Notes under the pieces: model-generated
Told to the model about the DNA's origin: nothing
The model's input: the letters and a program-made list of their open reading frames with translations, nothing else
The model's database searches: none
Part shown: one piece after another, positions 1 through 64,000 of the stretch
Layout of the letters: the number at the start of each line of letters is the position of its first letter
How positions within the stretch are numbered: the first letter of the stretch is position 1
From: a virus
Length of the DNA: 64,000 nt
IMG/VR virus record: IMGVR_UViG_3300049218_000295
Span: 104,949-168,948 of that record
Strand: one strand, 5' to 3'
Made by a program: the position numbers and the translations under genes

Positions 1-3
1 CAA

Positions 4-870
4 ATGCCATTCACGGATACGCCAGACCCAATTACTGCGACACTCACCGACCTCGGTAGGATGAACTTTGCACGCGTCGCGCATGGGGAAATTTCTTTCG
101 AAGCCACTGGCTTTGCGGTTGGGCAAGGTGGCTACAATATGTCAAACCCTGTCCAGATCACCGCTATCGACTCCACCCAAACAGGTCTCATTGCTCAATT
201 CTTTCCCGCGCCCCCACCAGTGCAGACTCTTTCTTGTACTCTGACTGTTGGGAGCAATGCGGTCGTCACAACCAGCACCGCAAACCTCAGCCCTGGATTT
301 ATTATTGGCGGGATTGGTATTCCACCAAATACTACAGTGACGGCAGTGACATCGATAACTACCTTCTCGATGAGCAAAACAGTAATACCCCAATACAGCT
401 TCACGGTCGTTGCGGCCAATGCTACTGCGGGGGCCATTTACACCAGCAACTCCAACTCCTTTACAGTAGTGTCCTCCATTATCGGTGCCACAACACTTGT
501 TTGTAATGGTACCGGAGCACCTACACCACCAACCGGTACACTCACTAAGGTCTCCGGTCTGGGAGACGCTACCATCACCTATTCTGCTGTCAATGCAGCT
601 AGTGGGTCGCAAACTCTAACTTTTTCCAACTTACAGCCCCTCGCCGACATCGAATACCCAACACCGAAGACTGCGGTGATGAATTGCCGTCTATCAAGTA
701 GCCAAGCAGTGACGGCTCTTGGCGAACTAGGAATTTGGGCCACGATAGTTAGCTCCAACACTACGCCAGCGGAAATCGGAACAACATTCTTAATGGCAGT
801 GGCGCATTTTCCGATTATGACCAAAACTTTAAAGCAGGTAATCGTCTATCGAGTGGTCATACAATTCTAA
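4..870 (+). CDS. Probable virion structural protein (Thr/Ser/Gly-rich, tail/baseplate-associated)
   Basis: 288 aa, T/S/G-rich beta-type composition. Contains a GxGIPxNTTV repeat also seen in 24016..24933. First gene of a co-oriented structural block. Confidence 0.55.
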   Translation: MPFTDTPDPITATLTDLGRMNFARVAHGEISFEATGFAVGQGGYNMSNPVQITAIDSTQTGLIAQFFPAPPPVQTLSCTLTVGSNAVVTTSTANLSPGFIIGGIGIPPNTTVTAVTSITTFSMSKTVIPQYSFTVVAANATAGAIYTSNSNSFTVVSSIIGATTLVCNGTGAPTPPTGTLTKVSGLGDATITYSAVNAASGSQTLTFSNLQPLADIEYPTPKTAVMNCRLSSSQAVTALGELGIWATIVSSNTTPAEIGTTFLMAVAHFPIMTKTLKQVIVYRVVIQF

Positions 871-880
871 GGAATAGTCT

Positions 881-2290
881 ATGGGTCTTTTGCGCGACAT
901 CGAAAATATCGTCAACAACAGCATTAACACCTATTCGCATGTCAAGGTTTTCCCCAGAGGCTTGCCTTTCTTCCAGGACTCTCTACTCCGAGGAACCGTC
1001 CGCTTCGGAAAGCGAACTGGCAACAGCATCGCTACTATCAACCCTGACAACACTCAATATTTTGGAGCGGCAGCAAGCGTCAATGATACCCAAATTACGC
1101 TTTTATATCCCTCCCAATGGTTTGATGTGGCTTGCATTTTGTCGCTTGGTCCAGGTGAAGAACTGGCTCAGATTGTGGATGTCAGCGATGAGCAGATTCT
1201 CACACTTCAAGATCCGATTGGAAATTCCTACACCACGGACCTAGACAATCAAATTCTGCTCTGGGCTTTCCCACTCGTCATGCACACCGACGCCGCCGAG
1301 GGTGCAACAAGTATCACGGTAAGATCGCACTATCCTCTTGGCAACGGTGAAGTATTTACATACATGCAGACTCCCGGACTACTGGAATCACTGTTTGAAA
1401 TTGACGTTCTCACCGCCACTTACAATGGGACTTCTGCGGATCTCTACTATACTTCAATTTATACTTTGACACTGGCCAAACCTCTACCTAGTGCTCTCAT
1501 TCAAGAGAGTCAAGTTTATCACCGTGCTTATCCAGCTTACTTCTCCCAGCCCGTCCCAGTTCCTTTATCGATTAACTCTGCGGAACCAGTTGGACCGTTT
1601 CTTCTCGACTTGCTTAGCGGTAAGATTATTGAGGGTTCCAGCGTTAAAGAGACTTTTGCAGTTTGCACCTTGAATGCTTCTGGTGATTACGTCCTAGGAA
1701 ACTCCGACGGCTTCGTCACTGTCCCCAAGAATACAGTGATCCTAGAGAGGCAAGTCTCTTCCGATTTCCCAATGTTCTGGGAGCTAGCGGAAGGGACGAT
1801 GCGGCTCACTCCAAACAGCAGCGTCTTTATTGTAAACCAGGATGTTAACCGACTCTTTTTCTGTTGTGGGACTCGTTGTATTCCAAATTGGCAGGCCAAT
1901 GGCAATAGCTGGCGGCTAACTCTACAGGCAACCGATAGCTGCACGGTAAATTTCTTTTTCCATCCTTACCCCGTTCAATCTTTTTCGTGTCCGGCGGGTG
2001 CAACAGTGAACGCGATTGTCACAATACCGGTTGGTACTGATCCTGTTACCGAAATAGAAATCAATGTTCTTGGTCAATCCGAAATTTGCCAAGTTGAAAT
2101 GTCTGATTGGACGCCTGTAGGTAATACGGTTACCCAAATTCAGTACAGCCTAGTCGCCCAGGCCACCGGAATTGCGACGTATCAATCGACTGGTTTGGTA
2201 GTTAAACCCTTTTTCCTAAGCGTCGACTTCTTGCAGGCAACTTACGACCAGGAAAATACCACCTATGACGGTGGCAAAGTCTACTTCTAA
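881..2290 (+). CDS. Probable virion structural protein
   Basis: 469 aa, AAGGA SD, beta-rich composition, structural gene context. Confidence 0.5.
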   Translation: MGLLRDIENIVNNSINTYSHVKVFPRGLPFFQDSLLRGTVRFGKRTGNSIATINPDNTQYFGAAASVNDTQITLLYPSQWFDVACILSLGPGEELAQIVDVSDEQILTLQDPIGNSYTTDLDNQILLWAFPLVMHTDAAEGATSITVRSHYPLGNGEVFTYMQTPGLLESLFEIDVLTATYNGTSADLYYTSIYTLTLAKPLPSALIQESQVYHRAYPAYFSQPVPVPLSINSAEPVGPFLLDLLSGKIIEGSSVKETFAVCTLNASGDYVLGNSDGFVTVPKNTVILERQVSSDFPMFWELAEGTMRLTPNSSVFIVNQDVNRLFFCCGTRCIPNWQANGNSWRLTLQATDSCTVNFFFHPYPVQSFSCPAGATVNAIVTIPVGTDPVTEIEINVLGQSEICQVEMSDWTPVGNTVTQIQYSLVAQATGIATYQSTGLVVKPFFLSVDFLQATYDQENTTYDGGKVYF

Positions 2291-2302
2291 AGGAGAGAGT
2301 CT

Positions 2303-2590
2303 ATGAAGATTTATCAAATTGGTGATGAAATTCCGGATGAGGAAGTTAAAGCCCCTGATGCAGATAAGGTCCTTACTGTGGACTCGCTGCGAGCCAAGCT
2401 TCACGAAATGAGCATTATGGCAGATATTGAGACTCGGTCCAATGACGTTTTGGTGCGGGTCCTCGATAACATCGGTACCGGACAATTTTTGGCCAACGCC
2501 GTGGATGACCACTTCTGGCTCAAAAGCAAAGCTTACAAAACAGAGCGCCGTGGAACTTCGGTGGTTTATTTCCTGAAAATGGATAAGTGA
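2303..2590 (+). CDS. Hypothetical protein
   Basis: 95 aa ORF with AAGGAG SD. Confidence 0.7.
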   Translation: MKIYQIGDEIPDEEVKAPDADKVLTVDSLRAKLHEMSIMADIETRSNDVLVRVLDNIGTGQFLANAVDDHFWLKSKAYKTERRGTSVVYFLKMDK

Positions 2591-2898
2591 ACAGCAAATT
2601 CATTCCGACCATTATCATCGTGCAGGAGCTTCACACCGAGTATCGCGGCTATACTCTGCAGGGCCGAGAATTTGTTCTGAAGCACCCTCAGCCTCGTAAA
2701 GATGAGGGCATCTTTATGGATGGGGCCAAGGTGGTTGATGAATACTGGGTTGTCAGCAAAGAAGAGTACATGCGGGTGGTTCCTGAAGCTAGGAACCAGG
2801 ATTTCGATTCGGAAGAAATTTATATACCAACTTTCGTAGCAAGGCTTTCATTCCGCCCGTGCTACGTAAAGTCTTCGGCTCAAACACTCCTGGAGTAG
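2587..2898 (+). CDS. Hypothetical protein
   Basis: GTGA overlap with upstream stop. Confidence 0.55.
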   Translation: MNSKFIPTIIIVQELHTEYRGYTLQGREFVLKHPQPRKDEGIFMDGAKVVDEYWVVSKEEYMRVVPEARNQDFDSEEIYIPTFVARLSFRPCYVKSSAQTLLE

Positions 2899-3088
2899 AG
2901 CGGACCACCTGCCATACTCCTGGTTCGCGTGTTTCATGAGCTTCTAGACTGAAACCGCACTTGGAACAATTCACATGCTCTCGGAGCAGGACAGAACAAT
3001 TCTTGCGTTTCAAGGGTTCTCCGCAAACGCAAACACTAGGATTAAATTTGTAAGCTTCGCCGTTGTGAATTATCGTGTCCATGTCCAT
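2789..3088 (-). CDS. Small Zn-ribbon-like protein
   Basis: CxCG and CxxCG motifs; TTGACA...TGCTATTTT promoter upstream near 3149. Overlaps the 3' end of 2587..2898. Confidence 0.4.
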   Translation of the reverse strand: MDMDTIIHNGEAYKFNPSVCVCGEPLKRKNCSVLLREHVNCSKCGFSLEAHETREPGVWQVVRSTPGVFEPKTLRSTGGMKALLRKLVYKFLPNRNPGS

Positions 3089-3225
3089 CCGTTCTTTTAT
3101 GGTGTTATGCGTCTGCTGCAAAATAGCATGATGGGAGCACGGTGTCAATAAATGTAGTCTACAGCGAAACTCATATTTATCTTTAAGCTTGAGTTACACA
3201 GAGTAATATTCTAAGGAGTCTATAC

Positions 3226-4464
3226 ATGAGCTTTGATATTGATGTGCCGGAGAACACTTCTCAACCACAACAGGCAGCGCCAGTCACTCCTGCCGCAACC
3301 CTTCCAGCCCAAGGGACGTCAGTGGACCTACCAGACTTAGAAATGGCGGGACCCCGCACCAAAGCGGCCTATGTGGTTGAACCCGACCAGAAAGAACTAG
3401 CTGTCAAATTTGGAATCATTGGTTCTGGTCAAGGTGGTTCTCGCTTAGCTGATACTTTCTACCAACTTGGCTATCGTCGGGTGTGTGCAATCAATACAAC
3501 TCACCAAGATTTTTTGGGGCTTGAAATTCCAGTTAAGAACCAAAAAGTTCTTGAAGAATCTGAAGGCGGAGCGGGTAAGGACATTAAGAAGGGCGAAGAA
3601 GCACTTTCTCATGCTACCGAGGAAGTGATGAACCTTATGCGCCACTCTTTCGGTGAAGATATTGAACACATTATGGTCTGCGTCGGCGCAGGCGGCGGCA
3701 CAGGAACTGGCACGGCTCTTGGCCTTGTCAAACTCGCACGCTACTACATGAGACAGCTTAACAAACCCGAAAAGGTTGGGATGATAGTTTCCCTCCCCAA
3801 ATTTATTGAAGGCGGTAAAGTCCAGGCTAATGCTCATGAACTGCTTACTGCTTTGGCTCCGGAAGCCGCTTTGGCCAAATTGGGTCCAGATGCCTCAGGC
3901 AGTCGCCTCTCCCCTTTTGTCTTGGTAGACAACGAAAGCATTCACCAAATGTTTCCCGATGTCTCGGCCAAAAAATTCTGGCAGACCGCCAATCGCAATG
4001 CCATTGGACTCTTTGACATTTTCAACGTTCTTGCGGCCCAGAAGTCGGCATACCACACTTTTGACCGAGCAGACTACCGTAACATGTTGGACTCTGGGGT
4101 CCTCATTTTCGGGGCAACAAAGCTCGACTCTTACAAAAGTGACACCGACATTTCGGATGGCCTGCGCACCAACTTAAAGAGGACTCTCCTCGCGGATGTT
4201 GACATCACCACGGCAACCCACGTTGCTGGGATTTTGGCAGCCCCAGATGCAATTCTTGAAATTTTGCCACAATCACACATTGACCTTGCTTTTGCTACCT
4301 TAGAGCGCATCTTAAGTGGCGAGGGTAGAAATCTAACTGTTCATCAAGGTGTCTACGAAGCCTCCCCCAACAAGATGGGACTTTTTCTCTACACCATGGT
4401 GGGCGGATTGACAATACCACAAAAACGGCTTGCCATTATGAAGGCCCGATCCGGTACAGTGTAA
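3226..4464 (+). CDS. Tubulin/FtsZ-superfamily GTPase (phage PhuZ/TubZ-like)
   Basis: GxGQGG (GSGQGG), GAG, tubulin signature GGGTGTG, DNE and D-x-A-D motifs; AAGGAG SD. Confidence 0.9.
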   Translation: MSFDIDVPENTSQPQQAAPVTPAATLPAQGTSVDLPDLEMAGPRTKAAYVVEPDQKELAVKFGIIGSGQGGSRLADTFYQLGYRRVCAINTTHQDFLGLEIPVKNQKVLEESEGGAGKDIKKGEEALSHATEEVMNLMRHSFGEDIEHIMVCVGAGGGTGTGTALGLVKLARYYMRQLNKPEKVGMIVSLPKFIEGGKVQANAHELLTALAPEAALAKLGPDASGSRLSPFVLVDNESIHQMFPDVSAKKFWQTANRNAIGLFDIFNVLAAQKSAYHTFDRADYRNMLDSGVLIFGATKLDSYKSDTDISDGLRTNLKRTLLADVDITTATHVAGILAAPDAILEILPQSHIDLAFATLERILSGEGRNLTVHQGVYEASPNKMGLFLYTMVGGLTIPQKRLAIMKARSGTV

Positions 4465-4487
4465 GCTTACTCTCTTAGGTGGATTAA

Positions 4488-7025
4488 ATGAACCTTGAAG
4501 GCCTAAATTACGATAGCAAGTTGAGCATTGATGACCTAACCTTCAATGCAAGTGTTCAGGAGCAAGCTATTCTTGACCGAACCACCATCATTTTTGGTGG
4601 TGGAACACAAGAAGGCGCTCCGATTCTCCCGACTCCGCAGTACGGGATCAACCCCGCCAAAATCATCGCGAGTGATACAACCAGGCCACTACTAGTAACG
4701 GCTGATACCAACACTGCCCTTACAATTGATGTCAATCCAGGAACAACTGTCTCACCTAACGGGTGCATTTGTACGGTCCCCACGGCGATCCAGGCTTTAC
4801 AGCTCGCAAGGACCCTGGTGGGTGATATCATAGTTGTCTACACTCAAAACCAAATTGTAGATAGCGCCCCAGTTCGAATTACTCGGTATGGCGTAGCCGA
4901 GCCTGTGCGCAGAACGCAGAATACACAAATCGTGAACTCAGCCCTGCTTTCAGACTTCACCAACCCCGTTTTATTTCCGCCTTCGGTCATGCAGAACATC
5001 GTGAGTTTGGCGGTGGTTACGGTGGTGCAGACTCAGACTGGCTTAGAACTGCAAATCGACCTTTCGGCTTCAACCTATGTTTTCAACCGCCCCTGGTATT
5101 CACCGGTGGATGTCCAACATCGTTCTTATCTCGGTACTGGTGTTGCCACAGAGAACAACCCTCACGCCACTTCATTTAATGACTTGTCTTCCGGGAACTT
5201 GACCTTATATCAAGAAGTCCTGCCCTATGGAATGGTACAATCTCGGGATGATGCTTTCAAGGGAATGCCGGGCTATTCCTGTACAGAAACTGTAACTCCT
5301 TCCCGCATTCTGACCGACACTGGCGGCACGATCACCGCACAATCTCGCTTTGGTGGGGTGGGAGCACAATATGTTGTGCTTTCGGCTTACCCATGGGCCA
5401 TGGGCTCCATGTATTCGATCTCTTCGCTATCGAGAGAAATTGCTTTTGATTGGATCAAAGGCACCAGAATTTTGGTGCTACCAGCAAGTGAAGTTCTTAC
5501 TGAAGATGCCATTATTGCATACACACGTGTCACTGCACTCGAACCACCGGCCTCTCTTCTATCAAACACCATTACGCTCGGACAGCCTAATATTTCCGAA
5601 GAGCTTATTTACACAGGTGGACTAGCCGTTTCCACCCTCACCAACCCAAGTATTGCTTATGACGGCTCTGGTCCTGTTCCTAGGAACTTCACTATTTATG
5701 CGAATAGTGACGGCTCTTTACTCAGTTCCCCTGGAATCCTTCAGCCAACGGTGACGTTAGATGCCATTGGAACTAATATTAATGCACTCACAATTGCACA
5801 GTTTGGACCTGCACACCTTTCTGTTGGTCTTGCCAATGCTGTTTCTGGCCCCAACCTATCTGTAGTTATCACTCTGTACGGTGTGGATAACGACAACAAC
5901 AATATCCAAGAAACTGTGACTTTCGGTTCTTCCTGGGTGCCAGCCTCTTTGCCAGGCACCGAAAATCTTAACCAGTACATCGTGACCAACAATGTTTTTG
6001 CAAGCTTAACGGGCTACCAGGTCGTTTCCCGCGCTAACGACGGACCAAACTCCCAAATCATCATTTACGCTGAGTACCAATCCGAGATTACTCCGGCTCT
6101 AAACAATTTGGCACAAGCTGTTGGTGTTGCTTGGAGTGGCCTTTCTATTTCTTCGGTTGTCGATCTCCGCCATGTGGTTAGGGCAATTCCCGAAATTCCC
6201 AACCGTTATCAAGCCATTGGGGAAGCTTATGGAATCGGTGGAACCAGCCCCACTTTCTTATTAAGCGAAGATTTTGCTGCTCCTCAACACCAAGAGACAA
6301 CTACGGGAAGCCAAGCCGCTACATCCGCCACTTTCAATATTGACATCAACGATTTCAGTCTGATTCAGACTAGCGACACCATCACCTTACCAAATGGTTC
6401 AACACTATCTCCCGTCTTAGCTCCGTCCATCCCAAATCGGACGCTTGGTCAGTTTCTTGCTTCGGTCTCAAATCAATCAACTCGGGACGACATGATTGCG
6501 ACTCTGAATTACTCTGGTTTTAGCAGCGGGGTTACTGCCGTCGCTGACATAAACTCCAACGTGGCCCAGGTCGACTGCACTTCCACGACAAAGGGCTCTG
6601 CTGGTAATGGTACAGTTACAACTTCCTTGGCAAACCCCAATTGTATTACGACCTCCGGGGCGGCAGTTGGTGGTTACGACACTTTCGGCCAAATTCACCT
6701 GGTGCGCCACTGGGATTACATCAATAGCACTATTCCTTCTTCATCCGTTTACGAAGTGTCTTACTTGCAGTCTCGTTACCAATCACGAGCTATTGCTACT
6801 GACGGAATGAATAATTTGATGCTCGTGGCCTACGGTGTTCCACAACCCTACGCCAGCAAACTTCAAGTAAGAATGCGGGTCGCACAGGGAACCTTCGACT
6901 GGAACCCTTGGCAAGTGGTTACAGGCAATGGAAACAGCTATACTTTGAGCGCTCCTGGGGTAACAAAGGTCCAAATAGAACTATTTGGTCGCTGCTCCGG
7001 GTTCTCTTTATATGAGTGGAACTAA
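4488..7025 (+). CDS. Large probable virion structural protein
   Basis: 845 aa, S/T/G/N-rich, low charge, structural cluster. Confidence 0.55.
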   Translation: MNLEGLNYDSKLSIDDLTFNASVQEQAILDRTTIIFGGGTQEGAPILPTPQYGINPAKIIASDTTRPLLVTADTNTALTIDVNPGTTVSPNGCICTVPTAIQALQLARTLVGDIIVVYTQNQIVDSAPVRITRYGVAEPVRRTQNTQIVNSALLSDFTNPVLFPPSVMQNIVSLAVVTVVQTQTGLELQIDLSASTYVFNRPWYSPVDVQHRSYLGTGVATENNPHATSFNDLSSGNLTLYQEVLPYGMVQSRDDAFKGMPGYSCTETVTPSRILTDTGGTITAQSRFGGVGAQYVVLSAYPWAMGSMYSISSLSREIAFDWIKGTRILVLPASEVLTEDAIIAYTRVTALEPPASLLSNTITLGQPNISEELIYTGGLAVSTLTNPSIAYDGSGPVPRNFTIYANSDGSLLSSPGILQPTVTLDAIGTNINALTIAQFGPAHLSVGLANAVSGPNLSVVITLYGVDNDNNNIQETVTFGSSWVPASLPGTENLNQYIVTNNVFASLTGYQVVSRANDGPNSQIIIYAEYQSEITPALNNLAQAVGVAWSGLSISSVVDLRHVVRAIPEIPNRYQAIGEAYGIGGTSPTFLLSEDFAAPQHQETTTGSQAATSATFNIDINDFSLIQTSDTITLPNGSTLSPVLAPSIPNRTLGQFLASVSNQSTRDDMIATLNYSGFSSGVTAVADINSNVAQVDCTSTTKGSAGNGTVTTSLANPNCITTSGAAVGGYDTFGQIHLVRHWDYINSTIPSSSVYEVSYLQSRYQSRAIATDGMNNLMLVAYGVPQPYASKLQVRMRVAQGTFDWNPWQVVTGNGNSYTLSAPGVTKVQIELFGRCSGFSLYEWN

Positions 7026-7028
7026 TCG

Positions 7029-7928
7029 ATGACACAAAGTAGAATTCAGGATTATGGCTCGCCGGTAGTAGCCCAAACTTTGAAAACGATGAACAAGTCG
7101 TTCGTCACTTCTGCCATTCTTTCTGGCAATCAATTCCTCGTTAATGGGGTCAACCGCCTTCAAATCAACCCTGGAACTGCGGTCACCGACCAAGGTGTGC
7201 TCATCATTGAGAGTGAGATTAAGTATCTATCAATTCCAACTTCGGCAAACCCCGTCAGTTACACGGTTTACTACTACCATGTTGACCAACAGGTTACCGG
7301 TGGCGTGGCAGCGGTTTTGACCCTCGATTCCGGGATTTTGACCCCCGCTGTGGTCCAGGGTGTAATCCTCGGCTACATCATTTACCCTGGTGGCGGTGTG
7401 AACCTTGATGCCACAATGTTTATTCAGCCTCCGGCGCTGCAAATTGGGTCTTCGGCACCAACCGAAAACAGCGCTAACTGGATTATTCCCATTAAAAACC
7501 AGGGCTATCTCATTACTGCCCAAACGGGCGGCTCCATCACTTTCACAGACGTTTTTGATACATCGGCAACAATTCCGCAAGTATATTCGCGCATCATTAA
7601 CAACACAACCACAGTTGGCACGATTACTATTGTTTATCCTTTCAAAGTTTACGACATTCCCTACTACAAACTCCAAATAAACATGGGAGTGGATGTAAAC
7701 GCAACCGTTAACCCATCGTTCATTGACTCTGGCGGCACATCAACAGTTTTGACTCTGACCCCAATTACCGGAACCACAAACCTGACCTTCCAGGAGTACA
7801 CGCTTCCCGCAGGTTCGGTCCAAACACCAAATTCGTTAGTTTATATCATGTTTGAAATTCAGGAATCACCAGGAAGGCAAGTTATTCTACAGTCTCTAGG
7901 ACTGTCGCAGTATAACATACCATCCTAA
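7029..7928 (+). CDS. Probable virion structural protein
   Basis: 299 aa, I/T/V-rich; N-terminal LQINPGTAVTDQG resembles phage tail/baseplate N-termini. Confidence 0.5.
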   Translation: MTQSRIQDYGSPVVAQTLKTMNKSFVTSAILSGNQFLVNGVNRLQINPGTAVTDQGVLIIESEIKYLSIPTSANPVSYTVYYYHVDQQVTGGVAAVLTLDSGILTPAVVQGVILGYIIYPGGGVNLDATMFIQPPALQIGSSAPTENSANWIIPIKNQGYLITAQTGGSITFTDVFDTSATIPQVYSRIINNTTTVGTITIVYPFKVYDIPYYKLQINMGVDVNATVNPSFIDSGGTSTVLTLTPITGTTNLTFQEYTLPAGSVQTPNSLVYIMFEIQESPGRQVILQSLGLSQYNIPS

Positions 7929-7948
7929 CAGTCTAGTGAGGAAAGTCT

Positions 7949-8440
7949 ATGTCTGATCGTTCTCCTTTTGAAGGGCTCTACGTTATCGCCAAGTTCTACA
8001 TGTCAAAGGCTCCGGATGGGACTATCCATTGCATCTCCCGAAGTCTCGGGAAGCTGAGTATTGTTGAACCGGCCCAGGAAAGCAAAGTCAAACATAAAGA
8101 GGTTTGGCTCTGTCGAATCCAAAAAGAAATCAAGCCCGGACTGAATCGCGGAGCTTTTATCTTGGATGCGATTAAAAAAGTCGAGGACCCAGAGGCCCAA
8201 ATTAAGAAGATCATTCCAGGTTTCTATGACCTTCAAGCGGTAGGCAAGGCAGCAATGGTTCGGCCAAACTCCGACCCCGATGCTTATTGGATGCTCTCCA
8301 AAGTGACCCGCCAGATTTTCTCGAGCAAATACTACGCCGTGGTGGTCCCTATCCAGTACCAACCTGATGGAACAGTTTTTGATATTGAAAATGAGGAAGA
8401 AACAGAAAATGCCCTGCATAAGGTTCCGGAGCAATTATGA
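7949..8440 (+). CDS. Hypothetical protein
   Basis: 163 aa, GAGG SD. Confidence 0.7.
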   Translation: MSDRSPFEGLYVIAKFYMSKAPDGTIHCISRSLGKLSIVEPAQESKVKHKEVWLCRIQKEIKPGLNRGAFILDAIKKVEDPEAQIKKIIPGFYDLQAVGKAAMVRPNSDPDAYWMLSKVTRQIFSSKYYAVVVPIQYQPDGTVFDIENEEETENALHKVPEQL

Positions 8441-8724
8441 GGGTACGTGAGAAGAAAACTGGCGGCATCTACGAAGTTTACCCCCAGGGGCGACCTGAGG
8501 GCATTCGTTTCGTTTGTGCAACCAATTCTAAACTAGTGTTCAAATGGGAAGAACTAGAAGCCTACATTGAAATTAAAAAACCTGCCAAGTCCGTCCAAAA
8601 GCACATCGGAGTGAAAATACCTATTGGTGCTTCGGCCTCCGTGAATTCAAGTTCTGAAGTTGCGACCCCGCGACGCGCAGTACAGCAAAATAGGTCAGCA
8701 AGGCTGGGCGGTAAGAAGATTTAG
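8437..8724 (+). CDS. Hypothetical protein
   Basis: ATGA overlap with upstream gene. Confidence 0.6.
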   Translation: MRVREKKTGGIYEVYPQGRPEGIRFVCATNSKLVFKWEELEAYIEIKKPAKSVQKHIGVKIPIGASASVNSSSEVATPRRAVQQNRSARLGGKKI

Positions 8725-8725
8725 T

Positions 8726-8802
8726 TGGTTGCGAGTGAAGGAATTGCGCCTTCCGTGATCTTGGTTATGAGCCAAGCAAGCCTCTTTTGCTCCATTCTCG
8801 CG
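8726..8802 (-). tRNA. tRNA-Met(CAT), initiator-like
   Basis: C1:A72 mismatch, anticodon loop CTCATAA, ACCA end, atypical T-loop CGCAATT. Confidence 0.8.
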
Positions 8803-8854
8803 TTAAATAAAGTAACATGGTGCTTACTTTTAGAAGAGATAAACGGGGGCATTC

Positions 8855-9562
8855 ATGCGCAAAGTCAAAGTTACTCAGGAACAGATCAGGGAATTGGTAA
8901 CAGCTTCTGAGGGCAACCCGGCTCTTGAAGAATTAGCTGGTGAATTACCTGGTTTGTCTCTTCGCATCACTAAGGATAAAGGCCAATTCAGCAAGAAGGG
9001 CGACATTCTAGAAGTTCAGCACTGCGAAGACAACAAAATTGACTTCCATTCTCCCTTTCGTTGCACTACCACCAACCCGGAAGTTGACAAGGATGATATC
9101 TGGCAACTTGACTGGATTATGGAAGGTCTCGGCAGCCAGAAGTATCTTGAAATTGTGGATGAACCGCACAAAGCCGAGGAGCTTCTTGCTCTTTGGGAAG
9201 AAGCAGAGCAGCTCGAAGACGATGACAACGACGACTATGAAGAAGAAACTGCATCTGTAATCGCTGCGTCTGGACCTTCTGAAGAGCAAAAAGAAGTTAT
9301 GGAAGAAGTAGGTATGGATACCTCCGACCTCAAAATCATTGAAGGTAAGAACTACAACCATCACGGGCAAGCCTATACCGATGGAAACTATTTAGCTTTT
9401 GTCGGAATGTCCTCGAAGGCGTGTGACAAGTTTCTTTACTACATGGGTGCTGAAAATGAAGCGGAGATAGTAGCCCTCTGGAAAGAGGTTGCTATTTATG
9501 AGGGCATCAGTGAAAGTCGATTGGAAGTGGACAGCGATGAAGAGGAAGATTCGGAAGACTAA
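8855..9562 (+). CDS. Acidic hypothetical protein (possible internal head protein)
   Basis: 235 aa, D/E-rich; LVTA-S and VIAA-S motifs. Confidence 0.65.
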   Translation: MRKVKVTQEQIRELVTASEGNPALEELAGELPGLSLRITKDKGQFSKKGDILEVQHCEDNKIDFHSPFRCTTTNPEVDKDDIWQLDWIMEGLGSQKYLEIVDEPHKAEELLALWEEAEQLEDDDNDDYEEETASVIAASGPSEEQKEVMEEVGMDTSDLKIIEGKNYNHHGQAYTDGNYLAFVGMSSKACDKFLYYMGAENEAEIVALWKEVAIYEGISESRLEVDSDEEEDSED

Positions 9563-9567
9563 TCCTC

Positions 9568-11121
9568 ATGAAAACCACGGCCAATGAACAGCATTTTCAA
9601 TCCGTCTATCTCGACCTTGGTGCCAAGGATTGGAAAAAGCGTATCGTTTTTCATGACCCAGTTTATGAGCAGGAGACCCCCGGAGTTGTCGCCCTGAAAT
9701 CGCTCCGTCTTGAAGAAACCTTTGGTTTTGTGGTCAGTGCACCAAAAGAGACACTAAAGCAGTACCGCGACAGAGTTAAAGCAATGGACAAGGACCTGGA
9801 ACTGGGCAAACAGGACCCGGAAAAAATCCTTTCCAAGCTCCTTGAAACCGCCAAAAGCATGGGCATGACCCTTAACTACGTGCAAAGTGGTAAAGAAGGC
9901 GCTCCTGCGAAAGAAACGGCTCTCGATGATAAAGCTATTGCACACATCAATCGACTCTACGTTTCGAAAAAAGCACTTGCGATACCGGACCTTTCGGATA
10001 CTGCCTGGACCCCAAGCAAAGTCCAAGACAAGCTCGTGCGAGTTCTGGAGCTTATCAATAAAGTCTTTCCAGCCGACAAATTTCTACATCAAACCGCTGA
10101 GAAAGAAGATGATGTTCCCATCGTCCGCGTGCTTACCGGCCCTCGCGATCCTTATACTGCGGAACGCATCGGTTCTTTAGCTTTCTTTTCTACGCAGCGT
10201 GGTATGGAGTGGTACACCAAACAATTTGGCTCGACCGACTTCAGGCCACACGAAGGTTGGGTATTTGTCACCTATTTCGATGACGCCAAAATGCTTGAAG
10301 AGCCTGTTGGCAAGCTCAATTTAAATGACTCCGATGAACACTGGTCCGATTATCTCTGTGGCCTCTTTAATTTGACTGAGAAACTGCCTTGTGGATGTTT
10401 AAAGACTTGCCCTTGCGGCTGTGCCACTCTCGCAAACTGCCCCTGCAGTCCGTTAGCTAAAGCAAGCGTTGTTACTGCGGGCGTCGCGATGACTGCAAAA
10501 AGGCCCGACCCCCAAGTCACTCGTCAAATTCTGAACCATAACTGTGTTTGGATTGGTCACGACTCTGGTCGCACACTTGCCATGCAGCCAATAGCCCAAA
10601 CCAAGAAATTTCTGATTTATCGGGCCGGTGCAACAGCCACCGCTACGGCGTCCACAGACATTGACAAAAGACTCCGGAGATTGAAAGCAAGACAGGAAGG
10701 CCGACCGTACAATTACGCCGACCTTTTCGAGCGTGAACTTGCGGATCTCGATGACCCAGATTTTCTACCAGCGGTCCGGGAGGCACGAGCCCGGCTCCGG
10801 TCCCTCGGCTTATCTTCTCGTCTAGTGCTCGACAAGATTGTTGCTGGACAAAATGGTTATTCGGTAAGTCTGGTACTGGATGGCAAACTGCCCGAGCAGG
10901 TAATTACCACAGCCGGGTTCACGTCTATCCGTCCCGATTTCCATGAAACCGAGCTGAACGACCGAGCCAAACTATCTATTGCCTCACTGGATGGCTCGAC
11001 CAGGGTATTCCTTAGTTATGAAACTGGGTTATCCCCATCCAAAGTTAGTGAAGCAGCGGTGGTCCGCCACTATTTCCGGAGCCTCAAAGGAGCCCTCCGG
11101 AAACCACGAGCACCGCATTAA
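9568..11121 (+). CDS. Multidomain hypothetical protein with Cys cluster
   Basis: 517 aa; CGCLKTCPCGCATLANCPC metal-binding-like stretch. Confidence 0.7.
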   Translation: MKTTANEQHFQSVYLDLGAKDWKKRIVFHDPVYEQETPGVVALKSLRLEETFGFVVSAPKETLKQYRDRVKAMDKDLELGKQDPEKILSKLLETAKSMGMTLNYVQSGKEGAPAKETALDDKAIAHINRLYVSKKALAIPDLSDTAWTPSKVQDKLVRVLELINKVFPADKFLHQTAEKEDDVPIVRVLTGPRDPYTAERIGSLAFFSTQRGMEWYTKQFGSTDFRPHEGWVFVTYFDDAKMLEEPVGKLNLNDSDEHWSDYLCGLFNLTEKLPCGCLKTCPCGCATLANCPCSPLAKASVVTAGVAMTAKRPDPQVTRQILNHNCVWIGHDSGRTLAMQPIAQTKKFLIYRAGATATATASTDIDKRLRRLKARQEGRPYNYADLFERELADLDDPDFLPAVREARARLRSLGLSSRLVLDKIVAGQNGYSVSLVLDGKLPEQVITTAGFTSIRPDFHETELNDRAKLSIASLDGSTRVFLSYETGLSPSKVSEAAVVRHYFRSLKGALRKPRAPH

Positions 11122-11215
11122 GACACCCACCCGCTACTTCAAGCCATTATAAAGGAAGAGCGGCTTCCCGTGTCTCCCGTTACCTATCTATCTCGGCTCA
11201 CAGAGAAGCCTCTAC

Positions 11216-11244
11216 TTGACAAGTATCGTACACTGTGCTATAAT
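11216..11244 (+). promoter_or_regulatory. Sigma70-type early promoter
   Basis: TTGACA-17-TATAAT with extended TG; TGCTATAATAGAATTAC is shared with the promoter at 63889. Confidence 0.85.
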
Positions 11245-11267
11245 AGAATTACGAGGTACAAGGAAAC

Positions 11268-12368
11268 ATGAAAAAGCTGCAAGACCTGAAAAAAGCCCTG
11301 AACGAAGCCTGCCTGGAACGGTCCGACGTTATCGATGGCGCACTGACGGCGTTGGCCGCTCGTGAACATATGCTCATCATCGGCACCCCTGGTAGCGGAA
11401 AAAGCATGCTCTCCCGGTTGATTGCCAAGGCCACTCATGGCGAATATTTCGAGACGCTTTTTCACCCACTTATGAAGCCCGAGGAAATCTTTGGACCATT
11501 CTCTGCCAAGGGTATGCTCGAAGACAAGTTCGTTCGCAAAGTCGACGGCTACCTCCCGACCGCTGATATCGCTTTCGGCGATGAAGTCTTCAAAGCATCA
11601 GTAAGTCTTCGCCAGACCGTGCTTGGTATCCTCAATGAGCGCCACTATAACAACGGCGGCAAAACCTTGGCTTGCCCTCTCCGCACCTTTTTTGCAGCTT
11701 CGAACGAACTGCCGACTAGCCCCAACGACGCCGCTTTCTTTGACCGTTTAGCTCTGCGCTTTGAAGTCTCTCAAATCCAGGACGACGACAATGCTATCCT
11801 CCTTTTCACGGGTTTGCCCGAAGTCAAAATCCCAGACCTCAGCAAGGCTGACCTCGCTCAGATTGACCAGGAAGTTCCACAAATCAAGATCACTAAAGAC
11901 GTTGCCGACCTTCTAGTTGAAATCCGCCGCGAAGTCGCGAATGCTAATATCTTCGTTTCTGACCGCAAATGGCGGCAAGCAGCACGGTTGCTCCAAGCTG
12001 CAGCTTACCTCAATGGCAAGACCGAAGTGGAGCAGGACCACTTTGATATCCTGAACGCGGTTATCTGGAACACTCCGGACGAACGACCTCGCGCTCGCAA
12101 AATCATTGGTAAGCATGGCAACCCACTCGGTGAGAAGATTTTTGCCCTACAAGATGCCTTTGCCGAAATAGTCAGAAACATGAAACTTCCTAAAGGCGAT
12201 GAAAACCACATCGAAATGGCAGAAGGTGTGACTAAGATGCGTGGCACGATGGAAAAGTTCTCTGAAATGAAGAAGGAACACCCAAAGAACGAAAAAGTGG
12301 CGCGGGCTTTCGAAATCTGCAAATCAGACTACAACAAGTATCTCACCAAACATCTTGGCGTGAAATAA
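11268..12368 (+). CDS. MoxR/RavA-family AAA+ ATPase
   Basis: Walker A GTPGSGKS, PEEIFGP, Walker B FGDEVFKA, ASNELP, FFDR and SDRKW motifs. Confidence 0.9.
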   Translation: MKKLQDLKKALNEACLERSDVIDGALTALAAREHMLIIGTPGSGKSMLSRLIAKATHGEYFETLFHPLMKPEEIFGPFSAKGMLEDKFVRKVDGYLPTADIAFGDEVFKASVSLRQTVLGILNERHYNNGGKTLACPLRTFFAASNELPTSPNDAAFFDRLALRFEVSQIQDDDNAILLFTGLPEVKIPDLSKADLAQIDQEVPQIKITKDVADLLVEIRREVANANIFVSDRKWRQAARLLQAAAYLNGKTEVEQDHFDILNAVIWNTPDERPRARKIIGKHGNPLGEKIFALQDAFAEIVRNMKLPKGDENHIEMAEGVTKMRGTMEKFSEMKKEHPKNEKVARAFEICKSDYNKYLTKHLGVK

Positions 12369-12371
12369 GGA

Positions 12372-13214
12372 GTGACTATGACTAAGAGCGACCTTCCCAT
12401 TATCGGCTGGCTAGTGAACTACAATACGACCACGAAATTCAGCATTAAGCGCGATGACTTACTCAAGCTCATGGCAAAACACGACATTCCTGGCAACATC
12501 GCCAAGAAGGTACTCGACCGCAATGCTGTCATTCGCTCGGTGCGCAATACTGCTAAAGGCATTCTCGGTAAGAAGCTACGTTTCATCGTCACTGATGAAA
12601 AAGACGTGATGGTCATGGCGATTGCGATGGTGGACTCGACAGCCAATAACGATGCCAAAGTCAAGCAAGTTACCAAGGTGGTTTACGACAAGAAGACTAC
12701 GGAATTGACAGTCGAGGGTGAACACCAAGATGCTATCAAGCAAGGCTATGAAAATGCCAAAGACAGCTACGAGTCGGACCAGTTTCGTTCCATCGTGCTC
12801 CGCTACCTCAAAAAGGAGTGCATGGCAGTCAACTACCTTGAAACCGGTAACATCTACGTGGTGGCTACCGCGAAAGAGGACAAGCTCCAAAATATCGCCG
12901 CCCTATTCGAAGACCTTGGCAAAGACAACTGTGTTCTTCGCCGCAAAGAGGAGTACGACACCACTGCCAATCGCACCGTGATGTTGGACGTGGCAGTAGG
13001 GGAACTCCAGAAGGAAATCGAACACCACCGCAAGGATTTCGAAAACCAGGAAGACCTCACTGAGCGTGGTCTCGCCGCACGAGTTCGCAAGTATAAGGAA
13101 ACCGAGCTTAAAGCCCACATGTGGGGTTCGGTTCTGCAGGAGAAGGTAGACAACCTCGCCAAAGAACTGGATGGCCTGACTAAAGCGGTTCGCAAAAAGC
13201 TGATAGTGGAATAA
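12372..13214 (+). CDS. Hypothetical protein between AAA and VWA genes (coiled-coil C-terminus)
   Basis: 280 aa, co-transcribed with the ATPase. Confidence 0.75.
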   Translation: MTMTKSDLPIIGWLVNYNTTTKFSIKRDDLLKLMAKHDIPGNIAKKVLDRNAVIRSVRNTAKGILGKKLRFIVTDEKDVMVMAIAMVDSTANNDAKVKQVTKVVYDKKTTELTVEGEHQDAIKQGYENAKDSYESDQFRSIVLRYLKKECMAVNYLETGNIYVVATAKEDKLQNIAALFEDLGKDNCVLRRKEEYDTTANRTVMLDVAVGELQKEIEHHRKDFENQEDLTERGLAARVRKYKETELKAHMWGSVLQEKVDNLAKELDGLTKAVRKKLIVE

Positions 13215-13223
13215 GGAGACAAT

Positions 13224-13427
13224 ATGCAAATCTCGATAATGCTCGATCTACTTGACTCTTGTGACCAAGAAAACGAACTCAAGGTTGCACATAAACTCGT
13301 CAGCGCGGAGTGCGAATTGGTGGCGAAACGAGACCCCGCAGCAATGAAGCCGCTCGAATACATCGCGTGCAGTTGGGCTTTCCGATATCTTTGCCATTCG
13401 GCTCTAAATTCTGGTATCAATCATTAG
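13224..13427 (+). CDS. Hypothetical protein
   Basis: AAGGAG SD, 67 aa. Confidence 0.55.
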   Translation: MQISIMLDLLDSCDQENELKVAHKLVSAECELVAKRDPAAMKPLEYIACSWAFRYLCHSALNSGINH

Positions 13428-13644
13428 GAACAATATGAAAAAGTGGACCGCCCCGATAACTATCCAAGAACTAACAGACGAAGAGAAGCTGGAAGTCATC
13501 GACCAGTTGCTGAAGCACTCCGGGTTCTTTCTTGTGTCCGAAGAGGACCGATCTTTACCCCGCGCCCGCAAAATCCTTTTGCTGCCGGAACCGCCCTTCT
13601 CCGGGGTTCCGGAGCGTGGTTGAGCCGGGTCAACCGGGACACAC

Positions 13645-13673
13645 TTGTGCACCATAGCACAGTGTGCTATAAT
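13645..13673 (+). promoter_or_regulatory. Sigma70-type promoter, probably leaderless
   Basis: TTGTGC-17-TATAAT with extended TG; ATG at 13680. Confidence 0.65.
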
Positions 13674-13679
13674 AGAAGT

Positions 13680-13946
13680 ATGAGTAAGCCAACAATAAGT
13701 TACCCACTCTATCTCTTCAAGAAGTCGGGCTCCGTGGTCGAACTGGTCGCGGATTGGGCACCGAGGTTCGCAGGTAAGCCCGGTGCGGTTGTCAAGCGTT
13801 ATGACACCGGCAAAGAAATGTTCGTCCTAAAGGAGGCGCTCGTGCCTCTCGTCCAGCTTTCGGCCTGCCATGGCGAGCTGGTCTGGGTCACCGACGACGC
13901 CGACCAAACCGAAATCACCGTTCCAAGTAGGAAGGTGTCCAAATGA
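13680..13946 (+). CDS. Hypothetical protein
   Basis: Start MSKPTIS directly after the promoter. Confidence 0.55.
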   Translation: MSKPTISYPLYLFKKSGSVVELVADWAPRFAGKPGAVVKRYDTGKEMFVLKEALVPLVQLSACHGELVWVTDDADQTEITVPSRKVSK

Positions 13947-15343
13947 GCAAATCTAAAGCCCCAAAGCCCCAGCCAACTATTGAACCCGCTATCGTTAAGG
14001 ATGCTTATGACCAGATTTTGTATGACGGCGTCCGGGAGAACGCGGGCAACCTGCAGGACCTAGTCAAGAATGACCCCGACCGCGACATTTTGACATCCGA
14101 CATTTTCAGCGCTTTATATAAGAGCAAACCCACGCTGCGCTCGGAGTCCCGTGGACTTTCGCGCAAACTCATGGAGACGATGATGGGCCTGCCGGAGTAC
14201 CAGACACTCCGCGCACATACCAAGTTCGATGATATTACGTCCGCACTCGGAACCATTAAGCTCGCCCCTCGGGTGCTAGAGTCCTATGAAGAAGCCCGCA
14301 AGAAAATGGAGCAAAAGCAGCAGGAACAAAAGGGACAAAACCCAGGCCCAGATGGTAATGACCCTGAAAACCAAATTGATGACGACATCATGGACGGTCT
14401 GCGCCAGGGTATCCGTTCCGGCCTGAAAGCTGCACAGGAAAGTTCCGAAGAGTGGGGCGACGTCGCTAAAGGCTGGGGAGTCGGCAGAGACGAACTCGGC
14501 TCAGTTCCTACCGAAGCCAAGTTCGTGCTAGCAGAGAAACTCCTTAAATCGTCCAAGCTCCGGAAAATCGCCGATATGGCTGGGCGTCTGATCCAAGTAG
14601 CCAACGCTGCGGCAGCACAGACTCCGGTGCGCGGCATGGACGAAGTCACGGATGTTATCACCGGTAGCGACCTGTCCGACATTTTGCCTTCCGAATGGCT
14701 TAAACTTAAAATGACTCCAGCGCTCTTTATGAAGGACCTCATGGAGGACAACCTCATGATGTACAATTTGCGCGGCGTGGAAAATCAAGGCTACGGTCCA
14801 ATCATCATGTGCCTGGACATTTCACCATCGATGCAAGGCGAACGCGAAGTATTCGCTAAAGCCTTGGCCATAGCCCTCATGTTTATGGCGGAAAAGCAAA
14901 AGCGAGCATTCGGATTGGTGACTTTTGGTACTCAAGTGCACGAGACGATGTACGTGCCAGCAGGCCAGAAGTCTTCTATCGAGAACAAGATGCAGATTGC
15001 GGAGATTGTCTGCAATGGTGGTGGCACTGATTTCTATGTCCCGCTTAAAGCAGCCTTTGTAATCCGCCAGCAAGAGAAAGCCCAACTCAATCCTGCTGAT
15101 ATTGTGTTCCTGACTGATGGCGAATGCGAGATGGACGAGGAACAGCACGAAGAGATCGCCGAACTCAAAAAGGAAACCTCGGTTCGCATCCAAGGGATTG
15201 CGATTTGCGATGGCAGTAGTGACGAAGTCTGTGAAGGCTCCACGCTTGAGCGGTTCTCGGATAACCTCGCCACCGTGGACAAGCTTGGTGAAGTTCACAT
15301 GGTAAAGGGCATCCTGGCAAATGCGGCAGCAGGAAAGCGATAA
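13943..15343 (+). CDS. VWA-domain protein (ViaA/CoxE-like partner of the MoxR ATPase)
   Basis: MIDAS DISPS, GGTDF, IVFLTDG. Confidence 0.9.
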   Translation: MSKSKAPKPQPTIEPAIVKDAYDQILYDGVRENAGNLQDLVKNDPDRDILTSDIFSALYKSKPTLRSESRGLSRKLMETMMGLPEYQTLRAHTKFDDITSALGTIKLAPRVLESYEEARKKMEQKQQEQKGQNPGPDGNDPENQIDDDIMDGLRQGIRSGLKAAQESSEEWGDVAKGWGVGRDELGSVPTEAKFVLAEKLLKSSKLRKIADMAGRLIQVANAAAAQTPVRGMDEVTDVITGSDLSDILPSEWLKLKMTPALFMKDLMEDNLMMYNLRGVENQGYGPIIMCLDISPSMQGEREVFAKALAIALMFMAEKQKRAFGLVTFGTQVHETMYVPAGQKSSIENKMQIAEIVCNGGGTDFYVPLKAAFVIRQQEKAQLNPADIVFLTDGECEMDEEQHEEIAELKKETSVRIQGIAICDGSSDEVCEGSTLERFSDNLATVDKLGEVHMVKGILANAAAGKR

Positions 15344-15572
15344 TGTTCGATTTCATCAAAAAGAACTCGTTTTGAGGAGAGGTTATGCCCAAAACCAAAG
15401 AACCCGAAATCCCAATCCACAAACTATCGCCTCAACCCTTTCAAGACCAGGCCCTTGCTGACTGGAAACCAGGCAATGTCTGTGGTCAGAAGGGTCATGG
15501 TTCTTCGAGTTGGGACCATGTGAATTGCAAGGAGTGCAAAAGGCTCCGGCGTCGGGACCCCGCAGCGAAGAC

Positions 15573-15602
15573 TTGACAAATTGTACCATATTGTGCTACA
15601 TT
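15573..15602 (+). promoter_or_regulatory. Sigma70-type promoter
   Basis: TTGACA-18-TACATT with extended TG. Confidence 0.65.
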
Positions 15603-15633
15603 CGGCATTCAACAGTCTTTAGGAGGACTACAC

Positions 15634-16017
15634 ATGTCGAATGAAAAACCGACCGCCGTAGAGCGGAAGCAGCAGTCACGTGATTACGTAAACGCAATCG
15701 AAACGCTCCGCAAAGCCGAGAAGCTCACCATCGAAGCCGCTGCCAAAAAGGCAGGTAAAACGGTTACGGGCTATTACTACCATAAACGTGTAGCCGCTGG
15801 ACAAAAGACCAAAACAGGCAAAACCATTAAAGTGAAAGCGACTCGCAAATATCGCAGGACCAATACGTTGCCAGTCACTACCGGATTCACCGAACTCCCA
15901 GCAAATCTGCGCACGTCGACTACTGGAAATGGTAAAATGCTGCTTGCGGTCGCAGTGGGTGATGGTGCCGAAATCACCAAAGCACTTGAGACCACGCTTA
16001 ATCGTTTCTTCAACTAA
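15634..16017 (+). CDS. Basic hypothetical protein (possible DNA-binding)
   Basis: AGGAGG SD, K/R/T-rich. Confidence 0.7.
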   Translation: MSNEKPTAVERKQQSRDYVNAIETLRKAEKLTIEAAAKKAGKTVTGYYYHKRVAAGQKTKTGKTIKVKATRKYRRTNTLPVTTGFTELPANLRTSTTGNGKMLLAVAVGDGAEITKALETTLNRFFN

Positions 16018-16027
16018 GGGGCACTAA

Positions 16028-16519
16028 ATGCAAAACGAACTGTTGAACTTTAAGGGCAAGGCTCGCAATGAGCGCGAGCAAGCTTATTACGATTCACTCC
16101 AAACTACCTACGCACAACCTCGCCGTGCCGATAACAGCTTGGTAGGCTATCATGGTGAGTTCGACTTCCGACTTGGTATTGACGGCATCCGCGAGTTCTT
16201 TAAGAAGAAACGCATTTACATCGACAACGGCAAAAGGAAATTGGAGTTGGATAACTTGGAACCAGGCGAATTTATTGCTCTGGTCAATCGCGACCAAACA
16301 GGTGTTAAGCTAGTTGGACGATCCAACATCGTCGTTTATCAGAAAACACCCAAGGGACAGAAATTGCACCCCGGAGCGATTGTGTTGATTCCGCGTTACT
16401 TCAATGGCAAGGAAATTGACCTGACTCGGGCACAGGAACAGGCAATCCGCGAGGACTTTGCCAAGTATCTATCGCGCCAATCGAAAAAAGTCAAGGAAAT
16501 CGACCCAGAACTTCATTAA
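16028..16519 (+). CDS. Hypothetical protein
   Basis: 163 aa ORF. Confidence 0.65.
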   Translation: MQNELLNFKGKARNEREQAYYDSLQTTYAQPRRADNSLVGYHGEFDFRLGIDGIREFFKKKRIYIDNGKRKLELDNLEPGEFIALVNRDQTGVKLVGRSNIVVYQKTPKGQKLHPGAIVLIPRYFNGKEIDLTRAQEQAIREDFAKYLSRQSKKVKEIDPELH

Positions 16520-16549
16520 TACACGCGGCAGCATCAGCTAAAAAACTGA

Positions 16550-17095
16550 ATGCTGCCTTATGTACTATCGAAGACTGGATGCCGGATTTATACACCCAAG
16601 AAGTACACGGACCATCGAGGATGGTTCATGGAAGTCTTGAAGGAAAGCACAATTGATCTGCGATTTCAGCAGGTCAATCTTTCCTATTCAGACCCTGGTG
16701 TCGTGAGAGGTTTGCATTTCCAGACCAAGAACCCACAAGGCAAACTGATTGGGGTAATTGCTGGGCATGTAATCGACGTGGTAGTCGATTTACGAATCGG
16801 TTCTCCCACATACGGTATTCTGGAGTCTTTTGAACTGCGGGAAATGAACCAAATGGTTTTCGTTCCTGAAGGGTTCGCGCATGGATTTTGGGCCGTAGAC
16901 AAGAGCTATTTCTATTATCAATGCACCACGGAATACAACGCCGGGAGCGATGGTGGCATCAACCCGATGGATAACGATTTAGATTTGCCTTGGTCGGCCC
17001 ATATAGGTAAGGGAGATCTTCTCGTTACTCCTAAAGACATTGCTCTCCCTTACCTAAAGGATTTTGTTTCGCCGTTTATATACAACGGGTCATAG
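16550..17095 (+). CDS. rmlC: dTDP-4-dehydrorhamnose 3,5-epimerase
   Basis: DHRGWF, GVVRGLHFQ, DVVVDLR.GSPTYG, VPEGFAHGF. Confidence 0.93.
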   Translation: MLPYVLSKTGCRIYTPKKYTDHRGWFMEVLKESTIDLRFQQVNLSYSDPGVVRGLHFQTKNPQGKLIGVIAGHVIDVVVDLRIGSPTYGILESFELREMNQMVFVPEGFAHGFWAVDKSYFYYQCTTEYNAGSDGGINPMDNDLDLPWSAHIGKGDLLVTPKDIALPYLKDFVSPFIYNGS

Positions 17096-17140
17096 CATAT
17101 ACTATCTTGACGCGTAAGGTATACTTATTTTCCTATCCGG

Positions 17141-17419
17141 ATGCTAGGATATTTACGGCGGATTGCATCTAAAGTCTTCGCCCGCCCACCACTTGTTCCA
17201 GAAGTCGTGGCCTGGTATGGTATCCAGGCTTCGGCGGGTAAAAATCCGATTGGTTGGGTAGACCCCAGCCCCTATATTGACCGCGAACAGCTTTACTTGG
17301 AGGGACTTATTCCGTTGGAAGGACAGCAGTTATCAGAATTGAAACAGTACCCGGAGTTGGTGGCTCTACTACAGAGCCATGGAGAAAGCCAACTTCCCGA
17401 CCGTCGCATTCTTATCTGA
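17141..17419 (+). CDS. Small protein, degenerate tail-collar-like
   Basis: PIGW...EGQ.LSELKQYPEL.....LPD.R resembles the collar motif. Confidence 0.5.
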   Translation: MLGYLRRIASKVFARPPLVPEVVAWYGIQASAGKNPIGWVDPSPYIDREQLYLEGLIPLEGQQLSELKQYPELVALLQSHGESQLPDRRILI

Positions 17420-17420
17420 A

Positions 17421-17954
17421 ATGCGAATCACTGTCATTCTGATAGTACTCATGCTGTTGTCCACGCCCGCTCGCGCTGCGACCCAATGGGATGGTTTCAT
17501 CAAACAAACCGAGAAAATCCTCAATCTCCCGCAACGACTCCTTGCTGCCATAATCAAGTTTGAATCGAGCTTTAACTTCAATGCTGTTAACACCCAGAAG
17601 CCCGGAGTTGCAGTGACGAGTCACGGGCTTGGGCAACTCACCCTAGCCACCGCTCAATCTCTTTGCAACATGAGCCTGTCTGATCTCTATAACCCCATTA
17701 AAAACATTCGATGCTCGGCTAAGGTACTCCGTTACCAACTCGATCGATATGACAATCTGGACTATGCCATTGCAGCTTATAACGCTGGCACCCCTTGTGT
17801 ATGCGACGGCCATTTCTACCGTTACGAGGGTTGGCACGACGGCGAGGTTTGCAAAAAACCCCAAAGCAAGCAAGCTTTTACCTGTAATGGACGCGATAAG
17901 GGTCGGTTCCTCAATCAGTCGTACGTCGATGGCGTTAAGGACCTCATGCTGTAA
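17421..17954 (+). CDS. Soluble lytic transglycosylase with N-terminal signal peptide (possible endolysin)
   Basis: AIIKFESSFN, GLGQL, AIAAYNAG motifs. Confidence 0.88.
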   Translation: MRITVILIVLMLLSTPARAATQWDGFIKQTEKILNLPQRLLAAIIKFESSFNFNAVNTQKPGVAVTSHGLGQLTLATAQSLCNMSLSDLYNPIKNIRCSAKVLRYQLDRYDNLDYAIAAYNAGTPCVCDGHFYRYEGWHDGEVCKKPQSKQAFTCNGRDKGRFLNQSYVDGVKDLML

Positions 17955-17977
17955 CGTGGTTACGCCTAAAAGAGGTT

Positions 17978-18295
17978 GTGCAAGAAAAGCCAACTAAAGA
18001 CCTAGAGTCTACAATTCGCTGGAAAAAAGCACGCTGCGGTGAAGTCTACAATGTACTCAAAACAATCCTAAGTGCAACTATCAAAAATCAGACCTCTGAG
18101 TTTACTGAAGTAATTGAGGGCCTCGACCACTCCTATAAGTGCTTCGAGGCCCTCCTCATTTCTGAGGAGGTCCTGAACTTCGAAGAGGAGTGGCATAAAG
18201 GTGAATCTAAGATACCATTGCATGAGTTCCTAGGCTGGAACCGTGAACAGTATGCCAGGTACGTAGAAAGCGGAAAGACGCCCTATGAACCTTGA
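17978..18295 (+). CDS. Hypothetical protein
   Basis: 105 aa. Confidence 0.55.
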   Translation: MQEKPTKDLESTIRWKKARCGEVYNVLKTILSATIKNQTSEFTEVIEGLDHSYKCFEALLISEEVLNFEEEWHKGESKIPLHEFLGWNREQYARYVESGKTPYEP

Positions 18296-18593
18296 TTTGA
18301 AACAAGCGGTGTTGGCCGAAGTTTTGGAAGAACGAATCCGCCAAGATGAAAAATGGGGAGAGCAAAACCCTCCCGATGGCACTGGCGGTCCAGGTCGTGC
18401 CGACGACGCTGATCAGGCCCGTCGCTTTTGCGACGAATCATTTAAGAATGGTACTGGTACTTGGGCCGCAATCCTAGGGGAGGAAGTTGCTGAAGCTCTA
18501 GCAGAATCCGACCCCAACAAACTTCGCGCTGAACTAATACAATGCGCAGCAGTCTGCACTTCTTGGGTGGAAGCCATAGACCGCAGGTCATAA
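18285..18593 (+). CDS. MazG-like nucleotide pyrophosphohydrolase-fold protein
   Basis: ER.RQDEKWG, ILGEEVAEA, ELIQCAAV. Confidence 0.7.
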   Translation: MNLDLKQAVLAEVLEERIRQDEKWGEQNPPDGTGGPGRADDADQARRFCDESFKNGTGTWAAILGEEVAEALAESDPNKLRAELIQCAAVCTSWVEAIDRRS

Positions 18594-18605
18594 AAACTAC
18601 GCATC

Positions 18606-19424
18606 ATGGAATTCGAACATTTTGCAAGCATTGCCATTCTAGAGTCCCATTGTGTAATTTCCGAAAAGATTCATGGGACCAACGCACAAATTGCCATTCC
18701 GGATGACCTCAGTACCATCTTCGCGGGCTCCCGCGAGCGCTGGGTTACGCCTGAGGATGATAACGCGGGTTTTGCTCGCAAGGTTTACGCAGAGAAGGAA
18801 GCCCTCTTTAAAGCTCTCGGCCCTGGTCGCCACTTTGGTGAATGGTACGGCTCTGGGATTGGGTCGGGTTATGGGTTGAAGGAAAAGCGGTTTGCGCTCT
18901 TCAACACGCATCGCTGGACTCAGCCCAAGAAAGATGGCCTGTTGCCAGCATGGGTCGACGTAGTTCCGATTTTGTATGAGGGCAATTTCACCCCAACAAT
19001 TGTTGATGAGACAATGGCCAAGCTCAAGGAGAGCGGTTCTGCCGCTGTTCCCGGCTTCAAAAAACCGGAAGGTATTGTGGTCTACTTCTCACGCTCCAAC
19101 ACCATGTATAAGAAGGTATTCGAAAGCGAAGACACGCGTTGGGACCAAAAGGATAAGAAAGAAAAGGCCCCACCTGACCCTGTATTTGAAGCCAAAGTGG
19201 ATTCTTATCTGCACCCTATCCGTCTAGAGAAACTACTAATGCGGGATGAGCGCTATTTGCGCGAGTATCCCAAGTCGATGCCTGAGATTTGTAAGGCCTA
19301 TATCGATGACCTCGTGAAAGAGGCCAATCCACCCATTGAGAACTTAGTTTTGGACGCTGTCAAGAAAAAAGCCTTTAAGATGGTTAAGACCATCGCAGAT
19401 TCTTGGAAAAATGGTAGCCCTTGA
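18606..19424 (+). CDS. RNA ligase, Rnl2-like
   Basis: Motif I SEKIHGTN, FGEWYG, FALF, PEGIVV and motif V KK. Confidence 0.88.
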   Translation: MEFEHFASIAILESHCVISEKIHGTNAQIAIPDDLSTIFAGSRERWVTPEDDNAGFARKVYAEKEALFKALGPGRHFGEWYGSGIGSGYGLKEKRFALFNTHRWTQPKKDGLLPAWVDVVPILYEGNFTPTIVDETMAKLKESGSAAVPGFKKPEGIVVYFSRSNTMYKKVFESEDTRWDQKDKKEKAPPDPVFEAKVDSYLHPIRLEKLLMRDERYLREYPKSMPEICKAYIDDLVKEANPPIENLVLDAVKKKAFKMVKTIADSWKNGSP

Positions 19425-19848
19425 GGCAACAGCAAGACAGAAGCAGTGGCTGAGTGAGAACAGAGTTGTTGCCCTTTACACGCTGGACCCACTAGCTTTT
19501 CTGAGGCTGACCTGTAATTCATACTTTACCCTTGGTTTCACCGAGGTCGATTGGTTTCTTTGGTCTACTCGGCCTTTGAGCTTCTATCAGTCAACCAAGG
19601 TTCAGGACTCTATGGTTGAACATCCTTTCCTAGAGTTGGACAGAGAGGGTAGAGTGGTTAGACATGAGGGACGTCATCGAGCGGCAGCCATTAAGAAGGC
19701 CGGTGGAGATACTTATGAGATTGCTATTCTTTCTGAGTACGGGGTTCCAGACCGGATTGTGGCCCAGTCCGATACGAGCATAGTTCACGAAGTAAACCAT
19801 GAGGCCCTTAGGTATGAATTTGACGGTGGAGCCAGGAGCGAGAATTGA
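19411..19848 (+). CDS. ParB/Srx-like domain protein
   Basis: HEGRHRAAA motif; 3' end overlaps tRNA-Thr antisense. Confidence 0.5.
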   Translation: MVALEATARQKQWLSENRVVALYTLDPLAFLRLTCNSYFTLGFTEVDWFLWSTRPLSFYQSTKVQDSMVEHPFLELDREGRVVRHEGRHRAAAIKKAGGDTYEIAILSEYGVPDRIVAQSDTSIVHEVNHEALRYEFDGGARSEN

Positions 19849-19900
19849 ACTCGCGTTTAGAGCTTACCATGCTCTCGTTCTGCCACTGAACTATCCCGGC
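19827..19900 (-). tRNA. tRNA-Thr(GGT)
   Basis: Cloverleaf, loop ATGGTAA, CCA. Confidence 0.9.
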
Positions 19901-19913
19901 ATAAAAGGAAACT

Positions 19914-20408
19914 ATGAACTTGCAAGACACGATTAAAACTTATAATTGGGTTACTGCTGATGGGGGCCGTCTTAAACTAAGTGAGATGACAACCCTGCAT
20001 TTGGGTAACGTCCTCAAAATGATTTGGAACCACGTTTGTCACCGCTATAATGGCACAAAAGTAGATTTCAGCAACACCTATGGCCGGTTTACCCAGATGG
20101 CGGAAGAAGAGCCTGACAAGATGCTGGACCTCTGCATTATACTCCGTCATGCTATTGATAAGCGTCCCGATGTTTACACTCTCGACCCGTGGTACCCACA
20201 AATTGCCGCGCAACTTGCTAGTGGTCGACCAAGAGTCCGCCATGGTCAACTACTCAATGGTGCGCACACGCGGTTCAAGCCCGTGTGTGAATTCTACCGA
20301 AGTACTCGACGTGCTTTTCACGCGCATCTGGACGCAACCATAGGTGGTACCAACGGTCTCGACCTTGACAGCGAAGAATATGAAGATGAGTTCGACGGCC
20401 CTTATTGA
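19914..20408 (+). CDS. Hypothetical protein
   Basis: 164 aa, AAGGA SD. Confidence 0.65.
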   Translation: MNLQDTIKTYNWVTADGGRLKLSEMTTLHLGNVLKMIWNHVCHRYNGTKVDFSNTYGRFTQMAEEEPDKMLDLCIILRHAIDKRPDVYTLDPWYPQIAAQLASGRPRVRHGQLLNGAHTRFKPVCEFYRSTRRAFHAHLDATIGGTNGLDLDSEEYEDEFDGPY

Positions 20409-22084
20409 AGCTGCATGATGAACAAAGTCTGGACACTGCTTGGGGTGACTTCTTGTCCGTGGACAAAAATGGTGTCCCCATACGAAGTCATTTGACTCGT
20501 TGCATAGTAAACCGTATCGCCACTGATGTAGCCCGGTGGCAAGATCGGGTAAATGGTGCCGCTAGTACCGAAGCTGGTAACGACCTGAACAACATGACTA
20601 GCATTATTTAGCACTTGCACTTTGGTCATGTAATATTTCAAATCCGAGAAATCAAAGTTCGAATATACTACAATAAAAGTGTCCAACGAAAGCGGAACAA
20701 ACTTGGGGAAAACATTTGATGGAAGTACTGTTGATTCGTAATTAACCGACAACGTCGGGTCATAAACATAAAAATTGCCAGTATTGCTGACAAGGGTCAT
20801 GTAGCCAGTGCTGGTAACATAGTAATCAGTTACCATCAGTCCACTTGCTCCCACTTCGAGCGAGTAAATTTGACCACCGATAGTCGGGCTATTCAGCACA
20901 TACTGTAGGTTGGCACCGGTATTGTTTTGCACTACCGCCGCCGAACCGTACCAACCCTGAGAACCAACATAAAAACGCGGTGACCAATAGATTGAGAACG
21001 GGCTACTAACTTGGCCCGCTTGCATTGAGAAAGGAGCTTGCAAAGTGTTGGCCGAACCATCAGCATTCAGTGTTGCAAACACCAAGTCAATCGAGGTGTC
21101 GGCGTTCTGTCTGTAGCCACCTTGGTAAACGATGCCATTGTATTCAGCGATGACATTGGCGACCCAAACTGCCCCATAAGACTGGAAGGCCAATCCATTC
21201 GTGCCGAACCCTGATAGCGGGTTGCCGTTCAGATCACAGGCGTAGACAAAGGAATTTGCAGCCTGCCAGTCCCCGAAGCTGTCAATCGAAATTGCATAAT
21301 TTCCAAGGACATAAACGTTGCCGTCCGAACCCACCGTAAATGACTGGATATTAACCCAGTTGTTAACAAAGTCAAGTCCCGCAGGGTTCGGAGAGAATGA
21401 ATTCAGCAAATTTCCAGAGCTATCATAAACCTGGAAGTTGATAGCTTGAACGCCTGGTGGTGCATTAGGTGGAGCACCATTAACACCGCTGCCGTTGGTG
21501 TTTTCCATAGCAATAATTCCGCCGGAGGGCGCGGGAAGAGCCAGGTTGATGACACCCGAGCCGCTGGCTGTATAGTTAATACGGCCACCGGTCCCCCAAG
21601 CAGTATTGGGGGTCCCTGCAAAAGGAGAATATGCGGGAACAGGATGGGAGAGTTGGGTGCCGTTGTTGCCGGTGTAGATAATTGGAACCAAATATTGAGT
21701 GCCCTGAATAGTGGCATTCAGAATGTATAGGTTCAGGTTTGGAATGTTTGAAAATTGAAGAAGTACCCAGGACTGAACCTGAGTCTTAAAGTTGTCGAAG
21801 CTCGAGAGGTCCCAGCCGAGGCCGGTCCATGCCGAGGCCGCGAAATCGCTCGCTGCCTGCAAAGGCTGAGTTGTGTCCTGCATAAGAACACTGGACATAA
21901 GCTGTCCTTGACTAATAGCCGTGTTCGGGCCGCCACCGTTATTATTCAATCCAATCGGATCGAGAATGCAATAATCATTACCAGACTGTGGCCCCGTTTC
22001 TAGCCCGACGACAACGAACACGTCGCCAGAAATCGACCAGTTATTAGGCTCAAGGTCACGGTAGAAAATATTTGTCACAGACAT
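20402..22084 (-). CDS. Beta-propeller-like virion/receptor-binding protein
   Basis: G/S/N/T/Y-rich; DLNGNPLSGFGTNG and TSFGTSG delta-60-like repeats. Confidence 0.55.
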   Translation of the reverse strand: MSVTNIFYRDLEPNNWSISGDVFVVVGLETGPQSGNDYCILDPIGLNNNGGGPNTAISQGQLMSSVLMQDTTQPLQAASDFAASAWTGLGWDLSSFDNFKTQVQSWVLLQFSNIPNLNLYILNATIQGTQYLVPIIYTGNNGTQLSHPVPAYSPFAGTPNTAWGTGGRINYTASGSGVINLALPAPSGGIIAMENTNGSGVNGAPPNAPPGVQAINFQVYDSSGNLLNSFSPNPAGLDFVNNWVNIQSFTVGSDGNVYVLGNYAISIDSFGDWQAANSFVYACDLNGNPLSGFGTNGLAFQSYGAVWVANVIAEYNGIVYQGGYRQNADTSIDLVFATLNADGSANTLQAPFSMQAGQVSSPFSIYWSPRFYVGSQGWYGSAAVVQNNTGANLQYVLNSPTIGGQIYSLEVGASGLMVTDYYVTSTGYMTLVSNTGNFYVYDPTLSVNYESTVLPSNVFPKFVPLSLDTFIVVYSNFDFSDLKYYMTKVQVLNNASHVVQVVTSFGTSGTIYPILPPGYISGDTVYYATSQMTSYGDTIFVHGQEVTPSSVQTLFIMQLQ

Positions 22085-22155
22085 TTGAACACCTCGCAAA
22101 AGAAAGATAACATGATGTGACGCGTAATGGCATCACATTGTAGTACCTAAAGTCA

Positions 22156-22632
22156 TCACAGCAAAATAAACGCCATCTGCCGAGTGTAACGATTTGCAAA
22201 CTCGTTGTGCCAACGGCACTTGAATTCTGATATTGTGAGTTTGAGGTACCGGGCTACAAAAGGGTCCATAAAGTAGACATGAGTGTCTGTGACCTTCATC
22301 GGGTTAATGTAGTGCCCAGAATCAAAGGAATTGCAGTTCAAATAAGGAAACTCTTCTTCGCCCCAAAGCTGCACTGCTGCGATCACCTGGCACCCATTTT
22401 CGAGACATTCTTGCATCTCTTCGAGTTCCAAAGGGCTCCGATAAAGATAAGGAATTTTGTAGTGGTTGCACGCTGCAACAATCCCCGAGGACGAGGTACC
22501 AATTCCGGGACGAGTCCCCATAAGTACCATGAGTTCCTTCTGATCCGCCACAATACCCCGGTCCGCAACTGCTGCCTGAAATGCAGCGGCGGCACATGCG
22601 TAATCCGTGATTTGTTGGATGGGAGGTATCAT
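22156..22632 (-). CDS. C39-family cysteine peptidase
   Basis: QQITDYACAAA (Q..C), GHY, MDP. Confidence 0.85.
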   Translation of the reverse strand: MIPPIQQITDYACAAAAFQAAVADRGIVADQKELMVLMGTRPGIGTSSSGIVAACNHYKIPYLYRSPLELEEMQECLENGCQVIAAVQLWGEEEFPYLNCNSFDSGHYINPMKVTDTHVYFMDPFVARYLKLTISEFKCRWHNEFANRYTRQMAFILL

Positions 22633-22645
22633 AATGGAAAGATAA

Positions 22646-22670
22646 GGGTCCCGAAATTACTCGGGACCCC
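22646..22670 (-). terminator. Stem-loop after the HNH gene
   Basis: GGGTCCCGAG-TAAT-TTCGGGACCC followed by T-rich tract. Confidence 0.6.
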
Positions 22671-22677
22671 AAGCTAC

Positions 22678-23217
22678 CTACCCAAATTCCAGTTCAGCAT
22701 CCCAGTAGAGATAGTTTCTCCAGGATTCCGGGGTGTTGTTCTTGATTCGGATAATCATATTCGGTGACCACTTCGGCTTGATAGGCTCCTTGATGAGCCT
22801 CATTCCAGCCTCAGCGGGAGTACGGCCACCCTTTTTGCGATTGCACGGTACGCAAGCCGTCACGATGTTTTCCCATGACTTCTTGCTGGCCGGAGTGTTG
22901 GTACACTTCGGAATGACGTGGTCGAAAGTGAGTTCTTCGGACTTTTTCTTCTTGCCACAGTATTGACATTTCCACTTGTCGCGGAAGAAAATATTGTAGC
23001 GCGAGAATTTCACCTTATTCTTGTTACGGACCATGGATACAAGAAGTCTCAGAACGCTCGGGAGCTTGAAGCTCATCTTTTCCGAACGAATGAGCACGTC
23101 ATCATACTCATGCACGATTTCCGCTTCTCCGGAAAGGAGATAGCCTACGGCCTTCGTCCAGTCAACTACACTATGCGGTTGGAACCCTTGGTCCAACACT
23201 AATACTTGCCACGACAT
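22678..23217 (-). CDS. HNH endonuclease (McrA-like)
   Basis: RD.WKCQYCG, TFDHVIP, WENIVTAC..CN.KK. Confidence 0.92.
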   Translation of the reverse strand: MSWQVLVLDQGFQPHSVVDWTKAVGYLLSGEAEIVHEYDDVLIRSEKMSFKLPSVLRLLVSMVRNKNKVKFSRYNIFFRDKWKCQYCGKKKKSEELTFDHVIPKCTNTPASKKSWENIVTACVPCNRKKGGRTPAEAGMRLIKEPIKPKWSPNMIIRIKNNTPESWRNYLYWDAELEFG

Positions 23218-23232
23218 ACACCCTCCTTTCAA

Positions 23233-23823
23233 CTAGAGTTTGGCAAATTCCTCTGAGGCTTTTTTCCAGTTAAGAAAAGTCCAGAGGTTCAACAGATAAG
23301 ATTTACGGTCAGCGGGGTAGTCCCCATTATATGCATGTTCCCAAGCGTCGACAACAAGCAGAGGGTAGAAACCCTCAATAAGCGGGTTCATCGCGTTCAT
23401 TGTGGTCTCGACATAAAGACGGCGTTCCGAGTCGGCAAAGAACCAGAGCCAACCGGAGCCAAAGAGCTTGCTCCCTTTATCAAGATAGGCCTGGCGTAAG
23501 TCGCCGGGGAACTCTTTAATGGCCTGTACCAGGGGTCCGGTTGGAATCGAAGGCTCCGGTGAGAGGCTTTGCCAATAGAAATCGTGGTTCCAAACTTGGG
23601 CCGCCTGATTGAAGATGGCATGTTCTTCGGGCCGAGGAGCCGTGCAGGTGGTGAGCATAATGGTTTCGAGAGTTTGGTTCTCCAACGGAGACCCCACCAA
23701 CAGCTCGTTGAGTTTCTTGATGTAGCCCGCGTGGTTCTTGTGGTAATGGTAGTCCACCGTCTGCTTGCTGATGGCAGGTTCCAGGGCATCTTTGGGATAG
23801 GGCAAGGGTTTAAGTTCGAACAT
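23233..23823 (-). CDS. Fe/Mn superoxide dismutase
   Basis: LPY..DALEP, HY.KNH..Y, QVWNHDFYW, FGSGW, DAWEHAY. Confidence 0.95.
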   Translation of the reverse strand: MFELKPLPYPKDALEPAISKQTVDYHYHKNHAGYIKKLNELLVGSPLENQTLETIMLTTCTAPRPEEHAIFNQAAQVWNHDFYWQSLSPEPSIPTGPLVQAIKEFPGDLRQAYLDKGSKLFGSGWLWFFADSERRLYVETTMNAMNPLIEGFYPLLVVDAWEHAYNGDYPADRKSYLLNLWTFLNWKKASEEFAKL

Positions 23824-23841
23824 AGTATTAAGATAAGAAAG

Positions 23842-23919
23842 TGGTGCCTCCGGTCGGAATCGAACCGACAACACACAAGGTTTGAGCTTGCGTCCTCTAC
23901 CAAATTGGGATACGGAGGC
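23842..23919 (-). tRNA. tRNA-Leu(CAA), short variable loop
   Basis: Loop CTCAAAC, 5-nt variable region, ACCA. Confidence 0.88.
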
Positions 23920-23929
23920 GCTGATAAAA

Positions 23930-24007
23930 TGGTACTCCCCGGTCGGATTCGAACCGACAACTCTCAGTTCTTAAGACTGATGCCACTACCAGTTAGGCTA
24001 CGGGAGC
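23930..24007 (-). tRNA. tRNA-Leu(TAA), short variable loop
   Basis: Loop CTTAAGA, ACCA. Confidence 0.88.
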
Positions 24008-24015
24008 ATAGGAAA

Positions 24016-24933
24016 TTATAATGACCCGAAGTTGACTTGAGTAAGTAGGGTGTTAATTTCACTGTAGTCAATCACCCAGTTCGACGTCGAGACCGAGTAG
24101 CTCGCCGAGCCACTGAAAGTAAAAGCGCCAGGGCTTGCTGCTGCGGTTGCCGCCGAGGACAAAGTGAAACTACTTGCACTTGTGATGGCAGAAACGGTGG
24201 TACTGTTGGCAATCTGCGAGCCTGAAACACCTAAACCAACAAAAAGACTAGAAAGGTTGGACGGAGTCACACCGGTTACTTGATAGGCGGAGGGGTTGGT
24301 ACTGAATGTGATGGTAGTAGAGCCGCTGGTGGTCGCAGCACCAGAAAGTACTATGTTGTTGTTATCTACGATGTTGAGAATAGCAGCTCCCGAAGGCAAG
24401 CCTACTCCGTTGGCTGTCATACCAACTTCCAAAGAAGCAGTAGATGAAAGGCCTGAAACCGTTGACGTTCCGTTTAAGGTCCCAGTTAGCACAATCGTTG
24501 GTGAACTCAATATTCCGTTGTAAGTCCGGGTTTGGTTCGCAGACAGTTGTAAACTGCTACTGCTCGGGATGGAGAGGACAGTGGTGCCAGAAGTAATACC
24601 TACCCCAGTAAGCGCCATACCTACCAAAACTGAGGCTGTTGAAGTAATTCCTGTAAGCAAATTCGAACCATCGGTCCCCGTGGCGGTAAACGTCGAATCA
24701 TATTTTGTTGCTAAAGCCGTGGAAATTACTCCTATAAGAAAGTCGTAGTAATCACTGCCAGGCAGAAACGACTTTGCAGTTTGGACCAAAGTGTAATCAA
24801 CGGACCCAGAACTTGTAAGAACCGGTTCCCCAGTCCCCGCACCAGCCAGCCAGCCATTGATGACAATGTTGGTGTCATTAGGTGCTTGTTCTAGCTTAAA
24901 ATCTTTGATTCGCCAGGTGTAACCTGTTGACAT
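24016..24933 (-). CDS. Ser/Thr-rich repeat virion/fibre protein
   Basis: Three internal repeats of type LxVGMxxxGxGxxSGTTVxxI. Confidence 0.6.
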   Translation of the reverse strand: MSTGYTWRIKDFKLEQAPNDTNIVINGWLAGAGTGEPVLTSSGSVDYTLVQTAKSFLPGSDYYDFLIGVISTALATKYDSTFTATGTDGSNLLTGITSTASVLVGMALTGVGITSGTTVLSIPSSSSLQLSANQTRTYNGILSSPTIVLTGTLNGTSTVSGLSSTASLEVGMTANGVGLPSGAAILNIVDNNNIVLSGAATTSGSTTITFSTNPSAYQVTGVTPSNLSSLFVGLGVSGSQIANSTTVSAITSASSFTLSSAATAAASPGAFTFSGSASYSVSTSNWVIDYSEINTLLTQVNFGSL

Positions 24934-24936
24934 ACT

Positions 24937-25356
24937 TTAGCCTATTCTAATTCTAAGAGATTCGAGAATTGCATCCAGACTCGCCAGGACCTGTTCCTGA
25001 GTTTCGATAAAACCATCTCGGCTATCGACCGAGGCCTGGGTTGGGAATTGAGTAGATTGTGCGGCTTTAGCTAAGACTTGTGCGTTAGCCTGCATCTTAG
25101 CAACATCCTTTCGGATTTGTTCGCGGAGGTCAAGATTTTGTTTGACCAAAGAAGCAAGCTTTGGGTTCCGAGCGCACCATTCAGAATATTCTAGAATCGA
25201 AGTTCCGAGAGTATTAGGTCGCTGAATAGTTTCAAGCTCGACTTGAAGAATTGACTCCACGTCCGATTTGTTCGCTTTACCATCCTTAAAACGGACCCCA
25301 AGCTCCTCAAGAGCTGCCACTACCCGCTGCTTTTTGAACCCTACGGTACGTGCCAT
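24937..25356 (-). CDS. Hypothetical protein (N-terminus similar to 61878..62441)
   Basis: 139 aa; ALEELGV..KDGKANKSDV. Confidence 0.65.
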   Translation of the reverse strand: MARTVGFKKQRVVAALEELGVRFKDGKANKSDVESILQVELETIQRPNTLGTSILEYSEWCARNPKLASLVKQNLDLREQIRKDVAKMQANAQVLAKAAQSTQFPTQASVDSRDGFIETQEQVLASLDAILESLRIRIG

Positions 25357-25622
25357 ATGGGGAGAAAATAACCTTGTCTTATCCAGGACTAAAAATTTGG
25401 ATGGCCTATTTTCGCATCAGGATTAGCCTCCAGCCGCTCGAAACAATACCCAAACAATACAAAATGTATTACGCGCGGCTTCCTGATTTTGGCGAAGCCC
25501 AAAACTTGGCTCTACACACTGCATCCTCATTCAATGGGGGAACGGTGCATGACGTGGCAGAAGTTTCCTTTGACGATTTGGTCGAAGAGGTTAAAGAAGC
25601 AAGCTTTATCTACCTCGAATAA

Positions 25623-25697
25623 TGGTCCGCCAGACAGGAATTGAACCTGTTAATAGTAGCTCCGGAAGCTATTGCCGATCCATTTGGCTTCTGGCGG
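25623..25697 (-). tRNA. tRNA-Arg(CCG)
   Basis: Loop TTCCGGA, ACCA. Confidence 0.85.
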
Positions 25698-26279
25698 TCA
25701 GATATAGGCGATGCCGAACCGGACGACAGTGACTGGGTGGATGGTGTTGTGGCCAGCACCGGCAACTCCGCTGCTACTGCCATTATCGGTAGTGAAAGAA
25801 TGGTAGTGGTTTGCGGTTTGGCCTGAAGTATAGTTATATGTGGCATTGCCACCATCACGACCAAAACCTGGTGGCGGCTGGTTGTTGCTCAAATTGGCAT
25901 AGTCATCTTGGTAGGTGACAAAATAGTGGGTGTGGTCGGCAGACTCGTACCCGGTGTTACCGCTGTGGGTGTGCAAGGCCAATTCACCTGCACTTAGAGT
26001 ATGGTCCTCTTCTCCGAGAAGCTGCGCCAAAGTTCGAGCGCTAAGGCCCGACCCTTGGCCATCACCCATCGGGGAGCGGCTTCTAAGGTCGGGGACGTTA
26101 AAATTACTACCGCTTCCGCCCCAGGTGTAGCCAATCGCCGCGAAAAGATAGGGGTAGGCCGTAGTCAAATAGGAACTACCATCGCAGAGAAGAACCCCTG
26201 GAGGCAAAGCATCTTGGCCAATCTTTATGATTTGCCCGATAGCAGAGCCCGAATTATCTATTCCTCGAATGCGTGGCAT
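25698..26279 (-). CDS. Phage tail-collar domain protein (short fibre)
   Basis: P.G.LLCDGS.Y....YP.LFAAIG.TWGG....FNVPDLR; HTH repeats. Confidence 0.9.
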   Translation of the reverse strand: MPRIRGIDNSGSAIGQIIKIGQDALPPGVLLCDGSSYLTTAYPYLFAAIGYTWGGSGSNFNVPDLRSRSPMGDGQGSGLSARTLAQLLGEEDHTLSAGELALHTHSGNTGYESADHTHYFVTYQDDYANLSNNQPPPGFGRDGGNATYNYTSGQTANHYHSFTTDNGSSSGVAGAGHNTIHPVTVVRFGIAYI

Positions 26280-26303
26280 GCAACTAAAATAAGATGGTCC
26301 TGG

Positions 26304-26879
26304 TCAAATGTAGACAATTCCGAAATGTACTATAGCTACTGGATGGACTGTATTGTGTGCCAACCCATCCACTCCGTCCCCGCTACCAGTGGTGAATGAA
26401 TGATAGTGGGGTGCCGATGGCGGCGAAGTATAGTTATAGACCGCTGGTGCTCCATCACGACCGAAACCAGGCGGTGGCTGATTGTTGGTAAGGTTGGCAT
26501 AATCATCCTGATATGTTACAAAATAGTGAGTGTGGTCCGCCGATTCGTACCCAGTACTACCACTGTGAGTATGGTACTCAAGCTCAGAAGCTGCTAAAGT
26601 GTGGCTTTCCTCTCCTGAAGTTTGGCCTAGGGTGCGCAGACTGAGACTTGCACCTTGGCCATCACCCATCGGAGTCCGGCTGCGAAGATCTGGGACGTTA
26701 AAATTACTACCGCTTCCGCCCCAGGTGTAACCAATCTTGGCAAAGAGATAAGGATAGGTTGCAATCGAGTAAGAACTTCCATCGCAAAGTATTACTCCCG
26801 GAGGCAGGTCGCTTTGCCCTACCTGAATTATCTGTCCGATAGTTAATCCAGTCCGGTCGATTTTGGGAATCCGTGGCAT
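26304..26879 (-). CDS. Phage tail-collar domain protein (paralog)
   Basis: Same motifs; tandem duplicate of 25698..26279. Confidence 0.9.
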   Translation of the reverse strand: MPRIPKIDRTGLTIGQIIQVGQSDLPPGVILCDGSSYSIATYPYLFAKIGYTWGGSGSNFNVPDLRSRTPMGDGQGASLSLRTLGQTSGEESHTLAASELEYHTHSGSTGYESADHTHYFVTYQDDYANLTNNQPPPGFGRDGAPAVYNYTSPPSAPHYHSFTTGSGDGVDGLAHNTVHPVAIVHFGIVYI

Positions 26880-26892
26880 ACTCCAAAAATAA

Positions 26893-26963
26893 TGGTGCCC
26901 CCACCCGGAGTCGAACTGGGCGCTAACGCCTTAGAAGAGCATGGCGGCATCCTTGCTGGGGGC
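26893..26963 (-). tRNA. tRNA-Arg(TCT), reduced D-arm
   Basis: Acceptor GCCCCCA/TGGGGGC, loop CTTCTAA, T-loop TTCGACT, ACCA; 71 nt. Confidence 0.7.
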
Positions 26964-26980
26964 AAAGTTATTTTGTCAGT

Positions 26981-27547
26981 GTGCCAAAGATTAAAGGTAT
27001 TGATATTTCTGGCTACGCAGTGGGGCAAATGATTGACATTAGCTCAACTACTTTGCCGTTTGGAACTCTCGCTTGCGATGGTTCAGCCTATTCAACAGCA
27101 GCCTATCCCTCACTGTTTGCTGCAATACAGTACACCTATGGTGGTTCAGGCGGGAGCTTCAATGTGCCGAATTGCCAACGCAAAACGCTAGTTGGTTCTG
27201 GCGGCACCGGAACTTCGGAGCTAGGAAGCACCGTCGGAAGTTCGGGCGGCGAGGAATCTCATCTGCTGTTGGCAGCGGAATCCGGAATGCCAAGCCACTA
27301 CCATACCATTACCGATCCTTCACATGGGCACAGTCTCTCTAACTCGGTCTCGGGGAACACTGGGAATACAAACGACAACACGGCCAATGTGACGGCAGTT
27401 AATAGGTACGGTCTCATCGAGAACATTGTTGCCAACAACAACTATACGGGAATTACCGTGAATTATGCTGCGGCGGAAAATGCTAGTTCCTATCACAACA
27501 ACATTCAGCCATCTTTGGTAGTTACCAAAGCTATTGCCTATATCTAA
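26981..27547 (+). CDS. Phage tail-collar domain protein (third paralog)
   Basis: PFGTLACDGS..YPSLFAAI...FNVP; HNNIQP C-terminus. Confidence 0.9.
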   Translation: MPKIKGIDISGYAVGQMIDISSTTLPFGTLACDGSAYSTAAYPSLFAAIQYTYGGSGGSFNVPNCQRKTLVGSGGTGTSELGSTVGSSGGEESHLLLAAESGMPSHYHTITDPSHGHSLSNSVSGNTGNTNDNTANVTAVNRYGLIENIVANNNYTGITVNYAAAENASSYHNNIQPSLVVTKAIAYI

Positions 27548-27555
27548 AAACTCTT

Positions 27556-28326
27556 ATGGTCTACGGTAATCAACCACTATTCAACCCCGGTGACCTTTTC
27601 GCTATTGGTGATGTTCATGGTGACGCCGATAAACTCAGGGACCTGCTCGCGATTATTGAACCAAAGTTCACTTCAACCACACATCTTGTTTTCTGTGGTG
27701 ACCTTTTTGATGTTGGTCCAAATGTTATTGGAGTCTGGGAAATAGTAATTCGGCTTCGCAAGCAATATCCCGGACAAATCTATATTGTCATGGGGAACCA
27801 TGAAATTATGCTCATGATGTACCTGGCTGGTCGAGATATGGTTTGGTCATGGGGGCAGCGATGGGGCAAGACTTTCCTGGCGCAAACTTTAGCACAGTGG
27901 GGTTCTGGTGAGCAAGCCTTCATCGCCGATGAGTTTAAAAAGCGCGGGTATGGCGAAGTCCTAGTGGACCTGCTACCCTATTACGAAACTCCCGAAGTTC
28001 TAGTTACCCACGCTGCCTTGGAAAAACACCGAGTTGACAGTGTTGGTGGTCTGGATGAAGAGACCCAAGAAGGCTTTCTGGCTCGCATGAGCGAAGATAG
28101 TCTTTATTGGAACTTTGTGGATGAAGTTACCAGTTGGAGCGGCCCCCCTCGTATTCCGGAACTCAAAAAATATCTTATTAATGGGCATCAGCGCAGTCAT
28201 GGCAATCGACCACGGCAATACGCTGGTCGTTGCTTTTTGGATACGGGATGTGGATACAAACCCACTTCGCCGTTAGCGGCGGTTCATTATCCGACCAAGA
28301 AAATTTTCTTATCAAGTGATAAATGA
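27556..28326 (+). CDS. Metallophosphoesterase (Ser/Thr phosphatase-like)
   Basis: GDVHG, GDLFD.G, GNHE, THA, GH, DTG. Confidence 0.9.
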   Translation: MVYGNQPLFNPGDLFAIGDVHGDADKLRDLLAIIEPKFTSTTHLVFCGDLFDVGPNVIGVWEIVIRLRKQYPGQIYIVMGNHEIMLMMYLAGRDMVWSWGQRWGKTFLAQTLAQWGSGEQAFIADEFKKRGYGEVLVDLLPYYETPEVLVTHAALEKHRVDSVGGLDEETQEGFLARMSEDSLYWNFVDEVTSWSGPPRIPELKKYLINGHQRSHGNRPRQYAGRCFLDTGCGYKPTSPLAAVHYPTKKIFLSSDK

Positions 28327-28328
28327 GG

Positions 28329-28404
28329 TGGTACGGGTGGAGTGACTCGAACACTCTGTCTTTGCCTTATGAGAGCAACGCTTTGCCAGTTAAGCTACAC
28401 CCGC
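28329..28404 (-). tRNA. tRNA-Met/Ile2(CAT)
   Basis: Loop CTCATAA, ACCA. Confidence 0.88.
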
Positions 28405-28970
28405 ACATTACGGGTCTCAAAAGAGACCCAAGCAGTAATGATGTATTTGTCGGTCTTTGGCGGCAAGCCAGTATGAAGATGGGTCCAAAAAGGCGGAAAG
28501 AAAAGAAGTTTTCCAGATTCAGGCTTGACCTTTAACTGTTGGTACCGGAATTCGGTTTCGCCCTCTTCCACATCATTTAGATAAAAAATGATAGAAAGCT
28601 GGCGACTGTGGCCAGCCATATAGTCCGCATGCTCCACATATCCAATCGCTCCGGGTTTGGTATGCTGGATTTGGTAGCCGGTGTCACCGAGCTTATAAGA
28701 ATTCAAGCCCCGAAATCGTTCTGTAAAGCCATAGACCCTCGGAGCAAGGATTTCGTGAAGCTTCTTATCGATATCACCCCAACCAGACTGCTGCGAAACA
28801 CACAAGTCAGTAGAATCTTTAATAGAGGCGTCATTCTTATAGTTTAGACCAACAAACCCCTGATGTTTTCGAGGGTCCATTTCAAAGCGTCGAATGATGT
28901 CGCTGCACAATTCAGCGGACAGTACCTTCTCTTCGGCAAAAATAAACGAACCCGGTTGTATCTCTTCCAT
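28395..28970 (-). CDS. 2OG-Fe(II) oxygenase
   Basis: HAD, IFYLNDVEEG.T.F, FPPFWTHLH, KYI. Confidence 0.88.
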   Translation of the reverse strand: MEEIQPGSFIFAEEKVLSAELCSDIIRRFEMDPRKHQGFVGLNYKNDASIKDSTDLCVSQQSGWGDIDKKLHEILAPRVYGFTERFRGLNSYKLGDTGYQIQHTKPGAIGYVEHADYMAGHSRQLSIIFYLNDVEEGETEFRYQQLKVKPESGKLLFFPPFWTHLHTGLPPKTDKYIITAWVSFETRNVRV

Positions 28971-29037
28971 TAGTCCTGCCTAGTGCATCATGTATACGTT
29001 CAATTGCGGTGTGACTCACATTTGGTTTTTTAAGAGA

Positions 29038-29130
29038 TGGTACTCCCGGAGAGAGTTGAACTCTCAACCAACACCCATCTAGTGCTTGAAGGATTTATAA
29101 GATCCTGGCTCGGAACCACCGAACGGGAGT
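29038..29130 (-). tRNA. tRNA-Ile(TAT) with long variable arm and compact D-arm
   Basis: Acceptor ACTCCCG/CGGGAGT, loop CTTATAA, about 24-nt variable arm, ACCA; 93 nt. Confidence 0.75.
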
Positions 29131-29316
29131 AGACTATATACTTGCGCAGGGCGCAAGCGAGTGCTAAAAGGGATTATCGCGTACGGGTGAAGGTACCATT
29201 TTGGCCCTATCCGAACGCTCCATACATTGGTTGCCGAGCTACGGCTTGGTGTCGTCCCTTCCTGAGGATGTTAGATCTCACGATACCGTGGCAACCTACA
29301 ACAATGAAGGGTTTAT

Positions 29317-29544
29317 ATGTTCCGGCTCGTTTCCTTACAACCTGAAGACCTAGAAATAACACCTTACACATCTTCCAGCGGTCAGAGTTCACTCCGCATT
29401 TTCCACAAACCTACTACGCTACTTGTGCAAGATGAAAGTGGGGCAGACTACCACAAGACGCGGGACCGTCTCTTGAAAGAACTCGACCAAAAAGTCCAGG
29501 AGCGGCAACGACAGCAAAGCTGTGGTGATATAGTTGCAGGATGA
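29317..29544 (+). CDS. Small protein, weakly release-factor-domain-like
   Basis: SSLRIFHKPTTLLVQ resembles AVRITHLPTGIVV, but no GGQ (SGQ present). Confidence 0.4.
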   Translation: MFRLVSLQPEDLEITPYTSSSGQSSLRIFHKPTTLLVQDESGADYHKTRDRLLKELDQKVQERQRQQSCGDIVAG

Positions 29545-30071
29545 GACACGATATCAAGGCCCTTCATAGGAGTAGAAACTCTAAGCAAATTAGCGCAATT
29601 GGTGAATCGGCTGTGATGAGCTATTTCATCGCATTGGGCTACCCTGTATTCAGAGAAGTCGCCGACGCAAGTCCCGTTGATTTCATCCTTGACTATCAAG
29701 ACAAACTAGTCAAAGTCCAGGTAAAGACATTGCAACCCGCAGCTCACGATACTTATCAAGTGCGGCTGAGAAAAGAAGAACGCGGAAGGGACTTTCAGTA
29801 CACTTCCAAGATGGTGGACTTGCTGGCTGTATACTTGATAGACAAAGACAAAATCTGTTTCTTTAGAATGGGCGATTTTGAAGGTAGAGCCAGCTTTTCT
29901 GTTCGAGACACACCAACTAAGAACAACCAAAACCTATTAGTCAGGCGTGCTGATGACCATTTAGATTTCAGGCGGTGTTTGGAGCGGGTGGAGGGAATTG
30001 AACCCTCGGCCTCGATCTTGGCAAGATCGCGCTCTACCACTGAGCTACATCCGCACTTTAGAACAGACTGA
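29541..30071 (+). CDS. PD-(D/E)XK endonuclease, intron/tRNA-associated homing type
   Basis: GE..V.......GY.V......SPVD.I......LVKVQVKT; Y....VD..AVY. Confidence 0.8.
   Translation: MRHDIKALHRSRNSKQISAIGESAVMSYFIALGYPVFREVADASPVDFILDYQDKLVKVQVKTLQPAAHDTYQVRLRKEERGRDFQYTSKMVDLLAVYLIDKDKICFFRMGDFEGRASFSVRDTPTKNNQNLLVRRADDHLDFRRCLERVEGIEPSASILARSRSTTELHPHFRTD
29980..30054 (-). tRNA. tRNA-Gly(GCC)
   Basis: Loop TTGCCAA, TCCA. Confidence 0.92.
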
Positions 30072-30276
30072 TGTCTTCCTCTTTTAGCAGTTCATGCAAT
30101 TGGTCGCGTGTATCTTGAAAGGCCTTACTAGTTTCGTCAGTAAGGTTTTCGTATTTCAACTTCGCACGCAGCCAATTATCAAGTTCTTGCAAGGCACTCT
30201 TATACACGCCGCCATTAAGGCAAGTTTGATGTTCTTCGGACTCCTCTGGCAATTTGAAGGAGAGAGTTGCTCGCAT
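30058..30276 (-). CDS. Hypothetical phage protein
   Basis: 72 aa, MRATLSFKLPEE. Confidence 0.65.
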   Translation of the reverse strand: MRATLSFKLPEESEEHQTCLNGGVYKSALQELDNWLRAKLKYENLTDETSKAFQDTRDQLHELLKEEDISLF

Positions 30277-30292
30277 GTTTCGAAGATAAAAT

Positions 30293-30366
30293 TGGTAGCC
30301 CCGGACAGAATCGAACTGTCGTTCTTCGGGTGTAGGCCGAATCTCTTTCCATTAGAGGACAGGGCT
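30293..30366 (-). tRNA. tRNA-Val(TAC), C33
   Basis: Loop CCTACAC, ACCA. Confidence 0.85.
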
Positions 30367-30382
30367 ATCTATAAAATGCTGC

Positions 30383-30769
30383 ATGGATGATATCAAGATC
30401 CCAAATGCTGGTGAAGCTTATCTCAGAAGTTCCGCTTTTTCGAGTCCCGCGCGCAAGAGGCGGGAAGAAGCTTATGAACAAGACTTTAAGAGTTGCCTGG
30501 CAAAATGTACGTCCAATATCCAAACCGCAATCCCAGAAGGACGGTATGACACCTTTGTTTGTTATGACTTCAAAGGTCCCGCTTGGGCAGACTTTGAGAA
30601 GGATATTTCAAAGCATTTGATGGGTCTTGGCTATAAGGTGACCGCCGGGAAAGCGTATCGAAGTGTACATTTTCGCATTCGCTGGGGCCTTAGTCTCTGG
30701 GATAGACTTCTACGCCGTGAACCGCCAATGCTGGCTCTTCCACTTTTGCCGCCTAAAGAATTCATGTGA
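30383..30769 (+). CDS. Hypothetical protein
   Basis: 128 aa. Confidence 0.6.
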   Translation: MDDIKIPNAGEAYLRSSAFSSPARKRREEAYEQDFKSCLAKCTSNIQTAIPEGRYDTFVCYDFKGPAWADFEKDISKHLMGLGYKVTAGKAYRSVHFRIRWGLSLWDRLLRREPPMLALPLLPPKEFM

Positions 30770-31359
30770 GAACTGTAGAAGAACAAATCGCATCATGCAT
30801 TATTGAGTATGAAAAAGTTCTGTCACCGGAGTTCTGTCAATCGACCATTGAGAAATTCGAAAACGAGAAGCGGATTTTTCGAACCAATACCGCCTGGATT
30901 AACCCCGACGGCAGCCGGGACAGCAAAGAAGCCTACAACCTAGAGCTTTCCAAATACCGAGAATGGCATGATGTGGACCGCGCACTTTTTGCAACCGTGG
31001 CGGACTACGCTAAGGCCTACCAAAACACTTACAAAACCTCGTTCCCAATTCTATGTTCAGGTTTCAGCATGGCCCGCTACAATATAGGGGACTTTTGCCA
31101 TGAGCACAAAGATGCGTGGTTCGGACGGCCAAACAAACCAGTGCTCAGCCTGGTCTATTATCTTAACGACGTTCAGGAAGGTGGCGAACTTTATTTCCCA
31201 GCCCAGCAGGTGGCTGTGAAACCCCAACAGGGGAAACTTGTAATTTACCCATCGGACTACACCCATCGACATTCCGTCCATAAGGTGATTAGCAACCCAA
31301 GGTACATCGCGATGACTTTTCTGAGCTACCTGTCTAACCGTGAATGGGAGCTAAAATGA
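30766..31359 (+). CDS. 2OG-Fe(II) oxygenase
   Basis: HKD, YYLNDVQEGGEL.F, YPSDYTH.H.V, RY. Confidence 0.88.
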   Translation: MRTVEEQIASCIIEYEKVLSPEFCQSTIEKFENEKRIFRTNTAWINPDGSRDSKEAYNLELSKYREWHDVDRALFATVADYAKAYQNTYKTSFPILCSGFSMARYNIGDFCHEHKDAWFGRPNKPVLSLVYYLNDVQEGGELYFPAQQVAVKPQQGKLVIYPSDYTHRHSVHKVISNPRYIAMTFLSYLSNREWELK

Positions 31360-31572
31360 AGTTGGTTGTCTCTGCGGAAGTCTTGAAGATTTTAAACGAC
31401 CCTTCCATTACCTGGAAGGTGCGGCGGGCCTTACTCCGCCTGAAAACTGACCTCACCGAAGATGCAATCGAAGAGCTTGTGCCTTCAGAATCATACGATG
31501 CGCCCGTAAGCGTCTTCCAAACGCATGACATCGTCGAGATGCGGTGTTGACACTTCGAATAAAAATAAGACT

Positions 31573-31647
31573 TGGTCCGCCCAGCCGCGTTTGAATCGGC
31601 TTCTTAGAGTTATCATCTCCATGCTCTACCACATAAGCTATGGGCGG
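31573..31647 (-). tRNA. tRNA-Ile(GAT)
   Basis: Loop ATGATAA, ACCA. Confidence 0.82.
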
Positions 31648-31668
31648 GTACAACGACACGAGGGCAGA

Positions 31669-31743
31669 TGGTGGGTTGCCGGAGAGTCGAACTCCGTTCT
31701 TCTGGGTAAGAACCAGAAGCTTCACCACTAAAGCTTGCAACCC
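31669..31743 (-). tRNA. tRNA-Lys(CTT)
   Basis: Loop TTCTTAC, ACCA. Confidence 0.88.
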
Positions 31744-31756
31744 AATAAAAGTATGT

Positions 31757-32149
31757 ATGACTAAACAAGTAATCGTCCTTAGAACCGACCTCAAAATGCC
31801 AACGGGAAAAGCCGTTGCCCAAGGTGCCCACGCCTCTCTCAAAGTCTTTTTTGACCGAATCAACCGGGCGGCCTCTGTCGGTGGAAAGCTTGTTATCGAG
31901 AACATCCAATCCGAAGAGTACGACTGGATTCATGGGATTTTCACGAAAATTGCTTTAGGGTGCGATTCTGAGGCGGATTTGGTGGCCTTATATGAGAAGG
32001 CCAAAGAGGCCAATCTTCCTCATTCCCTGATCCAGGATGCTGGCAAAACTGTCTTTAACGAAGTGACCACCACTTGCATTGCTATCGGCCCTGGACCTGT
32101 TGAGGCCATCAATGCAATTACCGGTCATCTCAAAATGTACAAGTACTAA
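31757..32149 (+). CDS. pth2: Peptidyl-tRNA hydrolase, Pth2 family
   Basis: KQVIVLRTDLKM..GK.VAQ.AHA, IQDAG.T, T.IAIGP. Confidence 0.92.
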   Translation: MTKQVIVLRTDLKMPTGKAVAQGAHASLKVFFDRINRAASVGGKLVIENIQSEEYDWIHGIFTKIALGCDSEADLVALYEKAKEANLPHSLIQDAGKTVFNEVTTTCIAIGPGPVEAINAITGHLKMYKY

Positions 32150-32685
32150 TGGACAAGCTGGTTCAATTACGGAAGTTCATGGAAGTGCTCTTTGAACATG
32201 GTGAAAAGACTGGTTTCGGGACCAAGAAAGATGTGCAGTTTCTGGACCAAGAAGCTCTTACGGTAACGGACCTTTCTTACGAAAAATTCTGTATCAACCC
32301 ACTGCGTGGCTCGCGCTTGGACGAAAACGTAACTGCTTTCCGAAATATCCTGATTGAGTCGGACGTCCTGAGTCTCGGGGAGCAGAAGGAATACATCGAG
32401 GGGTTGGAACTGCCTTATTCTACCTGCTGCTATAGCGGGGGCAAGTCCTACCACTTTATCATTGCTCTTACCGAGTCTTTGCCTTCCGCCACCGAATACA
32501 CGCGTTTGGTGCGCAGGGTCCTCTCAGGTGTCCCTTTGGCGGACCAATCTAAGGCCAATCCCAGTCGAGTGTCGCGCTTTCCTTTTCATCTCCGGGCCTC
32601 GGGGCAAGAGCAGACTTTGCAGGAGGTGCGTCCGCGTGTTCCTCTACGAGTCCTCGAGCAATGGCTTAGCGTGAAAAGCCCTTAA
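32149..32685 (+). CDS. Primase-polymerase (AEP/RepB-like) catalytic domain
   Basis: LIESD, YSGGKSYH, D....NPSR.SR.P. Confidence 0.7.
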   Translation: MDKLVQLRKFMEVLFEHGEKTGFGTKKDVQFLDQEALTVTDLSYEKFCINPLRGSRLDENVTAFRNILIESDVLSLGEQKEYIEGLELPYSTCCYSGGKSYHFIIALTESLPSATEYTRLVRRVLSGVPLADQSKANPSRVSRFPFHLRASGQEQTLQEVRPRVPLRVLEQWLSVKSP

Positions 32686-32897
32686 TCTTCGTTCTCGTCT
32701 TCCGGAACCGTCGGCACCATCCAAATCAGAATTACCAAAATAAATAGCCCCAGGGACAACAACGCCCAGTCACCGTTGATTTCCGGAGCCGGTTCCGATT
32801 CCGGAACGGCTACGATTGTTGCATGGTCGCTTGATAGCGGCTTAATAAAATCCTGGGCTCGAGCGGGCTGCCAGTATTCTTGTTGTGGAGTATCCAT
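32682..32897 (-). CDS. Small membrane protein
   Basis: AGGAGG SD, one transmembrane helix. Confidence 0.55.
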   Translation of the reverse strand: MDTPQQEYWQPARAQDFIKPLSSDHATIVAVPESEPAPEINGDWALLSLGLFILVILIWMVPTVPEDENED

Positions 32898-32932
32898 CCA
32901 TGGCCCTCCTTTTCAAGGTAGGACTGGAAAAA

Positions 32933-33008
32933 TGGTAGGTGCTGCAGGAGTTGAACCTGCGACCTTCTGCGAGTCATGCAGAAGCTCTACCAACTGAGCT
33001 AAGCACCC
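32933..33008 (-). tRNA. tRNA-Val(GAC)
   Basis: Loop ATGACTC, ACCA. Confidence 0.9.
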
Positions 33009-33028
33009 ACGTGCCGACGCAGACGAGT

Positions 33029-33436
33029 CTATTTGTTAAAGTGTTTGTAGAAACCTTCGAGGGAACTGCGCTGCTTCACGACTTCGTCAATCATTTTGTG
33101 GAGTTCCTGGTCTTTCTCTTTACTGCCTTTATCAAGCAAGCCCAGCAAGTATGTTTTGAGGCCGTCAAAGCGTTCAGCTTCGGTCATATAAGACTTTTTG
33201 GCCGCTTCAGCAGACTTGCCGACTTTGAGGACGGCCTTTAGGACGTCAAGCCACGGAGCATTGGGACCGACGGGGAGCTTGTCCATCGTGGAGACAACCA
33301 GCGAGTCTTCCTTCATGTCCCCGTTCGCATCGAGTGCGTAAACTTGAACTTCTTTTCCGTCCACAATAACGCGCCAGGTAGCGCCTTGGTACTTGACTGA
33401 GTTTTCCGCTGATGCCATGGCTATAATATAACTCAC
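33029..33436 (-). CDS. Hypothetical protein
   Basis: 135 aa; start uncertain. Confidence 0.6.
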   Translation of the reverse strand: MSYIIAMASAENSVKYQGATWRVIVDGKEVQVYALDANGDMKEDSLVVSTMDKLPVGPNAPWLDVLKAVLKVGKSAEAAKKSYMTEAERFDGLKTYLLGLLDKGSKEKDQELHKMIDEVVKQRSSLEGFYKHFNK

Positions 33437-33443
33437 GAGCGTA

Positions 33444-33517
33444 TGGTGGGGCCACAGAGAATCGAACTCTGATCTTCCGGTTAAAAGCCGGAAGCTCTAC
33501 CGTTGAGCTATAACCCC
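33444..33517 (-). tRNA. tRNA-Lys(TTT)
   Basis: Loop CTTTTAA, ACCA. Confidence 0.92.
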
Positions 33518-33528
33518 ATAAAAGAAAC

Positions 33529-33557
33529 TTGACAAACTACGGACAATATGCTATAAG
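33529..33557 (+). promoter_or_regulatory. Sigma70-type promoter
   Basis: TTGACA-17-TATAAG with extended TG; ATG 8 nt downstream. Confidence 0.7.
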
Positions 33558-33565
33558 GTACATCA

Positions 33566-33913
33566 ATGAAAAAAGCAGTTGCGATAGTTAGCCAGGATTC
33601 AGAATTAGAACAGATGGTAAAGGCGCTCACCGAGGTCGATGAGCACTATGACCAAAAGCAGGAATTTCTGGTGAAACAGGCCAAAGACCTCAAAAAAGAG
33701 CGCAAGGCTCGGTCCGAGCCTATTCTGAATAGCATACTTAACCATCTCCGCGACCATAACAAACTTCCGCCCGGCTTTGATGAAAAAACCCACCACTTGC
33801 ACGTTGATGAAGATGCTGATGCCGTCATGGTTTGCGACGGTTCTGAGCACTCAGGGCATCCAATTCTGCAATTCCTGGGCGGGCTTGGTTTTAATCCAGA
33901 AAGTCTCGAATGA
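33566..33913 (+). CDS. Hypothetical protein
   Basis: 115 aa. Confidence 0.65.
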   Translation: MKKAVAIVSQDSELEQMVKALTEVDEHYDQKQEFLVKQAKDLKKERKARSEPILNSILNHLRDHNKLPPGFDEKTHHLHVDEDADAVMVCDGSEHSGHPILQFLGGLGFNPESLE

Positions 33914-34239
33914 TGTTCATTACCGAAAAGCCCGAAGCCTTTATTAGTGGCATCTTTGCACAAAAAGGCGACTGTCTAGAATACGCGGTCAAGAACTTCG
34001 CCAAGGGGGACGGCCACAAAGTCCGCGAACTGCGCGAAATCAATCACTACCCATTCTTTATCATTGAGCGTCCCAAAGGCTCATTCAAGTTCTTGCAATA
34101 CAAGAAAGACTTGCCCAAAAAGTGGCAGAAGAAAAAGGGCTACACGGTTTATACGATTACTAAGGATTGGCAACCGCCGACTCCAAAGACCGACTATATG
34201 GGTGCACTCGAACATGAACACAGCGATGAGGAAGTCTAA
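33910..34239 (+). CDS. Hypothetical protein
   Basis: ATGA overlap, 109 aa. Confidence 0.6.
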   Translation: MMFITEKPEAFISGIFAQKGDCLEYAVKNFAKGDGHKVRELREINHYPFFIIERPKGSFKFLQYKKDLPKKWQKKKGYTVYTITKDWQPPTPKTDYMGALEHEHSDEEV

Positions 34240-34707
34240 TGCTTGGTGAGGGCTATCGGAGCCTACAAAGACTCGTTCTGGCTAGTCGTTACTGGAGTTG
34301 GCTCCTGTACTTTTGTCGGGGTTTGCTACCTCTATCTTACTCTGCGTTGCATGCACAAAGGTTACGTGCAGCCGCCAGGAGTAGTTTCATTAGCCCGTTA
34401 TCGTGACCAAAGGAGATTCAGTGGCCTCAAAAATTGAACACATCGTGAAGCATGATGCTTATACCGACGCCTTGCTTTGGGCCATGGATGTTGACCATGA
34501 AAGCACTGTCAAGTGGCTCGCGGAAAAAGCTGACGCTCACAAAAAGTATTTAGAAGAAATTCGCACCAAGAAGGCGGCCTATTACGCCACTGCCCCCAAG
34601 AACCGATTTCTAAACTGGCTCGGTCACAAATGTTTGGCCTGGGCCTGGGGCGGGAATTCTTATATGGCAATTACACTGAACCAAACCAATGAACCTAGGG
34701 AGACTAT

Positions 34708-34923
34708 ATGACCGATTATCAACTGTTAGTAGAAACTTTCACTAAACTGGGCATCAAATTCGAAGAATGCGATGAGCGCGTGATGACCACGCCAATTCCA
34801 GTTCTTGGTGCGACTAAGTTTCTTTCAGTACTAGTTGCCCATTATCATTTCGCCGCTGACGGAACCTATCTCGGCACCGAGTGCAACGGCGACGGCACTT
34901 TCGTTAAGTCAACCAAGCTGTAA
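34708..34923 (+). CDS. Hypothetical protein
   Basis: GGAG SD, 71 aa. Confidence 0.55.
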   Translation: MTDYQLLVETFTKLGIKFEECDERVMTTPIPVLGATKFLSVLVAHYHFAADGTYLGTECNGDGTFVKSTKL

Positions 34924-35104
34924 TAAGTACCGTGGGGGAACTTATCGAGCTGGAACAGTACGAATGCGTGTCTGTATGCAAAAAGCGCTTCACGCTTGTG
35001 GTCAATGACGACCTAAAAATCTGCCCGCAGTGTGGTGACGTGCTGTATTGCATCGGTAAATACTCCGTCATGAGGAAGATTAAAAAGCGCTTTGGCTAAA
35101 AATG

Positions 35105-35179
35105 TGGTGGAGATGTGGGGAATCGAACCCCAACTCGCTGCGTGCAAAGCAGCAGTGCTACCACTATCACTACATCCCC
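35105..35179 (-). tRNA. tRNA-Ala(TGC)
   Basis: G3:U70, loop TTTGCAC, ACCA. Confidence 0.92.
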
Positions 35180-35183
35180 AATT

Positions 35184-35259
35184 TGGTGGAGCCAGTCGGG
35201 TACGATCCGACGACCTTTAGACTGCCAGCCTAACGCTCTACCAACTGAGCTATGACCCC
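35184..35259 (-). tRNA. tRNA-Ala(GGC)
   Basis: G3:U70, loop CTGGCAG, T-loop ATCGTAC, ACCA. Confidence 0.9.
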
Positions 35260-35359
35260 ACAAACGAATTGAGCGCCCCGCCTTCGCGCTGACTAGTATG
35301 CACCTACGCGGGTTAATCCTCGTGCGTGCGTAGTGCACGAGTTGGAAAGCGCTCAAAAT

Positions 35360-35436
35360 TGGTGCCCATCGTCGGATTCGAACCGACACTGTCTACTTAC
35401 TCAAAGTAGCGACTCCTGCCGTTGGTCTAGACGGGC
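35360..35436 (-). tRNA. tRNA-Leu(GAG), short variable loop
   Basis: Loop TTGAGTA, ACCA. Confidence 0.87.
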
Positions 35437-35450
35437 GCATTAAACAAAAA

Positions 35451-35527
35451 TGGTGCCGCCCGAGGGACTCGAACCCTCAACGCCTACGGTCTAAACGTAG
35501 TGACTCTACCAATTGGTCTAGAGCGGC
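35451..35527 (-). tRNA. tRNA-Leu(TAG), short variable loop
   Basis: Loop TTTAGAC, ACCA. Confidence 0.88.
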
Positions 35528-35536
35528 ATAAAACAC

Positions 35537-36010
35537 TTGATGGCTAAAGTTTACGCAGGTATTGGTTCTAGGTCGACTCCCGAAACCGTCTTACAAAAGT
35601 TTATTTCGATTGCCTCGCTTCTTGAAATTCGAGGCTTCCACCTCCGTTCGGGTGGAGCGGTGGGAGCAGACCAGGCCTTTGAAAAGGGCGTCGCGCAACC
35701 CCACATGAAAGAAGAGCTGCGGCCAAGGGATGCCACCGAGGCTGCAATGGAAATCGCGGCCCGTATTCACCCTGCCTGGCACATGTGCGATGAGCCTGCT
35801 CGTCGATTGCACGGTCGCAATGTCCAAATCATTCTGGGTCGCGACCTTCAAGACCCAGTGATGTTTGTCCTGGCTTATACCGAATCACCCGACCGGGGTG
35901 GAACTCGTACTGGTCTAGTGCTGGCCAAAGACTACAGCAAACCGGTGTTCAATTTCGCAGTCCCAGGAACCGAAGAAGCCTTCATGAAATACTATACTGA
36001 GTCTCTGTAG
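35537..36010 (+). CDS. SLOG/DprA-like nucleotide-binding protein
   Basis: YAGIGSR.TP, LRSGGA.GADQAFE, RNV.IILG, GGT. Confidence 0.8.
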   Translation: MMAKVYAGIGSRSTPETVLQKFISIASLLEIRGFHLRSGGAVGADQAFEKGVAQPHMKEELRPRDATEAAMEIAARIHPAWHMCDEPARRLHGRNVQIILGRDLQDPVMFVLAYTESPDRGGTRTGLVLAKDYSKPVFNFAVPGTEEAFMKYYTESL

Positions 36011-36085
36011 TGGTGGTCCCTGCGCGAATCGAACGCGCATTCTCACTTTAGGAAAGTGTAGTCCTGTCCATTGAACGAAGGGACC
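36011..36085 (-). tRNA. tRNA-Arg(CCT)
   Basis: Loop TTCCTAA, ACCA. Confidence 0.88.
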
Positions 36086-36100
36086 GGTTATCTTGTAACC

Positions 36101-36517
36101 ATGACCAGGAAACTACTTGCGGCGCTTCAAAAAGTGGTTGCTTCCAAAATTATCAACTTACAGTCTTTGGGCCATGGCGACATCGATATTCTATCTAGCC
36201 TCCTCAAACTCGAAGAGGAAATGGGACTAGAAATTTCCGGACAGGTGCCCTTATTTGGTATGATCGATGGGGTTCATGTTGCTGCGGCTATTTGGGTTGA
36301 GCCCGAGGGTGGCTTCTTCACTGTTGCGGTCGACCCCAAATACCAGAGCAAAGGCTACGCACGCAAGTTGCTTGAAAAATTGATTAAGTATGGCAAAGAG
36401 CAAGGATGGGAATTCCTCTGCTGTGACGCCATTCATCCAGCTACCAAGCATTTGGCCCAAGATTTGGGCTTTGTTCATCGCGGCAACATTGAGTGGTACC
36501 TTAGCCTGGAAGAGTAA
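36101..36517 (+). CDS. GNAT acetyltransferase
   Basis: VAVDPKYQSKGYA..LL motif A; LGF. Confidence 0.85.
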   Translation: MTRKLLAALQKVVASKIINLQSLGHGDIDILSSLLKLEEEMGLEISGQVPLFGMIDGVHVAAAIWVEPEGGFFTVAVDPKYQSKGYARKLLEKLIKYGKEQGWEFLCCDAIHPATKHLAQDLGFVHRGNIEWYLSLEE

Positions 36518-36529
36518 AATTCGGGTACT

Positions 36530-37942
36530 ATGCAAACCTTTGGTGCCCAGTATGTTGTTTACGAAGATAGTGGTTTTCTTAGAGAGTCAGTGCACCGCGT
36601 CTACCCCTTCCTAAAGAAGATACTGTTCCTGGTTGGGTTCGAGCCCTGGAATGGCAAGGGCGATGTTAAGTACCCACTGCAATCCATTGAACGCATCTTC
36701 TCGATGCCCGACCCGGATAAGAAGTTTGTCGTTGTCCAAAAGTACTGGGCTACCGAGGAAGAGCAACGCAATGAAGGTCTAAAGATTCTTCACGAACTGG
36801 GTTGCGACTGGGGCGTGGTCATCGACGATGACGAACTATACAATCGCCAGGAGTTCTACAACACTCTAAACAGAATTTCCAACTGGAGCCACAGTAATGG
36901 TCACCCGTCGGCTTTCACAGTCCCTCAGCAAATTTATTGGAAAAACCGCGATACCGTGATCGCCCATATTTCAAGTTCTCTACCGACCTTCGCATTTACG
37001 ACTCCGGGCTATGTGCATTTCACTAAGCACCGAGCATATTACGTCGACATTGGGGTCTGGAATAACTTAGATCAGAGCGAAATTGTTTGTCACCATATGT
37101 CCTATGTGCGTTCCGATGAACAGATGCTTCGCAAGATTTCGACATTCTCCCATGCCGATGAAATCCGCAATGATTGGTACCAGAACAAATGGCTCGGTTG
37201 GAATACAACTGTTTGGAATACAACTGTTACTAACTTGCATCCTATTAATCCCCAAGATTTTCACTATGCAATGAATGCCTGCTTCTCGTCACATATTCTT
37301 GAAGCCATTCCTCACGAATTGACTTTCACGCCGGAAAAGACTTTGTTTGACTCCTATGTTGACTACCGTAATTCACAACTGGTAGATTTCAAATCCCATG
37401 AAAGCGAAAACACAGTATGGTCCGACGGTCAGAAGCGTTTTATTGACGAGTTCATGCACTATCCGCTCGATGCCCAAATCCTCGACATTTCTTGTGGCGA
37501 TGGTATCGGACTCCGACAGTTCAGAGACAAAGGGTTCACCAAAGTCGAAGGCTTCGAATGGGACACTGATAAGACCGAACGCGCCCGCCAGTACGGTTAT
37601 CGTGTACATCAGGGCGACATGCACGACCTGCACAATTTCCCGCCGCAGAGTTTCGATGTAGTTTATTCTTCGCATACTTTGGAGCACGCTTTGAAACCAA
37701 AAAAGGTCTTGCAGCAGTTCCGACATGTGCTTCGGGCGGACGGTGATTTGGTACTTGTGTTGCCTTTCCCAGACACCGGACCTGATAAGGCTCATTGCGG
37801 AAAATATGAACTCGGGACCGACCGCGACGATGGCGGCCAGAAACTTACTCAGTTTCTAGAAGAGCTTGGTTTCAAAGTTATTGAGAAACGCTTTGATAAC
37901 TTCCGCGAACCGGAAATCTGGTTGCGCTGCAAACCTCTATAG
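36530..37942 (+). CDS. Glycosyltransferase-like and class I SAM methyltransferase fusion
   Basis: N-terminal VIDDDE and HMSYVR; C-terminal ILDISCGDG, GDMH, FDVVYSSHTLEH. Confidence 0.8.
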   Translation: MQTFGAQYVVYEDSGFLRESVHRVYPFLKKILFLVGFEPWNGKGDVKYPLQSIERIFSMPDPDKKFVVVQKYWATEEEQRNEGLKILHELGCDWGVVIDDDELYNRQEFYNTLNRISNWSHSNGHPSAFTVPQQIYWKNRDTVIAHISSSLPTFAFTTPGYVHFTKHRAYYVDIGVWNNLDQSEIVCHHMSYVRSDEQMLRKISTFSHADEIRNDWYQNKWLGWNTTVWNTTVTNLHPINPQDFHYAMNACFSSHILEAIPHELTFTPEKTLFDSYVDYRNSQLVDFKSHESENTVWSDGQKRFIDEFMHYPLDAQILDISCGDGIGLRQFRDKGFTKVEGFEWDTDKTERARQYGYRVHQGDMHDLHNFPPQSFDVVYSSHTLEHALKPKKVLQQFRHVLRADGDLVLVLPFPDTGPDKAHCGKYELGTDRDDGGQKLTQFLEELGFKVIEKRFDNFREPEIWLRCKPL

Positions 37943-37965
37943 CCATTTCCAGTTATTTTTGAGAC

Positions 37966-38499
37966 ATGAATACGTTGATGCGCGCCCTGGCTCGTGTTCT
38001 CGCTGAGGAACAGCCCCAAGAGTTGCCTAAACCCGTTCTCAATTTCTTCCGTGCTTGGGATAACTGGGTGAAAGATAAAGCACTCGAATACTCTAGGGAA
38101 CCGGCGGTCAAAGACTTTTTGAGCAAATATCAGCCAAAGCATGCTATGAAACTATATCGTGGACTAAAGTACGAGACAGAACATAAATCCCTCTTTGAAA
38201 AATTTCTAGGTACAGAGGTCAAAGAAGGCGTGGTTTTTGACTATAGCGACAAGCAGCTCTCTTCATGGACCACGGACATCAGTCACATTGAATATGGTGA
38301 TTTTCATTGTGATGAGGTTTGCAAATATGGGGTGATTCTAGAGGCGACTGTCCCACAGAATCTCCTTCTCGTTGATTTTTCCCTAATTCCGGAAGACTTA
38401 GCAAAGCTACTAGCTCTCCGAAATGAGGGAGAAGTTATTGTACAGCCTGGGAAGTTTCAGGCAAAGATAAAGTCTTTATCGACTTACAAGTCTGAGTAA
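37966..38499 (+). CDS. ADP-ribosyltransferase-like protein (R-S-E clade)
   Basis: LYRG, SSWTT, E-G-E-VIV. Confidence 0.65.
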   Translation: MNTLMRALARVLAEEQPQELPKPVLNFFRAWDNWVKDKALEYSREPAVKDFLSKYQPKHAMKLYRGLKYETEHKSLFEKFLGTEVKEGVVFDYSDKQLSSWTTDISHIEYGDFHCDEVCKYGVILEATVPQNLLLVDFSLIPEDLAKLLALRNEGEVIVQPGKFQAKIKSLSTYKSE

Positions 38500-38501
38500 A
38501 G

Positions 38502-38578
38502 TGGTAGCCCCAGGGAGATTCGAACTCGCCGTCTGTAGATTCGTAGTCTACTGTCCTATCCTATTGAACGACAGGGCC
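38502..38578 (-). tRNA. tRNA-Arg(ACG)
   Basis: Loop CTACGAA, ACCA. Confidence 0.88.
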
Positions 38579-38690
38579 ACATACAGATGAGGGATGGTGG
38601 AGGCGTCGCATTCCGGACTCCCCGGTTAGCGACTAGCATCCTTTCCATCCCTCTGTCTTTAAAGATGGTTATGTTTTGGTCTTTGTCAAG

Positions 38691-39041
38691 TTAGGAAGCT
38701 TGCTCGATTTGCTTGGTAGAACCGCCGGTAATCGAGATCGCTCGCACCTTTGGCTGCACTCGCGGTAGCGAGATTTCAAGCAGTCCATTTTGCAGTGAAG
38801 CATCGATTTTTTCGTAATCGATGTTCTCTGGCAAAATGAAGTCCTGTTTGAAGTCCGAACCGCGTTTACGGTACTCGACTCGTAGAGCATGTTCTTGTTC
38901 CAACACTGAAACTTTGCACTGCTCCGAAGTTACGCCAGGTAGTTCCATTGTGAGCTTGCCATCGCTATAAGTTACTCCGGCTGGAGCTGTTGGAACATTC
39001 CAAGCAGGAAACGTAAAGGGAAAGAAAAGGTCATTAATCAT
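38691..39041 (-). CDS. Small heat-shock protein (Hsp20)
   Basis: ELPGV, F.LPENID...I.ASLQNGLLEISLP; AGGAGG SD. Confidence 0.9.
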   Translation of the reverse strand: MINDLFFPFTFPAWNVPTAPAGVTYSDGKLTMELPGVTSEQCKVSVLEQEHALRVEYRKRGSDFKQDFILPENIDYEKIDASLQNGLLEISLPRVQPKVRAISITGGSTKQIEQAS

Positions 39042-39094
39042 AACTACCTCCTTGTACTTCTAAAGATGGTTATGATTAGGCCATTTGTCAAGTA

Positions 39095-39169
39095 TGGAGC
39101 CTCGTGCTGGAATCGGACCAGCCGAAACGGTTTTGCAAACCGCTACCTTAGCCACTTGGTTAACGAGGC
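39095..39169 (-). tRNA. tRNA-Cys(GCA)
   Basis: Loop TTGCAAA, U73, CCA. Confidence 0.9.
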
Positions 39170-39179
39170 GTGTTATTAG

Positions 39180-39253
39180 TGGAGCCCGCGAGGAGAATCG
39201 AACTCCTGACACCACGTTGGAAGCGTGAGATTTTACCACTAAATTACACGGGC
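39180..39253 (-). tRNA. tRNA-Gly(TCC)
   Basis: Loop CTTCCAA, TCCA. Confidence 0.9.
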
Positions 39254-39263
39254 ACCAAACTTG

Positions 39264-39491
39264 TTAAACCTTTTCGAACTTGTCACCCCGCCAGACGTAG
39301 AGACCGTCGGCCACGGCGATGAATTCAGAGTCTGGGCTTCTCCACGTGTTCTCCGTGACCAGAATGGTAAGGAGAGTACCCCGATATTTGTAAATTCGAT
39401 AACCCAAATCCTTATTGACGTCTACCAATTTCTTAGCTTCCTTGTGGTCAGCATCACAGATTTCCACAATCACGCAGTTAAAACGGCTCAT
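39264..39491 (-). CDS. Hypothetical protein
   Basis: AAGGAG SD. Confidence 0.55.
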   Translation of the reverse strand: MSRFNCVIVEICDADHKEAKKLVDVNKDLGYRIYKYRGTLLTILVTENTWRSPDSEFIAVADGLYVWRGDKFEKV

Positions 39492-39567
39492 ACTATTCTC
39501 CCTTGGATATACACCTGCACTATACAGGTGTTCAATTAGCTAGTAATTGATAGTATGAGCTTTTGGC

Positions 39568-39948
39568 TCATTCTGGGAGATGCGGTTCTTCGAGGTCCTG
39601 GGGTTCGCCCATTTCGTCTGCCGGAGGCAGGTGCTCTTCCTCTTCGCCTTCGAGTTCTTCTACATGATGGGAATACTCGTGCGCAATCATCAGGGCTTCT
39701 TTTTGACTAATTCCGTGTTGTACTAGTTTGTCAACCAGTTCACCAATTGAGTTACCAGCAAGAGGTTTAAGTTGCTTGATTAACTCTTCGTCTTTCATTT
39801 CACAGTAAGGCTTCAATTCGCCAAGACCCTTGGTCATGAACTCCTTTACGCATTCCTTCAACTCCTGGATTCCGGAGTTCTCGGCGTAATCGTCGACCAA
39901 AAGGTCAATGAGTTTATCCCGGTCTTCTTTAGCGAGCTTGAATGCCAT
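39568..39948 (-). CDS. Acidic hypothetical protein
   Basis: GAGGGG SD before MAFKLAK. Confidence 0.65.
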   Translation of the reverse strand: MAFKLAKEDRDKLIDLLVDDYAENSGIQELKECVKEFMTKGLGELKPYCEMKDEELIKQLKPLAGNSIGELVDKLVQHGISQKEALMIAHEYSHHVEELEGEEEEHLPPADEMGEPQDLEEPHLPE

Positions 39949-39993
39949 GGTAGTCCCCTCTGTGACAAAATTATAAGATAACACATAGCGAGT

Positions 39994-40068
39994 TGGGGTG
40001 ACCGACCGGTACTGGCCCGGCTTGACCCGATTCACAATCGGGTGCATTACCTTTATGCTACGGCCACC
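39994..40068 (-). tRNA. tRNA-His(GTG) with encoded G-1 and non-canonical T-loop
   Basis: G-1:C73, acceptor GTGGCCG/CGGTCAC, loop TTGTGAA, T-loop GCCAGTA, CCA. Confidence 0.85.
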
Positions 40069-40076
40069 ACAGTAAA

Positions 40077-40325
40077 CTAATTCCTAATTTCCGTAAGAAG
40101 GTACTCGCAAAACCACATCCAGTTTGAAGCGGTCCAGCGAGAGAAATCGAAAAGAACTGCCCCCATTGGGGCTTCCGGCCTCAGCGGTTGGCCAAAATGA
40201 CTCGATGCGTGGTCCCGCATCTTCTGTATAATAGCAGCGTGATGAGCGATTCTATAAACACGAGCTTGGCTTAAGATTTTTTGCCTGTGGTAGGGTATTA
40301 GTTCTGAAAGGGTGACTTCGCTCAC
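40077..40325 (-). CDS. Hypothetical protein
   Basis: Directly downstream of a TTGACA...TGGTATAGC promoter. Confidence 0.5.
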   Translation of the reverse strand: MSEVTLSELIPYHRQKILSQARVYRIAHHAAIIQKMRDHASSHFGQPLRPEAPMGAVLFDFSRWTASNWMWFCEYLLTEIRN

Positions 40326-40355
40326 AGCATGCTATACCATGCGAAGTCACGCCTG

Positions 40356-41027
40356 TCAAATCTTGAATATAGGCGGCTTTCCGGCCACAATATTGGTTGG
40401 TGGGCCGTCGTCGTGGAAATCCTTAGGATCAATCTCGCCGTTGGGACCACGAGGTTTCTTCCCATAGCCTTTCCAACGGGCCTGAATGCACATATCCCGC
40501 TCGGGAAGATACTCGCGAATCCAGTCAAAAGGCACTACTAGCTTCCTATCCCTCAGCCAGCCTTCCAGAACAAAACGGAGGTCAAGGAGAACGTCCGAGC
40601 CGGTATCCGGAACTACTAGATAGCGGTCGAGCATCCCATACTCGTTGAGGATTTCCTGTTGGGCCAGGGAAGGCGGACTATCTTCGATAAGGAGCCATTC
40701 GGTCCCTTCTTTGACGCCACCAGTCACCTGGATGGCTTGTAATTTATGGGCTTCATTTGCTCGGGGGTGCCAATCTTGATAGACAGGCATCATATACCCC
40801 CGCTCGTCTGCCGCTCTGGGCCAATAGTCCATAATGACCGAACCATGAGCATAGATGGACTCAACGACATTTTTTCGGTTTGAGTTATCACTTACCCAGT
40901 AAATGTCAAAGTAGTGCCGCGCCCAGCCGGTGAGAGTGACGACATAAGGGCGAACTTGCCATTCTCCGCCATACTCGGCGTAAACCACGCCATCAAGATC
41001 AATATACAGTCGTGGTTTAGTGCTCAT
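40356..41027 (-). CDS. HAD-superfamily phosphatase (RNA-repair-associated type)
   Basis: LYIDLDGVV motif I; LIED. Confidence 0.65.
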   Translation of the reverse strand: MSTKPRLYIDLDGVVYAEYGGEWQVRPYVVTLTGWARHYFDIYWVSDNSNRKNVVESIYAHGSVIMDYWPRAADERGYMMPVYQDWHPRANEAHKLQAIQVTGGVKEGTEWLLIEDSPPSLAQQEILNEYGMLDRYLVVPDTGSDVLLDLRFVLEGWLRDRKLVVPFDWIREYLPERDMCIQARWKGYGKKPRGPNGEIDPKDFHDDGPPTNIVAGKPPIFKI

Positions 41028-41236
41028 GGTCCCCTCAAGGGTTGCGTTTCGCTAGTCTTTAGTAATTTTTTCGATTTGCTCTGGCGTACAGCCCTTATCC
41101 AGGGCCTTCATCTTGAGAGCGCTCTTTTCATGGGAATCGTAAGCCATCATGGCGTATCCCGCCAACATGATCAGGGCCATCGCTCCCATTACTCCAATTT
41201 CAAATTCGCCTTTGTTATTCATAAGACCTTTTAAAG

Positions 41237-41322
41237 TGGAGCCGAGGGTGAGATTCGAACTCACGTGGGGTTGCCCCTCCGCTTTACAAAAGCGGTGCTA
41301 TCGACCACTAAGCGACCTCGGC
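41237..41322 (-). tRNA. tRNA-Thr(TGT) with a long variable arm
   Basis: Acceptor GCCGAGG/CCTCGGC, loop TTTGTAA, GGGG-CAA-CCCC variable hairpin; 86 nt. Confidence 0.82.
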
Positions 41323-41527
41323 AGCAAGAATTTTTCTGGCTTTCTTTCCTGGTTTGTAGCCTAAATCGGTTTCTGAGAAATCTTCAACAAAAGGACCGCA
41401 AGGTCTATCTGGAAAGAAGCCAACTGCAAAGTAAGTTTCTGGGTCAGCGTAAAACTGCAGAGCCTTACGTAAACGTCGAACTTCTTTTTCCAACTCTTTG
41501 ACTCTGGGGTCTTTCATATTTCACTAA

Positions 41528-41601
41528 TGGAGCCGAGACCGAGAATCGGACTCGGGTTTATAGTTTACGAAACTATTGTTCTGCCACTGAACTATCTCGG
41601 C
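41528..41601 (-). tRNA. tRNA-Thr(CGT)
   Basis: Loop TTCGTAA, TCCA. Confidence 0.88.
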
Positions 41602-41603
41602 GC

Positions 41604-41750
41604 TTAAAGCCGACGGCCTTGAATAACCCGGATGAGAACAACTACCACTGCGACCACAAGTAACAGATGGATAAGACCCCCGGCAACGTGCCCAAGACCT
41701 AAACCTAGAGCCCACATAATCAACAAAACGACGACAATTGTTTCTAACAT
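41604..41750 (-). CDS. lmo0937-family small membrane protein (not in ORF track)
   Basis: MLETIVVVLLIMWALGLGLGHVAGGLIHLLLVVAVVVVLIRVIQGRRL. Confidence 0.8.
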   Translation of the reverse strand: MLETIVVVLLIMWALGLGLGHVAGGLIHLLLVVAVVVVLIRVIQGRRL

Positions 41751-41768
41751 ACCGTGTTTTACAGGTGG

Positions 41769-41984
41769 CTAGTTGGCTGGTCGCGGCAAAACCACATCCA
41801 ATATCTTCTGCCGATATTCTAGTCGAACCCGCTCGCGGTTCATCCAGTCAGAGGCGTCAACATCTGAGGTCTCAATACTTGCCACGCCGCGAATCATGAG
41901 CACCGCGTTCTTGATGGCCTCAAAGTCATCATCGCGAAGGTCCTTTTCTAGCACAACTGTAAAGCCTTTAATCCGGTCAGTCAT
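41769..41984 (-). CDS. Hypothetical phage protein
   Basis: MTDRIKGFTVVLEKD.RDDD. Confidence 0.65.
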   Translation of the reverse strand: MTDRIKGFTVVLEKDLRDDDFEAIKNAVLMIRGVASIETSDVDASDWMNRERVRLEYRQKILDVVLPRPAN

Positions 41985-42162
41985 TTCAGGCACTCCGGTT
42001 TCACCAGTTCGCGGACCGTTTCCGAGACCTGCGACTCGTAGCCAAACTTGTAATGATACCACCGTTGGAGCCGCCAGCCGCCGTAAGCGACGGCAGAAAA
42101 CACACCAACAATAATCAAAAAGGTGGCAGCGGTGCCGAAAATTTCTAGCCGAGTTACTTTAC

Positions 42163-43221
42163 TCACAGTACAACCTGCCTTTCGGTATCGGTTGGCAATT
42201 GTGGGAGGTCGAGATCATCTTCATCGGCGTTGAAGGAAGTGATTTCTTTGTGCTCCGGAAGATGCCCAGATTTGAGTTTGTGGTTCAAGACCTCAATGAT
42301 CATATTATAAATGAGACCATGGTTCATGGTGCTGGCACTCAGCATTTCTTTCATGCGTGAATTGCGGAGTAGACCATGCAAGCCTTCAATTTTGTTTTCA
42401 AACTTACCGAAATCGAAGGTGCCCTTGGTATCAAGGAAGTTGTTAATTACCACATGAGACCAAGCCAGGAAGAAACCCCGGCGATAGGCGGTCGCTTTAT
42501 GATCGTAGTCGCCGAAGATTTCAGCGGTCTGCTTGAGAAAGTTCCGCACTGCGAAGTCGATGAGCAAAATCTGGCGCGGGTCATGGTCTTCTTGCAGGAA
42601 GTTTTTCAGGCGACGTCCAGTAGGTACTGATTCCAAAAAGGCCCCAGAACTTAACTTGCGCGAAATCCAGAGCACCACTGGGCAGTAAGTGCTCAGAGTC
42701 AACCCATTGGCGGTGCTGTTCACCGAAAGTGGGAGAGCCATGTTTTTGCGACCGGTCGTCATTTGCTGTCGAATAAGGTCTGCAATAGGCCCGGTGTAAG
42801 ACTTGGCCAACTCACCGAAAGTGAGCTTTGAAGGCTCCGAGTTGAATTGGTGGAATAGCCGAATTTCTTCATTGAGGTCGATGTTTACATAGAGTTCGAC
42901 CGGTAGCTTATAGTCGAGCACGCCGCTGTCTTTCAAAGCCCAAATGCGCTGTTGACCGTCGATGACGTGGAATTCGCCATCCAGAACGAAGTCATCGGTG
43001 CCGCGCTGGGTTTTGCCAATTAGATTAAGCTTCACGCTGTCGATGGGCAAGCCTTTGCGATAAATGTCGACCAGAGCATTAATCTTTTTCCGCCGTAGAA
43101 TGCGTTCGCGCTGATAAGCGGGAATCCACTCTTCCTTAAAGCCCTGAATAAGCTCCTTGGAATTGATGTACCCAATCATCCGGTCCTTGCCGAAACTCAC
43201 TCCATAGAAATAGTAAAGCAT
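42163..43221 (-). CDS. DGQHR/DndB-like (ParB-fold) protein
   Basis: AYQRE, VIDGQQR, E..LF..FN; AGGAGG SD. Confidence 0.8.
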   Translation of the reverse strand: MLYYFYGVSFGKDRMIGYINSKELIQGFKEEWIPAYQRERILRRKKINALVDIYRKGLPIDSVKLNLIGKTQRGTDDFVLDGEFHVIDGQQRIWALKDSGVLDYKLPVELYVNIDLNEEIRLFHQFNSEPSKLTFGELAKSYTGPIADLIRQQMTTGRKNMALPLSVNSTANGLTLSTYCPVVLWISRKLSSGAFLESVPTGRRLKNFLQEDHDPRQILLIDFAVRNFLKQTAEIFGDYDHKATAYRRGFFLAWSHVVINNFLDTKGTFDFGKFENKIEGLHGLLRNSRMKEMLSASTMNHGLIYNMIIEVLNHKLKSGHLPEHKEITSFNADEDDLDLPQLPTDTERQVVL

Positions 43222-43286
43222 CGCTCACGCCCTCCTGGTATAGCGCATTTTTACAGGAGTTTCTATGAGTGCAGCGCGTTAAGAAA

Positions 43287-43361
43287 TGGCGGGGGTACGG
43301 GGAAATCGAACCCCGAATCGCTGATAGACAATCAGCCGTTATACCATTTAACTATACCCCC
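43287..43361 (-). tRNA. tRNA-Asp(GTC)
   Basis: Loop TTGTCTA, G73, CCA. Confidence 0.9.
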
Positions 43362-43401
43362 AAACTTTTCGATATCATTTTGGTAAAAAGGGAGTACCAA
43401 A

Positions 43402-43824
43402 ATGGTGTGTTCCATCAAAGGTTGCAGTAAGCCGAGTGTGAACAGTGAATTCTGCGAGTATCACTACGCTTGTATTTATTCCACTAAGGGTGCTAAGCGT
43501 GGCGACCGGAAACCAAAAAAGCCAAAACCGGTAGCCATGGTAGTACCGGAGCCAGTTGTTAAAGTTGCTCCGCCGACTAACTCCATCTATTCAAAATTCC
43601 TGCCAGTCAATAGCGTCATCAAGGAAATCCCGAAAATTGGGACCTTTGAAGAAGAGGAATTCGAGGCGAGTCTCGCAAAAGAGAAGAATTCAGCGGCGGG
43701 TCAGGAAATCCGAAATTGCCGAAAATGCGGCAAGGTGATAATTGAACGTTTACGCCATTGCCGGACCTGTGAACCCCACCACAGTAGTTTGTTCCACAGC
43801 GACGGCAATTGGGTCTACTCCTAA
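43402..43824 (+). CDS. Cys-rich zinc-finger protein
   Basis: CSIKGC..CEYH and CRKC..CRTC motifs. Confidence 0.6.
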   Translation: MVCSIKGCSKPSVNSEFCEYHYACIYSTKGAKRGDRKPKKPKPVAMVVPEPVVKVAPPTNSIYSKFLPVNSVIKEIPKIGTFEEEEFEASLAKEKNSAAGQEIRNCRKCGKVIIERLRHCRTCEPHHSSLFHSDGNWVYS

Positions 43825-44009
43825 GAGTAAATTCCTTCTTCAATTCGGCCAAGAACAGCAAGAATGTGCTCGCGGCCATGCTCTGTTTCAAGTAGGTCAA
43901 GCGGCTTTTTGTCGTCAAGTTCAGGGCGTGCGCGGTCCAACCAGCCATAGGCTGTGCGGCTACTACCAAAGATTCGAATAGCTTCGTTGATGACGAATTC
44001 TTTTGTCAT
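43821..44009 (-). CDS. Stand-alone Xre/MbcA/ParS antitoxin toxin-binding domain
   Basis: A.RIFG....A.GWL......L....PLDLL.TE.G...I...LGRIE.GIYS. Confidence 0.85.
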   Translation of the reverse strand: MTKEFVINEAIRIFGSSRTAYGWLDRARPELDDKKPLDLLETEHGREHILAVLGRIEEGIYS

Positions 44010-44010
44010 C

Positions 44011-44208
44011 CTATCCCCGAAACTTCTTAGGTGTAACTGAAGCGCTATTGTCACCCCTAATCTTATAGCTGCCATGTGCAACAATGGCCTTGGGCGATTC
44101 AGTACCACACTTCTCGCAGGGCACCGTTTCGCGGACTGCGCTAATGCGCTGAGTAAGCTCTTCAGTCTCGGCTTCACATTTCGGGCAACGATAGACGGTA
44201 ATTGGCAT
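44011..44208 (-). CDS. FmdB-family zinc ribbon protein
   Basis: MPI..YRC..C ... C..CG. Confidence 0.8.
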   Translation of the reverse strand: MPITVYRCPKCEAETEELTQRISAVRETVPCEKCGTESPKAIVAHGSYKIRGDNSASVTPKKFRG

Positions 44209-44224
44209 ACTATTCAATATAATT

Positions 44225-44299
44225 TGGTGGGGGAGCTTGGGCTTGAACCAAGGTGAGAAGGATTGCTCCAACTGAGTAAGTCTGCTACTCTACTCCCCC
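44225..44299 (-). ncRNA. tRNA-like RNA lacking a canonical anticodon arm
   Basis: Acceptor GGGGGAG/CTCCCCC-ACCA, D stem GAGT/ACTC, T arm CTTGG-TTCAAGC-CCAAG; anticodon region GGA-GCAA-TCC. Confidence 0.7.
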
Positions 44300-44305
44300 A
44301 TAAAT

Positions 44306-44431
44306 GCCACTGTAAGTGAAGAACCCTTTTACGTGCTTTAACCGCTAAGCTACCTGCCGACAAGCGGCAGGGCCAGGATTCGAACCTGGCGTCCCGATCT
44401 CCAAAAGATGAAAGATTCTACGGAGAGTGGC
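44306..44431 (-). ncRNA. Y-RNA/YrlA-like scaffold copy 1, permuted tRNA cargo
   Basis: GCCACT/AGTGGC outer stem, AGAATCT/GGGTTCT stem, TTCATC, then T arm, loop-closed acceptor CCTGCCG/CGGCAGG and D arm. Confidence 0.75.
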
Positions 44432-44463
44432 GAAACAAAATCCTTTTACAGAAAACTGGAGGT

Positions 44464-44523
44464 GCCACTGTAAATCTCGAAGCGGTTTTATCGTTGCAAG
44501 ATGAACGCTTCAAATAGAGTGGC
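44464..44523 (-). ncRNA. Scaffold copy 2 (minimal)
   Basis: GCCACT/AGTGGC, GAAGCG/CGCTTC, TTCATC. Confidence 0.65.
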
Positions 44524-44538
44524 GAATAGAAAATTGTT

Positions 44539-44596
44539 GCTACTGTAGAATCCTAAGCTTGTTTATCCCCAAGATGAAGGCTTAAGAAAGAGTAGC
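44539..44596 (-). ncRNA. Scaffold copy 3 (minimal)
   Basis: GCTACT/AGTAGC (compensatory change), TAAGC/GCTTA, TTCATC. Confidence 0.65.
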
Positions 44597-44613
44597 GAAT
44601 TAAAATTTTATGG

Positions 44614-44817
44614 TCAACTGTTGTTATCTTCAGCGATCTGTTCTAGGTCCTTTTTGTTGAGGGGCTCTTTTGAAAAGATGAAGCCATACATGTCGGAACC
44701 CTCAAAAGTCGGGTCCTCATACACGTGGCCTCCAAAGAACTTTGCGACTGTCTTTAGATCGCCAATCTCTGGTTGTTCTTTCCAATCCCAACTAATTGCT
44801 ACAGTGTCTTTTGCCAT
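44614..44817 (-). CDS. Hypothetical protein
   Basis: AAGGA SD, 67 aa. Confidence 0.6.
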   Translation of the reverse strand: MAKDTVAISWDWKEQPEIGDLKTVAKFFGGHVYEDPTFEGSDMYGFIFSKEPLNKKDLEQIAEDNNS

Positions 44818-44833
44818 ATCCTTTTATAAATTA

Positions 44834-44958
44834 TGGTCGGGGGAGAAGGAGTCGAACCCCCATCTTCGCTCAACTGCTAAGAGCGTGTTCTCATGCACCA
44901 ACTCGGACGATGCGGGCAGTCGCATCTCGCTGTTGCATTACCGTTAAACTATCCCCCG
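44834..44958 (-). ncRNA. tRNA-like RNA with about 50 nt extra in the anticodon domain
   Basis: Acceptor CGGGGGA/TCCCCCG-ACCA, T-loop TTCGACT; hairpins GATGCG/CGCATC and CGCTC/GAGCG. Confidence 0.7.
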
Positions 44959-44964
44959 AAAAAT

Positions 44965-45026
44965 GCCACTGTAGAACCCACGAGCCGGTTTTCATTTAAC
45001 AGATGAAAGCTCGCAGAAAGAGTGGC
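44965..45026 (-). ncRNA. Scaffold copy 4 (minimal)
   Basis: GCCACT/AGTGGC, GCGAGCT/GGCTCGT, TTCATC. Confidence 0.65.
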
Positions 45027-45032
45027 GAAAAG

Positions 45033-45584
45033 TTATTGGATATGGCCGAGCCTTTTGGCCTCAGCCATTACTAAAGCGATGCGTGGGTCATTCCAGTACT
45101 GTTGATAAAGCACAGGCCCAAGCAACCTTTTAATGTTTACGAATTCTTGTTCAAAGGAATGCGACTGAGCATTGAAGAACCAACCAATTTTAGAAACATT
45201 TAGTTGACCGGCTAGAAACTTAAAGCCATTTATAGTGGGTCGATACTTGCCCAGTTTAGCGACTTTCAAAGGCACTTGTGGTTCAACTAATTCCCAGTGA
45301 TTCAATTGGGCGAAGGTGGTTCCGGCGGTATCTTTACGGCGTTTGGCTATGCACATGTTTGCTGGAATAAACTGCGCAGGAGTTTGTTGATTTTGCACTA
45401 CAATAAATAGGCCTTCCGCCATGGCTTTCGTAAATCGGTGCGGGTATAGACCTTCATCTCTGCCGGTACTGGAAATCACACGTTTATGACTAAGGATATT
45501 GGCTCTCTGCTCTAAAACCACATCTTTGTATAGTCTATGCCCGTTCATCTGAATGTCCAAATCGGAAAGTGTATGGTCTATCAT
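45033..45584 (-). CDS. Hypothetical protein
   Basis: 183 aa, GGGAG SD. Confidence 0.65.
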   Translation of the reverse strand: MIDHTLSDLDIQMNGHRLYKDVVLEQRANILSHKRVISSTGRDEGLYPHRFTKAMAEGLFIVVQNQQTPAQFIPANMCIAKRRKDTAGTTFAQLNHWELVEPQVPLKVAKLGKYRPTINGFKFLAGQLNVSKIGWFFNAQSHSFEQEFVNIKRLLGPVLYQQYWNDPRIALVMAEAKRLGHIQ

Positions 45585-45703
45585 CTTGGTTCTCCCAAAT
45601 GTCTTTTATAGCATATAATACCCAAATCGACTTCTTACAACCACCACATGAACATGAGGCCTTTTCCTGCCATCAGAGGACAACATTGACATTACACCTT
45701 TTA

Positions 45704-45802
45704 TGGAGCACTCAGTCTAGCTGGCTGGATTCGAACCAGCGCTCCCTTCGTCCCAAACGAAGTGCGATACCAGACTTCGCCACAGCTAGACTCAGTGCTC
45801 CA
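45704..45802 (-). tRNA. tRNA-Pro(TGG) (core 45716-45789) with extended acceptor helix
   Basis: C1:G72, A73, loop TTTGGGA. No CCA at 74-76; flanks pair over 13 positions (one mismatch) and end in CCA. Confidence 0.85.
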
Positions 45803-45807
45803 GAAAA

Positions 45808-45980
45808 TGGTTCCCGTGGAAATGTTGTGACCCTCGGGACAGGTTGTGAGCCTCCCAGTTAACTAGCCATTCGGGACTTTCAGAGGACTTCTCAGTCAGG
45901 TTTCCCTGCATTGCCCCTTACGATCTTGTTCCGAACCCCCTAGTTCAGTTCACTACCGTTTAAAAATCACGGCGGTCACG
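45808..45980 (-). ncRNA. Structured RNA candidate
   Basis: GTGACC/GGTCAC, AACTAG/CTAGTT, TTCGG/CCGAA, CAGG-GAAA-CCTG; ACCA at 3' end. Confidence 0.5.
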
Positions 45981-45986
45981 AAGTTT

Positions 45987-46102
45987 GCTACTATAATCTC
46001 AAAACCCAGACCTTGCGGTTTTCATGGGTGCGGAATCGAACCGCCCCGGCCTCTGCCGGTGCCGCCAATAGGCCCCGTGATGAAGGGTTTCAAAAGAGTA
46101 GC
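45987..46102 (-). ncRNA. Scaffold copy 5, non-permuted tRNA-like cargo
   Basis: GCTACT/AGTAGC, AAACCC/GGGTTT, TTCATC; D-like hairpin, CCGGC/GCCGG hairpin, T arm GCGG-TTCGATT-CCGC. Confidence 0.7.
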
Positions 46103-46112
46103 GAATTGGCTT

Positions 46113-46337
46113 TTATAGCTTCAATCGTTTATGGACCTCGTCCCAGTAGACTCGTCCATGAACTTCGACTACAGCCTCTTCTAGGCGTGAGAGAATTGTC
46201 TTCTCTTTCCATCCCGACTTGAGGCCTTCCTTCACAAACTCGCCGTAAGCGACGACGTAGCCCTGTGAGTGTAAAGTGTCCAACAGAACAGCTAATGGTA
46301 AGCCATGTGTGTCGTAGAGCTTAAAGAGCCCTGACAC
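46113..46337 (-). CDS. Stand-alone AlaRS-like helical fragment
   Basis: SGLFKLYDTHGLPL resembles the AlaRS motif FKLYDTYGFP; the SD-linked ATG at 46390 is out of frame. Confidence 0.6.
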   Translation of the reverse strand: MSGLFKLYDTHGLPLAVLLDTLHSQGYVVAYGEFVKEGLKSGWKEKTILSRLEEAVVEVHGRVYWDEVHKRLKL

Positions 46338-46421
46338 TACCGGTCGCTGATCCTCGGTGATCCCGATTTGATTTAATAACTTGCCCCCATATGAGTACCC
46401 TCCTTAAAGATACTGTTGTTT

Positions 46422-46535
46422 GCCACTGTAAAGATGGAACCCGCATTTGTACTGGCGTCCTATCCAATTAGACTATTTTCACGGGATTCGAACCCGATTT
46501 CCAGTTGGATTGATGAAAGATTCCTAGAGAGTGGC
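46422..46535 (-). ncRNA. Scaffold copy 6, permuted T-arm/D-arm cargo
   Basis: GCCACT/AGTGGC, GGAATCT/GGGTTCC, TTCATC; CGGG-TTCGAAT-CCCG, then TAGTCTAATTGGATAGGAC, closed by CTGG/CCAG. Confidence 0.72.
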
Positions 46536-46730
46536 GATACTTAAAAAAGTGTATGGGCTGTACGCAAGAACAAGAGCTTAAAAGCTGTTTCGGTCGACTA
46601 CGAATAGACTATGAGCAAGTCCTCCCAAATAGAGGAATTGCGCTAGTACCCGGTTCCACTTCGGGCATCCGGGTCGGTGATGTGGTCTTCTGCTTCTCGG
46701 GGTCGACCTTTATTGGGTATGTCAACATCA

Positions 46731-47324
46731 ATGGTGACTAATGCTGACTTCATTCAACTGCTTGGGCAATCCGTCGACAAGGCCATTGTCAATGGAGGCG
46801 GCGGGGCTGGTGGCCAGATTGTGGCTGTTTACGACGGCTTTGCCCTCACCAGTCACGGCGAGAGGGTGCCATTGCCGCCAGAGACGGGTCTCACCGTGAG
46901 TATTTGCGAAATCACTGGCCGCCCTGATAAAGTGATTTATGGTATCACTGACCGACCAACAATGATCATACGTATGAACTATTCAGGGGGTTTCAATCTA
47001 CTGATTGAGGACTATGCCCGGTTTCCAAATCACATTGAATTGCACGGCGACATTGAGGAAGGTCGCTACCGGATTGTCCAAGCCGATACCCAGGAAGAGC
47101 TTGATGAGTATGGGCGTAGCCTAAATGTTGCTGTAAGTCGTAGTCTATCTGAGCTTCTAAAGTCACAATGCCCAAACGGCCATAAGTGGCACTACTGCCC
47201 AACCCATAATACGCTACAAATGAATTCAGGCCACGATAAAGTTACCCAAAGCGAGGGCGGGAAATGCCTGGGAGCGACGGTGGCTCCTTTCGAAGGCGAC
47301 CAGGACCGAAGCGATAATTGCTGA
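46731..47324 (+). CDS. Hypothetical protein
   Basis: 197 aa; start inferred. Confidence 0.55.
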   Translation: MVTNADFIQLLGQSVDKAIVNGGGGAGGQIVAVYDGFALTSHGERVPLPPETGLTVSICEITGRPDKVIYGITDRPTMIIRMNYSGGFNLLIEDYARFPNHIELHGDIEEGRYRIVQADTQEELDEYGRSLNVAVSRSLSELLKSQCPNGHKWHYCPTHNTLQMNSGHDKVTQSEGGKCLGATVAPFEGDQDRSDNC

Positions 47325-47344
47325 AGTAGAAGGTCTGTGTTATT

Positions 47345-47950
47345 TTACGCCCATTGGCTCACGGAAACGTGGTTGCCGGTCTCACATAAGTAAAAATGGG
47401 CGGAGCCCTCACATTGCATGACAGCTCCGCCCGTTGTCAAGGCCCGAGGAATTCTTGGTGGATATTCCTCGGGCCGTTTGACAAGCGCCAAAAACTATGT
47501 TCATGAGTTGGATCAGGTGGATTTGACCTCTGGAATTTCCGCACCGCAAGGGCCTGTGGCCCCCTATTGGTTTAGCTTATCCCCGTCTGTCCACCCGGCC
47601 AGGGTATCGGACTCGATAGGGTCTCAGCGGATTTTCCACTCACTGCTTGTAAATTCAAAAACTCTTCTGCAAACTTAGTCCCCCAATACGTTTGAGGCCG
47701 GTGTTGGATCTCTCCAAACCGGCCTCGAATTCCTTCAAAACTTTTTAATCTTGTTGATTAAGTTTTGAGATCCTCCAAAGCCGATTCGTTCCCGAGTTTA
47801 CCGGGGCGACGATCCAGGCACATAATCGCGACTGCCACTGCTGGCAACGCGTGCGTCTTATGTAATCTGGTTGTTAGCTTTATCGATCCCATTTGTTTTA
47901 CCTAATCTCCTGTGGCCTTTTATGGTCCACTGGATTGTTCTAACATGAAA
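47345..47950 (-). other. About 600-nt hairpin-rich non-coding region (large ncRNA or attenuator leader)
   Basis: Long inverted repeats at 47398-47432, 47434-47484 and 47691-47729; no convincing long ORF. Confidence 0.55.
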
Positions 47951-47971
47951 TCTAATATCGAGTCAATATTT

Positions 47972-48208
47972 CTATTTGCTCGTATATCTCGCTGCTTGTA
48001 CTGTGAGTTCTTCTAGCCGCTCGCAGAGACCCAATAATTGCTGATGCTCTTCTGAGGTGAGAGGCAAATTCTGATAAACTTTTTCTCGGAGAGGGAAAAT
48101 TTTGTTTCTGAGTTGTTGAGAACGACGGAGCAGCACTTCTTGATAGGGCAGCACTCCGATTTGGGCCAGAACTCTCCTTACCGATTCTGGACAAGAAGTA
48201 TCACTCAT
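47972..48208 (-). CDS. Hypothetical protein
   Basis: Coupled to upstream gene, 78 aa. Confidence 0.5.
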   Translation of the reverse strand: MSDTSCPESVRRVLAQIGVLPYQEVLLRRSQQLRNKIFPLREKVYQNLPLTSEEHQQLLGLCERLEELTVQAARYTSK

Positions 48209-48536
48209 CAGTAGTAGCTCCATTCTTGTATTCGAGATACGCGTTGAGGATGGCTTCAATATTCTCTCGGCCCACCGGATTAGCTGAGTGCACGTTGAAC
48301 TGAAAATCATCCGGAATTCGTACTTTTCCATCAAGATCAGCATCCACCAGCCATTTCGCAAAGCCATAACCGGATTCACTTTCAATATCGGAGCCTAAAT
48401 CGTGATCAAATGAGATATAAGAAGGGCACCCTGATTCCAGGACTACGGTCTTCGCTTCATCAACATTACGAACCACTACCCAGGAACGCTTGGTCTTAGG
48501 AACACGCTCGTCATCGATATAAAGTGACCAACTCAT
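48201..48536 (-). CDS. Cyclic-phosphate-processing receiver-domain protein
   Basis: LYIDDER.P, ISFDHDLG, SGYGFAKWL, VHSANPVG. Confidence 0.85.
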   Translation of the reverse strand: MSWSLYIDDERVPKTKRSWVVVRNVDEAKTVVLESGCPSYISFDHDLGSDIESESGYGFAKWLVDADLDGKVRIPDDFQFNVHSANPVGRENIEAILNAYLEYKNGATTDE

Positions 48537-48763
48537 TTTCGGTACCTTAATCGTAAACCTTGAATTGAGCCATAGCACGATGGCTTGTTCCAGTGTTTCC
48601 AGGGCTTACACATCCCACAACCACACGAAAAATTAGACTTCCGCATTCGACCCAACTGCTTGGGATCATTTTTCCATTCTTTGACCATCGCGCCCCAAAT
48701 ACGCATACGCTTTTTTGAGACACGTTCTGACTGCTGCCTTCGATAAGCACGAGACCGAGACAT
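48533..48763 (-). CDS. Basic Cys-containing phage protein
   Basis: MSRSRAYRR, SCGCGMCKPWK; AAGGAG SD. Confidence 0.7.
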   Translation of the reverse strand: MSRSRAYRRQQSERVSKKRMRIWGAMVKEWKNDPKQLGRMRKSNFSCGCGMCKPWKHWNKPSCYGSIQGLRLRYRK

Positions 48764-48843
48764 TTATACTCTCCTTGTTGTCGACGGGCGCAACCCGCAC
48801 GAACTTGAAGAGTATCAGAAAGTTTATCATGGCCATAAAATAA

Positions 48844-49458
48844 CTACACCCAGCGGAAAATATACCCGCCTGCTGACTTGTACCCGTTTTTACCCCGCAG
48901 GCAATTTCTAATATGCCCTCGGTCCACATTCAGTTTGTGCGCAGCATCACGTACCATTAAGAATTCGCCCACTTTCTCACCTGTCTCTTTATTGAAAACC
49001 TCAAAAGGCTTTGCGCCATTACTCAAAGCGATTTTGGTCCTGTGTTCAGCGCTGTTGACATGACCGTGGCGTCGTTGGTTAGCAGCGACAATCGCAGCTA
49101 TTACTTTTGGCTGTTTCATTCTCAGTCGAACTACGTCGGAGATTCTTTGCTTGGTGATGAGGTTATGGGTGGCTTTCTCACCACCTTTAGTCAAATTGAA
49201 GCCACTGGTGGGATCTGTTGAGTCATAATGGTCAATCCAGAAAATCTCGCGTCGGCAGGCTTCTTCCCAGGTTGCACATTCCTCAATTATAGACCAAACA
49301 AACGCAGCCTTACCATACTTTCCTAAAGCTCTAGAAAAGTGCGAACTTTGTTTCCCAGCTTTGCTTTCGTGGTGCCATCTCCTATCTTTCAATCCCCTGC
49401 TTGTGATTCCGATATATACACGTCCGTCTGCATGAGTAGCCTTATAGACAACTATCAT
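48844..49458 (-). CDS. GIY-YIG homing endonuclease with NUMOD-type C-terminal domain
   Basis: VVYK...RVYIG.T, RE.FWI..Y, GFNLT.GG; AA..L......I..CL.GK....AGGYIF. Confidence 0.88.
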   Translation of the reverse strand: MIVVYKATHADGRVYIGITSRGLKDRRWHHESKAGKQSSHFSRALGKYGKAAFVWSIIEECATWEEACRREIFWIDHYDSTDPTSGFNLTKGGEKATHNLITKQRISDVVRLRMKQPKVIAAIVAANQRRHGHVNSAEHRTKIALSNGAKPFEVFNKETGEKVGEFLMVRDAAHKLNVDRGHIRNCLRGKNGYKSAGGYIFRWV

Positions 49459-49479
49459 ACAATAAAGGTAAGACTGGGA

Positions 49480-50136
49480 TTAATCGTAGTCCCAAGGGTC
49501 AAGCCAAAGGCGCAATAGGCTTTTTTGGTCGGCAAAAGCATCCCAATCGCCCTTGGCAATCATACGTTCTTCCCAGCGTCGCATGCCACGGTTTCCGAGA
49601 GTACGACAGTACTTGCGTGCGCCCACACCCCGACGCCAATTACCGTAGTCTCGGCGGCGACTACGGGTGAAGCCCTTTTTGTCGCGCCAGTCCTTCTTCT
49701 TTTGCTTTTCGGCCTCGACTTCGGGGTCACGCTCTTTAGCGGAATAGTCCACTGGGATTTTTTGGCGGTAGTGCGCACCGTTGCGAGGGTACCAATGGGA
49801 ATAATCGTCGCGGAGACAGCTACAGTAGCGACGATAACGGTGATGTCTTTCGCAAACACGTGGCAGGCCGCCATTAAGAACGGCGGTCTCGAACTCTTTA
49901 TAGGAGAGTTTGAGTTGCCCACCACCGCGACCAAGGTGGTAGAGATAGGTAAGAGTATCAAGTCGGATTTGATGGCTGGGCTTTACAGGCTCGGGTTCGG
50001 GGTCACGCCAAGGGGCGTAGTAGCGATATGGGGGTGCCCAGCAGGGGTCACCGTGCTGAGATTTGTAGAATTCATAAGCGGATGCTATGAACTGACGTTG
50101 AACGTCTTCGGTCCAAGGGGATGATACAGAATGCAT
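49480..50136 (-). CDS. Arg-rich hypothetical protein
   Basis: 218 aa; SD located in a hairpin. Confidence 0.65.
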   Translation of the reverse strand: MHSVSSPWTEDVQRQFIASAYEFYKSQHGDPCWAPPYRYYAPWRDPEPEPVKPSHQIRLDTLTYLYHLGRGGGQLKLSYKEFETAVLNGGLPRVCERHHRYRRYCSCLRDDYSHWYPRNGAHYRQKIPVDYSAKERDPEVEAEKQKKKDWRDKKGFTRSRRRDYGNWRRGVGARKYCRTLGNRGMRRWEERMIAKGDWDAFADQKSLLRLWLDPWDYD

Positions 50137-50324
50137 AGTTTATAGGCTCCTTTACTAATGACCTATAAACATATAGTCCTCCCTTTGTGTGTCAAGTGAT
50201 GAAAGATTGCGCCGAGAGCGGTGAACAAGTCCCCAAGACCAGCCGCTATAATTGGACAACCCTTTGAGGCCTTTTTGGGGCCTCACATCAAAGGTAACAC
50301 AGGTTGTGGACCATGTCAATCCAT

Positions 50325-51077
50325 TTATTTGAATTGCTTGATTTGCTTGGACAGTTCTATGGCTTGCTTTACGCGTTTTATTGCTTCTTCACAATATTTG
50401 GGTTCAATTTCAATCCCAATGGTTCTGCGCCCTTCAAGGATCGCAGCAATACAGGTAGAGCCGGTACCCATAAAGGGATCGAACACGATTTCATTTTGTC
50501 CAGTAGACATTTCAATGAGCTGTGTAAGCAAGGCGATTGGTTTTTGAGTGGGGTGAGTACGTGAAGTTTCTCCCGACCGACTTACGCGCAGTACTGTGCC
50601 TTTACGCAGTCGGGCAGCAAGCTGCCCAGTCTTTTCAGAACGCTTGCCAGTATAACGTTTAACACCAAACCAAATTGGTTCATGGCTCTTGCCCCAAGGA
50701 ATTGTAAGATCTCCCGCAGACATTGAGGATTTATCCCAAATTAAATCTGTCACACCGCCCACTTCATTTGGAATTGTCTGACTAGGAGTAATCGGGCCAA
50801 AAACGTACCCATGACGGTTGATTTTGAGTTCTCGCCACGACTTGTTCAAAATTTCCAAGACTTTAGTATAATCGTCATCGCCTGTAATGCCATCAAATTG
50901 TTCGAGCACGTCTCGACTATTGGTCTTATAACCGTTGCAATACGGTGGATCGGTGAGCAACAAGTCATAGACTCGTCTTGCTGCCCCAATACCCTCTGCT
51001 GGCAGTTCAGGAATAACTTCGAGAGCGTCACCGCAATAGAGAATGACGCCCTCAGATTCAAATATTGGTTTAATCAC
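50325..51077 (-). CDS. Amino (N4-C/N6-A) DNA methyltransferase, beta class
   Basis: TDPPY, HPTQKP, FDPFMGTGST, GIEI. Confidence 0.92.
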   Translation of the reverse strand: MIKPIFESEGVILYCGDALEVIPELPAEGIGAARRVYDLLLTDPPYCNGYKTNSRDVLEQFDGITGDDDYTKVLEILNKSWRELKINRHGYVFGPITPSQTIPNEVGGVTDLIWDKSSMSAGDLTIPWGKSHEPIWFGVKRYTGKRSEKTGQLAARLRKGTVLRVSRSGETSRTHPTQKPIALLTQLIEMSTGQNEIVFDPFMGTGSTCIAAILEGRRTIGIEIEPKYCEEAIKRVKQAIELSKQIKQFK

Positions 51078-51594
51078 TTAATCCCATCACCCAATCTGCA
51101 AGCTCCTCAACTTCGGAGTCTCTGGGTATTTGTGTCATAATTTTGACCTTAATATCATAAGATTCCAGATCTTCTTTGAGGCTATAATGTTCAGAACCCG
51201 AAGTTGCAAAACCGTTCATATCTTGAACCAGATCCAGATGTAACAAGAAATTTTTAACCATTCCATGTTTTGGGTCCGAACGACGTTGGAGCATAGCCGA
51301 TCCCAATGCATCCTTGTAACCTTTTTTACAATTTTTGTGATCGTGTTTTCCTGTTATCTCGTGGTGCTTGGTGGTGTTCACTTTTATTTCAACACAGTGT
51401 ATCACACCATCTTTATCCAAATAAGCATCAGTGTTTGACTTTAAACCCGGATGAACTCTACCAGCTATTAAACCACGCTGAACAAAAATTCTGACCAGTT
51501 TGTCAGCTAAAAATCTTCCAGTATCTGCGGCTGCGTAAATCTTGTGCTCGGTTAGGCTAATTGCTTTTTTAGCGGGATTCTTTGATTTGCTCAT
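51070..51594 (-). CDS. PD-(D/E)XK-like protein
   Basis: NTDAY...CVEIK; overlaps the MTase start; AT-rich. Confidence 0.5.
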   Translation of the reverse strand: MSKSKNPAKKAISLTEHKIYAAADTGRFLADKLVRIFVQRGLIAGRVHPGLKSNTDAYLDKDGVIHCVEIKVNTTKHHEITGKHDHKNCKKGYKDALGSAMLQRRSDPKHGMVKNFLLHLDLVQDMNGFATSGSEHYSLKEDLESYDIKVKIMTQIPRDSEVEELADWVMGLSD

Positions 51595-51691
51595 TTGGTA
51601 TTTTATGACCTTTTCAGAATCGCCCAGGCCACCGCCAGAAATTTATGGTTAACCAATATTACCGTTTATAAAAGAACAAAGGAGGCACTCT

Positions 51692-51730
51692 ATGACTTAT
51701 CACTAGGTATCACTTGATAAACCACCCTAA
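51692..51730 (+). promoter_or_regulatory. Leader ORF with internal amber: MTYH-TAG-VSLDKPP-TAA
   Basis: AAGGAGG SD at 51679-51685; ATG ACT TAT CAC TAG GTA TCA CTT GAT AAA CCA CCC TAA. Confidence 0.55.
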
Positions 51731-51780
51731 TTCTTCTTGGTCCCCGAATTGTATCCCAACAATCAACCAAGGAGAAATCA

Positions 51781-52173
51781 ATGCGTACTTACAAATCTGC
51801 TACCCTCAACCGTCTGAAATCTGAACTCAAAAATCTCACAGCCACCATCAAAGTGGAAAAACCTGCTTATCGCACCGCTTACAGTGAAGCTGCCCGCGAT
51901 ATTGGGCCGTGGTCCGCCGTAACTACTCACGGTAGTGAACTCGGCAATGCTCAATACGAATTTCGCCATAAGCATATTGTATATTGCTTATTGCGAGGTC
52001 GTACTATGGAGCAGATTGAGAACAAGCCTCGCTGCGCCAATGAGAAGGGTTATTGCTACAAATGTAATCATCCCAACAAGAAGCGTATCGAGACTGAGTT
52101 GGCTGAATGTCAAGAGGCAATGGAAAAAGAGAAGGCTGCTGCTTTGAATGAGGCCCAACGTGCCGTGGGTTGA
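51781..52173 (+). CDS. Hypothetical phage protein
   Basis: FRHKHIVYCLLRGRT.EQIE; AAGGAG SD. Confidence 0.75.
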   Translation: MRTYKSATLNRLKSELKNLTATIKVEKPAYRTAYSEAARDIGPWSAVTTHGSELGNAQYEFRHKHIVYCLLRGRTMEQIENKPRCANEKGYCYKCNHPNKKRIETELAECQEAMEKEKAAALNEAQRAVG

Positions 52174-52687
52174 ACTAAAGAAATATCCTTTTCACCAAGA
52201 TGAGCGGGCTTCATGCCCGCTCTACTTGAGTGAGAAATCGTTTAAAGAAGTCGAGTCGGAAATGGCCGATATTCGTGAGGAATTCGCACATCTCGGCGTT
52301 TCCGACGTTCGGTTCAACAGTCATTTCAAGAGCCATGGCTATGGGGCCTACACAACCTGGTGGACTCTGGAAGGATGGTACGATGAGTAACTATTAGGAA
52401 TGCGTTGGTTGTGCGGGGGATAAAGTTTACCTTCTTGTGAAAGATGGTAAGGTTTATCGTGCTACTTTCAGTTTTTCACTGGCTGAACACCTTTCTCAGG
52501 GCCATTATGAGATTCGGCGGGTAGGGCTCAAATTAGGAAAGGTGCTTTCTTCCGGGGAAACAAGCTCATCTGGATTGTATGCGGTTGTCGCTCATCGGAG
52601 AGACCGTATCTTGCGGGTGAGTTTAATCAAGGACGTGGCCAACATGTTAGTAGATGGAACAAGGTACATAGCGGAGGTATGGGTATC

Positions 52688-53113
52688 ATGAGTGAAAAGA
52701 AATTGACGCCAAAAGAGCGAGCGGAGCAAAGCTATCAAACGATGCAAAGAACCTATGAGTTGAACCAAAAGCTCAAAGAAATTGGTGTTATCGACGAGGA
52801 CGCCCTGGGCAAAGTACTTTATGAACAAGGTACCGTCGACCGAGTGAACGATAAACTCTACTGCGTGGTTGATGCCACTCTTTCTAAGTCACAGCAGGGC
52901 GTACAGGCAGCGCACGGAGTGGCTCAGTATTTGCTTGAACACCGAGATACAAAATGGAACAATGGCACGCTCATTATCCTGAAGTCTTATGACCTTAGCC
53001 AGTGGGAAGATTGGGCGGAATCAATGTTCCGGGAACCAGACCTCGATAATCGAGTTACTGCCTGTGTATCCTTTGGAAAACCAGACCCGTCTAGTTACTG
53101 CCCGCTGATGTGA
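52688..53113 (+). CDS. Divergent Pth2-like peptidyl-tRNA hydrolase
   Basis: KLYCVV...LS..QQGVQAAH, W.NGTLI.L, FREPDL.NRVTA. Confidence 0.7.
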   Translation: MSEKKLTPKERAEQSYQTMQRTYELNQKLKEIGVIDEDALGKVLYEQGTVDRVNDKLYCVVDATLSKSQQGVQAAHGVAQYLLEHRDTKWNNGTLIILKSYDLSQWEDWAESMFREPDLDNRVTACVSFGKPDPSSYCPLM

Positions 53114-53525
53114 ATGCTTGCAAAGGTGAATTCAATTTTGCGAGTTCTAATTCCAGCTCATGAAGCCTGGTTTGTGATTGAGCCAATTCCTTTTCTTTGG
53201 CAGCCAGCGCGGTTGCGGTGTCTTTAAGTGCTGCTTCGTATCGGGTTTTGGCGTTTTTGACGTCAAGTTGGATACGTTCTTCTGCAGTCATCACTGCGAC
53301 CTCGAAGTTGTCTTGGGTGCCCATGACCTTCTTTTCATTGTAACCGTCATATTCTTCGTAGTAATATGTCGCTCGCGGTTTTGGATGTCGACCGGTAATA
53401 ACTAGCTCATCAATGATGTGATGCATGCAGTTGTATCTACTGGTGAGCCCCATAGTGACTACTCGGTCTCGAAGAGCTTTATGGATTGTTTCGACTGCTT
53501 TGTGAAATTCGTCTGGAGTTACCAT
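53091..53525 (-). CDS. Hypothetical coiled-coil protein
   Basis: 144 aa. Confidence 0.6.
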   Translation of the reverse strand: MVTPDEFHKAVETIHKALRDRVVTMGLTSRYNCMHHIIDELVITGRHPKPRATYYYEEYDGYNEKKVMGTQDNFEVAVMTAEERIQLDVKNAKTRYEAALKDTATALAAKEKELAQSQTRLHELELELAKLNSPLQAFTSAGSN

Positions 53526-53542
53526 ACGAATGTTTTATAACC

Positions 53543-53573
53543 GTGAGCCAGCACCCGTCGATGCTGGCTCACG
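53543..53573. terminator. Stem-loop downstream of the S53 peptidase
   Basis: GTGAGCCAGCA/TGCTGGCTCAC inverted repeat. Confidence 0.6.
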
Positions 53574-53600
53574 AATCTCCTTCTACCATAGGTAGATGAG

Positions 53601-55082
53601 TTAAAGAGCTTTTAGGACCTTAAGGAGAGCGGCAGCCCTCATGCTACCCCATCCGGTTACGGCGTCCCACCCCGGAGCTGCGGTAAATGCGCCATTGCTG
53701 CCGGAGACGACATCGTCAAAGCAGCTCGCTTTCTGGGCGTCCGAAACATTGAGGTAAATTCCATGCATGTCGAAGGATTTGCTGGCCCGAGCAGCATTTA
53801 CAAGAGCAGCAAAACCTGACCACTGAGGTGCCGCAATGCTAGTTCCCCCGATGACGATATAGCTTGCGTCTTTCATCACGTTACCATTGGCGTCGTAGTA
53901 ATGAAGCCAAGTTGGTTGACCCGAATTTGGGTCAGCATTGAAGGCCACGTCGGGATAAGCGCGTTTAGGATAGGTCGTAGCGCTCAATTCCGATTGGTAA
54001 CTTGGTTTCGCATACAAGGTGCTGATACCGCCACCACTACCGGACCAAGCAGTCTCGGAAGCGAGACCTGAAGGAAGAAGAGCTAAAGTGGTTCCACCAA
54101 CCGCCACCACATTCGGGCTAGAAGCTGGATAGTCCGCCATTACCGATCCGTCCTGCAAACAATCAGAGCCGCTGTCACCAGATGCAACGAAAATGTTAAT
54201 GCCTTGGGCGACCGCTTGGGCAAATACCTTATCCATCGCCGTTTTGTGGTCCGCAGCAAGCTGGCTTTCGCAGCTACCCCAACTGTAGTTAACGACTTTA
54301 GACTGATTGTTATCCACGATGGCGGTAAACATTGCAAGTTCCCCGGCGTCACTGTTTTCAGCCGAGGTATAAACGTGAATAGAGGCTCCGTGAGCAATCA
54401 TTCCGGAAAATTCGGCATCAGTTTGGGTTTCGGCAGCGGAGTCGGTGTTGTAGACCGCAGTACCATTGAAATTCACCTGTTCCACTGTGGGAGCTGGACT
54501 CACACCATTTTTGGTATAGTAGTCCTTAACGTCTTGAACGTAGAAACTGTCGTAAGTTGCAATCGAGATATTTTGTCCTTTAGCCGAAAGACCGCTTGCG
54601 TAAAGAGTGTCAAATCCGTAGGCTTTCTGAATTTGCGCGGGTAAAAAGCCACTGAAATCTTTTGGTGCAGACGTCAAGAAGCGAAGATGCGGCTTACGCT
54701 TAACACTTGGAGATAGACCAAGTACTTTAACCGGAGCGGCGTTGGTATCTAAAGCACGCATGTTTTGTTGGAACCCTTGAAGCACTTTACGGTCGGCGCG
54801 AACCATAATAACCAAGTGAGAATTTGAGACTTTAACAATTGCGATTTTTTGTGTTTTGAGTTGCGCTACCACTTGGTTGAATTGGGCATCGGTAGGACCA
54901 GCAAGCTGGCGGATTTCTTCCGGAGAATAGAACTTTTGGTAACGCGGTGATTGGGGGTCAGTTACTGATTGAGCCAAAGATTGAAGTGAAACGCGCTCTT
55001 TTAGTTGGATTGCCGCAGTGATGACCTCGGCGTGCGCGATTGATGGAAGAAGCATAAACAAAACAGCTAATAGCGTTTTCAT
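53601..55082 (-). CDS. S53 (sedolisin/kumamolisin) serine-carboxyl peptidase with signal peptide and prodomain
   Basis: E...D, SWG, ASGDSG, PASSP.V.AVGGT, PDVA, GGTS.AAP, GWDAVTGWG. Confidence 0.95.
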   Translation of the reverse strand: MKTLLAVLFMLLPSIAHAEVITAAIQLKERVSLQSLAQSVTDPQSPRYQKFYSPEEIRQLAGPTDAQFNQVVAQLKTQKIAIVKVSNSHLVIMVRADRKVLQGFQQNMRALDTNAAPVKVLGLSPSVKRKPHLRFLTSAPKDFSGFLPAQIQKAYGFDTLYASGLSAKGQNISIATYDSFYVQDVKDYYTKNGVSPAPTVEQVNFNGTAVYNTDSAAETQTDAEFSGMIAHGASIHVYTSAENSDAGELAMFTAIVDNNQSKVVNYSWGSCESQLAADHKTAMDKVFAQAVAQGINIFVASGDSGSDCLQDGSVMADYPASSPNVVAVGGTTLALLPSGLASETAWSGSGGGISTLYAKPSYQSELSATTYPKRAYPDVAFNADPNSGQPTWLHYYDANGNVMKDASYIVIGGTSIAAPQWSGFAALVNAARASKSFDMHGIYLNVSDAQKASCFDDVVSGSNGAFTAAPGWDAVTGWGSMRAAALLKVLKAL

Positions 55083-55133
55083 GGAAACCTCGTTGTGAGT
55101 TTACTGCCCTTCCAGGAATATAACCGGCTTCTA

Positions 55134-55355
55134 TCAACGCGTGATGCCACGTTTTTTGAGAATCGCAATTATCTCTCTTGGCGAGACAACTCTGGCACCC
55201 GGAAGTTTGGAACCACGCATCCTCTTGGGCACATCGTAGTGAGGGTGCCTCCCGCGATGGAACCAACAACGTTTGATGCCAATCGAATTGCAGTAGGCCT
55301 CTAGTTCTGCTTCTGAAACATCGGAGACGATGTGAATTCCATCAGTATAGATCAA
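55134..55355 (-). CDS. DUF4031-like small protein
   Basis: H..SD....EL......IG..R.WF....HPHYD. Confidence 0.75.
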   Translation of the reverse strand: MIYTDGIHIVSDVSEAELEAYCNSIGIKRCWFHRGRHPHYDVPKRMRGSKLPGARVVSPREIIAILKKRGITR

Positions 55356-55882
55356 GCCACCAAGCCAAGAGCGTTAAGCCCATTTTGATGGGCTTGGGAT
55401 GCCTGTTTCAAGGCTTTACTACCTGCTAGTGCTCGAAAGGCCTGTTCATGAAACTTTTCATCGGGGAGAATGGCTGCAAAAACTTGACGGATGTCCTCTG
55501 GAGCGGACTGGTCGTGGGCAATGACTTTAATCCGAGCCAGACGCATTTTTTCAGCGTGCGCACCAATTGCAGCAATTTCTTTCAGTGGCAGAGATTGGTA
55601 ATCTTTTGGTAGAGTCTGCTCCCAATAACGAGATTTCTTTTTCAAAACTTGGGGTTTGATGCCGCGACTCTTAAGCAGTTTGGAGACCCAGAGCGCGTGT
55701 TTCGCTTCTTGTAGCGCAATCAAGTCTAAACAGGCTTTATCGGTCCCTGCGGGCAGTGCTTTGGCCAGACTCTTGATGCGACGTGCAGCAGTCACTTCAC
55801 CGTGGTATTGGTCTTTGAGCCAGGGTATCAAAGCCTTAGGATTGTTCTTAACTTCATTCCACCACTGTTTACTTGTTCTCAT
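55352..55882 (-). CDS. Ferritin-like di-iron protein
   Basis: GE..A, QE.KH, AE, DE.FH. Confidence 0.8.
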   Translation of the reverse strand: MRTSKQWWNEVKNNPKALIPWLKDQYHGEVTAARRIKSLAKALPAGTDKACLDLIALQEAKHALWVSKLLKSRGIKPQVLKKKSRYWEQTLPKDYQSLPLKEIAAIGAHAEKMRLARIKVIAHDQSAPEDIRQVFAAILPDEKFHEQAFRALAGSKALKQASQAHQNGLNALGLVA

Positions 55883-55908
55883 AAGTACCTCTCCTATCAA
55901 AATAACTG

Positions 55909-55981
55909 AGGCCCCGACGGGAGTCGAACCCATGTACTAGGTTTTAGAAACCTCTGCTCTAACCAACTGAGCTACGGGACC
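55909..55981 (-). tRNA. Amber suppressor tRNA (CTA) 1
   Basis: GAGGT-TTCTAAA-ACCTA; acceptor GGTCCCG/CGGGGCC, U73; no encoded CCA. Confidence 0.85.
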
Positions 55982-55990
55982 ATATAAAGG

Positions 55991-56063
55991 CGCACCGGGT
56001 GGGGTTCGAACCCACGACACGCAGCTTTAGAAGCTGCTCCTCTACCAACTGAGGTACCGGTGC
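55991..56063 (-). tRNA. Amber suppressor tRNA (CTA) 2
   Basis: GCAGC-TTCTAAA-GCTGC; acceptor GCACCGG/CCGGTGC, G73; followed by CCT. Confidence 0.9.
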
Positions 56064-56064
56064 A

Positions 56065-56307
56065 TTAAATAGTTCCGCTTTCGACGACAGTCTCACCAAC
56101 TACGCGCCAGGAAAGCTTCACTCCGGAGAGTTCGTGAAAACTCTTGGCGAGATTACGAGCTTCTTGACATGCCCGAGACTGACTGGCAAAACCGGGCTGG
56201 TTTGTAATGCGGGGAATATTGTACCACTGCCCCTCTTGATAAAGTTGGTCTTCGGACTGGTAATCCTGTGAGAAATAGATCTCAAAGGTATATGTGCTAT
56301 TCTTCAT
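56065..56307 (-). CDS. Hypothetical protein
   Basis: 80 aa. Confidence 0.55.
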   Translation of the reverse strand: MKNSTYTFEIYFSQDYQSEDQLYQEGQWYNIPRITNQPGFASQSRACQEARNLAKSFHELSGVKLSWRVVGETVVESGTI

Positions 56308-56336
56308 TTCTCTTTTTTAGAGGCTGCGCAGGATGC

Positions 56337-57098
56337 TTATTCGTCCGCAATATCCGGATAGTTTGGAATCAAGGATGGAAGTATTTCTCGGTCCTGTGTG
56401 AAAATCGGAGTTTCCACAACTTCCCAGCGAGTCCGTCTGACCGGAGTGTCGCGCAAATCACCCCCAGTCGGTGTAATCCAGTAGTCCTTCTTCACAATAA
56501 GGCGTCCACGTTTTTTGCCGGAATCGTAGTCGTTCCAGTTGATTCCTTTTTGGAAGATGAGTTCTTGGGCTTGGTCGAGTTTCACACCGTGCAACTCTTT
56601 ATGAGAATAAAGTGATTGGGCCACCATATTGATGGAGTTGCGAGTCGCGTCTTTCTGTCTCCAAATGAGATAATTCCGAACTTCGATTGGACTAGAAATC
56701 ACCCAGGCACGAGAATCGAAAAGAGCCTTGCCTTCGCCCTTTGGGTAGTTACGATTAAATGCTGCAGTGGCCAGAGCGGCGGAAATCGAAACCACCTTTT
56801 GCAAGTTTCCATCAAACCACGCTTGAGTTTGTGGTGTTTCGAAGTCTGTAAGTAAGATGGAGATCTCGTCTGATTGAACAAACGCACACTTTGCTCCCAT
56901 CATTTCTGGGAGCATTTCCAAAGCCGTATTATTCATGGCTTTAATAAGATCCTCGTCGAATGGACGCTCACAGTGACGCGTAAAGGTATGGAACGCCTTG
57001 CCATCAACGCGGATCAATGTATAGGTCCGACGCGGTAGCTCGTAACGCATCCGGTCCTCGTAATCGTTTTTCATTCTGTCGCCGAGTGAGTCTTGCAT
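56337..57098 (-). CDS. thg1: tRNA(His) guanylyltransferase Thg1-like protein
   Basis: RMK.YE, IRVDGKAFH.FT, QSDEIS, FDSR, YLIWRQ.DA.RNS. Confidence 0.95.
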   Translation of the reverse strand: MQDSLGDRMKNDYEDRMRYELPRRTYTLIRVDGKAFHTFTRHCERPFDEDLIKAMNNTALEMLPEMMGAKCAFVQSDEISILLTDFETPQTQAWFDGNLQKVVSISAALATAAFNRNYPKGEGKALFDSRAWVISSPIEVRNYLIWRQKDATRNSINMVAQSLYSHKELHGVKLDQAQELIFQKGINWNDYDSGKKRGRLIVKKDYWITPTGGDLRDTPVRRTRWEVVETPIFTQDREILPSLIPNYPDIADE

Positions 57099-57149
57099 GA
57101 AAGCATTTTAAGACTTGTGCGCACTGTTCTTATATGCTATAAGGACCGA

Positions 57150-57362
57150 ATGAAATCATTCGCGCTACTGCTACTGTCTTTATTCGTGGTCCTTATTCCC
57201 ATCGCCCAGGCCGAACCTGAAACGTCCGACTGCATCTTAATGATGAAAGGCTTTGTTGACGGTAAGGCTTTTTGGTATTATCAATGCGAGAACGCTGCTC
57301 AGAAATGTGGGTTGCTCATTCACCAAGGGGAGTCACCCAAACGGAGTTGTGAGAACAAATAG
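57150..57362 (+). CDS. Small secreted Cys-containing protein
   Basis: Signal peptide; TTGTGC...TGCTATAAG promoter immediately upstream. Confidence 0.55.
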   Translation: MKSFALLLLSLFVVLIPIAQAEPETSDCILMMKGFVDGKAFWYYQCENAAQKCGLLIHQGESPKRSCENK

Positions 57363-57691
57363 TGGCGCGTGTTGGAAACCAACACATTCTTGTTAAGCAA
57401 CCACATCTGCAATCTCCAGCCGCTCTGTATTTGCTGCGGCGAAAGTATGCGTCCATTTCCTACTACTTGCGCTGGGAGAAATACCGGAAAGAGTATCTTG
57501 CAACACAAAACCTGACCTGCCACTATTGTAAGCAAACCAACCTGAAAATCAAAAGCAAGGACCCCAAGGAGCTTGCTACAATTGATCATGTCGTTCCACG
57601 GGCACTAGGGGGCAAGAACGAACCTAGCAACTATGTGGTTGCCTGTCAGCATTGCAATGAAAAGAAAGGAGCAAAATTAGCGAATCGCTGA
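57362..57691 (+). CDS. HNH endonuclease
   Basis: CHYC, TIDHVVP...GG...SN.V.AC..CN.KK. Confidence 0.88.
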   Translation: MARVGNQHILVKQPHLQSPAALYLLRRKYASISYYLRWEKYRKEYLATQNLTCHYCKQTNLKIKSKDPKELATIDHVVPRALGGKNEPSNYVVACQHCNEKKGAKLANR

Positions 57692-57973
57692 TTTGCCTTC
57701 TTGGAGAACCTTCATGTGGACGCTGGCATTCAATGTTGGCCAGGCCACCATCTGGCCATCGTCCACAATTTCCCAGATCACGATGTCATGGGGTCCGGCA
57801 AGTTTCAACTTCATGTACCAATCCACCGGCATAATGATTTGGCGGTCATCGGAGAGTACAAAAGTTAGATAGCCTACATTTCCCTCCATCTCGGGAATGA
57901 CCTTCAAAATGCGCGGACGTACTGCGTCATCCAAATCGAAACCTTCGTCGCCGTATTCTTCTTCTTTGCTCAT
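57677..57973 (-). CDS. DUF2442-like protein
   Basis: L.F.LSDDR.I..P..WY..L..A......WEI..DG..V.WP.L. Confidence 0.7.
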   Translation of the reverse strand: MSKEEEYGDEGFDLDDAVRPRILKVIPEMEGNVGYLTFVLSDDRQIIMPVDWYMKLKLAGPHDIVIWEIVDDGQMVAWPTLNASVHMKVLQEGKSAIR

Positions 57974-57986
57974 AGAGACTTTTAGG

Positions 57987-58283
57987 CTAGACTGCCTCGC
58001 ATTTGGTCTCGCTGTCTGACCCAATTTGAAGGAGAGGCTTTTCCAGCGCTTTTTCATTTTGTAAGGCCTGCAACTCCACCAAAGCTGCCGCGAACTTTAA
58101 TCCCGCCAGATAGCCTACTCTTTTGTGAAACTCTGGGTCCTTGTCCTTGGCGAGTTCGATTTGCTTTTCTACCACCTGAATGGCGTGGGCTATCTCATGG
58201 GCGATTGAGTTGGTGAGCTTACTTGAAACCTCACGTCTAATTTGGCGGTCGACTTCCTGTCGAATTTCGTATTCTTTACGCAT
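57987..58283 (-). CDS. Hypothetical protein
   Basis: GAGGGG SD before MRKEYE. Confidence 0.55.
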   Translation of the reverse strand: MRKEYEIRQEVDRQIRREVSSKLTNSIAHEIAHAIQVVEKQIELAKDKDPEFHKRVGYLAGLKFAAALVELQALQNEKALEKPLLQIGSDSETKCEAV

Positions 58284-58308
58284 AATACCCCCTCTTTCAA
58301 GGTAGGCA

Positions 58309-58677
58309 TTAGCGTTTTTCGGGAGTTGTCCAATTGATTCCGGCGAGTTGGATGGGGTGGAACCACGCACGAATGAAACGGGTTGTGATTTGAAGATCGT
58401 CCACAGCAATATCAGGCTTTGGTAAGAAAGCCTGAAAAAGGTGCGCAATACCAAGGCGCTCCGCGTGCTCCTTGCAGTAATCATCGCCCGCTTGCGACCA
58501 AAGAAAGAGGCGACAGCCGCGACTTTTGGCATAGTGCAAAAATTCAATAACCGAAGGTTTGGGGTGGTCATGGCGGTCCATAATCGTGTCATCGACGTCC
58601 ACGTATACCACCGTGCCTGGTTTCCAATCGCTTTCGTCGTCCAAAATCTCTTCAAATTCCTTTTTGACATCGAGCAT
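58309..58677 (-). CDS. Minimal HAD-superfamily phosphatase
   Basis: YVDVDDT, LWS, KPD..VDD. Confidence 0.8.
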   Translation of the reverse strand: MLDVKKEFEEILDDESDWKPGTVVYVDVDDTIMDRHDHPKPSVIEFLHYAKSRGCRLFLWSQAGDDYCKEHAERLGIAHLFQAFLPKPDIAVDDLQITTRFIRAWFHPIQLAGINWTTPEKR

Positions 58678-58685
58678 CCTGGGTT

Positions 58686-58994
58686 TTAGTCCCCTAGTTC
58701 TTTCATGATGAATGCGGCTTGTTTCAGAATCTTGGTGGCATGCTTGGCAAACATTTCACACAGGACTTCTTCTACTTGGTGCGGCGTTAGGTCAGCAGCT
58801 CCCACACAAGTAGAAGCGAAATATGCGTGGCAAAGCTCATGGACCACGGTTTCTCGGTTTAAGTCATCCTCATTCAGAACAATGCAGCGAGTCTCTGGAA
58901 AGGTGACTCCGGCATGCATCCCAAAGCGCTGCTCGAATTCCTCGTCGTCCAGGGCCGTCACTTCCCAAATATCACCACAAATCAAAACCCTCAT
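58686..58994 (-). CDS. Zincin-like HExxH protein
   Basis: ETVVHELCHA, EE. Confidence 0.7.
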   Translation of the reverse strand: MRVLICGDIWEVTALDDEEFEQRFGMHAGVTFPETRCIVLNEDDLNRETVVHELCHAYFASTCVGAADLTPHQVEEVLCEMFAKHATKILKQAAFIMKELGD

Positions 58995-59031
58995 AGGTTC
59001 AAATTAATGGCGCGACTGCTAAAAATCCTAC

Positions 59032-59526
59032 GTGAACAGTCATAAAGTTATAGTGTTTGTTGATATGGATGGTGTACTGGCGAATTTTGATTCTGCAATT
59101 TCGCGTCAACGTGGTGAGCCCTACGTCAAAGTCGATGACCCGCCCGAGATGTTTGTCAAAGGCTTCTTTAGGAACCTACCGGTCATGCCGGGTGCCGCCG
59201 AAGGTATTCATGCCTTATTACAAATGCCAAAACTCGCGCTTTACATTGGGTTTAAGTTTTCCAACAAGAATGTTAATTCAGCGACGGAAAAACTAGAATG
59301 GCTCTACGAGCATTTCCCTAAGCTCGCTCGGCATTGTATGCTCTCTTGCGATAAAGGCCTCCTTAGAGGAGATTACTTAATCGATGACGACCGCAAGTGG
59401 GAGCACCAATTCCAGGGCAAATTTCTCCACTTTGACCCCCAGTCGCCATCCGAACAAAACTGGCAAAAGATCGTGGAATATTTTAAGAAGAAATATGACT
59501 CAGACCATCATAGCCCCTCCACCTAA
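59032..59526 (+). CDS. 5'(3')-deoxyribonucleotidase-like HAD
   Basis: FVDMDGVLANF, FFRNL..MPGA, EK..WL, DK....GDYLIDD. Confidence 0.9.
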   Translation: MNSHKVIVFVDMDGVLANFDSAISRQRGEPYVKVDDPPEMFVKGFFRNLPVMPGAAEGIHALLQMPKLALYIGFKFSNKNVNSATEKLEWLYEHFPKLARHCMLSCDKGLLRGDYLIDDDRKWEHQFQGKFLHFDPQSPSEQNWQKIVEYFKKKYDSDHHSPST

Positions 59527-60162
59527 GTATAACGAACACTTTCGTTGTCTTTCGTGTGGAGTTGAGTTTTTATACAAACCCGGCCCGGTCTCGCGATGCC
59601 CACGCTGCCAGGGCAAGTATTTCCTATGGGTCAACTGGGAAAAGGACTGGTACTGCGATGCGCAGACCGGTAGCTGGTGCAGATTATCTTTAGAGCATGA
59701 AAAACCCAAGCAAGAGCAAACCGAAGACCAAAAGTTGTGATGGTTATGACAACGGTTGGCCCCCAAATACGACCAAGTACCCTAAGGCAACGAAGCCCAG
59801 CCAGGGCGCTTATCCCTTCCAAATGCCACCGCAGCCTATTACCCCGAAAAGCGGCGCGTATCCAATGCCAATGCCAGGAGTAGCAAAATCTTCTAAAAAG
59901 AAGTAATGGTTCTCTGGAAGCCTCCAAAATGTGGAAACGAACACGGCCAAGTCAAATGTTTGATTTGCTCGAGTATCACTTATAAGTGCGGCTGCTTTAA
60001 CGCTCAAAGTTGCACCAGTTACCAACGTTGTAAAGCCTGTAAAGAGCGGGTGGCGAACGCCTCAGTCGAAGAACTTAGACTCCTCGTAGACCAGCTTTAT
60101 GAAGCCGTCCATGGTTTGCGCAAATACACTATCACGTACAAGCCGATGAGCGAGCGCCGGTT

Positions 60163-60357
60163 CTAGAGCCTGGATTTCGGTTCCAAAACTACGCTATGTG
60201 CGACGACTTCGCACTGTTCATCCAAGATGACCTCCACAATACCACACTCCGGCCAGCACTTTTTCTTGGCCTTTAATTCGTCAATACTGTTAAAGAAGTC
60301 AAGGGTATGGTCGAGTTCGGCCTCAAAATCCACCCCACAAACAAAATGCCTGGACAT
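60163..60357 (-). CDS. Hypothetical phage protein
   Basis: AGGAG SD; CW.ECGIVEV. Confidence 0.6.
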   Translation of the reverse strand: MSRHFVCGVDFEAELDHTLDFFNSIDELKAKKKCWPECGIVEVILDEQCEVVAHSVVLEPKSRL

Positions 60358-60442
60358 ACTGTCTCCTGCTATGCGTTATAGTGGCCAATCCTTATTGCTA
60401 AGGTAAACTTGACTTAGAGGCTCCGGAGTGGTATACACTGGT

Positions 60443-60805
60443 ATGCACGAAGTTATTCAAAGACGCCTTATTATAAGTGGAAAAGTGCAGGGAGTGGGCT
60501 TTCGAAGTTCCACCCGTGAAGCCGCAGTAATGCGAAGCTACGCCCCCGAGATGGAGATGGGCGAAGAGCTTCGAGGGTTTGTAAGAAATCTTGCAAACGG
60601 CGATGTGGAAGCGGTCTTTTGTGGAACTCAAGAGGCGGTGATGTGGATGGTTGCCTGGTGCCATCACGGGCCGATTTATGCACGTGTTGACCGCGTAAAA
60701 GTATATAAGGAAACTCCAAATCTGGAACTGGAACGATTTCTGGACGTCAATGATTTTGGGGCGCGGGGGACAGGAACCAATGTCTATTTCCAGAAATATT
60801 TTTGA
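60443..60805 (+). CDS. acyP: Acylphosphatase
   Basis: SGKVQGVGFR, GFVRNL.NGDVE, GP..ARV. Confidence 0.92.
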   Translation: MHEVIQRRLIISGKVQGVGFRSSTREAAVMRSYAPEMEMGEELRGFVRNLANGDVEAVFCGTQEAVMWMVAWCHHGPIYARVDRVKVYKETPNLELERFLDVNDFGARGTGTNVYFQKYF

Positions 60806-61030
60806 ATGCGCAATTTACGATGGGTCGGAATTTGATCGCATCTATGGCCTTTTGCGCGGAGTAGAACGCGGAACCATTCAGGTTTGTAAAGACCCAGAAT
60901 TGGGCACAACCATCGCCGAAAATGTGAGGTTCGCTCCAGCCGCAGATACGGTTTGTTATTCAAGAACTTGGTTGACCGGCGGTGTAATGGTCCTTGGAGA
61001 TGAGGGGAAACCAGAAACTGACGAGGTCTG

Positions 61031-61327
61031 ATGATATTCGATAAGGTTATCTTTGATGAGCACTTTTTCCAAATGTTAAAGGCTAACAGAGAGGTTGTCT
61101 CCGAAGCTAGTGTGCCTAGGTTTGTCTTTGAGACCGAAGTTAGTGTGCTTAGGTTCGATGAAGAACGGGCAGCCCACAAACTCACCCAGGTTGGTAAGCC
61201 TTTTGATGGTTCTCTAGTGCTTGTTATTGATACATTGCAAGCTTTAGCGTCAATCGACCAAAGACCGGATGAGAATTCCACACTTTTCAAATGGGCTTAC
61301 AATAGAACTGACAAGCCAGATTCCTAG
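61031..61327 (+). CDS. Hypothetical protein
   Basis: 98 aa, GAGG SD. Confidence 0.5.
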   Translation: MIFDKVIFDEHFFQMLKANREVVSEASVPRFVFETEVSVLRFDEERAAHKLTQVGKPFDGSLVLVIDTLQALASIDQRPDENSTLFKWAYNRTDKPDS

Positions 61328-61530
61328 CCTATATTTTGAGGTATGGCACCCGAAAAACTGGCTCATTATTGGATTTGTTTCGAATGCGCAGAAGCTAAAA
61401 AGGGTACTTGGCCTGAGGGTCATGTGGCGACCTGTATGCTCGGAGATTGCCCTTATTGCGGCCTTCCGGGAAGTCTCGCTCCTATTGTTGACTTCGATTG
61501 GCCCGACCGTGATCTCAGCGCCTGGCGCGA

Positions 61531-61836
61531 CTAACTGGGATCTTTTGAATAGATATTCTCAATGTTGTATTTGTGGCCACAATTGCCGCACTTGAAAGTC
61601 TTGCGCATGATTGACTTGTTGTCCCAGAAAAATCCATTGATTTCATCTTCGTCGAAGCTGTATTCACATTTAGGACAGGCAGTCTCCGGCGGCGCTAAGT
61701 ATATCCACTCTTCGGTCCAGTTGCCCCTTGTATAGTAATGACTACCTTGTTCACCTCCACCGTCTAGATACCAGGCCAAAAAATTGCTGCGGCCTTGCTT
61801 GGTGTCGAAGTATAGGGTGAGTTTGACTTTGTCCAT
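61531..61836 (-). CDS. Zn-ribbon hypothetical protein
   Basis: WYLDGGGEQ; CPKC, CGNC. Confidence 0.6.
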   Translation of the reverse strand: MDKVKLTLYFDTKQGRSNFLAWYLDGGGEQGSHYYTRGNWTEEWIYLAPPETACPKCEYSFDEDEINGFFWDNKSIMRKTFKCGNCGHKYNIENIYSKDPS

Positions 61837-61877
61837 AGGTTCGTCTTTTTTGGGCATCCTGGTTATTTTTATGCGAT

Positions 61878-62441
61878 ATGGCCCTGACGCGAAACCAAAT
61901 TCTTGACGCATTGGCAGACCTCGGGATCGAGGTCTCCAGAGACAACAAAGTTTCACGGAAATCTGTAAACGCAGCGCTTCAATGGGACCTCGAAGGGGTC
62001 CAGGCTTTGGCCGAAAAGTTGAACCACCTTGGTATCAGCCCCGAACCACTTAAAGCGCCCTTTCATATCGAGCTTTCGCCGGAACTCTATCGCGAGATGG
62101 CCATTAAGTCTCTAAAGGCCAAGCGCCCTGATATGGACTGGGAGAACATCTTACCACAAGTCCCAAAAGAAGAGAAGCACAAAGATGCCGCAGCAGGCTT
62201 TAACGACGTTGATGACTGGCAAGATGGTATCTTCCTCGAGATGCTTCAAAAGAAGCTGATGTCAATTATTGGGGACTGGGATAAAGTTCGCGCTGTCATG
62301 GATGAGTTTAATAAATACGAAGTCCGACTTCTTATTGCGCCGAAGGTCGAAACCGCTCCCGCAAAGGATAAAGCAGACAGCGGTATTGCTCCAATTGGTC
62401 CTCATCTTGGTTCAGGCGCGGATAAGTGGCAAGGCCCATGA
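61878..62441 (+). CDS. Hypothetical protein (N-terminus similar to 24937..25356)
   Basis: ALADLGI..SRDNKVSRKSV. Confidence 0.65.
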   Translation: MALTRNQILDALADLGIEVSRDNKVSRKSVNAALQWDLEGVQALAEKLNHLGISPEPLKAPFHIELSPELYREMAIKSLKAKRPDMDWENILPQVPKEEKHKDAAAGFNDVDDWQDGIFLEMLQKKLMSIIGDWDKVRAVMDEFNKYEVRLLIAPKVETAPAKDKADSGIAPIGPHLGSGADKWQGP

Positions 62442-62938
62442 AAACCAAAGCTGGTCCACCGGACAATTGCGTCGTTTGGAGAATGCCTATGAACCTCGAA
62501 GACACGAAACCAGAAGACCTCGAAGAGTCCCCCGCCCCGGATGCTGCTGAGAGCAAAAAAGACAAGAACGAGGAGGATGATTATCTCGCTGAAAAGAAAG
62601 CAAAAGAAAGCCAAATGCTTTCCAAGATTGAGTCCTTTTTGGATGCCAACCAGATTGACCCCGAGCAAATCACAACAGCCGATTTGCAGTGTCTAGTGCT
62701 TGCATTCTCTGTGCGCGATGAAGCGGAGAAAATTTACCAATCCGAGTCTTTCAAAGAGATTTTGGCCGGTGCCTGTGAAGATTTTCCGAACTATAACAAC
62801 GATATCGAGGATTTGAGTGGTGTTATGGATGTAACCCTTGCGGAAGCCCGCGACGAGTTTGCATCGAGCTATGAACACCCGGAATGGTTGATGATTGCAG
62901 GCAAACTGGCTTCAATGCTTCATGGTGGTCTAACTTAG
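62426..62938 (+). CDS. Acidic hypothetical protein
   Basis: 170 aa; start uncertain. Confidence 0.6.
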   Translation: MARPMKTKAGPPDNCVVWRMPMNLEDTKPEDLEESPAPDAAESKKDKNEEDDYLAEKKAKESQMLSKIESFLDANQIDPEQITTADLQCLVLAFSVRDEAEKIYQSESFKEILAGACEDFPNYNNDIEDLSGVMDVTLAEARDEFASSYEHPEWLMIAGKLASMLHGGLT

Positions 62939-63261
62939 ACCTTGATATTGACTCGACCTAGAGTCCCTTCGCTAATTCGCGTGTGCATGTCCAAGTCGTC
63001 GATTGTGATGTCAGGCTGAATTGAGCCTTTTTCAATCACTTGGGCCTCTAAGCCCAGTTTCTCACAGATGCGGTCGGCGTAATCGAGTGAGGACTCGTTT
63101 TCACCCCCGCCATTGGACCAGACAACCATCCGGCAACCAAAGCGCTGCAGAAGCCTAAAGAGCTGTACTACCTCTTCGCGTGGTTCCTCGTCGTCATCGA
63201 CCAGGGTGTTATCAACATCAAACGCGACTATAGGCTTCAGGTACACCAAGGATGGGTTCAT
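62935..63261 (-). CDS. Minimal HAD-superfamily phosphatase
   Basis: AFDVDNTL, VWS.GG, PD..IDD. Confidence 0.8.
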   Translation of the reverse strand: MNPSLVYLKPIVAFDVDNTLVDDDEEPREEVVQLFRLLQRFGCRMVVWSNGGGENESSLDYADRICEKLGLEAQVIEKGSIQPDITIDDLDMHTRISEGTLGRVNIKV

Positions 63262-63269
63262 CTAGTCTT

Positions 63270-63749
63270 TTACATCATCGCGGCGGCAACGACTTTGGCC
63301 TTTACGGAATTAAACAAACTGTCGTATTCCTGGGCAGCTTTAGCGTCTTCGCTCATGCTGAAATAAGTGAGCAGATTGAGCGCAGTGTCCTGAAGTCGGA
63401 GCCATCTCCCCAGCACCTCATCAACCGAAATGGTAGCGAAGTCCTGGAGAAGCATGTTAAGAGCATTCACGACATCGGTAGCAGAAAGGGCGGCGGCAGT
63501 GACTCCTGCGCCACAAAGCCCCTTTACAATCTTGATGTGCTTGCAGTCCGTGCCTTTTGGGTTGCAGACCCGCGTCCAACCCATACAGCCACAGGTCCAG
63601 CGGCTATCCGAATTTCGAATGGCGACCGTGTATTCTCGTTTCCCATCTTCGGATTTAACAATACGACGACCTCGGTACTGTTCGGAGTTCTCCAACGTAG
63701 CTACGATTTGGGAACGCTGTGATTGGGAAACGGTAGTTGCTGTTGTCAT
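63270..63749 (-). CDS. SWIM zinc-finger protein
   Basis: YTV......WTCGC.GW........CKHI. Confidence 0.75.
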   Translation of the reverse strand: MTTATTVSQSQRSQIVATLENSEQYRGRRIVKSEDGKREYTVAIRNSDSRWTCGCMGWTRVCNPKGTDCKHIKIVKGLCGAGVTAAALSATDVVNALNMLLQDFATISVDEVLGRWLRLQDTALNLLTYFSMSEDAKAAQEYDSLFNSVKAKVVAAAMM

Positions 63750-63755
63750 ATTTCC

Positions 63756-63918
63756 ATTATAGCATAGTGTGATATCCTTGTCAAGGACGCGCGCTCGGCG
63801 CGCTCGGCCCTTTACTCGCCCTTTAAAGGAGGTGGCCCATAACCATGTCACGCAGGACAGGGTAGTCCCTATCCCGTCCCTGTAGGACTTGACAAGGTGT
63901 GCTATACTATGCTATAAT
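63756..63918. promoter_or_regulatory. Divergent pair of sigma70-type early promoters
   Basis: Minus: TTGACA (63784)-17-TATAAT. Plus: TTGACA (63889)-18-TATAAT. Confidence 0.8.
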
Positions 63919-64000
63919 AGAATTACAGGCTCGAGGGACGCTCCACTAATGGAGCTTCAAGTAGAGCCAAAACAAGGAGTCCGAAATGAGTAAACCCAAC

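What the first reader, a model, noticed from the sequence alone, without database searches (positions are those of the whole stretch)
44306..46535. Array of six modular Y-RNA-like RNAs: constant scaffold, swappable tRNA-mimic cargo
Seen (minus strand, same as the tRNAs): six copies at 44306, 44464, 44539, 44965, 45987 and 46422 share GCYACUCU-N-[stem 2]-UUCAUC-[cargo]-[stem 2']-N-UAYAGURGC. The outer stem covaries (GCCACU/AGUGGC versus GCUACU/AGUAGC) and stem 2 differs in sequence between copies yet always pairs. Cargo: copy 1 is a circularly permuted tRNA (T arm, loop-closed acceptor, D arm); copy 6 is T arm then D arm with no acceptor; copy 5 is a non-permuted tRNA-like fold; copies 2-4 have only short loops. 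Known: bacterial YrlA Y RNAs combine a Ro60(Rsr)-binding stem with a permuted tRNA-like domain and sit near Ro60 and RNA-repair genes. No Ro60/TROVE gene is in this window, and the scaffold lacks the usual GNCGAA motif. Inference: a phage RNP system in which one protein binds the scaffold and is addressed to different partners by variable cargo, or a sponge set against host Ro60 or tRNA-targeting defences. Best candidate for an undescribed system here.
Basis: partly seen in the sequence, partly recalled or inferred. Interest (0 to 1): 0.9.

Follow-up and report, generated by a model that had tools for sequence, protein, structure and literature searches.

The report
Phage Y-RNA array lacking its Ro60 gene
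The six look-alike small RNA genes are real and are best read as a diverged set of Y RNAs, the partner RNAs of the ring-shaped RNA-surveillance protein Ro60. Related phages carry the same RNA "handle" in arrays right next to a diverged Ro60 gene, but this incomplete phage record has no such gene.

Summary
Six minus-strand copies of 58-126 nt lie at exactly the stated coordinates. They share a 6-bp outer stem (GCYACU/AGURGC), an asymmetric internal loop, a variable second stem and UUCAUC.

The decisive evidence comes from relatives. A pattern scan found a 1.27-kb metagenome contig (L131) with four such RNAs about 120 nt upstream of a gene. The full-length relative of that gene (P0002, 558 aa) belongs to a diverged Ro60 family. 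The family profile matches Deinococcus Rsr (2NVO) over its full length, E 1.7e-19. A complete 182-kb phage (G001) has four copies directly upstream of its Ro60. Three more phages with 34%-identical Ro60 carry 2-3 copies within 3.5 kb, and those copies have a near-canonical CGAA loop.

Across 21 copies, 93% of pair cells form pairs, against 27-41% in slid controls. The model finds nothing in 80 bacterial Rsr loci.

I therefore read this as the known Ro60/Y-RNA kind in a new variant form: no CGAA motif, below the Rfam YrlA threshold, expanded to six copies, and set in a tRNA cluster.

No Ro60 gene was found in this 169-kb record, which is about 66% complete. The phage may encode it in the missing third, or it may be a true orphan.

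Earlier notes of this scan describe similar handle-and-cargo RNA arrays beside Ro60-like genes in several other phages.

The parts
46422..46535 (-). Y-RNA-like unit A (114 nt). P1 is GCCACU/AGUGGC. The cargo is a T arm, then a D arm, with no acceptor hairpin. It is the first unit of the array, just downstream of a divergent gene boundary.
   Evidence: (43.3 bits, not in the training set)
45987..46102 (-). Unit B (116 nt). P1 is GCUACU/AGUAGC. The cargo is two hairpins plus a T arm (UUCGAUU loop) in a junction. It starts 10 nt after the stop codon of a small ORF.
   Evidence: (41.5 bits)
44965..45026 (-). Unit C (62 nt), a plain hairpin of the YrlB-like type. A tRNA-like gene starts 6 nt downstream.
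   Evidence: (72.3 bits)
44539..44596 (-). Unit D (58 nt), a plain hairpin. P1 is GCUACU/AGUAGC.
44464..44523 (-). Unit E (60 nt), a plain hairpin, 15 nt after D.
44306..44431 (-). Unit F (126 nt). The cargo is a YrlA-type permuted tRNA mimic: T arm, loop-closed 7-bp acceptor, D arm. A tRNA-like gene starts 6 nt downstream.
   Evidence: YrlA 24.1 bits, E 0.0024 in a 161-nt search; 36.4 bits
50198..50264 (-). Related element outside the finding. The scaffold is circularly permuted: P1 (AGCGG/CCGCU) is capped by a loop, P2 is open, and UUUCAUC follows. It sits in the leader of the gene at 49480-50136. Confidence is moderate.
44228..44299 (-). tRNA-like gene directly after unit F. It has a 7-bp acceptor, a T arm and an encoded CCA, but only a tiny stem-loop where the anticodon arm should be. 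It may be processed together with F.
   Evidence: Rfam tRNA 31.7 bits; not called by ARAGORN
44837..44958 (-). tRNA-like gene directly after unit C, with a 49-nt hairpin insert in the D-loop region and a 9-nt 'anticodon' loop. CCA is encoded.
   Evidence: tRNA 34.3 bits; not called by ARAGORN

Best explanation
The six elements are genes for Y RNAs, the non-coding partners of the ring protein Ro60 (Rsr). They belong to a diverged phage lineage. The constant part, which is the 6-bp P1, a conserved C at the P1-loop boundary inside an asymmetric loop, P2 and UUCAUC, is the Ro60-binding handle. The variable interior is the effector module: plain hairpins in C, D and E, T-arm or tRNA-like folds in A and B, and a YrlA-type permuted tRNA mimic in F. 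By analogy with characterised Ro60 RNPs, each RNA would dock on the outer face of Ro60. It would gate Ro60's cavity or tether it to another factor. That factor is PNPase in Deinococcus, Salmonella and Thermus phage phiLo. Different cargos would give RNPs of different specificity. The RNAs are probably cut out of a polycistronic transcript shared with the phage tRNAs, since C and F end 6 nt before tRNA-like genes. What is shown: the RNA family, its covarying structure, and its strict neighbourhood with Ro60 genes in relatives. What is inferred: Ro60 binding, the role of the cargo, the processing, and that this phage encodes a P0002-type Ro60 in its missing third. I put that last sub-claim at about 0.55.
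For: 1) A scan based only on the RNA pattern found L131, which has four units at 449-912. About 120 nt downstream starts an ORF that is 95% identical to the N-terminus of P0002, a 558-aa protein that JGI names 60 kDa SS-A/Ro. 2) A profile of the P0002 family matches D. radiodurans Rsr (2NVO) over residues 36-528 at E 1.7e-19, Xenopus Ro60 (1YVP) at 5.9e-12 and human RO60. It also has weak to passing Pfam vWA_Ro60 and TROVE hits. 3) G001 (182 kb, 100% complete) has four units at L132 9549-9926, then a hairpin, then Ro60 at 10001. Six tRNA genes precede the array. 4) L133, L134 and L135 (Ro60 34% identical) have 2-3 units on the same strand, 0.8-3.5 kb from Ro60. Their P1 ends in AACG, and their loops are CGAAG, CGAAUG or CGCU, followed by UUUCAUC. 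This bridges to the published GNCGAAN0-1G motif (PMC4201824). 5) Covariation over 21 units: 93.0% of cells paired against 27-41% when slid, 12 of 14 pairs with compensatory change, and 0 of 500 shuffles reach the score. 6) Specificity: no hit in 1.58 Mb around 80 bacterial Rsr genes and none in two distant phage TROVE loci. 7) The tRNA-like cores match Rfam YrlA: F at 24.1 bits, and L131 unit 3 at 34.6 bits with E 1.8e-5. 8) Sets of a tRNA-like Y RNA plus a plain-hairpin Y RNA are the published bacterial pattern (PMC4201824). Phage Ro60 with two upstream Y-like RNAs, forming a complex with host PNPase, is published (PMC12135203).
Against: No Ro60 gene lies in this record by any of three tests: Pfam TROVE, tblastn with P0002, and a family HMM run with --max against all six-frame ORFs. 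The defining criterion of the literature, within 4 kb of Ro60 on the same strand, is therefore not met here. The handle lacks the CGAA motif thought to contact Ro60. No unit reaches the Rfam YrlA gathering score. Binding and expression are untested. G001 shares almost no proteins with this phage near its array, so the kinship rests on the RNAs themselves.
Confidence: 0.8

Rival explanations
1. This is an orphan Y-RNA array. The phage truly has no Ro60 gene. Its six RNAs either hijack or sponge the host's Ro60 (Rsr), or they act as tRNA-shaped decoys against host tRNA-targeting defences.
For: No Ro60 is found in 169 kb. In L131 and G001 the gene is immediately downstream of the array, whereas here that position holds a tRNA-like gene and a zinc-ribbon ORF. 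The array is expanded to six, interleaved with ORFan genes and odd tRNA-like genes. A permuted copy sits in an mRNA leader.
Against: The record is only about 66% complete. The handle has drifted from the canonical CGAA form together with the diverged phage Ro60 clade, so a canonical host Rsr is a less likely binder than a cognate phage protein. All five other loci that carry this handle encode their own Ro60.
Confidence: 0.15
2. The handle binds some other phage protein that is not Ro60, and its nearness to Ro60 in relatives is incidental or reflects a shared operon only.
For: The handle has no CGAA, and UUCAUC is not a described Ro60 determinant. The record does encode other candidate RNA-handling proteins, such as an Rnl2-type RNA ligase at 18606-19424.
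Against: There is a graded series from the CGAA-bearing units of L134 and L135 to the CUNN units here, with the same P2-UUCAUC architecture. One unit per array carries a YrlA-type tRNA mimic. The two vWA proteins of the record are not Ro60-like.
Confidence: 0.04
3. These are degenerate tRNA-derived repeats or transcript-processing spacers of the tRNA cluster, with no trans-acting role.
For: They lie among tRNA genes on the tRNA strand, and three carry T arms.
Against: The handle is conserved almost base for base in phages whose neighbouring proteins are unrelated. There is strong compensatory covariation. Elsewhere they are strictly linked to Ro60.
Confidence: 0.01

Closest known systems
Bacterial and mycobacteriophage Y RNAs YrlA/YrlB with Rsr (Rfam RF02553; Chen et al. 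2014, PMC4201824)
   Same: The 5' and 3' ends are closed by a stem, an asymmetric loop and a second stem. Several RNAs occur per locus, one with a permuted tRNA mimic (T arm, closed acceptor, D arm) and others as plain hairpins. In relatives they lie on the same strand as Ro60 and within 4 kb of it. Co-transcription and processing are likely.
   Different: The GNCGAAN0-1G motif is replaced by C-U-N-N after a conserved GCYACU stem. There is an extra invariant UUCAUC after P2. No unit reaches the YrlA gathering score. There are six units rather than two to four. They are embedded in a phage tRNA cluster. No Ro60 gene is in the record at hand.
Thermus phage phiLo Ro60 with Yrl1/Yrl2 (PDB 9KOP, 9L5Y; PMC12135203)
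   Same: A phage-encoded Ro60 has Y-like RNAs upstream with a stem-bulge-stem design. The published model has the phage RNP recruiting host PNPase.
   Different: The phiLo RNAs keep CGAA and number two. The phiLo protein matches the P0002-family profile only at E 1.5e-5, so it is a different Ro60 branch.
Deinococcus radiodurans Yrn1/Yrn2 and the Ro60-Y RNA-PNPase (RYPER) machine
   Same: The Y RNA acts as a tether or gate. Yrn1 carries a tRNA-like module in the non-permuted order, which unit B may resemble.
   Different: Yrn RNAs keep both strands of the metazoan-type bulged helix. There is no sequence likeness to the handle here.
Dictyostelid Class I RNAs (PMC7919456)
   Same: They are about 60 nt long, with a 6-bp terminal stem, a conserved short motif next to the 5' strand and a variable interior.
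   Different: This is a lead from earlier scan notes only. I could not compare the motif sequence, and no Rfam hit links them. They are eukaryotic and their known partner is an RRM protein. I do not claim kinship.

Membership tests
Y RNA (Ro60-associated ncRNA, YrlA/YrlB type) | Encoded within about 4 kb of a Ro60/Rsr ortholog, on the same strand | tested here: not met
   No Ro60 is found anywhere in the 168,948-bp record. The record is about 66% complete, so absence from the phage is not shown.
Y RNA (Ro60-associated ncRNA, YrlA/YrlB type) | Homologous RNAs in other genomes neighbour Ro60 | tested here: met
   Units lie on the Ro60 strand within 3.5 kb of the gene in all five related loci: L131 (4 units), G001/L132 (4), L133 (2), L134 (3) and L135 (2).
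Y RNA (Ro60-associated ncRNA, YrlA/YrlB type) | GNCGAAN0-1G (CGAA) motif near the 5' end | tested here: not met
   All six units read GCYACU-CU-N-N. Homologs in L134 and L135 read ..ACG-CGAAG and ..ACG-CGAAUG, which is one base short of the motif. L133 reads CGCU.
Y RNA (Ro60-associated ncRNA, YrlA/YrlB type) | Terminal stem, internal loop or bulge, second stem | tested here: met
   P1 is 100% paired and P2 88% paired over 21 units, with 12 of 14 pairs showing compensatory change.
Y RNA (Ro60-associated ncRNA, YrlA/YrlB type) | At least one member carries a tRNA-like domain (T arm, acceptor, D arm) | tested here: met
   Unit F aligns to the YrlA core. L131 unit 3 scores 34.6 bits at E 1.8e-5.
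Rfam RF02553 YrlA | Score at or above the gathering threshold (69 bits) | tested here: not met
   The best score in the window is 24.1 bits. None of the related loci reaches threshold.
Y RNA (Ro60-associated ncRNA, YrlA/YrlB type) | Physical binding to Ro60 and dependence on it for stability | not testable with these tools
   This needs gel shift, pull-down or co-immunoprecipitation.
Ro60/Rsr (TROVE + vWA), for the partner protein in relatives (P0002 family) | Full-length homology to solved Ro60 structures, with TROVE followed by a Ro60-type vWA domain | tested here: met
   The profile matches 2NVO at E 1.7e-19 over residues 36-528, and 1YVP at 5.9e-12. vWA_Ro60 scores 30.4 bits in the G001 protein. 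More distant family members carry PF05731 plus PF25045.

The most novel reading that the evidence does not exclude
The phage really has no Ro60 gene. Its six-member array plus the permuted leader copy would then be a free-standing Y-RNA set that captures or titrates the host's Ro60 or PNPase machinery, or decoys tRNA-directed defences. That would be the first Y RNAs known to work without a linked Ro60 gene, and a viral use of Y RNAs as weapons rather than cofactors.
Probability: 0.15. Interest if true: 0.7.

Novelty: new variant of a known kind. Interest (0 to 1): 0.5.

Why it matters
Y RNAs are hard to find by sequence, and Rfam's YrlA model misses every RNA described here. This family shows that the presumed Ro60-contact motif (CGAA) can be replaced while the stem-loop-stem geometry and a new invariant UUCAUC are kept, in step with a diverged phage Ro60 clade. 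That gives a natural series for asking what Ro60 actually reads. Arrays of four to six RNAs on one handle, holding both plain hairpins and tRNA mimics and sitting inside phage tRNA clusters, support the idea that one Ro60 ring is aimed at different jobs by exchangeable RNAs. They also tie the system to phage tRNA upkeep or to conflicts over tRNA. If the Ro60 gene is truly missing here, the array would be the first orphan case.

Tried and rejected
- **Neighbouring proteins as a route to relatives.** The 183-aa ORF inside the array has no homolog in 5.8 billion proteins. The 218-aa and MoxR proteins gave no related viral loci.
- **Loose DNA patterns.** The 5'-half pattern gave 118 mostly chance hits, none with a 3' half. 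The full pattern found nothing in IMG/VR at first. In prokaryote genomes it found only six chance hits without P2 pairing. Five of the six metagenome hits were also chance.
- **Hidden Ro60 among the record's vWA proteins.** VWA-558 has its vWA domain at the N-terminus, which is the wrong order. vWA-466 is a CoxE-type partner of the adjacent MoxR ATPase. Only the vWA domain aligns to the Ro60 profile, at under 3% probability. Its Atlas look-alikes are all VWA_2/CoxE clusters, and PDB gives nothing.
- **Other RNA families.** No ribozyme, riboswitch or other Rfam family matches the handle at E<=10.
- **Transcription signals.** The simple scan finds no sigma-70 promoter or intrinsic terminator that explains discrete units.
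- **RtcB.** It is absent from the record.
- **Class I RNA likeness.** This lead from earlier notes could not be tested at sequence level.
- **Tools and papers not available.** Two Wolin-lab reviews were not held.
Full report
**Observation**

The window is the last 64 kb of a linear IMG/VR virus record of 168,948 bp, which CheckV rates about 66% complete.

| Unit | Coordinates | Length |
|---|---|---|
| A | 46422-46535 | 114 nt |
| B | 45987-46102 | 116 nt |
| C | 44965-45026 | 62 nt |
| D | 44539-44596 | 58 nt |
| E | 44464-44523 | 60 nt |
| F | 44306-44431 | 126 nt |

- Each unit reads UCGCYACUCU, then 10-11 nt, UUCAUC, an interior, and UAYAGURGCA.
- In every unit the minimum-energy fold pairs GCYACU with AGURGC (P1). 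It also forms a second, sequence-variable helix of 7-10 bp (P2) just before UUCAUC.
- P1 changes C:G to U:A in B and D.
- With filters off, a covariance model finds these six and nothing else above noise in the window. The next hit is the 5' half of a permuted copy near 50159-50224, at 14.7 bits. There is nothing elsewhere in the record.

**What the catalogues say**

- Rfam at gathering thresholds finds only tRNAs.
- At permissive thresholds the sole relevant hit is YrlA (RF02553) on the interior of F, at 24.1 bits against a gathering score of 69. The alignment places a T arm, a loop-closed acceptor hairpin and a D arm in YrlA order. The stem module contributes almost nothing.
- The handle matches no ribozyme or other family.

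**Relatives**

Protein neighbours were useless as a route to relatives. The ORFs between the units are ORFans. A DNA pattern of the full short unit found nothing else in IMG/VR and only chance matches in prokaryote genomes.

*L131.*
- The same pattern found one true relative in metagenomes, L131, a 1,270-bp contig.
- L131 holds four units in a row at 449-912.
- Their P1 sequences are GCCACU/AGUGGC, GUCACU/AGUGAC, GCUACU/AGUAGC and ACCACU/AGUGGU.
- The third unit carries a T arm, closed acceptor and D arm, and scores 34.6 bits on YrlA (E 1.8e-5).
- About 120 nt after the last unit an ORF starts. It is 95% identical to the N-terminus of P0002, a 558-aa protein that JGI names 60 kDa SS-A/Ro.

*The P0002 protein family.*
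- P0002 has close relatives at 33-60% identity and distant ones that carry Pfam TROVE plus vWA_Ro60.
- A profile of the family aligns over residues 36-528 with D. radiodurans Rsr (2NVO) at E 1.7e-19. It also matches Xenopus and human Ro60.
- It is therefore a diverged but genuine Ro60.

*Other phage loci with this Ro60.* Searching IMG/VR with the family gave six loci.
- In G001 (182,359 bp, 100% complete) six tRNA genes are followed by four units at L132 9549-9926, one of them with a tRNA-mimic interior. A hairpin follows, and then Ro60 at 10001.
- L133, L134 and L135 have Ro60 only 34% identical. Each has two or three units on the Ro60 strand, 0.8-3.5 kb away.
- Two loci with more distant TROVE proteins have none.
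- There are also none in 1.58 Mb around 80 bacterial Rsr genes.
- A relaxed pattern finds the handle in IMG/VR only in G001, besides this record.

*Independence of the evidence.* The RNA-only searches did not use Ro60, yet both independent hits lie next to this rare gene.

**Structure support**

Over 21 units aligned to the model, 93.0% of pair cells form standard pairs. The same measure is 27-41% when the 3' partners are slid by 1-3 columns. Twelve of 14 pairs show changes on both sides, and none of 500 shuffles reaches the covariation score (16-unit version). The alignment is fitted to the model, which favours it. However, the long-cargo units and several units from relatives were found by models that did not contain them.

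**Anatomy and link to canonical Y RNAs**

The published marks of bacterial Y RNAs are a GNCGAAN0-1G motif near the 5' end, within a stem-loop-stem that closes the RNA (PMC4201824). The phiLo work describes the same feature as a CGAA-bearing bulge (PMC12135203). The units found here form a graded series:

| Source | End of P1, then 5' loop |
|---|---|
| L135 | ..ACG-CGAAUG |
| L134 | ..ACG-CGAAG and ..ACG-CGAGA |
| L133 | ..ACG-CGCU |
| This phage, L131, G001 | ..ACU-CUNN |

- In every unit the loop is followed by P2 and (U)UUCAUC.
- The C right after P1 is kept throughout, and the last P1 pair switches G:C to U:A.
- I read this as drift of the Ro60 contact region in step with the protein clade. 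This is inference.
- UUCAUC is new relative to published Y RNAs. Its bases usually pair with varying partners, such as UGAA or AUGAA downstream or a local AGAUG. Sequence conservation without a fixed partner suggests a protein contact.

**Cargo**

- C, D and E are plain hairpins. Chen et al. note that every studied species also has a hairpin-type Y RNA.
- F is the YrlA-type mimic.
- A resembles G001 unit 3, but with UGAAAAUA in place of the acceptor hairpin.
- B, like L131 unit 2, joins hairpins to a T arm. Calling it a non-permuted tRNA fold is plausible from the fold but has no model support.

**This phage's own partner**

- No Ro60 is found by Pfam TROVE, by tblastn with P0002, or by the family HMM with all filters off on every ORF of 50 or more residues.
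- The two vWA proteins of the record are not disguised Ro60.
- The position that holds Ro60 in L131 and G001 holds here a tRNA-like gene and a zinc-ribbon ORF.
- About a third of the genome is missing, so I cannot tell relocation from loss.
- The record does encode an Rnl2-type RNA ligase at the edge of the tRNA region. It has no RtcB.

**Mechanism**

- Established for other systems: Y RNA binds the outer surface of the Ro60 ring through its terminal helix. In Deinococcus and Salmonella it tethers Ro60 to PNPase for the decay of structured RNA (PMC4201824). The phiLo phage protein, its Y-like RNAs and host PNPase form such a complex in vitro (PMC12135203).
- Inferred here: the handle docks on a P0002-type Ro60, and the six interiors give RNPs of different reach. 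The setting inside a tRNA cluster points to surveillance or protection of phage tRNAs. The units are cut from tRNA-containing precursors, since C and F end 6 nt before tRNA-like genes.
- No sigma-70 promoter or terminator accounts for separate transcripts. A TRTAAAAG word recurs 5-10 nt upstream of several units, both here and in L131.

**Comparison and novelty**

Phage Ro60 with Y-like RNAs is known in mycobacteriophages, CcrColossus, phage G, phiLo and a few jumbo phages (PMC4201824, PMC12135203, PMC7824862). The following are new:
- a handle without CGAA;
- the invariant UUCAUC;
- arrays of four to six units;
- both plain and tRNA-like interiors on one handle;
- an array with no linked Ro60 gene in this record.

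I class it as a new variant of a known kind. Earlier notes of this scan report similar arrays beside Ro60-like genes in other phages, including what appears to be G001. I used them as leads only.

**Limits**

- Nothing here shows expression or binding.
- The sample of relatives is small, at five loci.

Noticed in passing
window 44228-44299 (-): A tRNA-like gene lies 6 nt after unit F. It has a 7-bp acceptor, a T arm and an encoded CCA, but only a tiny stem-loop in place of the anticodon arm. Rfam tRNA scores it 31.7 bits and ARAGORN does not call it. It could be another tRNA mimic or decoy.
   Followed up: partly
window 44837-44958 (-): A tRNA-like gene lies 6 nt after unit C. It has a 49-nt hairpin insert in the D-loop region and a 9-nt 'anticodon' loop. 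Its acceptor stem resembles that of the 44228-44299 element, so the two may be paralogs.
   Followed up: partly
window 44450, 44612, 44828, 45610, 45705, 46117 (-); L131 431-438 and 825-833: The word TRTAAAAG (also CATAAAAT or CATAAAAG) is concentrated in the array. Three of the four exact TATAAAAG on the minus strand of the 64-kb window lie there. It sits 5-10 nt upstream of units B, D and F and of two small ORFs, and also before units in L131. It may be a phage promoter or a processing signal.
   Followed up: partly
window 50198-50264 (-): A circularly permuted scaffold (P1 capped by a loop, P2 open, then UUUCAUC) sits in the leader of gene 49480-50136, downstream of a TTGACA-type promoter-like site.
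   Followed up: partly
window 55908-56063 (-): There are two tandem tRNAs with anticodon CUA. ARAGORN labels them 'Pyl', which means amber suppressors. This hints at TAG read-through or recoding in part of the phage's genes.
   Followed up: no
window 11268-15343 (+): A MoxR-type AAA+ ATPase (bpMoxR, E 1e-42) is followed by two unknown ORFs and a CoxE-like protein with a C-terminal vWA domain. This is a MoxR-vWA module, not related to Ro60.
   Followed up: partly
window 18606-19424 (+): An Rnl2-type RNA ligase (PF09414 at 46.6 bits; phrog_548 at E 1e-30) lies at the edge of the tRNA-rich region. The record has no RtcB.
   Followed up: partly
window 3226-4464 (+): A tubulin/FtsZ-like GTPase (Pfam Tubulin, 32.4 bits, just under the cut-off), as seen in some large phages.
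   Followed up: no
window 48844-49458 (-): A GIY-YIG homing-endonuclease-like gene with NUMOD domains lies between the array and the permuted copy.
   Followed up: no
window 39997-40067 (-): A tRNA found by Rfam (44.3 bits) but not by ARAGORN. Also, tRNA-Ile(UAU) at 29038-29130 is 93 nt and tRNA-Thr at 41237-41322 is 86 nt, which suggests inserts.
   Followed up: no
L132 3755-7201 (+), G001: A 1,148-aa protein with an AEP-TOTE primase domain (E 1.6e-31) lies about 2.3 kb upstream of the tRNA, Y-RNA and Ro60 block of the related phage.
   Followed up: no

What the first reader, a model, noticed from the sequence alone, without database searches (positions are those of the whole stretch)
51679..53113. 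Amber-interrupted leader ending Pro-Pro-stop ahead of a Pth2-like operon: a termination/readthrough sensor?
Seen: a strong SD, then MTYH-TAG-VSLDKPP-TAA, with TTATCA/TGATAA pairing across the amber, 50 nt before an operon ending in a Pth2-like gene. Known: Pro-Pro-stop impairs termination and stalls ribosomes, minigenes cause peptidyl-tRNA drop-off, and Pth recycles peptidyl-tRNA. Inference: only ribosomes reading through UAG (low RF1 activity or phage suppressor tRNAs) reach the stall site and switch on rescue genes. This would give the CUA tRNAs a regulatory role without genome recoding.
Basis: partly seen in the sequence, partly recalled or inferred. Interest (0 to 1): 0.7.

Follow-up and report, generated by a model that had tools for sequence, protein, structure and literature searches.

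The report
Amber-gated leader sensing suppressor tRNA
A 12-codon leader gene with a UAG stop in its middle sits ahead of a phage operon, and dozens of distant phages keep the same design next to a UAG-reading tRNA, so it most likely switches the operon on only when that stop is read through.

Summary
The window has AGGAGG, then ATG-ACT-TAT-CAC-TAG-GTA-TCA-CTT-GAT-AAA-CCA-CCC-TAA (51692-51730). It lies 50 nt before gene 51781-52173.

- Conservation: I collected 64 non-redundant loci with homologs of that gene (30-50% identity). Of the 62 with enough upstream sequence, 57 have an in-frame TAG followed by Pro-Pro just upstream (background 3%); 43 of the 64 fit the strict SD-ATG...TAG...PP-stop form.
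- Reading frame: TAG lies in the Pro-Pro frame 61 times, against 3 and 6 in the other frames. All four Pro codons are used, and the base after TAG is always a purine.
- Hairpin: the sequence right after the leader stop pairs with the next gene's SD in a locus-specific way (0 of 5000 permutations match it).
- Cassette: leader, gene-1 family, Pth2-like protein, then a same-strand tRNA-CUA.

Best reading: ribosomes released at UAG leave the SD hidden. Ribosomes that read UAG with the phage suppressor tRNA pause at Pro-Pro-stop, open the hairpin and turn on translation.

This scan has already noted the same design in at least 46 other genomes. I found no published description. The mechanism is inferred; nothing has been tested experimentally.

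The parts
51680..51685 (+). Shine-Dalgarno (AGGAGG) of the leader, 6 nt before its ATG
   Evidence: a strong SD precedes most homologous leaders
51692..51730 (+). Leader ORF M-T-Y-H-UAG-V-S-L-D-K-P-P-UAA
   Evidence: the only strict-pattern hit in the 169-kb genome; same design in 43 of 64 (strict) and 57 of 62 (lenient) related loci
51704..51706 (+). In-frame amber codon followed by G. This is the gate.
   Evidence: TAG lies in the Pro-Pro frame 61 times versus 3 and 6; a purine follows TAG in 56 of 56 cases; there are never fewer than 5 codons between the last TAG and the stop
51719..51730 (+). Lys-Pro-Pro-stop (AAA CCA CCC TAA), the inferred termination-pause site
   Evidence: K or R precedes PP in 32 of 43 leaders and all four Pro codons are used at both positions; a C-terminal Pro-Pro impairs termination (PMC3834316)
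51731..51741 (+). Anti-SD arm TTCTTCTTGGT, starting right after the leader stop
   Evidence: window duplex -15.2 kcal/mol, z -4.35 against shuffles; the arm starts -3 to +5 nt from the stop in 31 of 36 loci
51766..51776 (+). SD arm ACCAAGGAGAA, containing the SD of gene 1
51781..52173 (+). Gene 1: 130-aa helical protein of unknown function (family motif FRHKHIVYCLLRGRTMEQIE), the first regulated gene
   Evidence: 27 homologs; close homologs start at the same MRTYK; AF2 pLDDT 87.5, no informative fold match
52160..52691 (+). Two small ORFs (about 52160-52390 and 52437-52691) inserted between gene 1 and the Pth2-like gene. Specific to this phage.
   Evidence: no counterpart downstream of gene 1 in the related loci; no Pfam or PHROG match
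52679..53113 (+). Pth2-like protein (domain about 52844-53113), the second core gene of the cassette
   Evidence: follows gene 1 in 49 of 55 loci; profile against PDB Pth2; fold; L053 has a bona fide PF01981 protein at this position
55908..56063 (-). Two different tRNA genes with anticodon CUA (55908-55981 and 55989-56063). Here they lie on the opposite strand, 2.8 kb away.
   Evidence: in relatives the tRNA-CUA lies on the same strand, a median 314 nt after gene 1

Best explanation
This is a leader-peptide translational attenuator whose input is amber read-through.

Shown by sequence and comparison:
- A mini-ORF with a strong SD carries an in-frame UAG 5 to 9 codons ahead of a (Lys/Arg)-Pro-Pro-stop.
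- That stop abuts the 5' arm of a hairpin that buries the SD of the next gene.

Inferred:
- A ribosome released by RF1 at the UAG stays too far upstream to touch the inner stem, so gene 1 stays off, and with it probably the translationally linked downstream genes.
- A ribosome that decodes UAG with the phage's tRNA-CUA runs on to Pro-Pro-stop, where termination is slow. It sits on the 5' arm, frees the SD and lets a second ribosome initiate.
- The module therefore reports how well UAG is being read through. It couples that signal to a Pth2-type hydrolase and a helical partner protein of unknown function.
For: - Leader present.
- Conserved design: strict pattern in 43 of 64 loci; lenient pattern in 57 of 62 loci against a 3% background; 44 hits upstream against 2 elsewhere.
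- Translation through TAG: TAG frame counts 61/3/6, while TAA and TGA are depleted in that frame at 12 versus 27 and 37. Pro codons are CCT/CCA/CCG/CCC at both positions, K/R precedes PP, and TAG is always followed by a purine.
- Hairpin: native arm pairs average -13.1 kcal/mol against -7.2 for cross-locus pairs, and 0 of 5000 derangements reach the native mean. Composition-preserving shuffles give mean z -3.2, and the window gives z -4.35.
- Geometry: the 5' arm starts -3 to +5 nt from the stop in 31 of 36 loci, and the pairing covers the SD zone in 33 of 36.
- Link to suppressors: 48 of 101 tRNAs in these loci are CUA. A same-strand tRNA-CUA lies downstream in 29 of 41 loci with enough sequence.
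- TAG is decoded in relatives: five relatives carry TAG-purine inside the Pth2-like gene itself.
- Independent sampling: a leader-motif DNA search finds the same leader before a different protein that ends in the Pth2-like domain.
- Pro-Pro-stop pauses termination in all contexts tested (PMC3834316).
Against: - There is no experiment. Stalling, read-through and the sign of regulation are all inferred.
- The whole 131-nt region folds only slightly better than shuffles (z -1.4).
- In this phage the tRNA-CUA genes are not in the operon; they are 2.8 kb away on the other strand.
- Five of 62 loci lack the lenient pattern.
- Some variants have no stop after PP.
- Gene 1 has no known function, so the biological output is unknown.
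Confidence: 0.7

Rival explanations
1. Monitoring-substrate model. The Pro-Pro-stop stall reports the activity of the downstream Pth2-like/gene-1 products, which would resolve the stalled peptidyl-tRNA(Pro) complex, as SecM reports SecA activity. The TAG is secondary or simply a sense codon in these phages.
For: Known arrest leaders usually monitor the product they control (PMC7897499 and PMC12992588). Pro-Pro-stop pauses accumulate peptidyl-prolyl-tRNA, a Pth-type substrate. The Pth2-type gene is the most constant partner of the leader.
Against: This does not explain why one or two in-frame TAGs are kept in nearly every leader, always with a purine after them and at least 5 codons before the stop. 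It also does not explain the linkage to tRNA-CUA. The window phage uses TAG as a stop in 47 of 226 genes. The two models can coexist.
Confidence: 0.15
2. RNA-only element. The conserved sequence after the TAG (for example GGUUUUCAAGCCUCC) acts as an RNA motif or anti-SD mimic. Ribosomes always stop at the UAG, so the upstream part is just a 2- to 5-codon mini-ORF.
For: CCUCC resembles the 3' end of 16S rRNA. In one subgroup the Pro codons themselves pair with the SD.
Against: The middle base of CCNCC is T in only 16 of 43 leaders, and all four Pro codons occur. Spacing varies but stays a multiple of three. TAA and TGA are avoided in that frame, and three different stop codons follow PP in frame. 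There is no Rfam match.
Confidence: 0.07
3. The main output is transcriptional. Translation of gene 1 prevents Rho-type polarity, so the leader chiefly controls transcription of the downstream tRNA-CUA. This would be positive feedback on suppressor supply.
For: In most relatives the tRNA-CUA lies on the same strand a few hundred bases downstream of the two genes.
Against: In the window itself the tRNA-CUA genes are on the other strand, yet the leader and hairpin are intact. No terminator or rut analysis supports it. It would add to the translational switch rather than replace it.
Confidence: 0.1
4. A chance short ORF in a divergent intergenic region.
For: Within this one genome the pattern is expected about 0.75 times by chance.
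Against: The pattern recurs at the same place in 43 to 57 of about 62 highly diverged loci, with covarying pairing.
Confidence: 0.01

Closest known systems
erm/cat-type leader-peptide translational attenuation; also the arrest leaders MifM and SecM
   Same: A short uORF with its own SD. A ribosome paused in it melts a hairpin that hides the SD of the next gene.
   Different: In those systems the pause is reached by any translating ribosome and is triggered by a drug or by the activity of a secretion factor. Here access to the pause site is gated by an in-frame UAG, so the input is stop-codon read-through.
C-terminal Pro-Pro termination pause (YbeL-PP; PMC3834316) and TnaC-type stalling at a stop codon (PMC8450073)
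   Same: Pro-Pro directly before a stop codon, which is known to slow peptide release.
   Different: Those are not coupled to an upstream amber codon or to a suppressor tRNA. The nascent chain here is only 12 residues.
RAPP/RGPP arrest peptides (ApdA, ApdP, ApcA; PMC10951233, PMC12992588)
   Same: A subgroup of the relatives ends in ...TAG-V-R-G-P-P-Y... or ...R-A-P-P..., the exact arrest motif.
   Different: The window's leader ends D-K-P-P-stop. The Arg that is irreplaceable in RAPP peptides is absent, and a stop, not Pro, follows.
prfB (RF2) autoregulation through an early in-frame UGA
   Same: A stop codon placed early in an ORF is used as a meter of how that stop is decoded.
   Different: There is no frameshift. 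Gene 1 has its own SD and ATG and lies in the -1 frame, and its homologs start at the same Met. The outcome is hairpin opening, not synthesis of a fused product.
Synthetic amber codons placed in the tna/trp leader to make expression depend on a suppressor tRNA (reviewed in PMC6412442)
   Same: The same logic: the downstream genes need the leader to be translated beyond an inserted UAG.
   Different: That is an engineered transcriptional switch. This is a natural, widely conserved translational one.
'Code change modules' of stop-codon-recoded phages (bioRxiv 10.1101/2021.08.26.457843)
   Same: Phage suppressor tRNA genes are clustered with translation-related genes.
   Different: That work describes no leader or sensor. 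The window phage is not recoded.

Membership tests
Leader-peptide translational attenuators (erm/cat type) | Short uORF with its own ribosome-binding site just upstream of the regulated gene | tested here: met
   AGGAGG, 6 nt, then ATG at 51692; the leader stop is 50 nt before gene 1. Leader-to-gene distance is 50-62 nt in most loci.
Leader-peptide translational attenuators (erm/cat type) | Hairpin that sequesters the SD of the regulated gene, with one arm within reach of a ribosome paused in the uORF | tested here: met
   51731-41 pairs with 51766-76. The pairing is locus-specific across 43 loci. The arm starts -3 to +5 nt from the stop in 31 of 36 loci.
Leader-peptide translational attenuators (erm/cat type) | Ribosome pausing at a defined codon of the uORF | not testable with these tools
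   A conserved Pro-Pro-stop is present. Pausing is inferred from PMC3834316 and needs toeprinting or ribosome profiling.
RAPP/RGPP arrest peptides | Arg two residues before the P-site Pro (R-[A/G/S/P]-P with Pro in the A site); Arg is irreplaceable (PMC12992588) | tested here: not met
   The window leader ends D-K-P-P-stop. The feature is met in a subgroup of relatives with VRGPP or IRAPP.
C-terminal Pro-Pro termination pause | Two Pro codons immediately before the stop codon | tested here: met
   CCA CCC TAA at 51722-30. The same holds in 43 loci, with TAA 24 times, TGA 12 and TAG 7.
PTH2 peptidyl-tRNA hydrolase (PF01981), for ORF 52679-53113 | Score above Pfam's gathering threshold | tested here: not met
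   No PTH2 hit for the window protein. The L001 homolog scores 14.6 bits against a 23-bit cut-off.
PTH2 peptidyl-tRNA hydrolase (PF01981), for ORF 52679-53113 | Pth2 fold and profile-level sequence similarity | tested here: met
   The family profile hits 24bt_A and 2zv3_A at E 4e-5 and 1e-4. The AF2 model has pLDDT 93.9, and the top Foldseek hits are all Pth2 with TM 0.67-0.75. L053 has a true PF01981 protein (85 bits) at the same cassette position.
PTH2 peptidyl-tRNA hydrolase (PF01981), for ORF 52679-53113 | Catalytic residues of Pth2 conserved | tested here: inconclusive
   The Q..H motif aligns with AQxxHA of Pth2. E64, D66 and T72 are invariant in the family. The HMM alignment stops before the Pth2 catalytic Asp region, so equivalence is not established.
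prfB-type programmed frameshift | Leader and downstream ORF joined by a +1 shift at the in-frame stop | tested here: not met
   Gene 1 is in the -1 (+2) frame relative to the leader and has its own AAGGAG-ATG. Homologs begin at the same Met.
Stop-codon-recoded (code 15) phage | TAG rarely used as a stop, and in-frame TAGs in many genes | tested here: not met
   TAG ends 47 of 226 crude gene calls. No excess of TAG-split genes.

The most novel reading that the evidence does not exclude
The cassette is a self-contained homeostat for stop-codon read-through. The leader measures how efficiently UAG is decoded. The Pth2-like enzyme, with the helical gene-1 protein as a tRNA- or ribosome-binding partner, then acts back on the suppressor tRNA by hydrolysing its aminoacyl or peptidyl form, or by clearing the complexes it creates. 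This would hold read-through at a set level in a phage that still needs TAG as a stop.
Probability: 0.2. Interest if true: 0.9.

Novelty: new variant of a known kind. Interest (0 to 1): 0.8.

Why it matters
Many phages that use the standard code carry amber-suppressor tRNAs with no known target. This element gives those tRNAs a concrete, testable target: a dedicated sensor that turns suppressor activity, set against RF1, into gene expression.

It would be the first natural counterpart of the engineered 'amber codon in a leader' switches. It bears on how phages time or limit stop-codon read-through and on how recoding may begin. It also links a phage-specific Pth2-type enzyme and an uncharacterised helical protein to suppressor tRNA biology.

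The design is compact: about 100 nt from the leader's SD to the start of gene 1. It can be tested directly with reporters.

Tried and rejected
- **Frameshift fusion of the leader to gene 1.** Rejected. The frame is wrong (-1), gene 1 has its own SD and ATG, and homolog N-termini start at the same Met.
- **A second amber start in the same operon** (ATG 52383, M-S-N-Y-TAG-ECVGC...). Homologs start near the GTG at 52437 and lack the extension, so it is not supported.
- **Genome-wide TAG gating or recoding in this phage.** Not found.
- **Hairpin across the amber (TTATCA/TGATAA).** Not conserved.
- **The MFIGH-TAG mini-ORF at 50171-50154(-)**, noted by another reader. It is followed at once by TAA and has no Pro-Pro, so it is a different thing.
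- **DNA and protein searches of the cultured-phage collection.** No match.
- **Rfam.** No match.
- **Single-protein locus searches with ORF4 and with the divergent neighbour gene.** Nothing found.
- **Function of gene 1.** Fold search and the ESM Atlas returned only generic helical hairpins. NCBIfam returned nothing.
- **Crude per-locus test for recoding in relatives.** It gave no clear signal.

Full report
**1. What is in the window**

The window is the last 64 kb of a 168,948-bp single-contig phage genome. It holds 26 tRNA genes, including two different tRNAs with anticodon CUA at 55908-56063 on the minus strand.

The finding lies in a 186-nt gap between divergent genes (51070-51594 on the minus strand, 51781-52173 on the plus strand). 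The sequence reads AGGAGG (51680-85), a 6-nt spacer, then ATG ACT TAT CAC TAG GTA TCA CTT GAT AAA CCA CCC TAA (51692-51730). That is M-T-Y-H-amber-V-S-L-D-K-P-P-ochre. Gene 1 starts 50 nt later at 51781 behind its own AAGGAG.

Directly after the leader stop, TTCTTCTTGGT (51731-41) can pair over 11 positions with ACCAAGGAGAA (51766-76), which contains that SD. This helix is in the predicted minimum-energy and centroid folds. An earlier first-reader note on this genome pointed to the pairing, and I tested it below.

**2. Is it more than chance?**

Within this genome alone it is not. The strict pattern is ATG, 1-9 codons, TAG, then up to 16 codons free of TAA and TGA, CCN-CCN, stop. It occurs once on both strands of the genome, at the leader. 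Markov simulations give about 0.75.

The comparison with relatives decides the matter. Gene 1 belongs to a family of small proteins (motif FRHKHIVYCLLRGRTMEQIE). An alignment-based search returned 80 metagenome loci and 34 viral loci, which collapse to 64 non-redundant loci sharing 30-50% protein identity with the window.
- 43 of the 64 have a strict in-frame SD-ATG...TAG...Pro-Pro-stop leader ending 50-117 nt upstream of the gene, mostly 50-62 nt.
- With a lenient pattern (TAG, 2-11 codons, CCN-CCN in frame), 57 of 62 loci qualify, against 3% of background windows.
- The strict pattern hits 44 times upstream of the gene and twice elsewhere in 260 kb on both strands.

**3. Is the part after the TAG translated?**

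Several observations say yes.
- I counted TAG triplets within 45 nt upstream of the Pro-Pro pair without assuming a frame. They fall 61, 3 and 6 times in the three frames. TAA and TGA are depleted in the Pro-Pro frame (12, against 27 and 37).
- Both Pro positions use all four codons (CCT 16, CCA 16, CCG 7, CCC 4 at the first; similar at the second). So the constraint is on proline, not on a CCUCC RNA word.
- The preceding residue is Lys or Arg in 32 of 43 leaders.
- The stop after PP is TAA, TGA or TAG.
- Thirteen leaders carry two in-frame TAGs.
- Every one of 56 TAGs is followed by a purine, usually as a Val or Ile codon.
- There are never fewer than five codons between the last TAG and the stop.
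- Five relatives also have a TAG-purine inside the Pth2-like gene at conserved positions, so TAG is decoded in those phages.

**4. The hairpin**

For each of the 43 leaders I computed the duplex energy between the 25 nt around and after the leader stop and the 28 nt ending at the gene's start.
- Native pairs average -13.1 kcal/mol and cross-locus pairs -7.2. None of 5000 derangements reached the native mean.
- Shuffling the 5' arm within each locus, which keeps composition, gives mean z -3.2 and p <= 0.05 in 29 of 43 loci. The window gives z -4.35.
- A same-locus control segment 25 nt further upstream pairs far less well (-5.4 kcal/mol; Wilcoxon p = 1e-7).
- In 31 of the 36 loci with a duplex of -9 kcal/mol or better, the 5' arm starts -3 to +5 nt from the first base of the leader stop. 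In 33 of 36 the pairing covers at least four bases of the SD zone.

So a ribosome with the leader stop in its A site would hold most of the 5' arm inside its mRNA channel. A ribosome stopped at the TAG, at least 18 nt upstream, would not.

**5. The cassette**

- In 49 of 55 loci with enough downstream sequence, gene 1 is followed, usually with a short overlap, by a roughly 95-aa protein of the window's ORF4 family.
- A tRNA with anticodon CUA lies on the same strand a median 314 nt after gene 1, in 29 of 41 loci with at least 1 kb of room. Of 101 tRNAs in these loci, 48 are CUA.
- A separate DNA search with the leader consensus alone found seven viral loci. Three of them are new leader sequences. 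In two of those three, the leader precedes a 245-aa protein with an unrelated N-terminal part and the same Pth2-like domain at its C-terminus, and one of these has a tRNA-CUA downstream.
- In the window the cassette is loosened. Two small phage-specific ORFs sit between gene 1 and the Pth2-like gene, and the two tRNA-CUA genes lie 2.8 kb away on the other strand.

**6. The proteins**

- The ORF4 family is a distant member of the Pth2 superfamily. Its profile hits solved Pth2 structures (E 4e-5 and 1e-4). The AlphaFold model (pLDDT 93.9) matches only Pth2 structures at the top of the Foldseek list. In L053 the same cassette position holds a true PF01981 protein (85 bits). The window protein itself is below Pfam's threshold, and I could not establish catalytic equivalence.
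- Gene 1 is confidently helical (pLDDT 87.5): a long helical hairpin plus a C-terminal helix. It has no informative match by fold, Pfam, PHROGs, NCBIfam or the ESM Atlas.

**7. Mechanism**

Shown by sequence and comparison:
- a translated leader with an obligatory in-frame amber;
- a Pro-Pro pair at its end;
- a covarying SD-sequestering hairpin that begins at the leader stop;
- linkage to amber-suppressor tRNA genes.

Established from the literature: a C-terminal Pro-Pro interferes with termination in all contexts tested and leaves peptidyl-prolyl-tRNA on paused ribosomes (PMC3834316).

Inferred: termination at UAG leaves the hairpin shut. Read-through by tRNA-CUA brings the ribosome to Pro-Pro-stop, where it dwells, opens the hairpin and allows initiation on gene 1.

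Variants in relatives keep the same logic:
- In one subgroup the leader ends ...TAG-V-R-G-P-P-Y-Y... with no stop after PP. There the CCUCCU Pro codons themselves pair with the SD. R-G-P-P and R-A-P-P are established arrest motifs that resist EF-P (PMC12992588).
- In some loci the leader is the read-through extension of an upstream gene that ends in TAG.
- In L039 and L020 an M-S-H-TAG-V... leader runs up to the gene's start (an ATGA overlap in L039). That would give direct translational coupling.

The window's leader ends D-K-P-P-stop. It is therefore the termination-pause type, not an RAPP-type arrest peptide.

**8. What the output is for**

This remains open. The window phage is not recoded: TAG ends 47 of 226 crude gene calls, and I found no excess of TAG-split genes. 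The suppressors must therefore work at partial efficiency. Three readings are possible:
- feedback on the suppressor itself;
- a monitoring-substrate loop, in which the products resolve the stall.

None is tested.

**9. Prior knowledge**

- Rfam has no match, and the cultured-phage collection has no relative.
- Full-text searches found no natural amber-gated leader. The survey of recoded phages describes suppressor tRNAs and 'code change modules' but no leader. The theta-ribozyme paper does not mention one. The jumbo-phage overview notes PTH2 genes only as ribosome-rescue factors.
- Engineered switches with amber codons in the tna/trp leader are the closest analogue (PMC6412442).
- Within this scan the same design has already been noted in at least 46 other genomes, with follow-ups reaching a similar reading. 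I used their pointer to RAPP/RGPP peptides as a lead and checked it against the papers and my own loci.

**10. Limits**

- There is no experimental evidence.
- Gene starts in the loci were assigned by a simple rule, and a few are probably wrong (for example L008 and L035), which weakens their hairpin scores.
- My gene calls for the genome are crude.

Noticed in passing
window 55352-55882 (-): The gene directly downstream of the two tRNA-CUA genes is a rubrerythrin-fold protein with a weak MiaE-like hit (tRNA ms2io6A hydroxylase family; E 0.0027, below threshold). A37 modification of tRNAs that read UNN codons affects amber suppressors, so the neighbourhood may be meaningful.
   Followed up: partly
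window 52383-52397 (+): ATG-AGT-AAC-TAT-TAG behind a good SD overlaps the end of ORF2 and is in frame with the 84-aa ORF 52437-52691. Read through, it would give M-S-N-Y-x-ECVGC.... Homologs start near the GTG at 52437 and lack this extension, so it is probably only a mini-ORF.
   Followed up: yes
window 50154-50171 (-): A mini-ORF M-F-I-G-H-TAG-TAA behind GGAGG lies just upstream of the SD of gene 49480-50136 (-). It has a double stop and no Pro-Pro, so it is not the same element as the leader studied here.
   Followed up: partly
G000:C1 about 87257 (-), outside the window: Another start of the form strong SD, ATG, 4 codons, TAG-A, in frame with a 96-aa ORF (M-S-F-F-T-TAG-T-L-C-M...).
   Followed up: no
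L013:212-572, L044:807-1133, L090:1105-1436, L108:472-847: Phage-encoded tmRNA genes lie 2-2.5 kb upstream of the leader cassette in four related loci. This suggests a translation-rescue gene neighbourhood.
   Followed up: no
L011, L012, L046, L070, L103 (Pth2-like genes): In five relatives the Pth2-like gene itself is interrupted by a single in-frame TAG followed by a purine. The enzyme would then be gated twice by suppression.
   Followed up: partly
L104 and L008 (gene 1 homologs of 186-189 aa): In L104 gene 1 and the Pth2-like domain seem to be fused in one reading frame; L008's gene-1 homolog is also unusually long, about 189 aa. This would fit the two proteins acting together.
   Followed up: no
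window 48844-49458 (-) and 50325-51077 (-): A GIY-YIG-type endonuclease-like ORF (judged by eye from its N-terminal motif) and an N6/N4 DNA methyltransferase (PF01555, 97.7 bits) lie just upstream of the divergent gene.
   Followed up: no
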